The translations under genes and the position numbers were made by a program. DNA of 64,000 bases from Podarcis vaucheri. Its lineage: Eukaryota. Of the stretch, positions 1 through 64,000 are shown piece by piece (the stretch's first letter is position 1; every line of letters starts with the position of its first letter). The notes under the pieces were generated by a model. That model was not told where the DNA came from and did no database searches. It saw only the letters and a program-made list of their open reading frames with translations. The DNA lies in NCBI GenBank assembly GCA_965113315.1, contig OZ220368.1. One strand, given 5' to 3'.

Positions 1-86
1 AAGAATTTCAGCCTTACCTGCCCCGTTTTGTCACAGCAATCTGGAATTTATTAGTCACAACAGGGCAAGAAGTTAAATATGATTTG
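1..86 (+). CDS. CSE1L: CSE1L exon (5'-truncated by window): EFQPYLPRFVTAIWNLLVTTGQEVKYDL
   Basis: Translation match; donor GTAAGT at 87. Confidence 0.95.
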
Positions 87-3000
87 GTAAGTGACTCTCT
101 TCCATCCAGCTTGAAATAAATGAACCTTTTTTTAGGTGGTCTTCAGATTATGCTCATTTTGTGTTTTCCCCCCCTCAGTTGGTAAGTAATGCAATCCAGT
201 TTCTAGCTTCGGTTTGTGAGAGGCCCCATTATAAGCACCTGTTTGAAGACCAGAATACACTGACAAGTATTTGTGAAAAAGTCATTGTTCCCAACATGGA
301 ATTTAGAGGTAAATATTTCCTTTCTTTAAAATCTTGATTAAAATTTTCCAGGAAAGCAAAAATTGAGGTTTAACACTGAGGGCTTTAGAACTGGCACAGT
401 AGCCAAGTAATGGACTGTATTTGTGGCCATTTGCATTCAAGAGGTTTGCAGCATGGTTTTGAGAGGCATTTTCTGTTCTGCACTCTCAGAACTGCACTTC
501 CCTTTTATATATATGTAATATGTATGCCCGTCAGAGTTGGGGAACTTCTGTCACTCCAGCTGTTGTTGGACTGCAACTCCCACTATTTCTGACCATTGGT
601 CACGCTGGGCGGGGCTGATGGGAGTTGGGATTCCAGCAGTATCCAGAGGGGTACAGGTATCCCATCCCATCATGAGTGACTGAAGTAACTCATCAGTTTG
701 GAAGAGTTGAGTTCCTCATCCACCAGTGCTTCTAGCTCAGTTTAACCTGAGTGTAGTACACTGCTTTTACATTAATTGGATTTTCCCCTGTCTCTGTCAT
801 GAAGTGGGTTCATACATAATGCCAAAGAAAGTTTTTGTACTCCAGAAATGAATCTTTCAGTATCTCAAACTGATTTCCAGTCTTAGTTTGCTGGGCCAAG
901 TACAAACTATAATTTTGGCAGTTCAGATGAAATGGTAAATCGTAGTTCGCCTCAAATGATGAAAGAAGTCAGGGAATCATCATGTCTAAGGAGAGGCTGC
1001 TTCAAATCTTGTTGTTAAAGATTTGGCTTTATGTCTGAAGCAGCCTAACGGTTAAAATCCCCAGCTACTCCAAGCTATCCTTAATATTTTGTCATACAAA
1101 GATATACATTAGTTGTGATCAGGATCTAAAGAGCATCTCATACTAATGGTATCTTTTACTTTTTGCCTTTGAAGAGCAATGCTATACCATAAGCTGCTGC
1201 TTCTGGAAATCTCTCTGTTTCGAAACTAATTTGCTGTGCAGTATGGTGCAGGGTTGCTATTTAAAGGAGGAGTAAACACCATGCATGGCTTTATGAAAAT
1301 AGTTCCACAATGTAATTTGGACCCTGGCCTGAGTATTCTAGATAAGAACTTTATTTACTACTCTCATTTAAAATACTGATGGTACACGAACTCCCATTGC
1401 CTTGATCATGGTAACTTCATAAAATAAAGCCCAATAATAGGTGATTTAAATTTATTTACAAGCATATGTTATATTAAAATAAATGTAGTTTGTATATCAT
1501 GGCTGATCCTTTAAATGTTTGTGGACTGCTTTTCTGCAGCTGCTGATGAAGAAGCCTTTGAAGATAATTCTGAAGAATATATCAGAAGAGATTTGGAAGG
1601 ATCTGGTAAGCAGTTCTATACTGGGTGTATAATGGCGTTTGAGAACTGATGCAGTTTTCTGATGTGTTGACATGTGCATAAGTACATGCATTAATTGTCT
1701 TCCCTTGAATAGGTATGCAGTCGTAATAGGGTTAAAATACTTCTGCCCTTTGGGATTCAAATATGTAATGGTGTGGGTTTTTTGCGCTTGTCCTGTGATT
1801 CCATGGATGAGCACATTTGTTGGCTATTGGGGGTGGGGGTTCATCTGACAAGCCTTAAGGCAATTTTGCTTGCTTTAAGGGGTATTTGTTTTTGTCTTGC
1901 TTTTTAGTAGTTGCTGGTGTATTACTGCAACACTAGAAGGCCTAGCACTACATCAGATGAAATTGTTGTTGCACTTTATTTATCCAGTGCCTACAGCCTT
2001 CTCCTACTGAAAGCTCAGCCTCCACTCTTGAGTTACTCCAAACAGTTCTCTATGAAGTTCTTCTTTACCCCAGCCAGAATTTTCTTCTTGTAGCTTTTCA
2101 CACCCTCTCTTCTAATATATAGTCTGTTTCTATGGAGTACCAAAGAAGCAGATGCATTTGGGTTGAGTGCTTCACATACTTTTTACTCAGCAGTCTCAGT
2201 TACATATGTGCACACTTGGAATTTAAAACCCATTGAACTCTGGGACTGAGAGTTTCTTCTGAGCCTTTGAGGGGCACATGTTGCAGGGAGCAGTCATTTT
2301 TAGTGAACCATTTGTTCCCCTTGTGATCTTAAATTGCTGACTGTGTCAGGATTAGTTTTATAGGATCCTAAACTATCCTTTAAATAGTCCCAAAATTCTT
2401 CTGAATGTTATTTTACTTGTGTTTTGATGCTATGGCCCTGCAGTTTTTGCTTTCATTTATATTCATGAGAATCAATATTTTGGCAGATTTTGTAATTCTG
2501 CATTCCTTAATACCACTAGCATGCTTTTTATGAATAATAATAGAGAAGCCTATTTTAGCAAATTGCTCTGTCCCTGAAGCACAGCAGGGCGAATCCAATT
2601 TAGCCGTTTTGCAAGCAGAGCTTCAAAATGAAGAAACATTGTTTTAATATAACACATAATGCATCTTGTTTTTATCTCTGCCTTGCAGATATTGATACCA
2701 GACGCAGAGCAGCCTGTGATCTTGTAAGAGGGTTGTGCAAGTTTTTTGAAGGACCTGTTACTGGGATCTTTTCTGGTTACGTTAACTCTATGCTGCAAGA
2801 GTATGCAAAGAATCCATCTGTCAACTGGAAGCATAAAGATGCTGCTATTTACCTTGTAACATCTTTGGCATCGAAAGCTCAGACACAAAAGGTACTTGTT
2901 TGCATCACAGGGTACATAAGTTGAATACCCATCCAGACCCGTTTCCTTGGGGAGAAGAACCATTATTTAATAGTAAGCACTCCGTGGAAGAACCTTCTTC

Positions 3001-6000
3001 ACAGTAATGACATGTTTATGACACACAGACTTTTAGATATATAAAATTGACTTTGGAATAGTTTATATAGAGTAGGTCAACCCATGAGCAAAATTTGGTA
3101 TTTGCCCTGGGACCAACCTCTGCAGTCACTGCTTCCAATTTTGTTGCATTCCCATGCATGCCTTCTTGGAAGTATGCTAATGTAAGTGTTCAAGGATTGG
3201 ATTGCTGTGGTTTAACAATCTCTTCTAGGCTTGGCAGAATGTTGGGGTGGGGACTTCAGCACTTGATGTAAATATAAGAGGTGGGGCATATGGAAAATAA
3301 AGTTTCAGAACAGTGGCCCAGCTTTATAATTTTTGGTGTTTTAGGGATAGCCATGTGCTGCTCTGTTATCTCGAATGGGAATTTCCATTTTACCAACAAT
3401 TGAAATTAGAAGTACTGATTACATTACTTCACAGATTTAGAGCACCTCTACAATAAAAACCTAAATTGACATAACAATCATGAGCATATGGAGAATTAGC
3501 ATTTTTCAGGACTATTATTATGTTTGCAATATAGGCTGTTTCTATCAAAGTTGTGTTTTTTACATTTTAGAAGACATGGCATAAAATGTATTGTGGTTAA
3601 CCTACCTTTCACTTGCACCTTTCATAACTATATTAGATATCTGAAATAGGCTAACCTAGTATCCTATAAGTAGAATATAAGAGTACTCATTCCTTCTCCC
3701 ATTCACAATCCAATGCTTGAAGCCAAAGTATATACAATGAATACTTACAGAAATTGCCAGATATCATTCACATGCAAACTTCATTAGTGTGTAAATGGGA
3801 GCTTCTATAAACCAGTCCAGCAATTAATATTGTTTATGATTCTTTTATCACACTTTTTTCATCCTAGCATGGAATAACACAAGCCAATGAACTTGTAAAC
3901 TTGACGGAATTCTTTGTGAATCACATTCTACCAGACCTGAAGTCTCCTAATGGTATGCTTAGAATTCTATATTAAACATCTGTAACACCAATAAATGTAA
4001 ACGAACATGGGAATAATTTTGGATCTGTGTTGTTGTGTCATGCAGGGAAGACATGGGCATAGATAACTAAAACAGTCATAAGATCTCTTTAATTTCTTAT
4101 CATGTTTTAGTGCAGGGGTCTGCAACCTTTAAGACAAAAAGAGCCACTTGGACCCGTTTCCGAAAAACAAACAAACCTGGGAGCCGCAAAACCATTGCGA
4201 CATTTAAAGCATGTGCGCTGCTGCCCTCCGATCTGACAGCGGGCAGGAAGGTGACGTTGGGACGGTGCGTGACTAACACACACACCGCCCCCATGCAACA
4301 TCACAGCCAGTACAGCGCCCGCCACAGTGGGGAGTGTCGGGGCGCACAATGCGCCTCCTCCCCTCGCTAGTATCCGCCCTGGAGCCGCGGCAAAGGTGTA
4401 AAAGAGCCGCATGCGGCTCCGGAGCCGCAGGTTGCAGACCCCTGTTTTAGTGGATTGCCTTGTATATTGTATTTTTGTAGATGCACACCTGGTATCGGTG
4501 GGCAAACTATCCCAAGATCCTGGAAAACCTCTGCCACTCAGAGTGGCCTGGGGTGCAGAGCCCTTATCAGCTGAAGATTATCAGAGCAACCTTCCAGGGG
4601 CCGCATGAAAGTGGTGGGCAGGGCCAAAGACAAAAGTGGGCAGAGCAATGAATGCAGATTTTGCCTTTATACAATAAACTAGTTTGTATGCATGTCTCAC
4701 ACGCCTCTCTGTCCTCTGTGTAGGAGCCATTATCGGAGTTCATGGGCACATTCCAACCAGGGGGAGAGGGAAAAGTTGGGGAGGAAGTGTGGCTTGTGTA
4801 CAGTGCCAGGACCTTATGTTCCCCACTGTTTGAGTTGACAATATTTGTCAAGGTGGACCAGTGTTCTGACATAGTAGAAGACGGCTTCCTGTGTTCTTAA
4901 TGTGGGTCCAGAAATTGAGGATGGCTGGAGTTATTTTTTTGAAGTTGGGTGGGGTAATGGGTATGGGGACAGAACAAAGGAGAGCCAAGTGAAGAGCATT
5001 TGTGTGTGTGTGTGTCATTCTGCAATCTTGTCTCTCCTTAAGCTTGAGACTATCAGTGGGAATCTTTATTCTGTTGATAAATTGTGGGAATATGCTGTGA
5101 AATTTGAGGGACTTTGAACTTCTATTATATATCTAATTTTGTCTATATGGTAACTGCATAAGTAACTAGTATTAACTTTTTGGCAGTGAATGAGTTTCCC
5201 GTGCTTAAGGCTGATGGTATCAAGTACATCATGATTTTCAGGAACCAAGTAAGTTCAGAGTTCTTAACATCCAGCTGAAATTGTTTGATAGACTATTTTT
5301 TGTGTGGGAAAAATACTGCAAATGGTGTACCTAGAACTGTACTAATTGTTCCACAGTGTGGTATCAGTACTTCTGGAAAATAACATAAATTATTTTAGGG
5401 TACCCCACCCCCCATTTTAAAACCTCCAATTCTGAAAAAGTCACAGTATACAGATGACAAAACCCTTTCCCTGGAATCCAGTGAACAGCTCATAATTGAT
5501 TTGGGGAAGATTCTCTAATTTCATACTTTGTTTCTTAGAACAGGTACAGAAAGTGCTCCTGTTTTCGTGTGTGTGATATCTTTTAAAATCTTCAGCTATG
5601 CAATCTTCTAATATGCAAAACATTCCAAAGGTCCATGGGACAGCATCCTGGGGACCATAGGATTTCATGAGCCTCAGTTTCTGTGGCCTCCTGGAAACCT
5701 CTTTGTTGCGGCTGCAGCAGCCTCCAAGGCTGTCCCTCTACTATCAGTGATTTGGCAGTAAGGAGGTAAAAAGGGACATGTTAGGGGCACATGAAAGAGA
5801 GGCTTGGGGTCCATAGGCTCCAAAGATCTCTTGCTTCCCCAGCAAGGGAGGGGGAAATTGCTGGCTCTAGAGCTGCTGTGCTTGTTTTTCCTCCCCCACA
5901 CCCAACACACACGGTGTCTGCAGTTGCTGCTGGCAGTTCTTCCCCCACAGATTCCCCCACCCACATTGAATTGCTGTGGCTAGGAACTCTTACTTGACCC

Positions 6001-8943
6001 ATGACCTTGGTTTAATAGAATATGCACAGTAATTTTTTTTAAAAAGCTTAATACAGGTATGACTGCACAATGTATATATACCTCATGCAGGAAAGTTACA
6101 GTGGTCTGCTTATATAACAATTGCAATGACCAAAACATTGTAATAACAGATGGATTTTTTCAGTCCACTGTTTCCAACCTAATTCTTCCAAAACTGCTTG
6201 GTACTTGCTTCTAAAGCATTTTTACCTATGTGTCTATTTTGTAGGTACCCAAAGAACAACTATTGGTGTCTATTCCTCTCCTAATCAATCATCTTCAAGC
6301 AGAAAGCATTGTAGTTCATACTTATGCAGCCCATGCTCTTGAAAGGTTATTTACAATGAAAGGAGCTAACAACACTACACTGTAAGTTTATGTTCAGGTA
6401 TATATGTGACACTCATCTATTCATTGATTTCTTGCCGCTTTGGCTATATCCCTCACTGTATATGGAGAATCCTAAATTGATAAAAACACACACGTGTATT
6501 TATTATGCTAGTTCTTGCATTTTCTAAAACCAGAGTTTTTAGCTGATTTCCAAGTTGACTGCGCTCCAGAGGCACTTGAAAATGAGTTGGCCTTCTCCAT
6601 CTCTCTGTCCCTTGCACTGTCATACTCTAGGATTTCATACATTCTCGCATTCCCTCTGGTGTCCATTCAGGATTGGTAAGACTCTCCAAAGTAGAGGATC
6701 TTGATGACTCATTGGAAAAACATTGGTGATAATCAAACACTCTTTTCCTCTACAGGATTACGGCTGCAGAGATGGCACCATATACAGAAATGCTGCTAAC
6801 AAACCTTTTCAAAGCACTGACACTTCCAGGGTCATCAGAAAATGAGTATATTATGAAAGGTAAGAGGCTACATTTATTAGTCCAAATAGTTACCCTCAAA
6901 TTTAAACCACTTTTTCTATCTTAGAGGTTCTCCCATTAGTATTTTTGAATGCGGTGCTACGTGCCTATATAAAACTTAATGAACAAGTTCTTATCTTGGA
7001 TGCAACCTACAAGATCTAGTATTTTTATGCAAGGGAAAAAAGGTAATGTTAAGCTTAATGTTGCTGTTGTTTCTGCATTCAGTAATATAAATCTCTGAAT
7101 TTCCAGCTATCATGAGAAGCTTTTCCCTACTTCAGGAAGCCATAATTCCCTACATCCCTTCTCTCATCACTCAACTCACACAGAAACTGCTTGCTGTCAG
7201 TAAGGTAAAAAAGAAGATACTATTGCTTTCTTCAGTTCCCCTTTTCTCGACCTGATTTAGAGGTTCACTTTTTGTCACTTGTGTTGATGTAATTCCTTGC
7301 CAATTTAAAAAATAAATCTTGCTTGAATCCTTGTTAGGGAACCAAATTATGTGTGTGGAGGGGGAGGTACTCACCATGATCCCAAGATCCACTGGGCACA
7401 CAGTGGATCTGCGCACACAGTGCTGCTCTGGGCTTGTGTTTATGGACAAGAGCTATTGAATACAACTTTATTTTAACCTTAGGTTTTCTCTTACTTATAT
7501 CACTGTATCCGCTTTTTAAAAGAATTCTATTGAATTTTTGTAGGGACACATCAGGAGATTTCACTGAATACTACAGAACAAATGTACATATAAAAGCATA
7601 GCCAAAAAAACCCCAAGTGTGTCTGCTGAATAAAATTAATAGTTAATAAACATCAAAATATTTTTTCACTGTGTTTTCATATAACTTCCATGCAAGTTAA
7701 ATGAGGATCTAGTAAGTTATAGTAAAAATTGTGATTGGAATTTGCATGGAAGCATTTAAGCTTGTCATGTGATTTTTCTTAATATATAGTTGTACGTCCA
7801 CCTAGAATTGTTGTAACTGTTAATCTATACGGTGAAAAGTAACTTGGTAGTCAGAAGCGTGTTGATATTCATCTAAGGCGACCTTCGGAATTCAAGAGGA
7901 GATTCTAGCCAGATACAAGCTAAATATGGCCATTTTCAGATTTTGACCTGATTAGAGATTGGAGGAGGCTCATGTCAGAGGTTAACTGTTTGCTTTCCTA
8001 TGGTATGACTAGAATTATCATGTTTTAGGTAATGATAGTTGCACTGAAAGCAACTTCTTGCTTTTTAGTTTAAGTAAGAATCTTATCAGTGACTTTGTGG
8101 TGTTCACGTCTTCTTTTTTTCCGTTTCCTTTTTAGAATCCAAGCAAGCCTCACTTTAATCATTACATGTTTGAATCAATTTGCTTGTCAATAAGGATAAC
8201 TTGCAAAGCAAACCCCACTGCTATTGGAAGCTTTGAAGATGCTTTGTTTATGGTGTTCACAGAGATTCTGCAGAATGACGTGCAAGGTAAAAATAAAACA
8301 TGATCTGGCTTCTTTGAAATATGGTATAAACAGTGTCTGCAGTTCAAGTAGCCATTATTTATTTATCTAACTGAAAATATACCTATTTACACCTTTTTAT
8401 ATTTGGCAGATGTACATATGACCACCCATATCTTCTTATCTTTATGTAAGCCAAAAGAAGAAAAATCTTAGTTTGTGTGGCTATATTCATTTATTTATGT
8501 TATTAGCCCACCCTTACTCCAATAACCTCAGGGTGCTATAAATGGTGGTTTCTCATTCTCTGAGGAGGTAGGTTAGACTGAGAGTTCACAACCAGCTCAA
8601 AATCACAAAATTCTCCTTTGGATTATACTGTAGGTATCAGTATTTGCACACATGAATACATCCTCCTGTCACTTATAAACTGTCTTCCCCTTTCAACAGA
8701 ATTCATTCCATATGTGTTTCAAGTGATGTCTCTGCTTCTGGAAATGCATAAAAATGACATCCCATCGTCGTATATGGCCTTATTTCCACACCTGCTTCAG
8801 CCAGTCTTGTGGGAGAGGTCAGGAAACATCCCCCCTTTGGTGAGACTCCTTCAGGCCTACTTGGAGAGAGGTGCCAGCACAATAGCAAATGCCGCAGCTG
8901 ACAAAATTGTATGTATACACTGATTGCATTGCTTGATTTCTAA

Positions 8944-8983
<40 letters not shown>

Positions 8984-11900
8984 CATAAAAAAGAGGTTGG
9001 AGACCCTCTCCTGTGTTAGTAGATATCAGAAAGAATGAATTATCTTTTACTCACCTTGGAAATCCAAGTTGTTAATTCAAGTTAGCTTGTGAAGTTACAA
9101 AACTTTATTAGACTCTAATGGCTATCACTAAGGGAAAAATCTGCGCCAGACTGCGATCCTAGAAGGCAGAATTCAAAGATGCTATGCATATGCTTCATTG
9201 TAGAAAACGACACATTTTGAATGTATTATCTGGAGCAAGTTTCTTTTCATGTTGGAATGGATTCAGATTTGCCCCTCCACAAATGGAAATGCTGCTTTCA
9301 TTCAGAGAAGGAAATGAGATCCACCTGAGGCTCCCCTACAGCCCCCTGAGCCACTTTCATTATGTTTGGGAATGGAAGTTTTACTGACTTCAGATTTTTG
9401 CAGACTGAAGAGATTACTGGCTTTGTTTCCGTTTAGAATTCTCATAAAGATGCCAGCCCCCAAAAGCAGCCCTTCCAGTCTGTTGGAGAGTGCTGGTTTG
9501 CTCATGTCCTCTTATGGGCTTCCCATAGGGGTCTGGGTAGCCAATCAGGGAACAGAATGTGGGACTAGTTAGGTCTGATCCTGCAGGACTTAAATTCTTA
9601 ATCTGCACTTGATGCTAGGCATTTGTCACTTACAGAGAATGAATGGCTATATATTTTCCCTGTTGTTTCCAAGCCATGCAAGCTAGTTACATAAGCCATA
9701 AAATTATTAGATGAGCTGGATACTTCTTTCCCATGAAAGCAATACTTTTCAGTAGTGCATTCAATCTATCCTAGCACTGCTGAATACCCAGCTATGATCT
9801 GAAATTCCTGAATAATCTTAACTCAGTTTTTTACCCCATTGCTAGGCAAGTTTAACTAGGCAGAGTTAAATCAGTTCCCAGACTCATTGACTGTTGTGCT
9901 CTGGTAGTCAGTTACATCATAATTCCATTCTGGGTAGATTTTGTAGCTGCCAGATCATTTTACTGTTAATAATTTGCTGGCATCTGTCTGTCTTGAGGGA
10001 CAACAGAGGAGTGCACCTTTGGAGGTGAGGTCAAGCTGTTGGAACGTTGCAGCGCCTGCTGTGACTGTGGAGGCCGATGCAAAACTTTGTGTTTTCCTTA
10101 ATTTACAGCCTGGACTTTTGGGTGTGTTCCAGAAACTTATTGCCTCTAAACTTAATGACCATCAAGGATTCTACCTTCTCAACAGTATTATAGAACATAT
10201 GCCCCCGTGAGTATGAACATACCAAATTCAAGTAATTTTGCTGCTATTAGCTTGCATTATTGTAGATCTCCCATTGGATGTACTCAAAATATGCCAAAAG
10301 AAAGTTAAGAAATAGTACACTCAAATGGCCTACTGGATTGATTAACCTGTTTCAACGTATTTTTGTCTTTCTAGTGAATCCATTGATCAGTACAGGAAAC
10401 AAATTTTCATCCTGTTATTCCAAAGACTTCAGAATTCCAAAACAACAAAATTTATCAAAAGTAAGCTATTTGTTTTATGGCTGATAGATTTGGGGAAGAA
10501 CTCTGCCCTGAGGGGCTTAGTATGCTTTGGATCAGAACAATCATCACTTGTCTTTTGATTTGATTTCAAAGATGGCAATACAGTGGTATCTTGTGTTGCG
10601 TAACGTTCAGGTTACGTCCGTGGCAAACCCAGAAGTAGGTTTGCCACTCGCACGTGCGCACAAGCGGTTATGAAATTTTCGGGATACAGCCGGGACTCCG
10701 GAACGGATCCCATTCATAACCGAAGGTACCACTGTAAAGGGCATATTGGTCAGAGTAACAGGATTTGGAGGCAAAGAGAGGAATATTCATTGAAGCTTGA
10801 ACTTTGTACCTACTTAGTATAAGAGCTGGGTTGGTGGGGATTTGTGATGGAGTTGGTCCCTCTGCATAACAGCTTTGCCTGGTGGGTCCTAGAGACCCTG
10901 TGAAACCAGCAAAGAAGTTTTGTCGACTGATAGCAGGAAAGATACAGATGCTTATTCACTGTGATTTTATAGAAGAGAGAGACACATATTAATACTAAAA
11001 TTCCTTCCAGTAGCACCTTTAAGACCAACTAAGTTAGTTCTTGGTATGAGCTTTCGTGTGCATGCACACTTCTTCAGATAACTGAAGAAGTGTGCATGCA
11101 CACGAAAGCTCATACCAAGAACTAACTTAGTTGGTCTTTAAAGTGCTACTGGAAGGAATTTTTTTATTTTGACTATGGCAGACCAACACAGCTACCTATC
11201 TGTAACTGAAACATATTAATACTGTTATACGTGCTCTTTTACAGCTTCTGATTCATTCTTCTTCTTTTAATAGGTTTCTTAGTCTTTATCAACTTGTATT
11301 GTGTAAGATACGGAGCAATAGCACTTCAAGAAATATTTGACAGTATACAGCCAAAGTTAGTATCTTTTTCTTTTTTTTAGTTTTCTTTCTATTTCTTACT
11401 ATTACAATTCTATCCTGCCTTTCATCTCAGTTCTCCTGCTCCTCATTTTATTCTCACAACTACCCTTTGAAGTGGGTTAGGCTGGGAGGGGGTGAATGGC
11501 CCAAGGCCACCCAGTGAGCCTCATGGCCAAATGGGGATTTGAACCCTGGTATTCCGGGGGTCTAATCCAGCTCTGCAGCCACTGTACCACACTGACTGCA
11601 CCAGGCTATACTAGGGTTAACTGATAGCTGTATTTTCAGGTATCATTCTGTTTCCCAGGAAGAAGGCAGCGGAGCTGAAAGTGAATATGAAAATATATTA
11701 TTTGTTTGTTTATTTATTAAATTCATATCCCACCGTTCCTCCCAGCAAAGCCTAGGGCAGCAAAACCAATTGATCCCCTCACAAGTGGCTAGACTTCATA
11801 ATTAATTTGGTGTCATCTTGCAATAAAGTCCTGACAGTTATGTGCTTTAATTCAAGGTGGCAAACTGTAGAGGAAGAACCAGGAGCAATCACCCTTTTGA

Positions 11901-14900
11901 AAAGTTGTTTAGGCTGTGAACTGTCCTTAGATCTACGGGTATAGGGTGGCATGCAAATTTAATTAATAATAATAATATAACTACTTTGGCTGCAAAGGAA
12001 GATTCTTTGTTTGCACTTGCAGCTTTAATTCAAGATGGCAAAGGAAGGCTCAGGAGCAAACTCTTAAGTATGCCCTTATAATTTGGTACTTTTTGGATTT
12101 GGCACCTTTTCTCTGTCACTGTTCAGTCAGAAATGTTGAGCCCTCTTAATGCTCTTCTCTCATGATATACTGATTAAGCCAGGAACTCATAACCAGTGGC
12201 GTAGCGTGGGTTGTCAGCACCCGGGGCAAGGCAAGTAATTTGCGCCCCCTAACCTGTGGATTTGCACCCCCAACCCGTGGATTTGCACCCCCTAACCCTA
12301 ACCCCCAGATGTTGTGCCCGGTGCGGCCGGCCCCCCCTGCACCCCCCACGCTACGCCACTGCTCATAACACACCATTTCCTTGGTAATGCTCAGTGGTCT
12401 GCCTGATTTGTGTTCAGATTTCTGAGTCAATGGATCTCTAGCTTCTCTAATTATCTGTACTTGACCCAATAAATGCATTAGGTGGATACTGCAAGACTAA
12501 ATGGGTTTCTTTTGGCACTTAACAGGATGTTTGGAATGGTTTTAGAGAAAATCATAATACCAGAAATACAGAAAGTATCTGGGCAAGTAGAAAAGAAAAT
12601 CTGTGCCGTTGGTATCACAAAAATACTCACAGAATGCCCTCCTATGATGGACACAGAATACACAAAGCTGTGGTAAGTGCAGTTACTTCTTTGATAAAGT
12701 TTATTATTGAAAGGTAGAACTTCTAAGGATGAAGAAGAAATTCCTCTCTTAAAAAAAAGATTTCTATCTTACCCAGGGAATATGCTAGTTTTTGCTTAAA
12801 CAGTTGCAACAGAGATATTTGCCAAAGGAAGGAATCTCTCTGTTGGCCTCTCCCTCCCTCCATTGCTTCCATTCCTACTTCAAAAAAGATTTGAAATTGT
12901 GCTGGCCAAAATATGCTGTGCTGTTAGGAATAAGAGGATAAGAGTTCCAACTTGGGGGTGAGAATTCAGTCTTGCTGTGTCTGAAAGAATTTAGGGGATC
13001 AGTTTAGGGACAGTGTTTTCAGGATACAAATCTTGCAGAATATGTGTGTGTGAGGTCAGGAAGCACATGCAATTTAGCATAGTTCAGAGTAATGAAGTTT
13101 ACTAATGATATGTAACCAGAATATGTTACCGCATTATATGTTGTTAATATGGGCTTCTGGTCAGTATCAGTGGAGAAGACCTCAGCAGTTAAGCCCTCTG
13201 CTTGTTTTGTGTCCACCATTCACTGTCCCCACCTAGCACTTGAGAAGCAATAGGTTTGGTTGTATATTCCTCTTTTGAAAGTGGTTTTCCCATGCACCTC
13301 AGTCAGGGAGCAAAAGTATTAATAAGATATAAGTTCTCCTGTTCTAGATTAAGACAAACAACAACAACAACAACAACAACAATAATAATAAAAATAAAAA
13401 AATCCACATTGCCAAGTCAGGAGCAGGAGTGACTAGAGCTTGAATGCTTGTGTGAGCAGAAGGTGGGCTGGAGTGCAGCTGTCAATAAGAAGTGTTCCCG
13501 GCAGGAACCGTTCCAAATAAGTTGTTATTAGTTTTCCAATATTCCTCCAATAATAGCCAAATTATAACAATATCAATGAATTTGGCAGGAACAGTTCCAG
13601 GGGCATTTATACCAAGGCAGTGGTTATATTGTAGAGGAAATATGAATTATAAGGAAAACAAATAAATGTATGGAGCATAATGGAAACAAGAGCAAGTACA
13701 TTGTTTTCCTTGGACACCGTCCAAAATAGAAGAACAGCCAGAGTATGGACAGGCTTTTTCCAGTTTTTCTGAATGCTTGTGCCATTCCATTGCCAGTTTC
13801 TGCTCTGGCTCTGATAACTAGATCCAGGTAGTCCTCTGCCTAAGGAATATTCTGCTGCTGAAAATTGGCTGTTTTCTGTGGTGGTTTGAAATGGTTTGCT
13901 GTAACGTGTTGTTTTTGTGCTACGCCTTTAAGATTTTAATTTTCGTAAGTTGCTTAGATTCTTTTGCAACGAATAAGTCCATTAAATAAAAGGTTTTCTC
14001 CACAGGACACCCCTTCTTCAGGCCCTCATTGGTCTCTTTGAGTTGCCTGAAGATGATACCCTTCCTGACGAAGAACACTTCATTGATATAGAAGACACGC
14101 CAGGGTACCAAACTGCATTCTCCCAGCTTGCCTTTGCTGGGAAAAAAGAACACGACCCAGTGGGCCAAATTGTGAACAATCCTAAAATCCATCTTGCACA
14201 GTCTCTTCACAAGTTATCAACTGCGTGTCCAGGCAGAGTAAGACTGTGTGGCTGTAATCTAGTGTGTGTGTGTGTGTGTGGTGATATGAATGTGGGGAAT
14301 CGTTTCTCTCTCCTGAGTCTATTCTCTTATCCTAGAAAACGCAGTGTGTCAAAATTGGAAGATTCCTTTTTTGACTGCTATCTTGAATGAACGTGCTCAT
14401 AATCGCACTCTGTTGAGATCAGTTGTGCTGATTTTGTAGATGTGTTGGGGACTGGGGTGCCAGGCTTCTGCAAGAGCGTTTTCTAAAGCGTGCTTCACTT
14501 TCAGATTATCTGGTTCTGATATGGCTTAATTTGTCAAACTCTAGTCAGCAACTGGATGGTTACTTGGTTGTGGCATTGCTCCAAGCACCAACTCACCAGG
14601 TAGAAGGTGAAGAGGTGTGTTCATAACTTTCCACCTAGCTTCATGCTGGTTGGACTAACTGGATAACCACATACATGATTCCATCTTTTTCCCTTTCCTT
14701 GCATCCAAAGTTAACCTCCCACAGTCCTGGCAGCATGGTACTGCCCCCGCCCCCGTGGTTTGAGGGACTAGGGAGTTTTACAAGTGCCCTTGGTCCTTAT
14801 TGACTAGAAACAGATTCAGGCTGTGCTAGCTCTGCGCATTGTTTGCAGCGACGATACCAAAGTGTGTAGATGCAGGCAATAGCTTAAGTGCTGACTGCAA

Positions 14901-15160
14901 AACGAAGCTATAATATGAAAGTATACACTGAGATGCAGACAAGTCAATTAACGCTTTAGGATTTGGAGAAACTAAAATGTTAAAACACTACTGAATGCCT
15001 GCATGCTGATATGTTAAAGTACTGTAATTTAGATGCATATTAATAGTGCCACTCTATCTTGTGTTTAAAGGTTCCCTCGATGCTGAGTACTAGCCTGAAT
15101 GCAGAAGCTTTGAAATTTCTTCAAGGATACTTACAGGCTGCAAGTGTAACATTGCTCTGA
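1..15160 (+). CDS. CSE1L: Exportin-2 / CAS, 3' portion (17 coding exons; gene begins upstream of window)
   Basis: join(1..86,179..308,1540..1605,2689..2891,3868..3952,5187..5248,6245..6381,6756..6859,7107..7204,8136..8286,8700..8908,10109..10206,10375..10460,11274..11355,12526..12672,14006..14237,15071..15160). All introns GT-AG with consistent phases. Translation EFQPYLPRFVTAIWNLL...QGYLQAASVTLL* matches vertebrate CSE1L. Confidence 0.98.
179..308 (+). CDS. CSE1L: CSE1L exon: LVSNAIQFLASVCERPHY...VPNMEFR
   Basis: cccctcAG acceptor, GTAAAT donor; 92-bp upstream intron. Confidence 0.95.
530..670. mobile_element. Degenerate URR1-like hAT-Charlie MITE
   Basis: ccagctgttgttggactgcaactccc...gatgggagttg core shared with the intact copy at 54766. 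Confidence 0.6.
803..1046. mobile_element. Old MITE with imperfect TIRs (possibly PIF/Harbinger-like)
   Basis: Left gggttcatacataatgccaaa vs reverse complement of right end ggctgcttcagacataaaagccaaa. Confidence 0.35.
1540..1605 (+). CDS. CSE1L: CSE1L exon: AADEEAFEDNSEEYIRRDLEGS
   Basis: ctgcAG / GTAAGC; phase 1-1. Confidence 0.95.
2689..2891 (+). CDS. CSE1L: CSE1L exon: DIDTRRRAACDLVRGLC...ASKAQTQK
   Basis: ttgcAG / GTACTT; lies within ORF 2628..2924. Confidence 0.95.
3868..3952 (+). CDS. CSE1L: CSE1L exon: HGITQANELVNLTEFFVNHILPDLKSPN
   Basis: cctAG / GTATGC. Confidence 0.95.
4113..4444. mobile_element. Young non-autonomous hAT (Charlie-type) MITE, 332 bp
   Basis: Perfect 16-bp TIR CAGGGGTCTGCAACCT; perfect 8-bp TSD TTTTAGTG (4105-4112 / 4445-4452); CpGs intact. 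Confidence 0.92.
4822..4900 (+). mobile_element. Squam3-like SINE 3' tail fragment
   Basis: gacaatat...gtggaccagtgttctgac...ggcttcctgtgttc resembles the recalled squamate SINE tail. Confidence 0.45.
5187..5248 (+). CDS. CSE1L: CSE1L exon: VNEFPVLKADGIKYIMIFRNQ
   Basis: ggcAG / GTAAGT. Confidence 0.95.
6245..6381 (+). CDS. CSE1L: CSE1L exon: VPKEQLLVSIPLLINHLQAES...GANNTTL
   Basis: tgtAG / GTAAGT. Confidence 0.95.
6756..6859 (+). CDS. CSE1L: CSE1L exon: ITAAEMAPYTEMLLTNLFKALTLPGSSENEYIMK
   Basis: tacAG / GTAAGA. Confidence 0.95.
7107..7204 (+). CDS. CSE1L: CSE1L exon: AIMRSFSLLQEAIIPYIPSLITQLTQKLLAVSK
   Basis: tccAG / GTAAAA. Confidence 0.95.
8136..8286 (+). CDS. CSE1L: CSE1L exon: NPSKPHFNHYMFESIC...EILQNDVQ
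   Basis: tttAG / GTAAAA. Confidence 0.95.
8700..8908 (+). CDS. CSE1L: CSE1L exon: EFIPYVFQVMSLLLEM...ANAAADKI
   Basis: aacAG / GTATGT; lies within ORF 8618..8923. Confidence 0.95.
8946..8981. repeat. (TG)n microsatellite
   Basis: About 18 GT units just 3' of a CSE1L exon. Confidence 0.95.
10109..10206 (+). CDS. CSE1L: CSE1L exon: PGLLGVFQKLIASKLNDHQGFYLLNSIIEHMPP
   Basis: tacAG / GTGAGT. Confidence 0.95.
10375..10460 (+). CDS. CSE1L: CSE1L exon: ESIDQYRKQIFILLFQRLQNSKTTKFIK
   Basis: tctAG / GTAAGC. Confidence 0.95.
10581..10734. mobile_element. Tigger/pogo-like (Tc1-mariner) MITE, 154 bp
   Basis: TA|CAGTGGTATCTT ... AAGGTACCACTG|TA: TIRs plus TA TSD. Confidence 0.85.
10997..11210. mobile_element. 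Penelope-like retroelement remnant (inverted pseudo-LTR pair with 3' tail)
   Basis: 81-bp inverted arms (10997-11077 / 11082-11162, 2 mismatches); tail cagaccaacacagctacc; 13-bp TSD ACATATTAATACT (10984-10996 / 11211-11223). Confidence 0.85.
11078..11116 (+). ncRNA. Minimal type-I hammerhead ribozyme motif (Penelope-associated); mirror copy on - strand at about 11043-11081
   Basis: CTGAAGA-A-[GTGTG-CATG-CACAC]-GAA-AGCT-C: CUGANGA and GAAA boxes, stem II, palindromic stem III, UC cleavage site. Confidence 0.7.
11274..11355 (+). CDS. CSE1L: CSE1L exon: SFLVFINLYCVRYGAIALQEIFDSIQPK
   Basis: aatAG / GTTAGT. Confidence 0.93.
11441..11597 (-). mobile_element. MIR-like CORE-SINE
   Basis: ctcacaactaccctttgaagtgggt...gcccaaggccacccagtgagc...gggatttgaaccc (reverse Pol III B-box). 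Confidence 0.65.
12194..12361. mobile_element. hAT MITE (Tip100-like termini), 168 bp
   Basis: Perfect 17-bp TIR CAGTGGCGTAGCGTGGG; perfect 8-bp TSD CTCATAAC (12186-12193 / 12362-12369). Confidence 0.92.
12526..12672 (+). CDS. CSE1L: CSE1L exon: MFGMVLEKIIIPEIQKVSG...DTEYTKLW
   Basis: aacAG / GTAAGT. Confidence 0.95.
13356..13392. repeat. (AAC)n(AAT)n compound microsatellite
   Basis: Direct reading. Confidence 0.9.
14006..14237 (+). CDS. CSE1L: CSE1L exon: TPLLQALIGLFELPEDD...STACPGR
   Basis: cacAG / GTAAGA. Confidence 0.95.
15071..15160 (+). CDS. CSE1L: CSE1L last coding exon: VPSMLSTSLNAEALKFLQGYLQAASVTLL*
   Basis: taaAG acceptor; TGA at 15158-15160. Confidence 0.95.
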   Translation, partial: VPSMLSTSLNAEALKFLQGYLQAASVTLL

Positions 15161-15547
15161 CCTCTTTATTTTGAATGGGAGAATTTCAAAGTTGCATCAA
15201 GGAACGCTGATATTGACTGTTCTAAACAAAGCTCGGACAAGGTGAAACGAGTTGCTACTTCGAAAAACACATCACTGAATTACTGCTTGATACAGAAGCT
15301 GAATGATACTTTGTTCATGTGATCATAGGTAAAGAAGCAAGTGACTTTCCCATTCCCAGTTTGCTTTCAAAGGGAATAGTAATAGGAGTTTATCATTTGG
15401 GATTGATTGAAGTTCCACATCTGCAGTGTTTGGGTACCATTTTAAAATGTATAGAGTACTGGATGCAAACTCATGTTGTCACTTATTTTTTCCAGTTTAT
15501 TGTCATTTGTATTTCTTTTGTGTCTCAAAAAATTTATCTGAATTGTG

Positions 15548-15610
15548 AATAAATAAGCTCTTGTTTAAAGTATTTGTCTAGCAATATATATCTTACTGTG
15601 GTAGAATAAA
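15548..15610 (+). terminator. Candidate CSE1L polyadenylation signals
   Basis: AATAAA at 15548-15553 and 15605-15610, about 400-450 nt after the stop codon, in T/GT-rich context. Confidence 0.6.
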
Positions 15611-16582
15611 TTGTAGTTGTCTGCAAAGAAACTGTCACTTAGTCCCAGCAATACCCAGCACTTCTTAATTTGCTTTTCCACCTGAGCTTTACCTTAACAC
15701 TATTCATGACAAACATTAAAATTGTATTTGGAGAGGCACCTTCATAGCATTCTGACTCTTTAGTGTCTCAGTCATACTTGAACATCCCACCCATCTTTCA
15801 GGAAATGCATTGCTATGAAATATAGTGGAAAATAAATGTCTCAGATTTAATCCATGCAGGTGCTTCTTGTTAAGCAGTTGTGTTCAGCTGCATTTGGGAC
15901 TTGCTGGTATTCTTCAATTTCATATTTTAAACACTGAAATGCTGAGTCTTAATATTGGTTAGTGAAAGGTAACAAATGATTCTGGAGGAACTGCATCTTG
16001 CTGGAATTTTGTCTAGGGTTGTGTAATCACTGCTGTTAATATGTGGTATGAGTACCTAGGAGGCTTAAGGTTACAGATATTCAGAAATAAAGAAAATAAA
16101 AAGAGGCAATTTATTATCTCTTACTCTTATCTCAGATGTTTAACAAGACTGAAATGACCTTTACAAATTTAGTGCTATATAAATAGGAGTGATCTTCACA
16201 ATTGTATACAGCTTGAACTCCCTTAAAAATAATTACTATGCAACTTGAATATTCTAACCACCAGGCCCAGAAAACAGTCTTGAAGGCACATGATGCAGTT
16301 CTACTGCTGAAGGTCTGGGCCTCAGTACTGCATGAGTGTGTGACTACCTAAGAACCAAGTACAAACCATTTTCTGCAGCAAGAATAGGACACGAGCCAAT
16401 TCAAAAATCAAGTTGACAGTGAAATGTATACTGATTTCCTTTTTTAGTATGGACTCATGACCTGGGTGGGTGTGGGTGGGTGTGGGTGTGTGTGTGTAAC
16501 TCCAGAAATCCTGATGCAACACAGACAGTAGCAATGGGCCTTTAGATATGTTTTCATGTACCAATGTCTAAAGAACCTTCTA

Positions 16583-16979
16583 CAGTGGTGCCTCGCAAGA
16601 CGAAAAGAATTCGTTCTGTGATTCTCTTCGTCTAGCGGTTTTTTTCGTCTTGCGAAGCAAGCCCATTGAAGGATTAGCGGATTAGCGCTATTAGCGGCTT
16701 TTAGAGGCTTTTAGTGGCTTATCTGCTGATTGGATCAGCTGATAAGCGGCTTAGCGCTATTAGCGACTTATCTGCTGATCGGATCAGCTGATAAGCGGCT
16801 TAGCGGCTTAGAAAAAGGGGGGGGAAGGGGAAAAAAACCAGCAGGAACACGCAAGGCATTGTCGTCTTGCGAAGCAAGCCCATAGGAGATTCGTTTTGCG
16901 AAGCACCTCCAAAACGGAAAACTCTTTCGTCTAGCGAGTTTTCCGTCTTGCGAGGCATTCGTCTTGCGGGGCACCACTG
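16583..16979 (+). mobile_element. Tigger-like MITE family A, copy 1 (397 bp)
   Basis: TA|CAGTGGTGCCTCGCAAGACG ... CGTCTTGCGGGGCACCACTG|TA; internal TTAGCGG array. Confidence 0.93.
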
Positions 16980-18410
16980 TATTTTAAACTTAGGATAAGT
17001 TTGCACAAAAGCTTCTATTTACTGTATTTCAGTCACAATTTTCAAACACTTGTAGTTCCCAAGTGGCTCAAATAAGTAAGTAAGTAATGAGAAACCCTTG
17101 ACATCAGGCTTGCAAAATGAAAAAAACAACAGACTAGGAAAACATCGAGGAAGGAGATCAAGTTTTTCAAGGTCAGAACAAAGTGATGAGGTTTAAGAGG
17201 GTGTTTATATCCAGTTCAGGCCAGGCTGATCTTCCTTTGTTGGTGATAATGCTTAATAAGCAATTGGTGGTTTTTGTTCCTTTGACTGGTGGATGGGGCC
17301 AGAGTGTTCTTTCTCCTTGCATTTGCAGTCTTGGGGTGTAGCAGTCAGCTGGAGCTGAGTGTTCTTTCAGGCAGCAAGAAGAGAAGCGAGAGTTCCCTGG
17401 AGCTAACTCCTCCTCTGGATGGTTCCTGGTTGGTGCCACCATTCATTGCCTTTTCCTTCATGCTACCGCTAGAGGCAATGGGGTACAGCCTACCCTCTCT
17501 ATTCTGCTGATGGAAGCTTTTACTCATCACCCCAGGGATAACATTGGATGGAACCCCATGGTGCTGAAGAAAGCAAGCCAAGGAGAAAGTAGAACTGGGG
17601 CTCTGCTCTACCAGAAGGGGAAAGGAGGGCAGGCAGTGTTGGTTCTGGAGGGCAAGGTAGGAGGCGGTAGATGCAGACATGAGACTGATAGGAAGTCAGT
17701 CATTTGTTTTGTTGTACCATTTAACCTAGCAGCCCAAAGGGGGCAAAGAATTGAGTCAAAATGACAAGCAGGGATTTCCCAATTATTTGCCCCAAGCTCC
17801 GGTTCTAAGCAAAAACCGTCCACAAAGTTATCATGCTGTAAGAGGCAGAGAGATCACCTTTTAGGTTTCATATGTAATATACACTTGCATGTAATGCTAA
17901 CTCTGCCCATGTGCTGCTTTATTAGGGCTGTCACTAGATTAAATAAATGCTGGTTGATTAAACTTGCATAAGCATGAAATTAATAGTTTCTGGATCAGGC
18001 TACTGAGGAGGGCTTACTAATTTCAGTGGGGCTTTACAACCAAGCAATGCTGCAGAATTGCAGCTTATATGGAGATATTCCATGTGCTGATTGTCCTTTT
18101 TCCTCGCCAAGCCAACTCCTCAATACAGAGCAGCAATGCCTCCAAGCACATGGGATACCTTTTGAACATCTGTCCCTGTTCCGCTGCCCAAGAACAAAGG
18201 ATGGCAGGTACCAACCTTGGAATGTGGAGAGAGAAGGGGGAAATAACTTTTCTACAGTGATAGGAAGGGGGAAAGCCTTCAGTTGATTAAACTGCAGCTC
18301 TACTTCAGGGACTCATCTTTCATAAGCAAAACACATTTTTTAAAAATCTTCATTGTTTAGTTTTCGGGGCTGGCTCTACCATTAGGCAAAGGCCTAAGGC
18401 AGCAGATGCT

Positions 18411-18627
18411 TTGATTTCATTTGTAGTGTAACAATTACCATGGAAAATATGGATTGAAATAATAAGAGTTTGGAGAAGATGCAGTTTTAAATGATTAAAA
18501 TGGGACTCCAGTGAAGGGGTGGGGGGAAAGTCCTGAGATTCAGAGGAATCATATGGATATGTAATTGATTTTTTTAATATAATTTTGTACTGTTAAAACT
18601 AAATAAAAAGATTTTTTAAAAAGGGGG
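18411..18627 (+). mobile_element. 5'-truncated LINE (L1-like) 3' end
   Basis: G-rich tract, AATAAA at 18602, A-rich end; 14-bp TSD AGGCAGCAGATGCT (18397-18410 / 18628-18641). Confidence 0.75.
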
Positions 18628-19394
18628 AGGCAGCAGATGCTGGGGATGGTGGCAACAGCAGTAGCCCCCAACCCCAACTCTTCCTTTTGAGCCTAGATAG
18701 GATCAGGTTGCACATGTAATTTATTCATGAATAAATGTACGCCCCGCTCCCCCCAAAAGAAGGAAGAACACAGTGTGCCTATTCATAGGATATAGTCACC
18801 AACCTTTTTTAGGGTTGTTTTTTTTGGGGGGGGTAGTTTTGGGTCCCGTCCCCACTCTGAACATCTCTTTCCCCCCCTCTGAGGATCAGTCCATCCCATT
18901 GAAAGACTGGATTTCCCAAGTCAGATCCAGTATAGTTAATCAGCCTGGAAAAGTAGATAGAACTGAAAGAGGAAACCAGAAAAAGTGTCTCTTTGAACTT
19001 CCTCCTCCATCTCTATTCAAGGGAAGGAAAAGGTAACCAGCCTCATGACCAAGAGAGCAGGAAGTGCATTCAGGGGGTCAGAGGCTTAATGGATGCTAGG
19101 AGAAGACCTTAAAGGAACAATGTTGGCAGTCCATGGGACATATACCTTAAACTATATAATTCTCTGGCTCTATCTCAGTACTTTGGGGCAGCCAAATCTT
19201 TAGTCCTATGGGAAAAGAAGACAGGTGCAAAAGTAGTCTTGATGTTTGCTATACTTATTGATATGAAATTTTCATTTTAAGCCAATTTTGTGCCTTTTTT
19301 TGGCCGGGAGGGGGGTGCCATTTGCTACCCCACCTTAGGTAGGAAAACGTATCCATTCAGCCGTATTTTAGACTGTGAGCAGGGTGTTCTAGAC

Positions 19395-19695
19395 TGGTGA
19401 CTGGAAGCAGCCGCCAAGACCATATAACACTGGTCCTGAAAGACCTACATTGGCTCCCAGTATGTTTCCGAGCACAATTCAAAGTGTTGGTGCTGACCTT
19501 TAAAGCCCTAAATGGCCTGGGCCCGTATACCTGAAGGAGCGTCTACACCCCCATTGTTCAGCCCAGAGATCCAGCTCCAAGGGCCTTCTGGAGGTTCCCA
19601 CACTATGAGAAGTGAAGCTACAGGGAACCAGGCAGGGAGCCTTCTTGGTAGTGGCACTCATCCTGTGGAACGCCCCTCCCACCAAATGTTAAGAA
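19395..19695 (+). mobile_element. L2 LINE ORF2 C-terminal fragment
   Basis: Translates RLVTGSSRQDHITLVLKDLHWLPVCFRAQFKVLVLTFKALNGLGP (L2 HITP..LHWLP motif). Confidence 0.85.
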
Positions 19696-20204
19696 CATGA
19701 GTAATTATATAAGGTTAGGTTGCTGAAATGAAAACTAAGAAAGTGGACTGTGTGTGTGTGTGTGTGTAAGGACTTTTGAATTCAGGTTGGTTCTGGTACT
19801 AAAAACAAATCCCTAGGCTAGGCTCAGAGGCAACTCTCCTCTTTAATTCCAATGTGTTTCTTTTGTGCCTGGTTTTGACTGGTCGCGGTTCCAGGAGAAA
19901 AGCAGCAAAGTAGATTTGACAAGCCTGAAATTCGCCCACTCCTGTACAGTGCTAAAAAGTCCGTTCTGCTTAAAGGAATGTCTGAAATAACACAGCTAGA
20001 ATGCGTGGGGCAGGTTTTGCGGCAGTCTCTACCGCCAATCATGTTCTCAGCTAACACTATTAGGACATGCGGCAGCGCGCAGCCTGTAAGCTCTCGCCCA
20101 CTCATTTGCCACATAAGCACTTTGCGGAAGCTCCTTGGGGGGCCGACTTGCTTTAAATAGAGCAGCATGCTTGGCTCAGCGGCTTCCAGTACTACTGCGT
20201 AAAA

Positions 20205-20223
20205 GACTACAATACCCAGCACC
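20205..20223 (+). promoter_or_regulatory. ZNF143/THAP11-type SBS motif in upstream CpG-enriched patch
   Basis: GACTACAATACCCAGCACC vs consensus ACTACAnnTCCCAGCATGC. Confidence 0.5.
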
Positions 20224-20608
20224 CACAGTTACTTTCTCAAGTTTTAGTCGGAGCTTGACGGAAAGGAGGCACTAAAAACCCCTAGGAGTCAGAAAAAACA
20301 TGCAGCGAATGCTGTCATCTTCCAGTCCGTTCCATAGATAAGGCTGCAATTGCAAACTCTGTATTGCTTGAAGGAGTGGTGCGAGAGCTTTTGATCTAGC
20401 TTAATTAGAAAATTAATTAGAAAATTAGAAAACTATCTCCCCCCACCCGGAATCTTGCGTTCCCAGAGCGAAAGTGATCTCTTACTGATCTGGAGGTCAA
20501 ATCTGATGATTCAGGCCACAGTTTCAAAAAGGAGAGGATTTTATGGCGCTGCAATTCATTCACTTTTATGATTCAGGAAGAGTACGCGAAATGAAGCAAC
20601 CTTTAAGC

Positions 20609-20751
20609 CTGAGATGGTAAAGCGGCGCCCCTCTAGGTACTCTTGGACTCCAACTCCCATCAGCCCCAGCCAGCATGGTCAATGATCAGGGATGAAAGGA
20701 GTTATGGGTCAACAACGTCTGGGAGAGGGGGGCACCGGGTCCCCACGCCTG
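20609..20751. mobile_element. Degenerate URR1-like hAT MITE upstream of STAU1 promoter
   Basis: ggactccaactcccatcagc core; near-TSD CTTTAAGC / CTTTATGC. Confidence 0.7.
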
Positions 20752-21336
20752 CTTTATGCAAAGAAGCACAATACGTATCTGCGAACCTGTTGGTCGGTGC
20801 CCTAGCATTCAATAAAAGAAGGACGTGGGTTCTACTTAGAGCAAAACTGGGATTCCAGAGAAATAATTCCTATCTCAAATAATGGTTGTTTATTAAGGAA
20901 TCCTGCCATCCAGTTTCTTCATTCGCCCAAAACTTAACCGCGAAATAACAGATACCAATATTATACAATGCTGGGCTGTCCCCTCTGTTTCCTTCCCCGC
21001 CCTAAATCTACTCCAGACTCCGAAAACAGTTCATTCAGCTCGTTGCACCCGCTTTCTTTAATAGGAACGGAACACAGGGTGCAATTCTGCGTAAGCAAAG
21101 CCTCGCCCTTCACTGGTCTTCTCAGCTGAGAAAGAAAAACAAGCGTGTCCACCTCCCGCGAGGGCCAACCTTGGGGACCCGACAGGAATAGTTTCCTCCC
21201 AGCTCACACGCCCCGCATTCCCCGCTGCCCCACTACCTCCCTCCCCGCGTCCTCCGGCGCGGCTGCGGCCGGGAGTCCCAGGGTTTCTGGTTGGAAAGCG
21301 CGTGGCGGCAGAGCTGTCACTTCCCCTGCGAGCGCA

Positions 21337-21458
21337 GCATGCTGGGAAATGTAGTCTCGCCTCCTTCGCAAAGCGGAAGGGAGGGAAAGCGAGAGCGAGC
21401 TGGAGACTCCGACGGGCCGCCTAAGTGACAGCCGCGGGGCATGCCGGGAGGAGTAGTC
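21337..21458 (-). promoter_or_regulatory. Two ZNF143 (Staf)/THAP11 SBS motifs
   Basis: Reverse complements GACTACATTTCCCAGCATGC (21337-21356) and GACTACTCCTCCCGGCATGC (21439-21458). Confidence 0.8.
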
Positions 21459-21539
21459 CCGCCGGCCGGAGAAGCCGGGATTGGCGGCGCGCTCCGCGCT
21501 GGGCGGCGCTATAAATAGCTGCGAGAGGCCTGGTTGGCT

Positions 21540-21783
21540 CCTCCTCCTCCTCCCCCCACGCCGTCGCGTGGTGCCGTCACTTCCTTCCCGGCCGGAGCTG
21601 GCCCCGCTCATTCTCTTTAGTGTTTGCCCTGTGTCTGCCGCCGCCGCGACTCGCTCGCCTTCCCCCCCCCTTTCCCCGGACCCCCCCCTCTTCGGCCTGC
21701 CAGCTGCCCATGGACTGAGCCGCCCCACGGCCCGCCCGCCAAGACGAGCCGGCCCGGGAGCCGCAGCCCAAAACAACCGCCAG
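21540..21783 (+). other. STAU1: STAU1 non-coding exon 1 (5' end approximate)
   Basis: Downstream of TATA and SBS motifs in the CpG island; strong donor CAG|GTGAGG at 21783/21784. Confidence 0.7.
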
Positions 21784-22721
21784 GTGAGGGGCGGAGAAGC
21801 AGCGGGCGGGTGGGCAACCAGGCAAGGCGGGCGTCCCTCCCAGCCGCCCCCCGCCCGCCACTCCTACCGCGGCGCTGGGATATGTGGGAGGGGAGAGGCC
21901 TCGGCCGGGCCTGCGCTTGGGGTTGGGCCTATGGACGGGGCGCGGGAGACGAGGCTCGGGCCCCTCAGGCGGCGGCCGGGGTGGGGGGCGCGGGTGGGCT
22001 GCTGGCAGGTGGGGGGCTCGAGGCTGCAAGGCTCTGCCTCCTGTTATTTAGGGGAAGGGGTCCGTGGGGAGCTGGCTTGAAGACCCACCACTCCCCCGTT
22101 CTTTCGACTTCGACCCGCCTTCCCTCCTGTCCGTCCCGGGCTCTTCCCGCCGCCGGCTCGCTCTGCCTCCTTGCTCTCCTCGTGTCCTGCTCGTGGGCTT
22201 CCCAGAGGCACCTGTGAGAGAGCAGGAGGCCGGGTTTGGGAGGCCTTTCCACCCCCCACCCCGTGGCCTGATCCTGCAAGGGTCGCCTTACGTTTTCCAC
22301 TTGGCCGGCGCTCCTGTTAACAGGGATCTTCGCCGCGGGCATAGCAAAGTTCGTGGCGGGCAGGAGGAGCGTAGAAAGGGAAGGTTGCGTTCTAGCTATC
22401 CCGAATTACCTGTGCAAAAAAAGGGGTAACGGGGTAACTGGTGACAAATCTCTGCACAGTGGGCTGCAGTAGTACACGTCTCTGCCCCAGTTCTTCATCT
22501 TGCCTTTCTTGATCGGGTGAGATTGTGCAGCCTGCTCAACGTTTCTTGATAGTCATGTGCATCGTGTTCTTAATATGTACATGCCTTGCCGAGTTCCCTG
22601 ATGTTCTCGTCTTGTACCTGTGCGAGGCAGGTGGTAATGCTTCTCTATCCTGGGTTGTGTCAGTTGCAGGGCATGTGCTTTCTCATTTCTCTGGTCAAGA
22701 AAATAACGCTGGAGTGTAGAG

Positions 22722-23087
22722 CCTGTAATTTTTCGTCCCATAGGACGCACCTAATTTTTTTGGGGGGAAATAAAGGAAAAAACTCCCGCAGGGGTCCCCA
22801 CGCTGCGGATGTCTGCCCGGTGCGCCGGGTGCTCTGCTTCAGCGCGCCCCGCGCTCCGTGCAGCAGGCTGCTATCTGCAGCGTGGGGAGCCCTGCGGGAA
22901 CTCTCGCGGGCTCCCCAGGCTTGCTGATAGCTTCCTGAAGCCTGGAGAGCGAGAGGGGTCGGTGCACACCGACCCCTCTCGCTCTCCAAGCTTCAGCGAA
23001 AGCCTGTATTCGCCCCATAGGACGCACACAGATTTCCCCTTCATTTTTGGAGGGGGGAAAGTGTGTCCTATAGGGCGAAAAATACGG
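22722..23087. mobile_element. Tc1-mariner (Tc2/Kanga-like) MITE
   Basis: TIR about CCGTATTTTTCGCCCTATAGGACGCAC at both ends; TA after right TIR; internal repeat of CCATAGGACGCAC. Confidence 0.8.
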
Positions 23088-23464
23088 TAAATCCTGTAGT
23101 GTTTACTGGATCACACTTTAGTTGCTTCAGGCTTCTCCCAAGACTTGCTTTCTCCAAGATAGCCTTGGAATATTGCTGTCAAGTTTCAGTTTAATTGGAG
23201 GGAAAGTCTTTTGTGTTCTCGCTTACAAACATAATGCTTTCATCTCCTAATGGAAGTAATGAATGGCTTAATGGCTCTAATGGTTTAATCTTTTTCCACT
23301 ATATATGCCCGCAAACTTAATTGGTCTCCTGTCGTTTAACTTTAGCAATATGAGCAAGCTTTAGATGTGTACTCTTTTCCACTTCAGCCTGGAACCAGAA
23401 CCACTTCTGAAACTTAAATAGTTTTGTATTTGCATATGTTGCTTCATCTTTGGTGATATGAATT

Positions 23465-24126
23465 TTTCATTTTATTTCAAAGCATTTATATACCACTTAC
23501 TACTTCAGTGTGCAGCAGTGTGCAGTCTAAAAAAGAAAACAAATCTTTAATACATTAAAACAGAACCTGAAACTAGTAAAACAGCATTATAAAAATGCAT
23601 AAAAGCAAATTCAGAAGATTCAAATATGTGAAGCAAAGTCAGGGGAAGCCAGGGTGAAAAGATACGTCTTCACAAGACTTCTGCAGCAACTGATGGTTGC
23701 TGCTTCACATACAGCAGAAGGAAGGGCACTCTGCATGCCTGTTTTTGGGTCACCACCACATGATATTCTGTAGGATGCAGTGCCACAAGTTGAATTTCCT
23801 GAGATGATCTAAGAACAGTGGCAGGTTGTCTTTTAGGGTTTTATATATTAACAGGACCTTGAACATGCTCTGGTACTGATTGGCAACCGGTGCAGTTCAT
23901 TCAGTTCAGGTGTAATATGTGCACATCTTGGTGCTCCACTCAGCAGCCTGGCCACAGCATTCTTCACCAGCTGCAGGTTTTGGACCATTCCCAAAGGGAG
24001 CCCCACATAGAGCACATTACAGTAGCCACGTGAATCACAGTAGCTAACCCTGTCCAGGAAAGAGCATAGTTGGCATATCAGCCTAACACTGTGCCCCAAT
24101 TTGATGAGTGCTTCTAGTGGTTTCAT
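23465..24126 (-). mobile_element. L2 LINE 3' fragment
   Basis: ORF 23848..24126 includes LQLVKNAVARLLSGAPRCAHITPELNELHRLP. Confidence 0.8.
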
Positions 24127-24164
24127 ATAGTTCCATCAGTACTCCCATGAAAGGGGCAGGTTCA

Positions 24165-24842
24165 TCATTTGGGGGTGTTCCTGGATTCAGTACTGTCACT
24201 GGAGGCTCAGGAGGCCTCAGTAGCTGGTTTTGCCTTTTCTCAGCTCTGGCAGGTTCACTTTAGGACAGAGAAGATTTGACCACAGTATTCCATGCTCTGA
24301 TAACTTCCAGAATGGATTATTTCAACATGCTTTACATGGGGCTTCCCTTGGAGATGACTTGGAAACTTCAGTTGGTCCAAAGTGCAGCAGCTGGAGGTTC
24401 CGTTTACATCTCCTATAACCCCTCTTTTAAAACAGCTGCACTGGTTACTAGTTCATTTCCCAGCACAATTCAAAGTTCTCTCAAGCCCTATTCAACTTCA
24501 TTTGGGCCCCAAATATCTGAAAGACCACCTCCTTCCCTACAGACCTTTTTGCATGCTGAGACCAGCAGAAGGGACACTCTTGGAAGTTCCTGCAGGTGAC
24601 AGCCAGGAGAGGGCATTCCCTGTGGTGGCTTCTAAACCCTGGAATTCCCTCCCCACAGAGTTATGTCTGGCACCTCCATTATGCACCTTCCAAAATGCTG
24701 TATAATGGAGTTGTGGATCTTTAGGACCCACCTTATTTTTATTATTGCAACTTTAAACTGTTTTTAATATTGTGCTTTAATGTTCTAACCTGCCCTGGAA
24801 CCTTAGAGTGAAGGGTGGGTAATAAAAAAATATTAATAATAC
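24165..24842 (+). mobile_element. L2 LINE 3' fragment
   Basis: LITSRMDYFNMLYMGLP..KLQLVQ and ITPLLKQLHWL motifs; A/T-rich tail. Confidence 0.85.
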
Positions 24843-25136
24843 TAAACAGGGGGCAGACACATAATCTCCCAATCCAGTTCTCTGAATCAGTCCTGGTGAG
24901 TAGGAATTATAGCGAACAATACTTTGTCACAGCCACATTGTCACACTTTAGTATATGCTTGAGAACTTGAAAATATTTTAATACTGTGGGTTTCATGGAA
25001 TCGTAAAGCTAAATCCTGTAGAAGTTAACTGGTAGTCAAGAGACCGATGTGATTTAAACTATCAGTCTGGTTGTTTTAAGTCATGTTCTAAATAGCACTG
25101 TATGGTGACCCTACAAAGCAAACACTTGATCAAATA

Positions 25137-25387
25137 CAGTGGTACCTCGCAAGACGAAAAACGCGCAAGACGAAAGAGTTTTCCGTTTTTTGAGTCGTTC
25201 CGCAAGACGAATTTCCCTATGGGCTTGCTTCGTCTTGCGAGTTCTTGCGAGTTTGTTTCCTTTTTCTTAAAGCCGCTAAGCCGTTAATAGCCGCTAAGCC
25301 GCTAATAGCCATGCTTCGCAAGACGAAAAAACCGCAAGACGAAGAGACTCGCAGAACGGATTAATTTCGTCTTGCGAGGCACCACTG
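25137..25387 (-). mobile_element. Tigger-like MITE family A, copy 2 (251 bp, opposite orientation)
   Basis: TA|CAGTGGTACCTCGCAAGACG ... CGTCTTGCGAGGCACCACTG|TA; internal repeats read CCGCTAA. Confidence 0.92.
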
Positions 25388-26092
25388 TAGATATTTGACA
25401 CTGCACCAGAATGTTTAACATTTTTTATTAAATTCAGCTTTGCTAGACTGTATTCTGTGCTATATATTATCAGACATTCATACCTGACTAGTAAGATGCT
25501 CTCAGATTAAAGCTTCAATTTTAATAACTCTTACTAGGAAATGTCGTATAGAACTTCGTGATACTTAATGCATGATAGGACTGTGAAAGGAGAAGGAAGT
25601 GATCTCTAAGTGAATTTACGCTTTTGTGACACTAGTAAAGTCATGTTCCAAAGACTTACTGGGGGATGATTAATGCATGGCCTGTATATCCCTTGATTAC
25701 ACAACAACTGACAAACAACTGCTAAGGGTGTGAACTGAATCTGTTGAAAAACATTGTTTAGGAGTAAATACAGATCTATCTGTGATGGCTTATTTATACA
25801 TGTTGTGTGAAGCTGCAGTCAGCACATAATAAATGCAAATGTGTGAACTTGTTTGTAAAACCTAGGCTAACATTGGTTTTAGGCATATGCAACAGTGTCT
25901 GAAGTGCAGTGTGAATGATTTGTCCCTACCAGTTGCTCTGCTGCTTAGCAAAACTCTTAAGTAAACTGAAAGCGGTTGCAGGAACAAACTGAAGTGGGGC
26001 CATAGAGGATATTCCTTCGACACTTCCTTGAGTAGTATACCATGGGATGATCCATAACATCAAAATTAGGATGGTGGAGGTATGGCCTTGTG

Positions 26093-26235
26093 CAGTGTTC
26101 TTCGATCTTGGATCCCTAGATGCTGTTGGACTACAGCTCCTGTCATCCCTGACCTTTGACCATGTTTGCTGGGGATGATGGGTATTGTAGTTGAACAATA
26201 TATGCGAACAATATCTGGGGCCCAAAGGTTAAACA
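26093..26235. mobile_element. Degenerate URR1-like hAT MITE
   Basis: ttggactacagctcctgtcatccct...gatgatgggtattgtagtt. Confidence 0.6.
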
Positions 26236-27029
26236 GTAATCTAGTGTATGAATACTGCCCCTTGTGCAGACCTGTTGGATGAGAGGAAAGAGAGAGGGGC
26301 TGAAATGGAATTGAGAGCAGAGCTAGAGACTTTCTGTGGACCAGGCTTGCTCACCTACCACTGCTCCTTCTGCGGCTTCCTCCCCCTGAGTCCTAGAATT
26401 TAACTTGAAGTTTAGCCTACAACATGGTGCCTCCTTCTGTTGTCTTTTTTTACTAAATATTTGTTTGCTTTTCCTTTTTCTCCATTTTATTATCTTAAAA
26501 GTTGATAGTGCTGCTGGTGTGACCTACCATAGAGCGTCACAACCTACCAGTTGTTGCGCATCTACCATACATGGCCTTACTTATTGTGCTATTGCAGACA
26601 GCCTGAATTGAGTTAGGGTGGCAATTTCACCGGTCTCAGAAGCATTAATGCTTTTTGCTTTTAGCATGGTGTGCTGTTGAAAGTCTCAAAGAGGCAGGAG
26701 GTGTTTCCATTTGTACAATTGTGCAGCTACAACGAAGGGATTGCTGCAGGTACCATCGGTATTAGCCATCAATTTTGGAATTGGCAGTCTTTCTTAAAAT
26801 ATGCTTACCCTGCTATCTTTGTGTTTGGCAGACTGAATTCTTTCCATTTCAAAGTGTTTGGGTACCTTTTGACATGGAACATACATTTTGTTGTTTTTCA
26901 CTTTTCACAGCTACAGAATGCATTCCATCAGGGAACTCATAGGTACAAATCTTGCTCGAATGAATGGTAATTGAGCCAAAGCACTGATGCATACCCTTCA
27001 TTTCACTTCTTTGAAGAATACCTATATAA

Positions 27030-27110
27030 GTCAGTTGCAACAAAACCAGAGTCTTGTAGAGAGGCTTAACATTGGGCAGATTTATTATGGCATAAGCTTT
27101 TATTGATGCA
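27030..27110. mobile_element. Old Penelope-like LTR fragment
   Basis: gagtcttgt...agatttattatggcataagcttt resembles reptile Penelope LTR; contains reverse complement of AAAGCTTATGC. Confidence 0.4.
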
Positions 27111-27469
27111 TCCAGTGGCTTTTGCTGTAAACAGTTACCTGGTTCCTCCATATTTTAATTGGAATATTTCTAAACCATTTAATATTTTAAAATACCATAT
27201 TGATGGACAATAAAGGTACAACAAATAGCTGGAGACAAGAAGACCCGGAAAAAACCTAGGTTCCCCCCTCCCAGTTTTTCTGATCTGGTCCCCCCCCCCA
27301 CCAGTATGCCTTTCACATATCTAGATATTGCTTGTCTTTCTGGGGAAACCTATAAAAAATAGCATCCAACAAAATGCATACAACATCTCAGCCTGTCTTA
27401 CTTCAGGGAGCAGACTTTAGACTGAACTATAAGGCAGTTCTTCTTACCAGTTACCGATAATTCTTCCCT

Positions 27470-28512
27470 GATCTTTTTCTTCTTTAATTGAGTTTTAAAA
27501 TTATTACTCATATACGTATTCCATTCACTCTTTAACATATATTGTGCACATATATCAACCAAACAATAACAATATTTCTTTACAAGTGACTTCCCACAAC
27601 CTCAGTGCGGCTTCTTGTTTCTTCCTTCTCTTTTCACCTGTGTTGTTTTTCCTTATTACCCTTCTCTTACACAATATCTCTTATCTGTTCTTTACTTTGC
27701 AAAATTTAGTCGAAACGTATCAAGGATTTTATCTGAGAACAGTGTTTTCCATATAATCTTTTACATCTGAAGGCAGCTCAGTTTAGGGAAGTTTTTAATG
27801 TTTAATGCTGTATTGTGTTTTTAACATTCGGTTGGGAGCTGCCCAGAGTGGCTGGGGAAACCCAGCCAGATGGGCAGGGTATAAATAATAATAAATTAAT
27901 TAATTAAATAATAATAATAATAATAATAATAATTATACATTCCCACTCCTTTTTAATTTTTTTGTTTGGTTGGTTCCTAATTGCCTCTGTCATTTTTGCT
28001 AATTCCAAATACTAACACAATTTGATTTGCCATTCTTCTTTTGTTGGTGTCCTATCACCCTTCCAATTTCTAGTGATTAACATTCTTGCTGCTGTTGTAG
28101 CATATAGGAATACCCTTTTTAATCATTTGAAATATCAGTTGTCATAATGCCCAGAAGAAAGGCTTTGGGTTTCTTCTCAAATGTTTTTTTGAACATTTTT
28201 AAAAAATTCGTCATAGACAAAATTCCCCCCAAAATTATTTTTGTCACAAACCCCACCACATGTGGTTCATCGTTCCTTCCCCTTGATTACACCTCCAGCA
28301 TACACTTGACTTTGATTTATATATTTGGCCAGTTTGCTGGGGGTTATGTACCACCTGTATAGCATTTTCATGAAGTTTTCTTTTATTGTGTAGCAGGCTG
28401 TAAATTTTAAATCCTTTTGCCACAATCTTCCCCAATCCTCCATCTGGATGGAGTACCCAATTCTTCCCTGTTCTATCCCTTTTAGCATGTCATAGTATGA
28501 GTCCCTAGTCAT
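27470..28512 (-). mobile_element. L1/Tx1 LINE 3' fragment (ORF2 zinc knuckle and 3'UTR), frameshifted
   Basis: CWRCNQGEGTMNHMWW and KENFMKMLYRWYITPSKLAK in overlapping frames; T-rich tail at about 27470. Confidence 0.85.
27769..27936 (+). mobile_element. L2-type 3' tail with (AAT)n nested inside the L1
   Basis: gcccagagtggctggggaaacccagccagatgggcagggtataaataataat; same tail reversed at 52912-52976. Confidence 0.75.
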
Positions 28513-28757
28513 GTACTGTCCAGCACAATGAAAATGTAGTTGGTATATCTGAAGTTCCTGGGGTTCTGAGGAACAGTGTTCTTTAGAACCACAAGAAGAT
28601 TGAACTCTAGGTTATCTGTGTTGGTAATAAGTGAACCGCTGAAAATGTTGATGATAAAAACATTCAGGACCCCATAATGTACATGTTAAGACCTGAAAAT
28701 CCAATCTTGGGGAGTATGCTTGAATCCAAATGTATTCTCTCTCTCTTTCTCCACACA

Positions 28758-28787
28758 TGCGCGCGCGCGCGCACACACACACACACA
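28758..28787. repeat. (GC)n(AC)n alternating purine-pyrimidine tract
   Basis: tgcgcgcgcgcgcgcacacacacacacaca; Z-DNA-prone. Confidence 0.9.
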
Positions 28788-30032
28788 GAGTGTATTGGCA
28801 AACATATAGCACATACCACAAATATATTACTGAGCATAGCACAAATCATAGTGGTAGTAATGTAATCTTGTAGTGCCATTAAGATGGCTCTTGCAAGCAA
28901 ACTAGCAAAACATGAGGGGAGAGGTGGGTTCTTCCTCTGTCTTACAGTCATATGTAACACTGACAATCTGCACTGTTAGGAACATCAAAGCATGTCCATG
29001 TTTTTAGAAAGAGGTCTGGCCAGTTTTGCCTGGAGCAAGAAAGAACTTTGTCTGTGAGCAATTGGTGAATAGTTGGGCAGATTGCAAACTATTTTTGGGC
29101 TTGCAATGTAGTTACAGAACTTCTGTAGTAGATTATCTAACATGTAAAGCTGCTGTTGTTATTTCCATTTCAAAGTTATTTGCTACCTGTTATTGCATGT
29201 GACTTGTGTAAATGGCAGACATAAGACACCTCTGTCCCTAGGAACGTAAAGGTTAAACGTTCAGGCAGTCGGGAAACAAGTACCGGTACTTAAATTCCCA
29301 CCAATTATTCTTAGAACTTTGAAAGAAATGTGGACAAATCACTTGGTGGTTGGCAAGTGTTACACACCAGCATGGGGTTTTAATAACTATAATAGACCCC
29401 AATATTCAGAGGCTGCAACCTATTTGGACGTGTGTACCACTAGCACACTATCGTATAACCTCCCGTGTGAGAGCTCTTTATGGGCTGTTATGCTAACTTG
29501 ATAGATCATGTTCATGCATAGCCAATTGAAGTCTTGACATGTTGCCTTGCTTACCTTGGTTTTTAAGAGACTTTGAATGTAACTTTTTGGTAATAATGAT
29601 CCCATGGTACAAGCATATGTCAAAGCTGTAGATTAGGAGTGGGGAGCCTTTGGCCCTCCAGATATTGCTGAGCTACAACTCCCATCAGCCCTAGCAAGCA
29701 ATGCCAGCATCTGGAGTCCCACAAAAGTAGTGTATGTACGGCATCTTCTACAACACACAAGAATAATGAATCATATGTATAGGGCAGCAAATCTTTCCCA
29801 GCAGGATGTGTGTGTAACAAGCTGGATGGAGACCAGGAAGAATCTCTAGAATCTTTTCATCTTGAGCTTTATTGTAGTCACTAGCATCCCTAATCTCCAG
29901 TGACAAATATGTTGTCTTTTAAAGCATTGTCAACTATATCTTTGTCAGGTCAATTTGCTCCAGTTTGTGGTACAACTTGGCCTTGTTGCTGATGCTCCAT
30001 AAAACTCATAGCTAGCTACATATCTCCACTTA

Positions 30033-30361
30033 CAGTGGTGCCTCGCAAGACAAAAATAATCCGTTCTGTGATTCTCTTCATCTAGCGGTTTTTTCGTCTT
30101 GCGAAGCAAGCCCATTGAAGGATTAGCGCTATTAGCGGCTTTTAGCGGCTTATCTGCTGATCCGATCAGCTGATAAGCGGATTAGCGGCTTAGAAAAAGG
30201 GGGGGAGGAGGAAAAAAAACTAGCAGGAACTCGCAAGACATTGTTGTCTTGCGAAGCAAGCCCATAGGAAATTCGTTTTGCGAAGCACCTCCAAAACGGA
30301 AAACTCTTTCGTCTAGCGAGTTTTCCGTCTTGCGAGGCATTCGTCTTGCAGGGCACCAGTG
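30033..30361 (+). mobile_element. Tigger-like MITE family A, copy 3 (329 bp)
   Basis: Same TIRs and TA TSD as copy 1. Confidence 0.92.
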
Positions 30362-33148
30362 TATTGCATCATTTGATCTGTTTGTTTTGCAGAGGAGGAA
30401 GCTGTATGCCTATTTTGACTAACATCTCCACTGTTACATATCAGGACTGGTGTAGCCATCTTTTATGCTCACAACAACATTGACTAGAAGTGAGGAAAAG
30501 GTAGATCTCATAGGGTGACATTCTAACCAAAATGCATTCCATTTCGCTAGCCGCTCTAACTTTATTCTTCATGGTCATCAGATTTCTGCAGTCTACCACT
30601 TCCTTTGTACAAAACAGTAAGCATGTCACAATTATGTTCGGGCACAGGGCAGTTGTTTAACATGAGGATGCATTGCAGTAACTAACTTGGATTAATCTAA
30701 GGCATTTGCCATGAAGAAATTACTTTTTAAACAGGAATGTTCATGAATGTTCTGTAACTTTTTTAAAAAGTGCAGCACTGATCAAAGTATCTGTAAAAGC
30801 TACTTTTTGAAATGCACTCAGGCCTGATTTAAGTTCGCACAGCTGGTTTCACTTAACTATGCGTGATTGGGCATGGCTGTCATCACACTTCAATTGGGTT
30901 TCATTCCCTATAAAATGTAGAGAGTTGACACACCTGGAATTCGCAGCCCAAGTGTGTTGGTGTGGTTGAAGACTTAAATCAGGGGGTCATTGCTACACTA
31001 ACTGCTTATAAACCTGCACAGGTAGGTTTCTTGCACATTTCTGGCATCATATTTTAATGGAATCTATGAACAATGAAGTATTATTTCTTAGTTCCGCTTA
31101 ATCCTAACAGGAGGGGACAGCAAGCTTTGAAATCTCAGAGCAGACTGCCTTTCTGTTGCCAGAGCAGAAAGACATGTATTATCATTGTGAGCTTTATATG
31201 TGCGTACTTATATGTGTGTGCATAATTCTGATTTGTGCAGGGCTGAGAAGAGGCTGTTAATAGGTAGCACCAAGATACAGTTAAGAAGGCACGGTTGCCA
31301 AAATTAAACACAGTTCAAGCATACCTACAGGGCTTGTTTTGGCAATATGGAAACAAGACTCTCTGTTCTCTTTCTTCAGGATCAACACCTTGCTGGCTCT
31401 AAAGAGGAGGCATCAAATATTGTCATTTAACCACCTCAAAAATGTTTGGAATAGTGAAATGCTTCAAATCAGCCTTTTGGGGAGTGAACTGGCTTTGTTT
31501 AGATTTAGGTTTATTCAATTTATGAATCGCTTCCAACAACAAAAAGCCCTGAAGCGATTTGCAGCAAGAAGGTAATACAATATTTAAAATGCACAAATAT
31601 AAACATTCAGATTAAAAACATCCAATTGATGATGCCCAGGAAGACAAAAACACCTTTGCCTGAGGCCAAAATGACGACAGAGTTGGTGCCAGGCATGCCT
31701 CCCTTTTGAGAGTGTCAAATAATTACTGGCTAATTTTTAACTGTAATGGGTGCTGTCTCTTGAAGACCCTCTCTGGAATGACTTCATAGCTAACACTTCT
31801 GAAAAAGTAAACATTTCTAAACCTTTCAAAGCATATGTGCTGAACAATTTTAATCTAACGAGAATTTTTCTCCAAATGCTGCTCCTGGTAATGTTGATAA
31901 GTAGTTCATTGTGGAATAGTATAATACTGTACTACTCAAAAGCATCTTTCTAACGTTCTCCCCTTTTTCTTTTGTTTATAGGCAATCTCCAACATATAAA
32001 TCCCCTTGGAACTAAAGCTAAAGCTACACTGTCCCTGGATCACTTAAAGGTACAGGAAATTGGGTATTCTGAAAATCCAGCAGCTCTTTATCACTGGCTG
32101 ATATTTTGGGGTGGACACAAGTATATGGGAGTTCTGTTGCAGTTTCCTATCTTAAGATGCTGCTTTAATGTCAGTTGTATCCAAAGCCATCAGTACTTGA
32201 GCTGAGCAGACATATGCACTTCTCCCTACTGCAGCACCCTCCTGCACCCTCAAAAAAAAACTGCCGTGGGTGGTTAGAGAAACTTCTTCTCAGTTTTCCC
32301 ATATCCTGGCTACTGCTTCCCCCAACACCTGTGTCTTCTCTCCCTGTTCCATTACCATCAACAGCATCTTTGAATCTCTTGCTTCAACAATATGCCATAT
32401 ATAAGGATGACACACTTTAAACCTGAAAGGGCATGGACTAGTCTTCCCTAGGTATTGGGGATTGCTTGTGAAGGGTGGCTTAGAATATACACAGGCCTGT
32501 TCATTTCTCTGGAGTATTAACTGCATTCTGCAGCACATTTCTGATACTTGATTCTGGTATAAAGCAAACAAATAATAGACCACTGAAATCTGTAATCATG
32601 TCTTTGTTAATGTTTTATTCCTTCATTGAAACAATCCAAATAGTGAGGCAGTATTCCTGCAAATGGGGGCATGTGTTTTCAAGAGTATATGCTCTAGGTG
32701 TGTTGCTCTCAACAGATTGTTAGGGGGCTGTGCATGTTAAAGCTGATGCCTGCATTCAGCAGAGAGCCAGTTTTTGTCTTTTGTGTATATCCAGGTGACT
32801 CAGTGCTCTTAATGTAGTGGTGAGTCATTCTAAACAGATATCTAGAGGGCAGGCCTCAATTGCATGTCAAGATAATGGGATGTGTCCAAGGTTTTCTGAA
32901 AGGGGCAATCTGTAAGAGTGGTATGTGCATGCTCGGCCATTTTATAGAAAAGGCCTTCAACTAAGCAGTTCAGCTAGCGCAGTTGGTTTAGGAAAAACAG
33001 GTTTACTCAGTGACACATGTGCCTGCCTTCAGCTTTTTAATCTCTAATGCAAGATGTCCTTGCTACACGTTTATGAACATGCTCTGTCTTAAAATGGCAA
33101 CTTGAAATTTTTATTATTGAACCTAATATGGAGAGAACTTCAGGCAAG

Positions 33149-33149
<1 letters not shown>

Positions 33150-33177
<28 letters not shown>
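33150..33177. repeat. (AC)n microsatellite
   Basis: Direct reading. Confidence 0.9.
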
Positions 33178-33179
<2 letters not shown>

Positions 33180-33624
33180 CTCTTTGGCCAAAGGCCTGGC
33201 TGGTGTGTGTGTGCTCTTTGTACATGAGTGAAACCTGTAGCCTCTTGGGTCCCTTTCTTGGAAATGTAGGAACATACCAGGTCAGGCCATAAGCAAAACT
33301 AGGCACAACATCATTCACACAGTTACCAGTTATGCAGATGGCTTTTTAAAAGGAAGTTTCAGGTGCAAGGTCTGATCCAGACCCTGAAGTTGAAGGCCGG
33401 TGGCTTTCACCCTTTGTTCCCTGCTGCTGTCCCAATAAGTGTCAGCACAGAGTTGGGAGTAGAAGTCTATTATATTCATAGCGGGGGGTGGAAGCTTTCC
33501 TCCAATGCAAATAGCAGGGCCTAATCCATATTGGGACCCACAGCATAGGGCAAAAGGCCAAAGCCCCCTTTCCAGGTGTGAATCAGGCTCCTGTACCTGC
33601 AATTTGTAGAGCTGATGATTGTGC

Positions 33625-33770
33625 TAGTTTGGTCCTTTTTGAACTGGCAAGGCTTCTCCCTGTCTCTGTCAGAGATGTCCCTTCATTTGCTACCTGGACT
33701 TTATAGCTGGAGATGCCAGGAGTTGAGCCTGGGACTTTCTGCATGCGAACCCTATGCTCTACCACTGAGC
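33625..33770 (-). mobile_element. tRNA-derived SINE (Squam3-like)
   Basis: Minus strand gctcagtggtagagcat...gcatgcagaaagtcccaggctcaactcctggcatctccag: A/B boxes followed by SINE body. Confidence 0.75.
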
Positions 33771-34960
33771 ACTTAGTGCATTAAGGGTAGTGTGAGGTAC
33801 AACATGGCCCAGCTGCTGCTGGGCTGTAAACTCCTGGCTACTAGTGAGCTATGGTCCCTTTCCTTAAGCATGCCCAATGTTGTTTCTGATGGTCATTCAT
33901 AGCTTTAAAAATGGCTGTTATGGGAGCTGTGCCTTTTGAAGCTGAGCCAAGCTATTGTAATTTACAGGAAGCATTAATGCTGAGTTGGAAATCAATAAAA
34001 TCCTTAAAATAGTGGGTGCCATGTTAAATATAAACTTAGTAAAACAAAGCTGTAAACCCTTTTTCTCTCTGGATCAAAAAAACCTAGCAGCATGCTTTTG
34101 ATAACCTCATTTACAACCATAGTATTGGTTTCTTTGGCAATGAAATTTGTGAACTTGTCAGAATATTAGAAGACTTTGGTCTGTGGTGCTTCACGTGAGT
34201 ACTTTCTGCACATCTCAGGCTAGCATGTTGAGCCCAGCCTGCTATTTTGTATGTACAGGTATTAGAAAATGTTTGCATGCTGGAGAGCATTCAGTTTCCT
34301 TTCTGCAGTCCAGCATCAGGTTCATCAAGTGAGACTTTGGATTGTGTATTTCGGCTCTTAGATGCCAATTCATTGTGTTGAAAATCCATTTGCTTCCACT
34401 GGCCCATAAACCCTTGTCTGCCTTTTCAGAAGTACGCGTCTTTCCTAAAATCCTTAAGAGGCAGTTTGCAGATCACTTTTGTCTTTGACTCATCCTTTCT
34501 AAATTTGGAAGCCTATTCATGACATCAATTCTGAAGGCCCACAGAATGCTTAGACAAATTGCTACTATTAGCATCCAGTGATTGCTCATTTTTAAAGCCA
34601 GGACCTTTGCTGGTTCAAGATAAATTTTTAAACGTCTACAGGTTTTATTGGGAGACAGAAATTGGACTATGGTAACTTGACATTAGTGCCTTGTGTTTGC
34701 TTTCATCACTGGGACGATATAAGTACTCACTTCACCAAGCACTACTGCTCTGCATGCAGTCCTTAATGCATTCTTCTTGGCTAACACAGATGAAGTGTGT
34801 TGGATTGTGCCCAGCATTGTTTCTTGTCTAGAAAGGTTGCCTGCTAAACCTACCATTTGCAGAAAGCCTGAACTATCGTTTTCCCAGTACTAACTCCTGA
34901 GCAGTTGACCACATGCATGCTCAGTTTGGCATTCATTTGACAGCACAGGTTTATTGTATC

Positions 34961-35405
34961 CAGGGTTCGAAATTAGCAGGGCTCCAGGCGCATTTTGCAC
35001 CTAAAGTTTTTGCATTTACAAGCACCTCAAAAAGTCTGGGTGCCATTTTTTGCATCTGGCTAACACTCGAGGATTACTGAAATGTATGTGCTTTGAAGCT
35101 TCGAAGTATATGTCAAGGATAGACAATATGTTAAGAAGTTTAACAATAAAGAGTGAAGTGTTTTGAGAGCTGAAGTATGGTACAAACATTTTTACTGTAA
35201 ACACCAAATTAAATATGTATTAACAATTTCTGTTAAAATGTAATATTAACCATGTTTCTCTTATGGGAATTGCATATTAGTTCATGCTTATCAAAATAAT
35301 AAATAAAAATTTATTTATTTATTGTTGCTGAGGCCCCCCCATGACATTTAAACATTCTGTTTTGGTGCCTACAACCCAGCTTTTCTATCCCAGTTCCTAA
35401 CACTG
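34961..35405. mobile_element. hAT non-autonomous element, 445 bp
   Basis: Perfect 8-bp TSD ATTGTATC (34953-34960 / 35406-35413); imperfect TIRs CAGGGTT / AACACTG. Confidence 0.7.
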
Positions 35406-35847
35406 ATTGTATCCAAATGGAAGGCTTGTGTAGACTGTACGCACTCTACCTGAAGTTGTGCAAGAGTACTTTTACTATTTTCCCAGAAACCCAAAGATAC
35501 TTGTAGAATAGTCTTATAAGTATTTGTCCTTAAATACATGACACAGTGTAATATGTGTTGTTCATCAGAGGTTGTATTTACCTAATTTTAAGACCTGCTA
35601 AGGAACAGATAATTGTTATTACCCGGTATGTCCTGATGTGTAAAACCACAGAATTCAAAGAGGGTGTACTTTCTTTTTTCCCATGACTGTAAGGTGTTGG
35701 TGGCATCTCAATTGAATATTTTATGTGGAAAGGTTGGGAAGCAATTGATTCTCTCCTTTTTCTTTTCTTTTTAAGGTAAAAATTCAAGCACTTGCACAGA
35801 AATAGCCTGCATTCAAAGCCAAGTTTACCTGCAGCAATTAGCTTTGG

Positions 35848-36052
35848 ATGGAAGTCAATATGTCTCAAGTTCAAATCCAGAATCCGTCTGCTGCTCTTTC
35901 TAGCAGCCAAATACTAAACAAGAACCAATCACTTGCACAGCCTTTGAGTATTCCTTCTCCCACTAGCTCTTTGCCCTCTGAAAATGCAGGTAGACCTATT
36001 CAAAATTCTGCTTTACCCTCTGCATCTGTTACATCTACCAGTGTAGCTGCAG
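35848..36052 (+). CDS. STAU1: STAU1 first coding exon (exon starts about 35776): [18 protein letters not shown]...STSVAA
   Basis: In-frame TAG at 35803 upstream; ATGs at 35848 and 35860; donor GTAAGC. Confidence 0.92.
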
Positions 36053-39000
36053 GTAAGCCTGAAAATTTATTTGGTATATTTCAATGATAATGTGAGTGTC
36101 AAATGCCGTAAAAGAAAATGCCAGGTCCTAATACCCATGCTGTTCATATTCTGCTTGTTTAATGAAGTTGTTTTGGAAATAGTGAAAATTATAAGGAGAA
36201 ATGTTTGATGGAACAAACAGAGATAAGATTAAAACAAATGGCTAAAATGGCTTTATAAATATTTTATATCGTCAAACTCACTGTTCCATCGTTCTGGTTC
36301 TGTACAGTGTTTTCTGATCATGGGTTTAGCCATGAAGACATGTATAACAAGGATTGTTCCAGAGAGCTTCCTTTCTAATATAGAGTGGTTTATGCTAGTA
36401 ACTTAACTGTAGTTAAGTAATTTACTAGTAATTTACTTCATTGACTACATGTGTGCATTTGCCATTTGCTCTCTTCAATCTGGCAAACTAAGGTTTCAGG
36501 TATCCCTCCAAACGAAAATTGCAAACTGATTTAGAATATCTTTGGAATGTACACACCCATTATGTGTTTATCATCATGGGTGGTGGCATAATTCTTAAAT
36601 AGTGTGGCATTCCATAAGCACTGACCATTAAAAATGTATGGCATTTTGATTGCACTGTTCTGGTCATCTATAGCCTCTGGCCACTAGAAAAGCCTAGCTT
36701 TGTACTTCCAGAACCCCTTGAGAATTTGGGGAAGCAGGAGTTAACGGCAATGCTCCACTCAAGGCTTATCCAGAGGCTACAGATTACCAATTCTCTGTGC
36801 AATTAAAGTATGCCTCATGTGATTCCACTTTCAGAATATTGAATCCTGGAAGACACAGAGTTTTCATGGGTTGGGCTCCCTTGTTTGTACAAACTAAGCT
36901 TCTGTAAAGCTTATTGGGCTATGTGTTCTTGTTTTCTTCCAAATTGGGATGACTGGCAAAATGGAAACTATACCTGGGACGAAGCACTCAAATGGGACAC
37001 CCTTTTTAAAGTAGAAGCAGAGACCATTAAGTATTAAAAATGAGAAATTAAGAATATAAATACCTGTGAAGCAGCTTCATTCTTAGGGAGAGAGAAGCTG
37101 TCAGATTAGGACCAAATATGTCCTGGCAGTGGAGGAACTTTCTGAACAGTGTGTTCTGAACCTGAAGCTGTGTAGGTTAAACAAGAGGCCTATGGCTTTC
37201 AAACATCAACTTAGGATGCAGGCACCTAGCTAGTTTTGTTGCAAAGCAAATTAGTTTGATCTTTCCTTATATTGCAACTGCAACATTCACTTGCTGTCTG
37301 ATCCTTAGAGTTAGTCTTACAATCAACTTTTATCTGGCATTCTGGACAACTAAATTAACATTCTCTGAAACCAATTTACTTTGGGCATCTTCTGTAGAAA
37401 GCCGCTTAATTTTATAAGTCTAAGCTTCTGTGCGGTGTTTTCCCAGCTTTGAGTGCTAAAGTCCTTAAGTGCTTCTGTGAATGTAGAATAATACTAAGAG
37501 ATCAGATTGATTTCTCCATGCTGAAGTAGCTATTGGTCTTTTCTTTTCAGTTCCTTCTAACATGGCAAACCCCAAAGAGAAAACCCCAATGTGTCTTGTG
37601 AATGAGTTAGCCCGTTTTAACAAGATTCAGCCTGAGTATAAGCTTTTGAGTGAGCAGGGTCCAGCTCACTCGAAGGTAAACATTGCCTGTCTGACTTCCA
37701 TATTTATAGTAAAGCGATGACTTGAATGTGTTTTTGTGTGTGTGTGTTTGAAGTAAAACAAAACGTGAGAGGTCTGTTAGCTTGACACAGCTTCCAGTGC
37801 ACAGCTTGATTTTATTTTTAAGCTGGTACTACTAATATAACTCAGTGAGCGTTATTTATTTATTATCTTCCACACACATCTCAGGGCACTGTACAAAATG
37901 TAATGAAAACAGTTAAATGCACAGAAAATAACAGCAGATAAAAGAAAAAACAATATCAAGTATTCAACCAGCTTGGAAGGGTGGGAAGTAGTGTAGGTTT
38001 GGCCCTTTGCTGAAATCCAGCTGGCTTAAGCAGGTAGTTGTACCTTCACCCCAGTATCCAAACCCAGCTGTAAAAGAAAACGGAGGGGGGAGGAAATAGT
38101 AAAGGAGAAGTCCAATAAAGCACACTGTTTGGAAACGGCAGCATGCAATTCAAAGTACTTATTTTATCATTTATAGCCTTGCATGGCCTCAGGCCCTGCA
38201 TTCCCACAAGAGCTTTCAAGGTTTCCAGATTTCTTTGCTGTAGGAAGCAACTTACTGGGCGGCATTCGATAATGTGGTAGGGAGGAAGGGCCTTGGAGGT
38301 CTCACTGTGCACATGGTAGCTGTGCATACAGCCTTCTGGATCCCTTTGATTCTGTGTATTACTTTCACAAAGTCCTTGGCCACAATAGAAAAAAACATTT
38401 TAAATACATTGGATACTTTTACAACAATTCGTGCGACTTTTCTTTCCTGTGGTTTAATAGTGTTTCATGAAGTATTTGCTTTAGAGCAGGCATGTCCAAC
38501 CGGTAGATTGTCTTCGGTAGGTCATTGGTAGATCACTGGCTCCCCCAAAGAAGCTCAGCAACTTTGGCTCCCCTAAAAAAACCTCAGTTAAGGCCTGCAC
38601 CCCCCAAAAATGGGGCTTTCCTGCTCCCTAAAAAAGCTCAGCAACTTTGACCTGAACCCCCCCAAAAGGGGGTAGATCACTGCCAGTTTTTTTAACTCTG
38701 TGAGTAGATTTCAGTCTCTTGGGAATTGGCCACCCCTGCTTTAGAGTGATCAGTGTTGTACCTGTGCCTTTTGACCTGTGTGTGTTCAGACTATTAAAAT
38801 ATCACACACATGCAAGATCAGGCGGTGAGTTGTTGTTGCAGTAAAGACTTCTTTCTCATTCTTAGGTGTTTACAGTGCAGCTGACTCTTGGGGACCAGCA
38901 CTGGGAAGCTGAAGGAACTAGTATTAAGAAAGCTCAACATGCAGCTGCTGCCAAAGCTTTGGAAGGGACGAGATTTCCTAAACCTACAGCTCGCCCATCA

Positions 39001-42000
39001 CGTAATGAAGGAAAGAACCCAGGTACATACAGCTAACATGGGTTGTACAGTGATGTGAGCCATCACTTGATGTTGCAGTGGGAACTGCACACCTAAGCTG
39101 CCCCTGAGTTATATAATTGCATCCTATGGCGTGATGATCATGTTTAAGTATTTGTAACAAATCTTTATATGCCGTGTAATATAAAAAAATTCAAGGCCGT
39201 TTACATGGAAACAATAAAAATACAATATTCAATAAAATTTCCTAAAGAACAGCAAAAAAACCTATATACCACATGACAACAGCCAATTCCTGGTTATATG
39301 ACAGCCAGAAACTTCCCACTACCTGAACACAGGTGTGCTAAAGTAGCATACAATTGTGTCGGCTGATACCCATTTGTGCAATCAGCTTTTAGCCCTCTGA
39401 ATCCAAAGTTCTGTGGTTAAAAATTCCGGATTCCAGAATGCTTCCACTACTTAGACTTGGAAGGCTTTGCTTGGCATTATTTTATTAATTAATAAATTTG
39501 TATCCCACCCTACATCAGTTGATCTTGGAGTGGGGTACCTATTCCATAAAACAGTTAGTGCAATAAAACAGGATAAAATGTCAATCATCAATCAAACCAC
39601 ATCCTAGGCAGATCCCACTCCAGACTATAATTGGCATGACCCAAACACCAGGGTAAACAGGCTTAACCTGCTGCCAAAAAGAATCCACCACTGGTGTCTG
39701 CTGAGTATCCAAGTTAGACTAAGTCATGCTTTTATCAATAAGTCGTGGTGCCTTTTGCCATCTTTGCATCTTGCCCCTGGAATTTTCTCTAAAGCTGAAT
39801 GGTGTATGCATTGTTAGCCTCGACAAGGGAGCAGGAATGTGATAAAGTGATGGTGCAAAGTTACTACTTAACCTCACAGTTCTTTTCAGGGTTTCACTGG
39901 AGCACAAAACCTTGATAGTTCTGTTTATTTTCCATATTCTCATCCAGTTTTTCAGACATACATTGTCTCCCCAAGAGGCTCATTAAAAAAAAAGAAGAGA
40001 CATGCCCTGCCATTAGACTTACAGACTAGAAAGGCAAGGTTTACAGGGGCAGGGAAGTAAAAGGCAAAAGAGGAAGATTGGTTCAAGCCCTGCACAAAGT
40101 GGTGAGCTACAGGCATTTATATCCAGGTTGGGCCAAGTTGGTTTTCCTTTGCTGGTGTTCTTGCTTGGACATCAATTGGTTGGGGTAGTGTCTTCTTTCC
40201 TCTTGCTTTTGCAGTCTCAGGCAGCTGGGAAGCCAAGTGTTCTTTCGGCAAATAAGATGGGGGAATAGAGCTTCCAGCAACTCTGCTTGTTTCGGTTGCT
40301 CTCCAGTTGCCATGATGTTGTTTGTGAGGCAGTGGTCCGGCCTTCTAGTAATCCTTGATTCCCAACAGCAGGGACTAGAGTGTGCCACCCTCCAGCTCTG
40401 CAGCCCCAGGAGAACTCTTTAAGTATCAGTCATTTTACTATTTATAAAAAAGGAGCAAACCAAAAACCCAGCGCTGTCTCAGGGAGAAATTTAGTAATGT
40501 TACCCAAAGCCAGTATCATGAGTAGCTTGAGTCTGAATTGACCTAAAGACATATAATTGTAACTTAAACATAAAAAGAAAGTATTGAAGGAAAACAGGAT
40601 TTACTTTGCACTGTGAAAGTGATACGGACAAGGAATTGGCTAGCTTCTTAACTTTATGGCTGCAAGGATTGTTACCACTTAGAATTGGAAATATTTGTAA
40701 GGCGCATTGATGGACGCTTAGTACAAAAATAAGTGGCAATTTGCAGTGTCTGAGAAGCTGGCTGAAAACAATTCATTTGAGCAAGGAACAAATTAAAAAA
40801 CTAATAAACTCATTTTCCATTGTGTGGTATGGCTTTCTTGTGCACATGAACGGAGAGACCAGCACCAAACTGGTCCTGGCATGTGCAAGTATATATAAAT
40901 CAAAGCCAGTCTGGACGTTCACTTCAGAATATTAGCTCTGTTCTTCCTCTACTGTGCTTCGCCTAGTAGACCCTGTGGAAAAGCCAGAAGAGTAATAATG
41001 GGGCCATATGGAACTAAATAATTGTGCTAGCTCAAGGTGTGCCCTGTGTCATCCCCAAATCTGCTCCAGAAGAGGGCTGGGGGAAAGCCAAGAAAGGATT
41101 TAGGAGGGTAGCAGAGGGAGAGGGATCCGTTGCAAAAGGGACAATCCTTGCACTGATTGAACATATCACTATGTAGAAAACTACCCATATTTCATATGGT
41201 ATTTTCATTTCTGTTACCTACATTGGTTTTCTTTATTCCTCTTATGTAAAAAAACAAAAACAAAAAACATTCCACTATATAATACTAAATATTTCCAAAA
41301 CTGAGAAAAGATAAGAAATGTATACAAATGCGTACTTTCTGCTCTGTCTGAAGTTATTTACCCAGGAACAGCCCCCAATGTTTGCAGAAAATACTATTGT
41401 TTATTTACACCATGCTTGCAGTAAGTCAAACAGGGATAAATGGAAACGGGAAGCTTTTCCCATGTCTACCATACTTCCACTGAAAGCACTCTGGGCAACA
41501 GGTTAGTCTCATAAGAAAAGGGGATGGCTAAATGCATATTTGACATGGCCAGCCCAGGTCAGCCACAGTGAGGCAGTTTCAGGCTTGATCCAGTTGTAGT
41601 GTGTGCAGATAAGGTTTCCTAATCTTACACTAATGCAGGTAGGAGGCAGTTCTCTCCCCTGGCTACATGATGGACCATTAACACACCTGGCTATGATTGT
41701 AACAAATTCGCCAGCAAAGAAATCAAGCAAGCAGCTAACTAGGGAGAGACTTAGAGTTTAGAGGAAAAAGTTGGTTTGCCTGAAGAAGCTAACACAATTT
41801 AAAAGACTTTTGTCACAGGGAGTGCAGACGATGGCATGGTGCTCTCCTTTACCAGATGATGATAATCCTAGAAATCGGGGATTAAATGGTAGGTTGCAGG
41901 ACTTGGTTGCCCATAGAGTAATAACCCTATGAGTTAGTTGTAATTAGCTTTCCTTGAAGGGAAATTACATCATTTTGATGCATGGAATGAGCTTGGAAAT

Positions 42001-45000
42001 AGGTAGTTTGTGCCACCAAGATCCTGGATGTGCTGTGGAATTTTTATTTTACATTTTTTCCTTTTGAGAACAGATCCCCATGCCATGTCACAAACTGCTT
42101 CCAAAACTCCTTGGTGTCAAGGGAAGATTGCTAGGGATGGGTGGGTAAGGGGACGCTGCTGTTTTTGACAGTTGACAGCTCATGTAGACTTGCTGAAATG
42201 TGTGGGTCTTCAGTAAATCTCCCAACTCCTTGCCTTTCTCTAATGTCCCTGGCTCTGCTGCCATCTGTCCTCAACTATGGTTGCTCTTGCCTCTCCATAC
42301 CATGCTTTTTAGTCTTCCTTCCCAGCTTTGTTTTAAGCAGTTTCCGGGGTGGGGGGGAGAGGTCTTAGATAAGAACATGCAGCTTTAAGATACCAGGCAG
42401 CAACATCTCCTGTCTTCCCTTAATTTGGTTCACAGTAACACATTTTCTACTGATAGACATTGGATAAAAGCCTTATTCAAGTGTGCTTTATTGCATTTTG
42501 TTGCTTTTTATCTGTAGAATATGAGCTTTTACAACTCATATTGCCGGACAGTTGTGTAAGTCTCTGGGGAAATAGTGATATTTAATCAAGACAAAGAAAT
42601 CTAGAGAGCTATTTGTGGCTTTTGAGGTCTTTCAGAATCTTGGATGGAGTCCAGAGAGCTCCATGCATGTGCTTAATATGCCTCCATGCACTTGTAAAGG
42701 ATTTGTGTGTTTTTTTGTCCCCTTCCAGCTGCAGCCCCTTGCACTGCACCAGATGCTGCTATGGAGCTTTCTCTGACCTTCATAGTGACTTCTGAAGCAC
42801 ATAGGCTATGGCCTGGGGTGGTTGTTGGGGGCATGGATGCTGGAATGCTCCAGCTCACTTGAAGCCCAGGTGTAGATTTTGGATTTCTGCCATTGATTTT
42901 AATTCTCCAGAACTGCGAATTTGCAAACCGTGCCGCGGTACTATGCAAATAAGAAGAGGCTGGCAGTCAGATAAAAGACCAATGTGGGCAGCATGTGAGC
43001 TCTCAGTGAGGGGAAAAGGTGTTTATATTAAACCAAGCATGTGTAATGCAAGCTTTTGTAGTAATGATAGCCTTCAGTTTGAAGAACATCATGTCTTCTA
43101 TATTCTATGCATATAGTGCTAGGCTTTCCAGTCAAATGCCAATATTTAAATATCAGTTTGCAAATACAAATCAAGTTATATGCTGCAGCAAAAAAATCTA
43201 TTCACATGGCATTTGCATTAACACTTGGTTTCTGTAAAATAAGCATGCCTCCCCTGAACAAATTTAAATGACAAATTGCTTTCTGTCCCTATTTAATACA
43301 CATGACCTTCTCTTCCTACCACCCATCCCTTTGATGCTTCTCAAGTTTACTCCTAGCTATCAAGGGAATGAATGTCTGGGGCACAGTGTGGAATTCTCTC
43401 TGACCTCCACCTTTAACACTTGCTTTATCTTCTTCTCTTTAGATAGTGTAACCCCCACAGTGGAGCTGAATGCGCTTTGTATGAAGCTGGGAAAGAAACC
43501 AATGTACAAGCCTATAGATCCTTACACAGAGATGAGGTCCACTTACAACTACAGTATGAGAGGTGGTGCTTATCCCCCACGGTATGTCATGCTATTATTC
43601 ACTCTCCTGTAATGAAGTCCTCTGATCACACTCTTTCAAATTCACAATTTTGGTGCTTCTGAAGAATACTGCACTTGTCTTCCTAGTATAGTGATTCTCA
43701 GAATTATTTCTCTGGGCCACACTTTCAGAATAAAGATTTGCTTGTGCCATGCTGCACCTTTTTTTTTTTGATAAGAAATACATTGAAAAACAAAAAGGAA
43801 CAATTCCTACCAGTGCTTGACTTAGAACAGCAGAACACAAGTGCTTTATAGTATGATCACGTGACATCCAAAAAGCATTAAACAAGGCAGCTACATAAGA
43901 ACATGAATCATTCCCAAAATATAATTATAAATGAACCTCTTACATATGTACCTTAAGTACGTTTATGATCTTGCTTTTGCTGAGTAATCTCATTTATATT
44001 AGGTCTAATTTGAGAGAACCAAACTCTCATCTCGTCATCAACACAAAGAATCCTTTCTCTTTTCTAATCTTTTGTATTATGGCAGGCTTAATCATTTTGT
44101 CAGCTATTGTATGTGGTTTATTATTATTAATTAAATTTGTATACCACCCTTCGTCCGTAGATTACAGGGTGGTTTTGTCTGTTGAGCAGTCAATTCAGCC
44201 GTTTGGTAAGCTATAATTTGCATCTTATCTGAGACTTCTACTCCTTTTTCAAAACAAGATCATTGACATTTCTGCTGTTCCAAAAGCCTTTCAAAATATT
44301 GAAAATTCTTGTTTGCCAGATTTCCATGTTTGACAACAGATGTCTTCATCTTGTCTGGGGCCATATTGGAATGGGAAAAGCTTCCCACCACAGGAAACAC
44401 GTGGCTGAAGGACATTTTCCTCTCCATTCCATGTGAAATAAAGACTCAAAATAGCTATCCGCATATTGTCGACAAGCTTTCTTGTTTGGATGTTTGCTTG
44501 GGCCTGCTACCAGTGTCAAATTAAATGGGTCTTCTCTAGCACTCTGTTCGAACGGTGATTTTGGATCACAACTAGGATTGTCCTCAATATCACTTGATGC
44601 TTTTGATCTCATTTTGAAAATATATCTATCCATATCCTGCAAATTTAAATAAATAAATTGATACTCTACTCTACTACACTAAAATGTTAAAATATTTATT
44701 TGATGATTGTTATTGAACCTTCCTGCCACACTTGCCATCCTCTCCTGCTACGCAAGTCTGGCATGCCACACCCTTTGAGAAGCAGTGTCCTAGGACAAGC
44801 AGGTTTTATGCACGAGCTGCACAGACAGTTAAAAGGCAACCATTCAAAACATCTGGTTCCACAATACAGTCATACCTCGGGTTACAGGCGTTTCAGGTTG
44901 CGTTTTTTTGGGTTACGGACCGCTGAAACCCGGAAGTACCGGAACGGGTTACTTCCGGGTTTCGGTGGTTGTGCATGCACAGAAGCACCAAATCGCAACC

Positions 45001-48000
45001 CGTGCGTTCACAGACGCGCTGCTGCAGGTTGCAAACATGCATCCCGCATGGATCACGTTCTCAACCCAAGTGTCCACTGTAATGGCCAGCTATTGCTGCA
45101 CTGCAAAACCCCAAATCTGGATCACCAAAATAATACCACGGCCTTTCCAAGCTTAGCTATAGTGAAGAAGAAAAAATGGGTGATTCAGCTGCCCAAAGAT
45201 CCATGGTATCTGAAATAGGGGACACACCAGAGAAACGGCTGAGAGCCAAGATCCACTTAGAGGAGCAGAATTTTGCGAGAAGGAGGGGGTTGCACCCCTC
45301 AGCCTTTCTGAGCCACTACATTTGGTGTAGCGAATGGGAGTACGCCTGCTGCACACTATTGGAGAATGAGATGGTTGGCACTTTGCCCCCAAGCCAATTA
45401 AGCCACACTTCTACAGCCTCCTGGCAACAGCCTCAGTCTCCCTGATGAGGCTTCATAAACGCTTTTAGAACTCTTTATTTAAAGCACCCCATTCTCTTTG
45501 TTTCTCGATGCAAAGGGAAAACTGGTTTCATGCCGTCTTACCCTTTATTTATAAAACTCTTTACAAAATGTCAAGGTCATATACAGCAACGTATGCAGAT
45601 ACAACAAAATATAAAATACTATTGAAAAATAATAATTAAAATCACTGGCTCGGCTTAAGAAAACGTAAACAACCGAATAGGCCTGCTGGAATAAAAAGGT
45701 CTTCAAAGAACACTTGAAAACTAGCAGCAAAGGTGTATTCCGCAGAATGGGACTGGCAGCACTAAATCCTTGAATTCTGGTTGTAGCCGGTTGGACTGCT
45801 GAATAACTAACACCACTCCTGGATTATCTCTGTGATCAAGCTGAGATATAAGGGCTCAGGTTGTCCTTAAGCTATTATGGACCCAAGCTGTTGAAAGGAG
45901 CCATACACCTTTTTCTTATTTTTTGCTCCCAAATCTTTTCCTTTGCAGTGTGACAGACATCCCTGCAACCTCCTCCTCCAAAAAGCAACATCATTCCAAA
46001 ATTTGAAAACAAAAACTAGGAAGTGAAAATTGAAGGATGGTGGTCTGCATTTTTGGGGGGAAGATGGGGTCACACGACACTAAACAGCCAGTCTCCTTTT
46101 TCTTGTAGGTTCAGTTGGCCTAAATAAAGTGGGCAGAATTTATGGGCCTGAGCTTGTAACTTTTAAAAAAACAAATGTTCTATTGAATGTAGCCAAATAT
46201 ATTAATAGCTTAACTTGCTGGTTGAGTTCAGAAATGTTTAATCCGTGTTGGTTGCTTTGTGCTTCTGGCTTTAATGTTAATGCTTCTAGTCATGCAGTGT
46301 CTGCACTGTAAGTGCTGCAGTCAAACTTTTGAGGGCCAACAGTTGACGCATTGTGTTCAGTGCTGTTTCTCCACTTAACGCTTTATTTGAGCCCTGTCTG
46401 CTGGCAAGGATGACCTTGTACACCCCCCCTCCAGGCCTGAAATGTCAAGTCTTTCTCTTTTCAGGTACTTCTATCCATTTCCTGTGGGACCCTGGCTCTA
46501 CCAAGTGGAGCTCTCCATCGGGGGACAGCAGTTTCACGGGAAAGGAAGAACAAGACAGGCTGCTAAACATGACGCGGCTGCTAAAGCACTGAAAATCCTG
46601 CAAAATGAGCCCTTGCCTGAAAAACCGGAGGTAGTGTGTCTAAAACATAGTAGAAGTTAACTGTTTTGAAATTAGCTTTTTGGTTTGCCCCCAAATACTG
46701 TTGCTTTAATGTGTGAAGGCTTGCACTCACATGTTTTTCTGTCGCTTATGATAAGCCTGTCTGTGGCACTTGGTGGTTCCCCTATTTAGCCATAGTGAAC
46801 TGTGGTACCTCTCTGCTTGACAGCCCTGTCGCTAATGAAGTGTAAATGCATCAGTTACTCAAGTGCTAGCAAGGTAAAGAGGGAAGATATTTGCAGACTT
46901 TTGGCCTCCAAGGCTGCTATTCTTTCCTTCTCCGTTCCTTGCATTGCCCCAAGGCAGACCCAACCAGCCAGCTGCTCCTCACTGGTTTTAAGCATCTCAG
47001 CCTAGAGAATGTGTCACAGATACAGCAGGTCTCATAAAATGGTGCCTCGGTCATTGCGTGGCTTAACTATATTGCATTGTGAAAATTACAGCTTCAAAGT
47101 CAAGGCTTTGGGGTATATAAGTGGATATACCCAGAATTTGGAGCGAGGGTGGGAAATGAGCTCGATATTTGGATTTGGTAGTAAGTTTAAAAAACGAATT
47201 TGGGCCCCAGGTTATATTTAGTTCAGTTTAGAATAACGGAGAGTACACAATGGCATAACTCGAGGTAGATCTATAGTCAAGTCTGTGCTGGAGTTAAATT
47301 GATTTCAGATCAAGTCTTTGAGACACTGTAGAAATTGTGATTGGGAGACCAGTTTTCCCACAGAGTATATTTAAGTAGTACTGGAACAGCAACTGGAATT
47401 CTATAAATAGGTTCCACGCAGTGTTGGCTGCAGAACGTTATTGTTAAAGCTGTCACTACTTTGAAAATACAGCATAATTCTTTTCCGTAATCATCAGCAT
47501 CAGAACTGCATTGAAACTCCATATTCTGCCCTACCCATTACTTGGGTTACATGAAGAATAATATAGCCAGCTTGCAGCAGAAGCAGAACTGAATTACTGG
47601 CATCGTCTCATTTCGCAGATGCATCTGGGTGAACATTAAACTGCTTAATTTGGCATTGCCTTAGAAGTTGCCTGAAGTATTAACCTTAATACAGTTTACT
47701 TTGACCAGCATCAGTTCTTCAGGGGCTTGGATCAAGCAGCCTTCTGACACTGCTCTCTAAGGCCTTCTAAATTAGAGAGATCAAAATTTGGGACCTTCAT
47801 ACGTTCCATGTGCATAGACATTTCTTAAATAGTGTGTTGAGTTTTTTCTTCCTCTACCCCTTACATTATTTCCTGTTTACGGCAAAATAAAATGCTAAAC
47901 AACTGTTCTCTGCTTTAACTTCTCTTACATTCTCATTTGCTCCGCTAGCTAGCTCCAATTAACTTAATTTTGCATGATAGTTATTTGGAAAGATTATTGT

Positions 48001-51000
48001 ACTTGTGCTGTGTGTACCACTGCATGGCTGTTTTGCCCGGCCTCTAGAAGGGCGTGTGTATTTGCTTTCAACCTCAATATCCTCATCAGCATGCTCGTTA
48101 ATTGTTATGAATTATCTGAAGCATGTGTTCAGAGTTTCGTATATGCATGGCTTTATATCAGCCTAAATGTGATCGCTGCTTTATGAATGGAGCTTGTTTG
48201 AAGAATCAGATCATAAACTGGCACCATAAAAATGGCTCAGTCAGAACATTTGATTTCCTTGATCTTACAGCCTGACATTCTGTCATTATCTCCTCTGTAC
48301 TATAATTCCCCAGTTAATAAATAACTGAGCCACTAATTCTCCAAACTTGGGCTTATTTGGCAATGTTGCTTCAGTCCGTATATTTTTTAAATCCGTGGTA
48401 GTAAAATAAGTAGAAAAGAGATTCAAGGTCTTAGCTTGCATTGGAGAGTCTTTTTATAGATAGAAAGAAGTCCCATAACTTAAATGCTTAGCTTTTAAGG
48501 TGAAGCTTTAGAAACACTCCCCTCCCTGTGTTTGGCTTTCTAATACTGGAAGAGATGGGATGTGTTTTTGAGTAGGTGAAGAAAGACTCAACAAAACAAG
48601 ACGTCTTTGAGTGTAGAGAGGGGATTTTAATGAGCCTCTTGGTTTACATTTTTTATTGCCTGCTTAGATATAGATTGTCTATTTTACTGATCACTTACTT
48701 TTATATTACTTGTTTTACCTGTTTTAAAAATATGTTGATTCAGTGGGTATTTTCTTACGAATATTTTAAATTATTTATGTAATCCACTTAGTTTTCTGAT
48801 TAAGTGGTATATAAATCTTGATGAACAAATAAAACATTATTTTAGTTTTATTGATTTTCTTCGTCTTTAAGGATGTTTGTGTTTCTGCCTTGGGACCATT
48901 TGGTAAAACCTCAGAAATAAATAATGAAACACTAGTTTTCCAAAGTAACTCTCTCAATCACATTTGCTAATTCTTAGCATTCTTGGACTGTACCGTGTCT
49001 CTCTCTGTGTATAAAATGTCTGCTGAAACTTCCGTAGCTAGAGTGTGTGCTGATTATGATTTGTGTGACGTCTTGAGTGTGTCCTGCATAGCTTATTTTC
49101 CCTTCCCTTGGAGCACAATAATCTAAGTAGAAAAGGACATTCCACTGACTACTTAAATGCCAGAACTGTCATTCTGAAAGGCATAGCAGTTATTGGAAGC
49201 AAATACCATGCAGAAAACTCCCTGAGAGATTTGTTGTTGCAATAGAATATAGTATTTCTCCTCAAGCTAGGGAATGTCATATGCCTCCAGTCTTCACTGG
49301 GTGAATACTACAATTCAGCTCCAAAGGACTGCGTTAGGTATTTGTAAAGAGTTGGGTGCACCCAGTGGATTTAATTGCTGCTTCTTCCCTTTTAGTTGCA
49401 GCTCCTGTGCTAGACTGCAGACCACTTTTGAAAACTGACCTTTATAAAAGGAGCTTTCCATGTGGCGTTGGGTTGGGTAGGAAGTCTGCGGTTGGCAAAC
49501 CCAGGCACAATACTCCACTCAGGCACGCAGATATTCTCTGGGTTAATAATGGCCTGAAACTGGAAAAGCTGAAAATGGGAAAATAACATTGGGCTTGTAT
49601 TTTGAAAATGTATTTTATAAAGCTCTGAACTTTATTGCCAGTTTTTACAGGTTGCCTGCAAGTAATTTCATGTAGACACCAAAATTAACCTCTCCCATGC
49701 ATAATGTGCATCTTTCAGAACTGCTAGCTGTTTCCCCGTAGATTTTTCAGACAGGGGAATAACTCTGGAAAATCTCCTTGGCATGTCAGGCACTCGTGAT
49801 GAAAACTGTCCTTGAGCCTTCAGTTTAAACTGCTCCTGGGGGTTGAGTGGAGAAAATCATGTTTAATATTATGATACTAACCCTAGATACTGTGTGTGGC
49901 AGATTTGTTAGTGAGTCGGTGCAAAAGAAGCTTCTTCAATATCATTGTTCTTCTCTTAGATTAATGGCAGAGAACCAGATGATGAAAATCTCAATAAATC
50001 TGAAATAAGCCAAGTGTTTGAGATTGCACTTAAAAGGAACTTGCCTGTGAATTTTGAGGTAGGTTTAGTTAATTGCTCTAAAAGTGGTTTTACTTTAGAA
50101 TACTGAAGGTAGCACTACTTGGCAGGTGGGGGGAGATAATTTGGGGGGGAATACAGCTGGGCTTTAAAATCGTGTGTTAAAATATATCCTGATTCTCTTT
50201 CCATGGGTCCAGTAGTTTTGTTTCATAGCGGAAAGCCATTAAAAGGGGAATTATGAGAAGCTGTATGCTGGCAGCATTTAAATTCTTCCAATGTATTTGG
50301 AAGGAACGGCAGATGCCACTAATGTCATAAAATGTCGCAGATATATTTGCTTATGTGAGTGGGAGGGAGGGTGTCACTGATTTCCCCTTTGCTGCAGCCC
50401 CCACACTGTGTACCACCCCACTCCAAAGGTTCCTCCAGCCCTCAGAAGCCGATGTGCAGGTGCATGAGGGCTGCAGTGGAAAGGGACTTCATTGCAAGGG
50501 GAAGTCCATTCTTGGTAGTTGGATTCAGTGGGTAAGGCTATTGAAAGGATTAGAAGAATGGGCAAGTTGAATTATCCTGTTAGGAGAGTATAAATATCTA
50601 ATGTAATTTCTTTCTGTTTAAGAATGTACTGTCTTGCTGTTTGTTGTGTGTAGAGTGCAAGAAAAAAGAAAATTTATTCAGTACCAAATATGTCCCTTTG
50701 TTGCTTTATTATGAATTGATATTTGGATATTTGCTTAACGTTAAGCATGGATGCATGCCAAGGTTTATAGCCTTTTAATTTTTTTAAGTAAAAACTGCCA
50801 CAGACCTAAATATTTGTAGTTGGGACAAAACGTAGTGCCCCCAAAAGACTAACTTGGTACATACTGAATAAAATAAGACTTGCAAAGACTGTCTTTAGCA
50901 TGTAAAGTTTAGCTGGGTTTACATTTTTAACCTGCATGGGGTGGGGTAATGTACTGAGAGGCTTTTAAAATATAGCCACTTCCCACTTTATTAGGAATGT

Positions 51001-54000
51001 TGTTTAAATTAGCCTTGTTCTTCCCTAACCCCCCCCCCCAAATTGTAGTTTGTGAGTAAAGTGTGCTACAACCATTTTACCCTACCATTTTTAATAAATG
51101 TTTATCACGCTTTCACTCAGTTTTTCCCTCTGAAACAGGTGACCCGGGAGAGCGGTCCCCCTCATATGAAGAGCTTCGTAACGAAGGTATCTGTGGGAGA
51201 ATTCATGGGTGAGGGTGAAGGCAAGAGCAAGAAGATCTCAAAGAAGAACGCGGCCATAGCAGTCCTAGAGGAATTGAAGAAACTGCCCCCCCTTCCTACG
51301 GTTGAGAAAATGAAGCCGCGAATCAAAAAGAAAACAAAATCAATAGTCAAGGTGAGAGAAGTATGCGCTTGGCCAAACCTCAGCTGTTGTAAAAGGAAAT
51401 TCTTGATATGTTTAAGGAAGCTGTCTTGCACCATAGCAGACACCTCTGTCTGTGCCTGTAGTCATCGGAACTCTTTGTTCACTGTTGTTATGCCAAGCTA
51501 GTGGTGATTCTGTATCAGCAAGGAAGCACTTAACTTGTCTAAATGCCAGGACCTGTGCTGTGTGTTTGCTGCCATCTGTAATCCAAATGTTCTTGTGCAG
51601 ATGTTTTGGTGGAGGCTTGCATAGTAGGCATTCTTAGTGTATGAAGCATAGCATGCATGTTCAGCTTTCATGTAACAGCCTTGTGCAGAAATCAGGCATA
51701 GATTAATCTAATGAGCACAATTGGTGATGTAGTATATCATATCGCCTTTTTAAAAACAAACAAAAAAAAAGGTCCAGCACCATAGGGAGCATAGAGACAG
51801 TTCATTTGCACGTAAGTGGGTATCCCCCATCACCTGTGTTTCTAGACAACATGGACTGAAACCTCCAGAGACGCAAAAATTGTTTCAGTGTGATTTATTT
51901 CTGAAATAATTGTGATCATAACCTTATTACTGATGAACGCTGGAGGTTGTGATGCTGTAGATACCTTTCCCTGAGTCAGTTTGAGCTTCCTGTGTCTATG
52001 TACCATGTTTGCAGTTGATACTGGTTTGGTTTTGTTGTCTTCTTAAAGTGATTCAGAACAATTCTTCGCAACTGTGTCTGTAACTCTGCAACATGTACCA
52101 ATACTTCCTGAAAACCCAATAGCAAAGTTAACAGTTAAAAAACCACCAACCCAACACCACCCTATCTCCTGGAGTGTTTTCATGGGAATGTGATATATTG
52201 GAACTGCTCTTGCCAACTGTTGGCTGATTCTTGCTTTTTCTATCTAAGTTGCAGACAAGTCCCGAATACGGCCAAGGTATGAATCCCATTAGCAGACTGG
52301 CTCAAATACAGCAAGCGAAGAAAGAGAAGGAGCCAGAGTACATGCTCATCACAGAACGTGGACTTCCGAGGCGCAGGGAGTTCGTGATGCAGGTTTGTGT
52401 TGAGCTCAGCACTTTATCCAGGACAGGGCAGCCATGTAATTAATTGATTTATTTGAATTTATAAGCTGCTTTGGGCCACGAGGGCCCCTCCAAGCAAGAT
52501 TGCAATAAAACCACAATAGAATATCATAAAAAACCTCAAACAGTTCATATAAAAAATGCACGGCAGCAGTTTATCATGTATTAAATAATTGATCAAAGTT
52601 TCTCGGCCTGGCAGAGCAATATTTAAGGTGCTGCAAAGACATCTTTTACAATCGAGTGAGCCGGCTGAATTTCCTTGGGAAATAGAACGTAGGTGGTACC
52701 ACCAAATGAAACTCCTATTTTTTGGTTAGAGGGTAATCTTAATGCATATTGCTTTGGGTGCTACTGCCATCTATCTGGTAGATCTTAACACAGAAAGGGA
52801 GTGGGATGGGCATATATGTGGGAGCAGATGCACTTTTAAATATCACAGACCGAGTACTTCAAAGGTTTAAAATCAGCATAGATAGTGAATTGAATCCAGA
52901 AGCACACCTGGTAAATAATAATAATTTAATAATAATTTATTATTTATACCCCACCCATCTGGCTGAGTTTCCCCAGTGATGTTTTACCCACAATGATATT
53001 CATAGAAAATGGATGTCATGTTATCTCTGTGGGGAGAACCACACAAGATGTGGGACCAGATGACAGTTTCTGAACTATTCAAGGGAAGCCCCATGTAAAA
53101 TGCACTGCAGAAGCCAAGAGGCTATCACAAATGAGAGCCTTGCATTAGACAACCAACCTATGCTATGCAGAATGTACTTAGTCCTGGTCTAATTTCAACA
53201 CAGTGTATTACTATGGTGCTCACATAATTTCCTCCTTGCATCTGTTGCTGACCGAAAGCTACTGTTGCTTCTAGAAGCCGCTGCAGCAGAGCATGCTCAC
53301 TCTTTCTCTTTCCCCCAGCCAGCCCCTGTGATGCAGCTGTCTAGTGGTAGTGATAGGAGGAAGGGAAGAGTTCTCCATGGCCAGCCAGCAGCTTGCTTCG
53401 TCTGGTTTTTGCTGTCTTTATGTCATGGGGAACTTTTTTATTGGTGTGACAGCAGTACGGGATGATTTGAGTTCTATTTTCTCTTGCTGGGAGTGCATTG
53501 TCTTTGTGTCCCAATGTCTTATGGAGGTGAAGATAAGCAGGAAATAGCTGATGACTTCTTCCCTTGGCTACCGTAGGTTCATTTGACACTCCATCCCTAT
53601 CATGTCACCATACATTATTATATTCCATATTCCTCCTTAGCCCCCACTTGCTACCCCTTCTCCTTCTGCTGGCACAGTCCTCTGTTCTCTCCCTGGTTTG
53701 GATTTTCATATTCTTCAAGGTTCATAATTAGATCGGTGTGCTGTAATTTTAAAGTAGAATTCTGGGAAGCCTTGTCTGCTAGTCCATTCTCATAGAATCC
53801 TTTGGAAGCTCTGTGCTTTGTAAATGCAGAAACTACTTAGATGAGCAGCATGTTGCAATAGCAACGGGGAGCTGTTACAGGGGCTGAAGAACGTTGAGAT
53901 CATTGCAAAGCACAAAATCGATTGCCACATGCATACTAATAGATTTCTAATCATGTTATCTTGATACTATACTCTGGACACTTCCAGAATCCAAACTTAT

Positions 54001-57000
54001 TTGGGGCGTTAAAACAAAAATAAAAGCCAGGGGGAAAGTCTTGGGGCATGAATTGCCTGCTTTGTGTGTCAGAGCCTGCAGTCAGTGGCATGGAGGCCCC
54101 ATAACTTGGCTATCCTCCAAGGCCATATTTGGACAGATACGTTACTAATGATCATCGGCGTTTAGTTTCCCCTTCCTACATAAAGAGATACTTGTTCTAA
54201 TAATCCATTTCTCCATACTTCTAGGTGAAAGTTGGCATGCACACAGCTGAAGGAATGGGAACTAACAAGAAGGTAGCAAAGCGTAATGCAGCTGAAAACA
54301 TGCTGGAGCTCTTAGGATTCAAAGTCCCTCAACCACAACCCCCAAAGCCAGCACTAAAAACAGAAGAAAAGGTAAGACATCTTAAATGATGGGCTGTGCA
54401 AGTTCAGATGGGGACTTGTGTGCTGAAGATTATCCAGACTGTAAAATTCACAGGTGTGGGGTTGTTGTCCTGGGGCCGACAGGGTGGTTGTAAACTGGGT
54501 CATTTAGACCAGGCATGTCCAATGGGTAGATCACTGCCATTTTTTTAAATAGTGGGAGTAGATCACAGTCTCTTGGGAGTTGGACGTGTCTGATTTAGGC
54601 AACTTCAGTTTCTTGACTCGGTTGTAGGCATGATCTTGCTTACCTTATAAAATCCATTTTTTTCTGTGTCAATAATACGTGCTGAATCCCAAATATAGTC
54701 CTTTATTAAGGTCCTGCATTTCTTGCAATTCTATAGCGTGCATTGTTACCGAAACGAGTCTAAACCAGTGTTTCCCAAACTTGGGTCTCCAGCTGTTTTT
54801 GGACTACAACTCCCATCACCCCTAGCTAGCAGGGCCAGTGGCCAATGATGATGGGAATTATAGTCCAAAAACAGCTGGAGACCCAAGTTTGGGAAACACT
54901 GGTCTAAAAGCTTAAGGTCAATGTGTAAGAAGCATCATAAGGAGAGAGAAACCATGAGCAGTGCACTTTCGTTTGCCGTACTGTGTGGCTTTTATTACCT
55001 TATTAAGACGCTTTGAACAGTGAGGTTGTTATTGTAGCATCTTAGCCCCCTGTCGTTGTACAGATGGACTAGTGCATATCCGCTATGGATATGGACACAT
55101 TTCAGCAGGCCCCTTGGAGTGAAACAAAATGCTTGCGCCAACATTGCTGATGACCTAGTGTTCCATCAGGTGGCAATGAGGGCAAGTCTCATCTCTTAGG
55201 TTCAGAGGGATGGCCCTGGTTTGTTGATTTTTGCTTTTGGGGTGGTGTAAGAACAAAGTGGTGTAGCCTTTGTTTAGAAAGGTTGTTAGAAACGCTCAAC
55301 TCTTCAGCGCAGTGGCATAACAACTCCAAATAACTCTCTTTTGTGCTAGACGCCAGTAAAGAAGCCAGGTGATGGAAGAAAAGTAACGTTTTTTGAGCCT
55401 GGCTCTGAAGAAACATCTGCTAGTAAGTGACCTTCATTTCATTCTTCTTTTACTTTATTTTATTGGTATGATGGCTGTACCACAGCAGATGACATTCCGT
55501 GATTTCAAGAATTGAAGGTCAGTTAGGGCATACTATTTGGTTGATAGTTACTAGGCATTAAATAGGTATAATGGGTCACCCAGGTAGACCAGGGGACACT
55601 AGGGCTTGGCGATATCTGGTTTTCAACAGTGTGATGTTTCAGCAGCTAAACATCACAATATACCAATATATCACGATGTCCGAAATAAGTATGGAGCTAT
55701 TTAGAGTCATTGGCTGGTTTCAGTTTTTCCTGCATCGTGATTTTTGCCGGCACCTGCTCTTGTGATTCGCTGCCCCCTCCCTGCATGAGGCAGGGGGAGA
55801 ACTGAAATGGCAGAGTTAACAGGGCTGCAGGAATCGAGAGAAGCTTTGGGTGGCTTTATAGTTTTCCCCACCTTGTGATTTTTGCATAGCATGCACACGC
55901 ATCTGTGAAAATAAGTTTGCTGGCCCAATAATATAAAGTAAATAAGGGTTTGACCATTTGTTTATTTCCCAAGGCATATTTCCAGAGCAATGCATGCGCA
56001 AAGGGTGATGCAAGATTATTATTATTTTTAACCCACTCTGATAAAACTAAAATACTGATTTATTTATTTTTCTATTTGGAAAAGACTTTCAAAGTTTCGG
56101 CTCATATCAGGCATTGCTTGGGACATTAGACTTATTTTTTGCAAAGTGCTTTGGGAAAAGCCATGTGAAATCATTATCAGAATAAAACACATTAGACCCA
56201 GAAGGAATGTTACCATCTTGCTGAAGGCCAGGATGGGGCTTGCATTTCAGAAGCTATTTTGGATTTTGTGCTCTGTGATCTGCCATTTTGTGTATGACCA
56301 GACCCTTGCCAATTAATGAAACTTTTTTTGTTTGTTCTGTCTCGTTACTAGGTAATAAAGAGGATGAGTTCAGGATGCCTTATCTCAGCCATCAGCAGCT
56401 TCCTGCTGGCATTCTTCCCATGGTCCCTGAGGTTGCACAGGCTGTAGGAGTTAATCAAGGACACCACACCAAAGAGTTCAACAGGGCAGCCCCCAATCCT
56501 GCCATGGCTACTGTGACAGCTATGATTGCTAGAGAGCTATTATACGGTGGCACTTCTCCTACCGCTGAGACCATTTTAAAAAACAGCTCCTCGGGCCATG
56601 TCCCCCACGGACCTCTCACTAGACCTTCCGAACAGTTGGACTACCTTTCCGGTGTTCAGGGAATCCAGGTAAATTGGTTGCAAGCGGCGTAATTCAAGGT
56701 GTCTCTTCATAGGATTTGACTTGCTCAATAAAAACCTTGTTTCACAAAACCACCAATTCATGCATGTCAGCCTTCTGCCTAAGACAGAAAGTTTCCTATG
56801 TTTTTGGAGTTATTGTTGAAAACCAATATGTTACATTTTTAAAAATGGAACGTTTCCCAGCTAGTATGCAACTTGAAGGCTGTTCCTATGGGTTTTTTGA
56901 GCGTTGTCTTTTTTCTCACTCAACAAAAACATAGCCCTGTCCATCAGACACTGCACTTAAATAACTTCTGTTCATCTCTGTATGGCTTGCACCAGAGCCT

Positions 57001-60000
57001 CTTCTCTTTGAAGAAGAAGAAGAAGAAGGCTCATGCAGTTGAAGTGTATGTCTGAATTTCTACCTTGGAGACATTTAGATTCAGCATACATTTTGACTGG
57101 TTTTCCATTCTTACATGTGTACCAATCAACACGATCAGGATATTTTTGCAATTGACTTTTTCTGGGCTAGGCTCCCCTGCAGGTGAGAGCTTCCCCCAGT
57201 TTTAGAATGTTGCTGAGGAAGCAATCTCCTTGCATATAGGGAAGTAGCATACTCCTTGAGATGCTCAATAAAAGCTCTTCCTGGTGTACCACTTTCCTAC
57301 ATTTAGAGGACCATTTTAACAAGTAGCAATTCACATGAGTAGAGTGAAAGTTTAGCCCACCTCCAGTTCTCCATCACATGCAGAACACCTGAAAGATAGA
57401 TGAGGTTTTTCTTTTCTTTTTTCTGCGTTTTGGAGTAGACAAGAACAGGGATCTTTTTCTGTCTGGGAGAAGCTCCTGCTTGTTACCATATCAATGTTGC
57501 AGCGCTAATGAGAGTTCTGGGGAGCAAATAAGAGCTTGCTTAGAGGGTTGGGGGACACCTGTTTGGAAATAATTCAAACTTTCTTTTTCTTAGGTTGAAT
57601 ACAAAGATTTCCCCAAAAACAACAAGAACGAATTTGTGTCTCTTATAAATTGTTCCGCTCAGCCGCCACTGATCAGCCATGGAATTGGAAAAGATGTTGA
57701 ATCTTGCCACGATATGGTAAGAGAACGTGGAGCTGATTTTATATAAATGAATTGTGGACCAGTCATTAACTTCCTCCAATGTGATCACTTAAACATTCAG
57801 ATGGATGGGAGTCTAGATTAGGCATCTTCAGGTTTTTTCTCCTTGGGTCCAAGAGAAACCCATTGGAGTGATGACAAATGTTGACTAATGGAGGACAGTT
57901 TGTGTCTGTTGCTGCTCTACTTGAGGGAGCCAGTGTGAATTAGGAACCAGCACACTTTCCCATTAAACAACAGTATATCTTCACTGAGCCAGCTGCTTTT
58001 AAACTCTCTGAGCTGCACCATCCTAGTAGATTTCACTGCTCAAATTTTTCATGCTGGCGTGTCTTACAAAAGAGAAACCTACAGTGATGCAAAGATTTTT
58101 GTCATAGAAGCCCTGACTTCAGTCCTAGTTTCAGAGTTCTGAGTCAGCCAGAACTTGAGGCTACAAACAGGGCATTCTTCCCATGCTGAGCCCAGGTTCT
58201 CACATATACAGTGGTGCCTCGCAAGACGAAAAGAATCCGTTCTGTGATTCTCTTCGTCTAGCGGTTTTTTTGTCTTGCGAAGCAAGCCCATTGAAGGATT
58301 AGCACTATTAGCGGCTTTCAGCAGCTTATCGGATCAGCTGATAAACGGCTTGGCGGCTTAGAAAGGGGGGGGAGGGGAAAAACCCGCAGGAACTCGCAAG
58401 ACATTTTCGTCTTGCGAAGCAAGCCCATAGGAGATTCGTTTTGCGAAGCACCTCCAAAACGGAAAACTCTTTCGTCTAGCGAGTTTTCCGTCTTGCGAGG
58501 CATTCGTCTTGCGGGGCACCACTGTACATACCTAACTTGCCCAGTTTGTCCATGAAAAATGATCTTCATTCTGTGCAGCTTGGAAATGGGAAAATGGCAA
58601 GTCTGCTAATTGAGGCCACGGAAATCCTGTATGGAATTAATCATTTTCATTTCTGTGTGCATGACCAACTTTAGCAGAGTGTTGAGTGTTTTTAATGCAC
58701 ACATTGCCCAGTATTCTTCCAGCCATTTATCATAACATGCATCCATTATTTATTTATGAGCATTGATAAATCACCTAACATTTCAAAAATATCCCAAGTG
58801 GCATACAGTCTAAATAAAAAGAAGAAATCATTGAAACAAAAATGCAACCTAAAACCAGTAATATAAAAGTTTAATTCAGTGACTTCAGACACGTAAAACA
58901 TCCATGTTATATTTAATTCAATCTTTTCCTTCTCCAGGCTGCATTAAACATCTTAAAATTGCTGTCTGAGTTGGACCAACAAAGTACAGAGATGCCAAGA
59001 ACAGGAAATGGACCAATGTCTGTGTGAGTGAAAATGATCTTTTCTAGCGTTTACCTCCTTTTTTTACTAAACAAAAAACAAAAACCCAGCCACAACGTTC
59101 TAACCGTTTCACAGAAATATCATTTGCCTTTAGAGAAGTATTTGTTTACATGGAGAGTTATAAAAAACAACCTTGTATCACATTGGCAGATGAGTGGGAG
59201 AGCAGGTTTATGCCCAGCCGTTGTCCATTTAGTATCACACAGCTAGTCTAGTTTCAGTTTCTTCCAACAACATGTCCTGTCGTTCATGTTTCTTTGAGGT
59301 TTTGAATGTGTTGCTGTAAGCAGAACATCATTAACTGTACCCATTCTCAGGGCGTGCTTTGCAGAGTTGTCTTAAATAAATAATAACTAAATAATTGTTT
59401 TTATTTATACCCCAGCCAGAGCAGCTAACACCAATAAAATTACAATAAAACATAAGGGGGGGGGAACAACCCCCCTAAAAAAACCCAGTTTATTAAAATA
59501 TGGTTAAAATACAATTTAAAATGCAGCCTCATTTTAATAGTAGCCCATAAATCAAAACCATAAGGGGAGGGAAACATAAGGGTCAGACTGAGTCCAAACC
59601 TGCGGAAAGATGTCAAGTCCTGCAGGGCCCTAGCCTCTTGTGACAGAGCGTTCCACCAAGTCGGGGCCAGTACTGAAAAGGCCCTGGCCATAGTTGAGAC
59701 CGATGTAACCACCTTGCGGCTTGGGACCTCCAAAGTGTTGTTATTTGTGGACCTTAAGCTCCTCCGTGGGGCATAGCAGGAGAGGCGGTCCCATAGGTAC
59801 GAGGGTCCTAGTCTTAAGCTAGCGGAGCAAATTTCTCTTGCCAGCAGTAGCTTAATTGCATTACTGGCAGCGCATTTAAAGTCAATGGATAAATGCGACA
59901 GTGGGAGTTTGCTATTTCAAAGGAAATGTGCCTCTTGGCATGAGTTTGAAAGTGCCACAATTCTGGCTGAGAGATCCATAATCCCAAGCATGGTTCCTTT

Positions 60001-60126
60001 TTTGGGGAAAAACAAAACCTTTTTCTTTTTTTTCCTAGATGCGTGAAGCAAGAAATGGAAAACGACCCTCTCCTCAAACCGGCTAGCTCAAACACTTTGG
60101 GACAAACACTGGACACCACTGCCTAA
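35848..60126 (+). CDS. STAU1: Double-stranded RNA-binding protein Staufen homolog 1, about 693 aa, five dsRBDs, 14 coding exons
   Basis: join(35848..36052,37551..37675,38866..39022,43443..43581,46465..46630,49960..50058,51139..51351,52249..52392,54225..54371,55350..55422,56352..56668,57594..57716,58938..59023,60039..60126) = 2082 nt, open to TAA. STAU1-specific [13 protein letters not shown]-terminus, dsRBD2-5, RKVTF, SSM; adjacent to CSE1L. Confidence 0.97.
37551..37675 (+). CDS. STAU1: STAU1 dsRBD1 exon a: [42 protein letters not shown]
   Basis: ttcAG / GTAAAC; dsRBD signature; missed by ORF track. Confidence 0.93.
38487..38738. mobile_element. hAT-Charlie MITE, 252 bp
   Basis: Perfect TSD CTTTAGAG; termini CAGGCATGTCCAAC / TTGGCCACCCCTG; repeated GGTAGATCACTG and AAGCTCAGCAACTTTG. 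Confidence 0.85.
38866..39022 (+). CDS. STAU1: STAU1 dsRBD1 exon b: [34 protein letters not shown]...EGKNP
   Basis: cttAG / GTACAT; G-x-S-x-K-K-A motif. Confidence 0.93.
43443..43581 (+). CDS. STAU1: STAU1 dsRBD2 first half: [24 protein letters not shown]...GGAYPPR
   Basis: tttAG / GTATGT. Confidence 0.95.
44867..45079. mobile_element. Tigger-like MITE, 213 bp
   Basis: TA|CAGTCATACCTCGG ... CCAAGTGTCCACTG|TA; internal inverted AACCCGGAAGTA / TACTTCCGGGTT. Confidence 0.85.
45545..45895 (-). mobile_element. L2 LINE 3' fragment
   Basis: Minus frame [14 protein letters not shown] (L2 ORF2 C-terminus) plus AT-rich tail. Confidence 0.7.
46465..46630 (+). CDS. STAU1: STAU1 dsRBD2 second half: [23 protein letters not shown]...EPLPEKPE
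   Basis: ttcAG / GTAGTG. Confidence 0.95.
49960..50058 (+). CDS. STAU1: STAU1 exon: [33 protein letters not shown] (dsRBD3 start)
   Basis: cttAG / GTAGGT. Confidence 0.95.
51139..51351 (+). CDS. STAU1: STAU1 dsRBD3 exon: [17 protein letters not shown]...KTKSIVK (alternative acceptor at 51121)
   Basis: aacAG / GTGAGA. Confidence 0.95.
52249..52392 (+). CDS. STAU1: STAU1 dsRBD4 exon: [22 protein letters not shown]...RRREFVMQ (alternative acceptor at 52255)
   Basis: ctaAG / GTTTGT. Confidence 0.93.
54225..54371 (+). CDS. STAU1: STAU1 exon: [27 protein letters not shown]...KTEEK
   Basis: tctAG / GTAAGA. Confidence 0.95.
54510..54592. mobile_element. 83-bp deletion derivative of the 38487 hAT MITE family
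   Basis: CAGGCATGTCCAA ... TTGGACGTGTCTG; TSD ATTTAGAC / ATTTAGGC. Confidence 0.8.
54766..54901. mobile_element. URR1-like palindromic hAT-Charlie MITE, 136 bp
   Basis: 53-bp TIRs (first 41 perfect); TSD GTCTAAAC / GTCTAAAA. Confidence 0.92.
55350..55422 (+). CDS. STAU1: STAU1 exon: [24 protein letters not shown] (RVxF PP1-docking motif)
   Basis: gctAG / GTAAGT. Confidence 0.93.
55600..55760. mobile_element. hAT-Ac-like MITE end fragment
   Basis: TAGGGCTTGGCGATAT terminus with repeated CGAT/ATCG-like subterminal motifs. Confidence 0.45.
56352..56668 (+). CDS. STAU1: STAU1 exon: [16 protein letters not shown]...SSM...[11 protein letters not shown]
   Basis: actAG / GTAAAT; lies within ORF 56288..56692. 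Confidence 0.95.
57594..57716 (+). CDS. STAU1: STAU1 dsRBD5 exon: [41 protein letters not shown]
   Basis: cttAG / GTAAGA. Confidence 0.95.
58209..58524 (+). mobile_element. Tigger-like MITE family A, copy 4 (316 bp)
   Basis: Same TIRs and TA TSD. Confidence 0.93.
58938..59023 (+). CDS. STAU1: STAU1 exon: [29 protein letters not shown]
   Basis: tccAG / GTGAGT. Confidence 0.95.
59375..59811 (-). mobile_element. L2 LINE 3' fragment
   Basis: Minus [23 protein letters not shown]; AT-rich tail. Confidence 0.8.
60039..60126 (+). CDS. STAU1: STAU1 last coding exon: [28 protein letters not shown]
   Basis: Long poly-Y tract and cctAG; phase 2 fits; TAA at 60124-60126. Confidence 0.85.
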
Positions 60127-61026
60127 AAAAGGCTTGACTGGACCCAAACCTTGAAAGCACCAGAGAAAATCAAATGCTTCCTAATTAATGTAACCTAACT
60201 GTTTTAGAGCGCTACAGTTGTCCCAATCCACTGTAGTATCTAAATCATAACCGTTGCTTTTCAAACAGTGATAAAATTTTTAGTTTCATTACATTGTTTT
60301 GAATGACACTATAAATTTTTCATTTAAAAAGAAGAGAAAAGTTTCTTAATTGTACCTAGAAATATAGCACAGTTTAGAAACTTTTGTTGTCTGATAACAC
60401 TTACCTATGAACTAACTTGGGAAGATCATATCCATGTATATGTTTGGTCTTTTGTTTTTAATGAAATTGTAAAAAAAATTCACTGGAAACAACTGTGTGC
60501 CTGCCATTTGATTGAAAACAAAGTCGGCTAGGCAAGTCTAGCCTAATTATTGAACGGTTGAATAAATTACACATTTTAGGAATTTTAAAACTTCATTTGA
60601 TCATTTTGATTTCTAGAATATTGGGGGGGGGGACTTGAATGCCGCAGAAGTTTAAATGGTCTCTAATCTTTGTTTTTTAAAAGAATTGTGTGTGTGTGTC
60701 TATATATAAAGGCACACAAACTCAGTACAGTACAGGATATGATCTCAATGTAGTGCATATAAAACTGCAGATTGATTTTCCTTGAGTGCTTTATACTGTT
60801 TAATTACATCTCCATGTAGGGCTGAAAAAAATTACCTATGTTTATATATAAACTGTGTTGCTTTTGATGTTGTGTTTATTGCACACAGTGGTGTGTGCAA
60901 TAAAGTTTTTGCATATGGTCCAGGTAAAGCACGATAGCCTTGCAAGTTAAGTACTGCTTCAGTTCATTGTTTACGCTGGAATTTTTTCTCCCCATGGAAT
61001 GTAAGTAAAACTTAGTGTTTGTCACC

Positions 61027-61032
61027 AATAAA
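61027..61032 (+). terminator. STAU1: STAU1 distal polyadenylation signal
   Basis: AATAAA followed by GT/T-rich element (gtggtgggtttctttgtt); a proximal AATAAA lies at 60899-60904. Confidence 0.75.
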
Positions 61033-61128
61033 TGGTAAATACTAAAGTGGTGGGTTTCTTTGTTCCCTGTGAGATATATATATATATATATTTGTTTCCT
61101 GTGCTAATATGAGCAAAGATGAAGGGCT

Positions 61129-61266
61129 AAACCTATAAAAGTTGGTCAGAAATCTCTCGACACAAATTGACCAAAACCTATAAAAGTTGGTCAGAAATCT
61201 CTCGACACAAATTGACCAAAACCTATAAAAGTTAGTCAGAAATCTCTCGACACAAATTGACCAAAA
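61129..61266. repeat. 45-bp tandem repeat x3
   Basis: Unit AAACCTATAAAAGTTGGTCAGAAATCTCTCGACACAAATTGACCA; one substitution in copy 3. Confidence 0.95.
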
Positions 61267-61322
61267 ACTGAGGATATTCAGAATTATACTTTATATGGCA
61301 GTTTCTCTTAGTGCTCAACATA

Positions 61323-61661
61323 CAGTGGTGCCTCGCAAGACGAAATTAATCCGTTCCGCGAGTCTCTTCGTCTAGCGGTTTTTTGGTCTTGCGTAGCAAC
61401 CCTATGAGCGGTTTAGCGGTTTAGCGGCTATTAAAGGCTTAGCGGCTATTAAAGGCTTAGCGGATTAGCGGCTAAAAGGCTATTAGCGGCTTAGAAAAGG
61501 GGGGGGGAGCGAAAAAAAAATCGGAACACTTGCAAGACGTTTTCGTCTTGCAAAGCAAGCCCATAGGGAAAATCGTCTTGCGAAGCAGCTCAAGAACGGA
61601 AAACCCTTTCGTCTAGCGGGTTTTCCGTCTTGCGAGGCATTCGTCTTGCAGGGCACCACTG
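61323..61661 (+). mobile_element. Tigger-like MITE family A, copy 5 (339 bp)
   Basis: Same TIRs and TA TSD. Confidence 0.93.
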
Positions 61662-62623
61662 TACTTTACATACGTGTTCAGGAATCATTCCAACAATCCT
61701 GTAAGGTAGACCAGGGGTTATTCTCCGTATATAAAGGATTGGGAGGGTGTGTGTTAAGCTCATCTATGGTATTAATCGTTACATTATTGCACTTGTGTCT
61801 TATAACAAGTATGACCTTCCCTGTCCACTGACTCCAGAATTTGCATGGAACTGTCTTAATGATTTTATTTCATAAGATTTATGTAACACTTGATTTAAAA
61901 ACAAAAAAAAGAACCCAAATCTCAAAGCAGTTGTAACCACTGCTAACCCTAACCCTAACCCTTCTTGCATAACATTATTTGTATTTTTCACTGTTTCTTC
62001 AGCTAAGGTTTAGCTTCCAATTAATGCCGGGAATCCATCTTTTTGTAGCCTGACGCTGATTCACTAAGGCTAAGTTGAGTGCTCCTAATTCTAAGTTCCT
62101 TCAGCGTATTTTCAGGGTATATTCAATCAAAAGTTAGGCTTATTTTTTCCATAGCTATGGGCATTTCCCTTTATCTGCAGGGTGTGCCTGAGTTGAGTGA
62201 TGTACAGATAGTATCTTTATATACCCGATTCTACTGAATCTCCTTTTACCTTAATGGGGCCTATACAAAATGCACTGAAATGAGTAGGGAAGGCAGCAGC
62301 ATTTGATAGGTTGAATCATCTCAAGGCTATTACAGAATGGCTTTTTGGATACTATTTTTGTTGTTTATGCCATTTCCCCAGAATCTTAATGGTCTTATAC
62401 TTGGCAAAAGTGAATTTTTACATTAGTTTAGATAACTTGGGTGTGCTATTTTCTTTTAATGTACTTTGTTCACACAATCCACTTCTTCTGTACAGGTGTG
62501 GGTAGGGGGGAAGATAACCTTAATGGCTACATAAGAATACTCTTACTGTTCTTGTATAGTTGGTGTATAACCTGGCCAAGTTGTAAATAATAATCTGAGT
62601 TTGTATCACTTCAGTTTCCATAC

Positions 62624-63045
62624 TGTAATGTGTATGGGTTGCTCGTGCGTAAGTTGCTGCCTCTCCAGGCTTTGTTGCCTTTCAGTCTGGGCAGCCCTTC
62701 ACTTCGTGGCTGCCTCAGTCGCTAGCAGAATCCGTCAGTGGGCGTTTCTTAAATCTTTTCCAACATAAAAGTTGTTTGACACCCAGTCTCCTCCTACTCT
62801 CTCTGAGCGGAAGTCTTCTGCGCAGGGTGGGCGTGGGTAGTGGAGGACCCGTGCTCTCCCCGCTGGTGTCCAGTGAAGAGTCCTGGAGCCCTCTCACCGA
62901 TTCCCCCATCAGCCCCTCTATATCCCTGGTGTTGCGCTGATTTGCTTCCCCATCTGCGGAGCTGCCTCTCTCCCTGCTGGGCCCTACTCCAGCATCATCT
63001 GAGAGCCTTCCCTCCGCCTCTAGCTCTGATGTCAGTTCCCTGACA
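62624..63045 (-). mobile_element. Solo LTR (422 bp), probably Gypsy-type
   Basis: TG...CA termini (TGTAA / TGACA); 5-bp TSD CATAC (62619-62623 / 63046-63050); GC-rich relative to flanks. Confidence 0.8.
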
Positions 63046-63409
63046 CATACACATAACTGGTTTTCTGACACTTTCCACAGAGCAGCAAAACATCCCTGAT
63101 GCCTCCCATTATTAATGTTTTCCTTACATGTGACCTTTTTAAAAAAAATGTTCAATTAAGCTCCAGTGTTACACTGCAAGCTTTGTAACTCTCTGACCAT
63201 CTGTGTGCATGTGATCTGCATCATATCTTTTGACTGGCCAATACCAAGAGATACCAAATATCTCTTGACTGGCCGATGTCTTGGGACATGTTTCTATCCT
63301 ACATCAGGGGAGTGGGACCTGTTAACACTCCAGATATTGTAGGACTCAACAGCCCCAGCTCACTTGCGAATGATCAGCTTGCTTCATGTCAATTTTTCTC
63401 CAGTGTCAG

Positions 63410-63535
63410 GATAGAGTTGGAAGGGACCACAAGAGTCACCTAGTGGTGCAGTGCAGGAATCTTGCCCAATGTGGGCCACGAACGTATGACCCTAAGATTA
63501 AGAGTCTCGTGCTCTACCAGTTGAGCTATCAGAGC
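63410..63535 (-). mobile_element. tRNA-Lys(CTT)-derived SINE with CR1-like 3' tail
   Basis: Minus strand gatagctcaactggtagagcacgagactCTTaatcttagggtc...cacattgggc, then ggtcccttccaactctat; acceptor and T stems broken. Confidence 0.8.
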
Positions 63536-64000
63536 AATTACATGTCTTGAATGGGGTTGGTTGTGTTGGAACACAAGATGAAGGGGAATGCATTGTGGGA
63601 AGTTGGAAGAACAGATAAACAAGGTGGAAAACACATAACTGTTTTATTTACATAGGCTTAGTTTCTTGAGGAAGGACAATAAGATCCCACAAACATGTTC
63701 TGCCCGACTTGCTAGGAATGTGTAGCTGTTGTTAGAAATCCCCGTCTTCCGCATTCAATTCTACTTCCTAAAATAGTTGGCTGTATCTCTATTCCTTTCC
63801 ATTCTCCTGTATAAAACGAACAGCTGGAAAATAGGTGACCCAAAAGTGTTATCATGGGGATTAATACAATACACAGTAATGCATACTTCAGATCCATTGT
63901 TACAGGCTGCCTCCAAGGCCGGCATCATTCAACTCAGATTATATCTCTGCAGTGATAGGGAGCTGAAAATGAGGTTTATCAAGTCTGTTTCCTGAAGAAA

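Follow-up and report, generated by a model that had tools for sequence, protein, structure and literature searches.

An inverted pair of 5'-end copies of a Neptune-type Penelope-like element in a CSE1L intron of Podarcis vaucheri, probably joined from two cDNAs

The insertion in the CSE1L intron

The window, which is the whole 64-kb stretch of Podarcis vaucheri contig OZ220368.1 that was analysed and to which all plain positions refer, carries on its + strand the gene CSE1L, recognised by matches to the Pfam family CAS_CSE1 (PF03378) on five of five exon translations. The intron considered here (10461-11273, GT..AG, with the splice dinucleotides read off the sequence and PF03378 found on the translations of the flanking exons) is followed by an exon at 11274-11355, likewise read off the sequence. 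Within it lies an insert of 214 nt (10997-11210), made of an 81-bp inverted repeat around a 4-nt junction, followed by 48 unpaired bases, and enclosed by a 13-bp target site duplication (TSD), in which 10984-10996 is identical to 11211-11223 on the + strand. Between the paired arms (10997-11077 and 11082-11162) there are two mismatches in 81 positions, neither of them within a ribozyme motif. In alignment with the parent element (locus L123, described below), the left arm (10997-11080, - strand) is an inverted, tail-less copy of element positions +5 to +88, and the right arm (11082-11208, + strand) covers +8 to +134, that is, 5' UTR and ORF start. Its tail of 33 nt (11175-11207, + strand) matches the first 11 codons of the parental RT-endonuclease ORF, aligning to the ORF start at L123:4382. 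The head-to-head junction (11078-11081) consists of left-arm positions +5..+7 plus an A at 11081 that is absent from the parent.

The insertion is young. Three of three related organisms have the empty site, with contigs that run from 10983 straight into 11211 and a single copy of the 13-bp target sequence, and the window copy has 3 differences from the family majority. An earlier note on this DNA, made from its letters, had placed a young, Penelope-derived insertion with a 13-bp TSD in a CSE1L intron, and each of these points was borne out, the Penelope origin by sister copies that lead to an ORF with RT and GIY-YIG domains (L123). A contig of the run nearest to the window opens with 17 unaligned letters ahead of 11211 (aligned part 11211-11329), as an empty allele would give; this is a hint that the insertion may be heterozygous in the species.

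Close matches to nearly all of the 214 nt, at 94-98%, were found at 39 other loci of the 40 scored, all chosen through the query itself, and reversed-pattern controls had no matches, so the insert is not a product of chance. These matches, together with the recurrence of a few junctions, are what would be expected if a master locus gave rise to complete copies of the fold-back as a SINE-, MITE- or retrozyme-like non-autonomous unit. Such an origin is extremely unlikely, given that near-full-length matches are what the query selected, and that the copies are unlike one another in junction letters, arm lengths and asymmetry and grade continuously into long ORF-bearing arms; the variation in junctions and arm lengths largely refutes a SINE or MITE unit of this kind. 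The CSE1L-intron locus is ordinary, one among hundreds alike, and no special explanation of it is needed.

Some features of the surroundings may be recorded here. The right TSD ends 50 nt ahead of the next CSE1L exon (spacer 11224-11273), which places the end of the hairpin near the likely branch point, and the hairpin is a candidate for A-to-I editing or altered splicing. Two further repeats lie nearby, at 10579-10736 and 11434-11595, one with 19-nt terminal inverted repeats and one a high-depth SINE-like piece. Downstream of CSE1L, at about 43268-56692, the translations of ORF pieces resemble exons of what we take to be STAU1, which encodes a double-stranded RNA binding protein.

The parent element and its sister copies

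The parent locus L123 is a partial tandem (99.8%) with an intact ORF (L123:4382-7114) of 910 aa, on which Pfam places a reverse transcriptase (RVT_1, E=3e-12) and, at the C terminus, a GIY-YIG endonuclease (E=3e-5). A C-X4-C-X2-C linker occurs at residue 770, between RT and endonuclease, and a DKG motif at 316; the Pfam matches of the ORF include neither a tRNA primer nor an RNase H or integrase domain. Six of the seven GIY-YIG matches in the genome run into this repeat, and longer sister copies extend upstream into the GIY-YIG domain. By its ORF layout, as read from sequence, the parent is an endonuclease-bearing Penelope-like element (PLE) of Neptune type. The order within the repeat is ORF 3' end, TATA box (starting at -30), Inr-like TCAGT, hammerhead (+4 to +41, cut after +37), 5' UTR and ATG at +101, where +1 is the A of TCAGT (L123:4282). 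The window insert would be two copies of the start of this transcription unit, likely the first ~130 bases of the mRNA, and not a random 3' fragment.

This layout is in line with what is described for Neptune-clade endonuclease-bearing PLEs, namely a single ORF with RT, a CX2-5CxxC linker and a GIY-YIG domain at the C terminus, partial tandem pLTRs with TATA/Inr-like motifs, an inverted 5'-truncated copy, a TSD, and a tail of 30-40 bp on one end (here 33 nt) that corresponds to the ORF start (PMC8557442, PMC3846280). The linker is also present in Nematis (PMC8557442). The family differs in that its dominant product is a ~130-nt piece between the putative transcription start site (TSS) and the RT starts, without the ORF body; in their accessible parts, the Neptune descriptions cover the inverted ends, but neither the TSS boundary nor the cap-like G discussed below (PMC8557442, PMC3846280). 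The upstream TATA box is a within-class difference from the D. virilis Penelope, for which a TATA-less internal promoter is described (PMC2377424).

The abundance of the element along its length was followed with exact matches of 22- to 26-mers, which give lower bounds, the tail pattern being longer and containing a CpG. Genome-wide counts are 148 at +140..161, 6,964 at +97..122, 14,108 at +38..59, 12,939 at +8..29, 3,786 at -15..+7 and 3,010 at -49..-28. There are cliffs at the tail end and at the TSS and none at the ribozyme cut, across which the counts hardly fall. About 14,000 arms of this element are present in the genome, and at 289 loci both cores are intact with a junction of at most 9 nt.

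An unselected sample was formed by the first 100 tail matches on one contig (C1), of which 98 are independent and 90 anchorable; L145 and L146, which have duplicated flanks, were left out of the inversion, tail-end and TSD tallies and kept in those of the 151 arm starts and of shared variants. The 3' ends of the copies fall at +130..+134 in 66 of the 98 independent copies, and by +140 in all 98, and a TSD of 11-17 bp accompanies 64 of them. On average the tail end and the TSD have 2.1 nt in common (58 copies), where the null gives 0.68 (at most 1.12 in 2000 runs); priming on the target would be expected to leave such an overlap. An adjacent inverted arm is present in 50 of the 90 anchored copies, with its outer end at +83..+100 in 46 of the 50; non-inverted copies such as L123 likewise have their plain 3' end at +95..+100. 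At the other end, 64 of the 151 arms from the 100 copies start at +1..+7, including 25 at +2 and 19 at +4, and roughly a quarter to a third of arms continue seamlessly upstream of +1. An apparent pile-up of ends at -105/-109 proved to be an artefact of a small duplication in the reference L123.

Hammerhead motifs and traces of cleavage

Each arm of the window copy carries a minimal type I hammerhead motif. On the + strand, which is the sense strand of CSE1L, it spans 11082-11115 and reads CTGAAGA (11082-11088), A (11089), stem II (11090-11103), GAAA (11104-11107), AGCT (11107-11110) and C (11111), with the cut predicted after 11111 and the 5' strand of stem I lost at the junction. The mirror motif on the - strand, antisense to CSE1L, spans 11044-11080, with its core starting at 11077, C17 at 11048, the cut predicted after 11048 and a stem I of 3 bp. 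The coordinates of the + core given in the earlier note all matched on checking, and the - strand core, its predicted cut and the 81-bp fold-back were found as it had described. Its recognition of a minimal type I hammerhead with a palindromic stem III agrees with the description of metazoan PLE min-HHRs by Cervera and De la Pena (2014; PMC4209133), with which both arms share the CUGANGA/GAAA/UH core, a long helix II, the extra base at 9-10.1, G10.1-C11.1 and the palindromic 15.2-16.2; the 4-bp helix I of that description is found here in the parent. Motifs on opposite strands were already noted there, with pairs 100-700 bp apart on record (PMC4209133). An Rfam scan, which the earlier note had proposed as a check, returned no hammerhead model at E<=10, its best hits being sub-threshold generic miRNA-hairpin models and other chance matches. 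The columns of the core are near-invariant across family copies, yet so are the next 34 columns: owing to the youth of the family, the core does not exceed its surroundings in uniformity. Searches of the same genome for variants of stem II found 9 and 2 matches, which showed no covariation.

The two motifs of the window are real but predicted to be inactive. Stem I, of 4 bp in the parent, retains 3 bp on the - arm and 2 of 4 possible pairs on the + arm, where the pair adjoining the cut is missing; a helix I of 4-5 bp closing the cut site is absent from both arms, and in this they differ from the PLE min-HHR (PMC4209133). In the folding model, adopting the hammerhead fold costs 1.3-1.6 kcal/mol relative to the ensemble in the parent 5' end, 3.9-4.5 in the single arms of the window and ~59 in the whole insert. 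An unconstrained cofold of two 48-nt sense arms is predicted to pair through the stem II palindrome and not as a double hammerhead. The earlier note was right on the reduced stem I and, according to the model, on a fold-back that out-competes the ribozyme by ~59 kcal/mol.

Copy ends at the ribozyme cut were sought among the sister copies. Only one of the 151 arms from the 100 unselected copies starts at +38. As for RNA 3' ends, among 100 of 107 matches listed, 16 loci reach at least +36, of which 2 end at +37, compared with 3 each at +39, +41 and +45; most others inspected among these listed matches are short snap-backs. As far as genomic copies tell, this family bears no trace of the role in cleavage and circularisation that has been proposed for the min-HHR (PMC4209133). 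This is in accord with the anole Poseidon element, for which the main template was uncleaved RNA (PMC11167929). The parent ribozyme may still cleave, the cleaved RNA perhaps simply going uncopied.

The note had also proposed that silencing of the ribozyme by the fold-back explains why an essential gene tolerates it, in which case an active cassette would be kept quiet and selection would favour inverted copies in genes. The ~59 kcal/mol predicted for the whole insert, against 1.3-1.6 in the parent 5' end, fits this proposal, as does the reported depletion of tandem retrozymes from Xenopus introns, although 42-44% of retrozymes are still intronic in the same report (10.64898/2026.07.22.740005). 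We consider it very unlikely and do not uphold the claim. Inversion is a routine by-product, seen in over half of the unselected copies (50/90) wherever they lie, and little selection need be invoked because the insertion is young. Even without the hairpin, the CSE1L transcript would have no dimer partner in cis, because it contains only one sense core, the + one with the broken stem I, the insert, with one sense core on each strand, being the single copy within the 64-kb window. In vitro, no cleavage was observed for a lone min-HHR, and for dimers and trimers cleavage was low (PMC4209133). Copy ends do not pile up at the ribozyme cut.

The insertion resembles non-LTR retrozymes, as far as these are described, in being short, non-coding, hammerhead-bearing and PLE-related (PMC7229834; 10.64898/2026.07.22.740005). 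Retrozymes are, however, tandem units bounded by ribozyme cuts, whereas here a dispersed inverted pair is bounded by the TSS and RT starts, and tandem sense units each with a hammerhead are absent from the CSE1L-intron insertion. Elsewhere, one tandem array (L213:1089-2140, in the region of G000:C26:3052777) has a 315-bp unit (-74 to +242) with several sense hammerheads in a row, and its limits do not fall at the ribozyme cut. Pieces of the 5' end with repeated junctions form small tandem arrays at L212:1172-1547 and at G000:C19:85413456, C27:27967808 and C26:11185230, with periods of about 130, 38, 47 and 46 nt, which suggests that the RNA 5' end was copied reiteratively, or that the pieces were duplicated later.

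The 5' boundary and the origin of the inverted arms

The 5' boundary of the copies is abrupt. Sister copies stop at +1 to +4, 30-33 nt behind the TATA box, and where the ORF start is present (40 loci, 38 picked in the order of the list and 2 chosen arrays), 25 loci show an ORF fragment that ends between +162 and +1005 and passes directly into a new unit starting at -2 to +8. The ends from which these joints depart, read as RNA 3' ends onto which the RT jumped, cluster at ORF +162 to +203 (17/25) and +304/305 (3/25), one carrying an oligo-T run, hinting at early termination or a protein-protected fragment. A genome-wide pattern search at ORF positions +180..+192 gave 49 joints, tallied from the listing, overlapping the 40-locus set and including one tandem pair; 28 of them restart at +4, and 20 of the 28 are preceded by a G. 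This G is untemplated, given that the genome has T at +3 and the donor stretch lacks G at that place. At one joint, seven T precede the G, like an oligo-U tail. Arms that start at +2 have a T in front in 22 of 25 cases (counted by eye), in place of the parental A at +1; this T may reflect an A added to the cDNA without template.

An untemplated G at a transcript start copies the cap. For a LINE, such a G has been read as marking the start of the transcript (PMC3510499). From the DNA junctions, we infer that transcription starts at +1 to +4 and that the RNA is capped. The G could be copied from the cap or result from plain terminal C addition by the RT; either way it marks RT run-off from a template. 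The boundary might also be a 3' splice site, or a stall of the RT at the ribozyme fold. A pyrimidine tract and CAG ahead of +3 would suit splicing, and the intron of D. virilis Penelope is described as ending at the 5' side of helix I (PMC4209133). A start at +3 is seen in just 3 of the 151 arms, without any constant exon joined upstream, and both the untemplated G and the distance from the TATA box are in keeping with a capped start; the splice-site reading was rejected on the starts, the missing constant exon and the cap-like G, and with the stall included we regard this alternative as most improbable.

The arms of one copy are related to each other, sharing 19 variants where 2.2 are expected (maximum 9 in 2000 shuffles), with 56 variants unshared, and a two-site subfamily marker is concordant between arms in 6 of 6 copies. 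Such sharing would follow if a cDNA, or an antisense RNA as proposed for rotifer Penelope, folded back and copied itself, the endonuclease then trimming the hairpin to leave one arm with a tail and one without; self-priming has been proposed from palindromic junctions (PMC3846280), and snap-backs within the stem II palindrome are indeed seen at 21 of 30 inspected junctions. These snap-backs, however, are a few nt long. Of 50 copies, 26 have an inverted arm that extends further 5' than the tail arm (by 89-270 nt in 7 of these), 18 have one that falls short of it and in 6 the two are equal, so that often neither arm is a copy of the other; in the 26, the tail-less arm has 5' sequence missing from the tail arm, and neither contains the other. 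The turn-around point, moreover, coincides with the sense TATA/Inr start and carries the cap-like G, and the +95..+100 end recurs as the plain 3' end of non-inverted copies (L123). Self-priming is in our view an unlikely source of the arms. The shared variants could alternatively reflect conversion between arms after insertion.

The insert is probably a by-product of Neptune-type integration, in which two cDNAs are primed on both target strands at two internal sites of the 5' region, run off the likely capped and uncleaved 5' end of the RNA and are joined head to head. A capped mRNA would start at +1 to +4 behind the TATA box in the pLTR, so that the hammerhead would be the first thing in the mRNA. 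The enzyme would cut the two target strands about 12-13 nt apart, and the RT would be primed at ~+133 and ~+95 with 1-4 nt of target-RNA pairing. Each RT would copy back until it reached the RNA 5' end, where it would often put an extra C opposite the cap. If it then jumped to the 3' end of an RNA, long or tandem copies would result; otherwise the two cDNA ends would be joined, with small deletions or losses and short templated snap-back insertions. In the window copy, the left arm would come from a cDNA for which the top target strand served as primer, near the +95 start site, and the right, tail-bearing arm from one primed by the bottom strand; one cDNA would have stopped at +5 plus one extra A and the other at +8 before the ends were joined. 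The arms that run seamlessly upstream of +1 count against run-off, as they would need a homologous jump or a read-through or circular template.

A precedent in vitro exists for several of these steps. The Poseidon protein of Anolis carolinensis (Frangieh et al. 2024), modelled as a dimer, cuts and extends both strands and starts reverse transcription at two internal sites that bound the tail, as putatively in Podarcis, where the steps are read from DNA; uncleaved RNA is its main template and ribozyme cleavage, which needed the protein, is not required (PMC11167929). Poseidon belongs to a clade other than that of the Neptune-type family of Podarcis, and its ORF starts inside the hammerhead, against 63 nt past the cut here (PMC11167929). 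In its accessible parts, that study calls the later steps of PLE integration unvalidated and does not treat inverted products, the TSS or template jumps (PMC11167929).

Two better-known systems offer partial parallels, and their comparison with this family draws on the Pfam matches of the ORF and the anatomy of the copies. In LINE-1 twin priming, a 5' inversion results when the other target strand primes a second cDNA, and the two cDNAs copy different parts of the RNA. Second-strand priming would be alike here, but both cDNAs would copy the same part. In the strong-stop transfer of LTR elements, synthesis begins near the RNA 5' end and the short cDNA can be extended only after a jump. The need for a jump of a short 5' cDNA would be alike, without the tRNA primer, RNase H or integrase domain that are missing from the Pfam matches. 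In the open-access literature, no account was found that joins Penelope with twin priming, a pLTR strong-stop or cap-G junctions, a weak negative, as most subscription papers fall outside that scope.

It is quite possible, if not quite probable, that PLEs integrate in general by symmetric double priming, in which a dimer primes both strands near the 5' end of the capped mRNA and inverted or tandem pLTRs arise from end-joining or end-to-end jumps of the run-off cDNAs, with no part for antisense self-priming or ribozyme-made circles. If this is true, the thousands of mini-insertions of this family would be a genomic record of a strong-stop-like step.

Telomerase has its sister group in the Penelope-like elements. 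Published work already describes their inverted ends, their tails and hammerhead pairs on opposite strands; what is new is the mechanistic evidence from sister copies at the level of a family, drawn from DNA only. The family-level pattern bears on how PLEs make inverted and tandem ends and on what the hammerhead is for, questions for which the published models invoke antisense self-priming (PMC3846280) or ribozyme cleavage and circular RNA (PMC4209133). From this young family come predictions exact to the base (transcripts beginning at +1/+4, reverse transcription initiated at ~+95 and ~+133, a cap-like G at jumps and the +37 cut unused), and since these come with an intact natural ORF, the competing models are directly distinguishable. 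The pattern further suggests that thousands of perfect hairpins of 80-100 bp enter the transcripts of the host.
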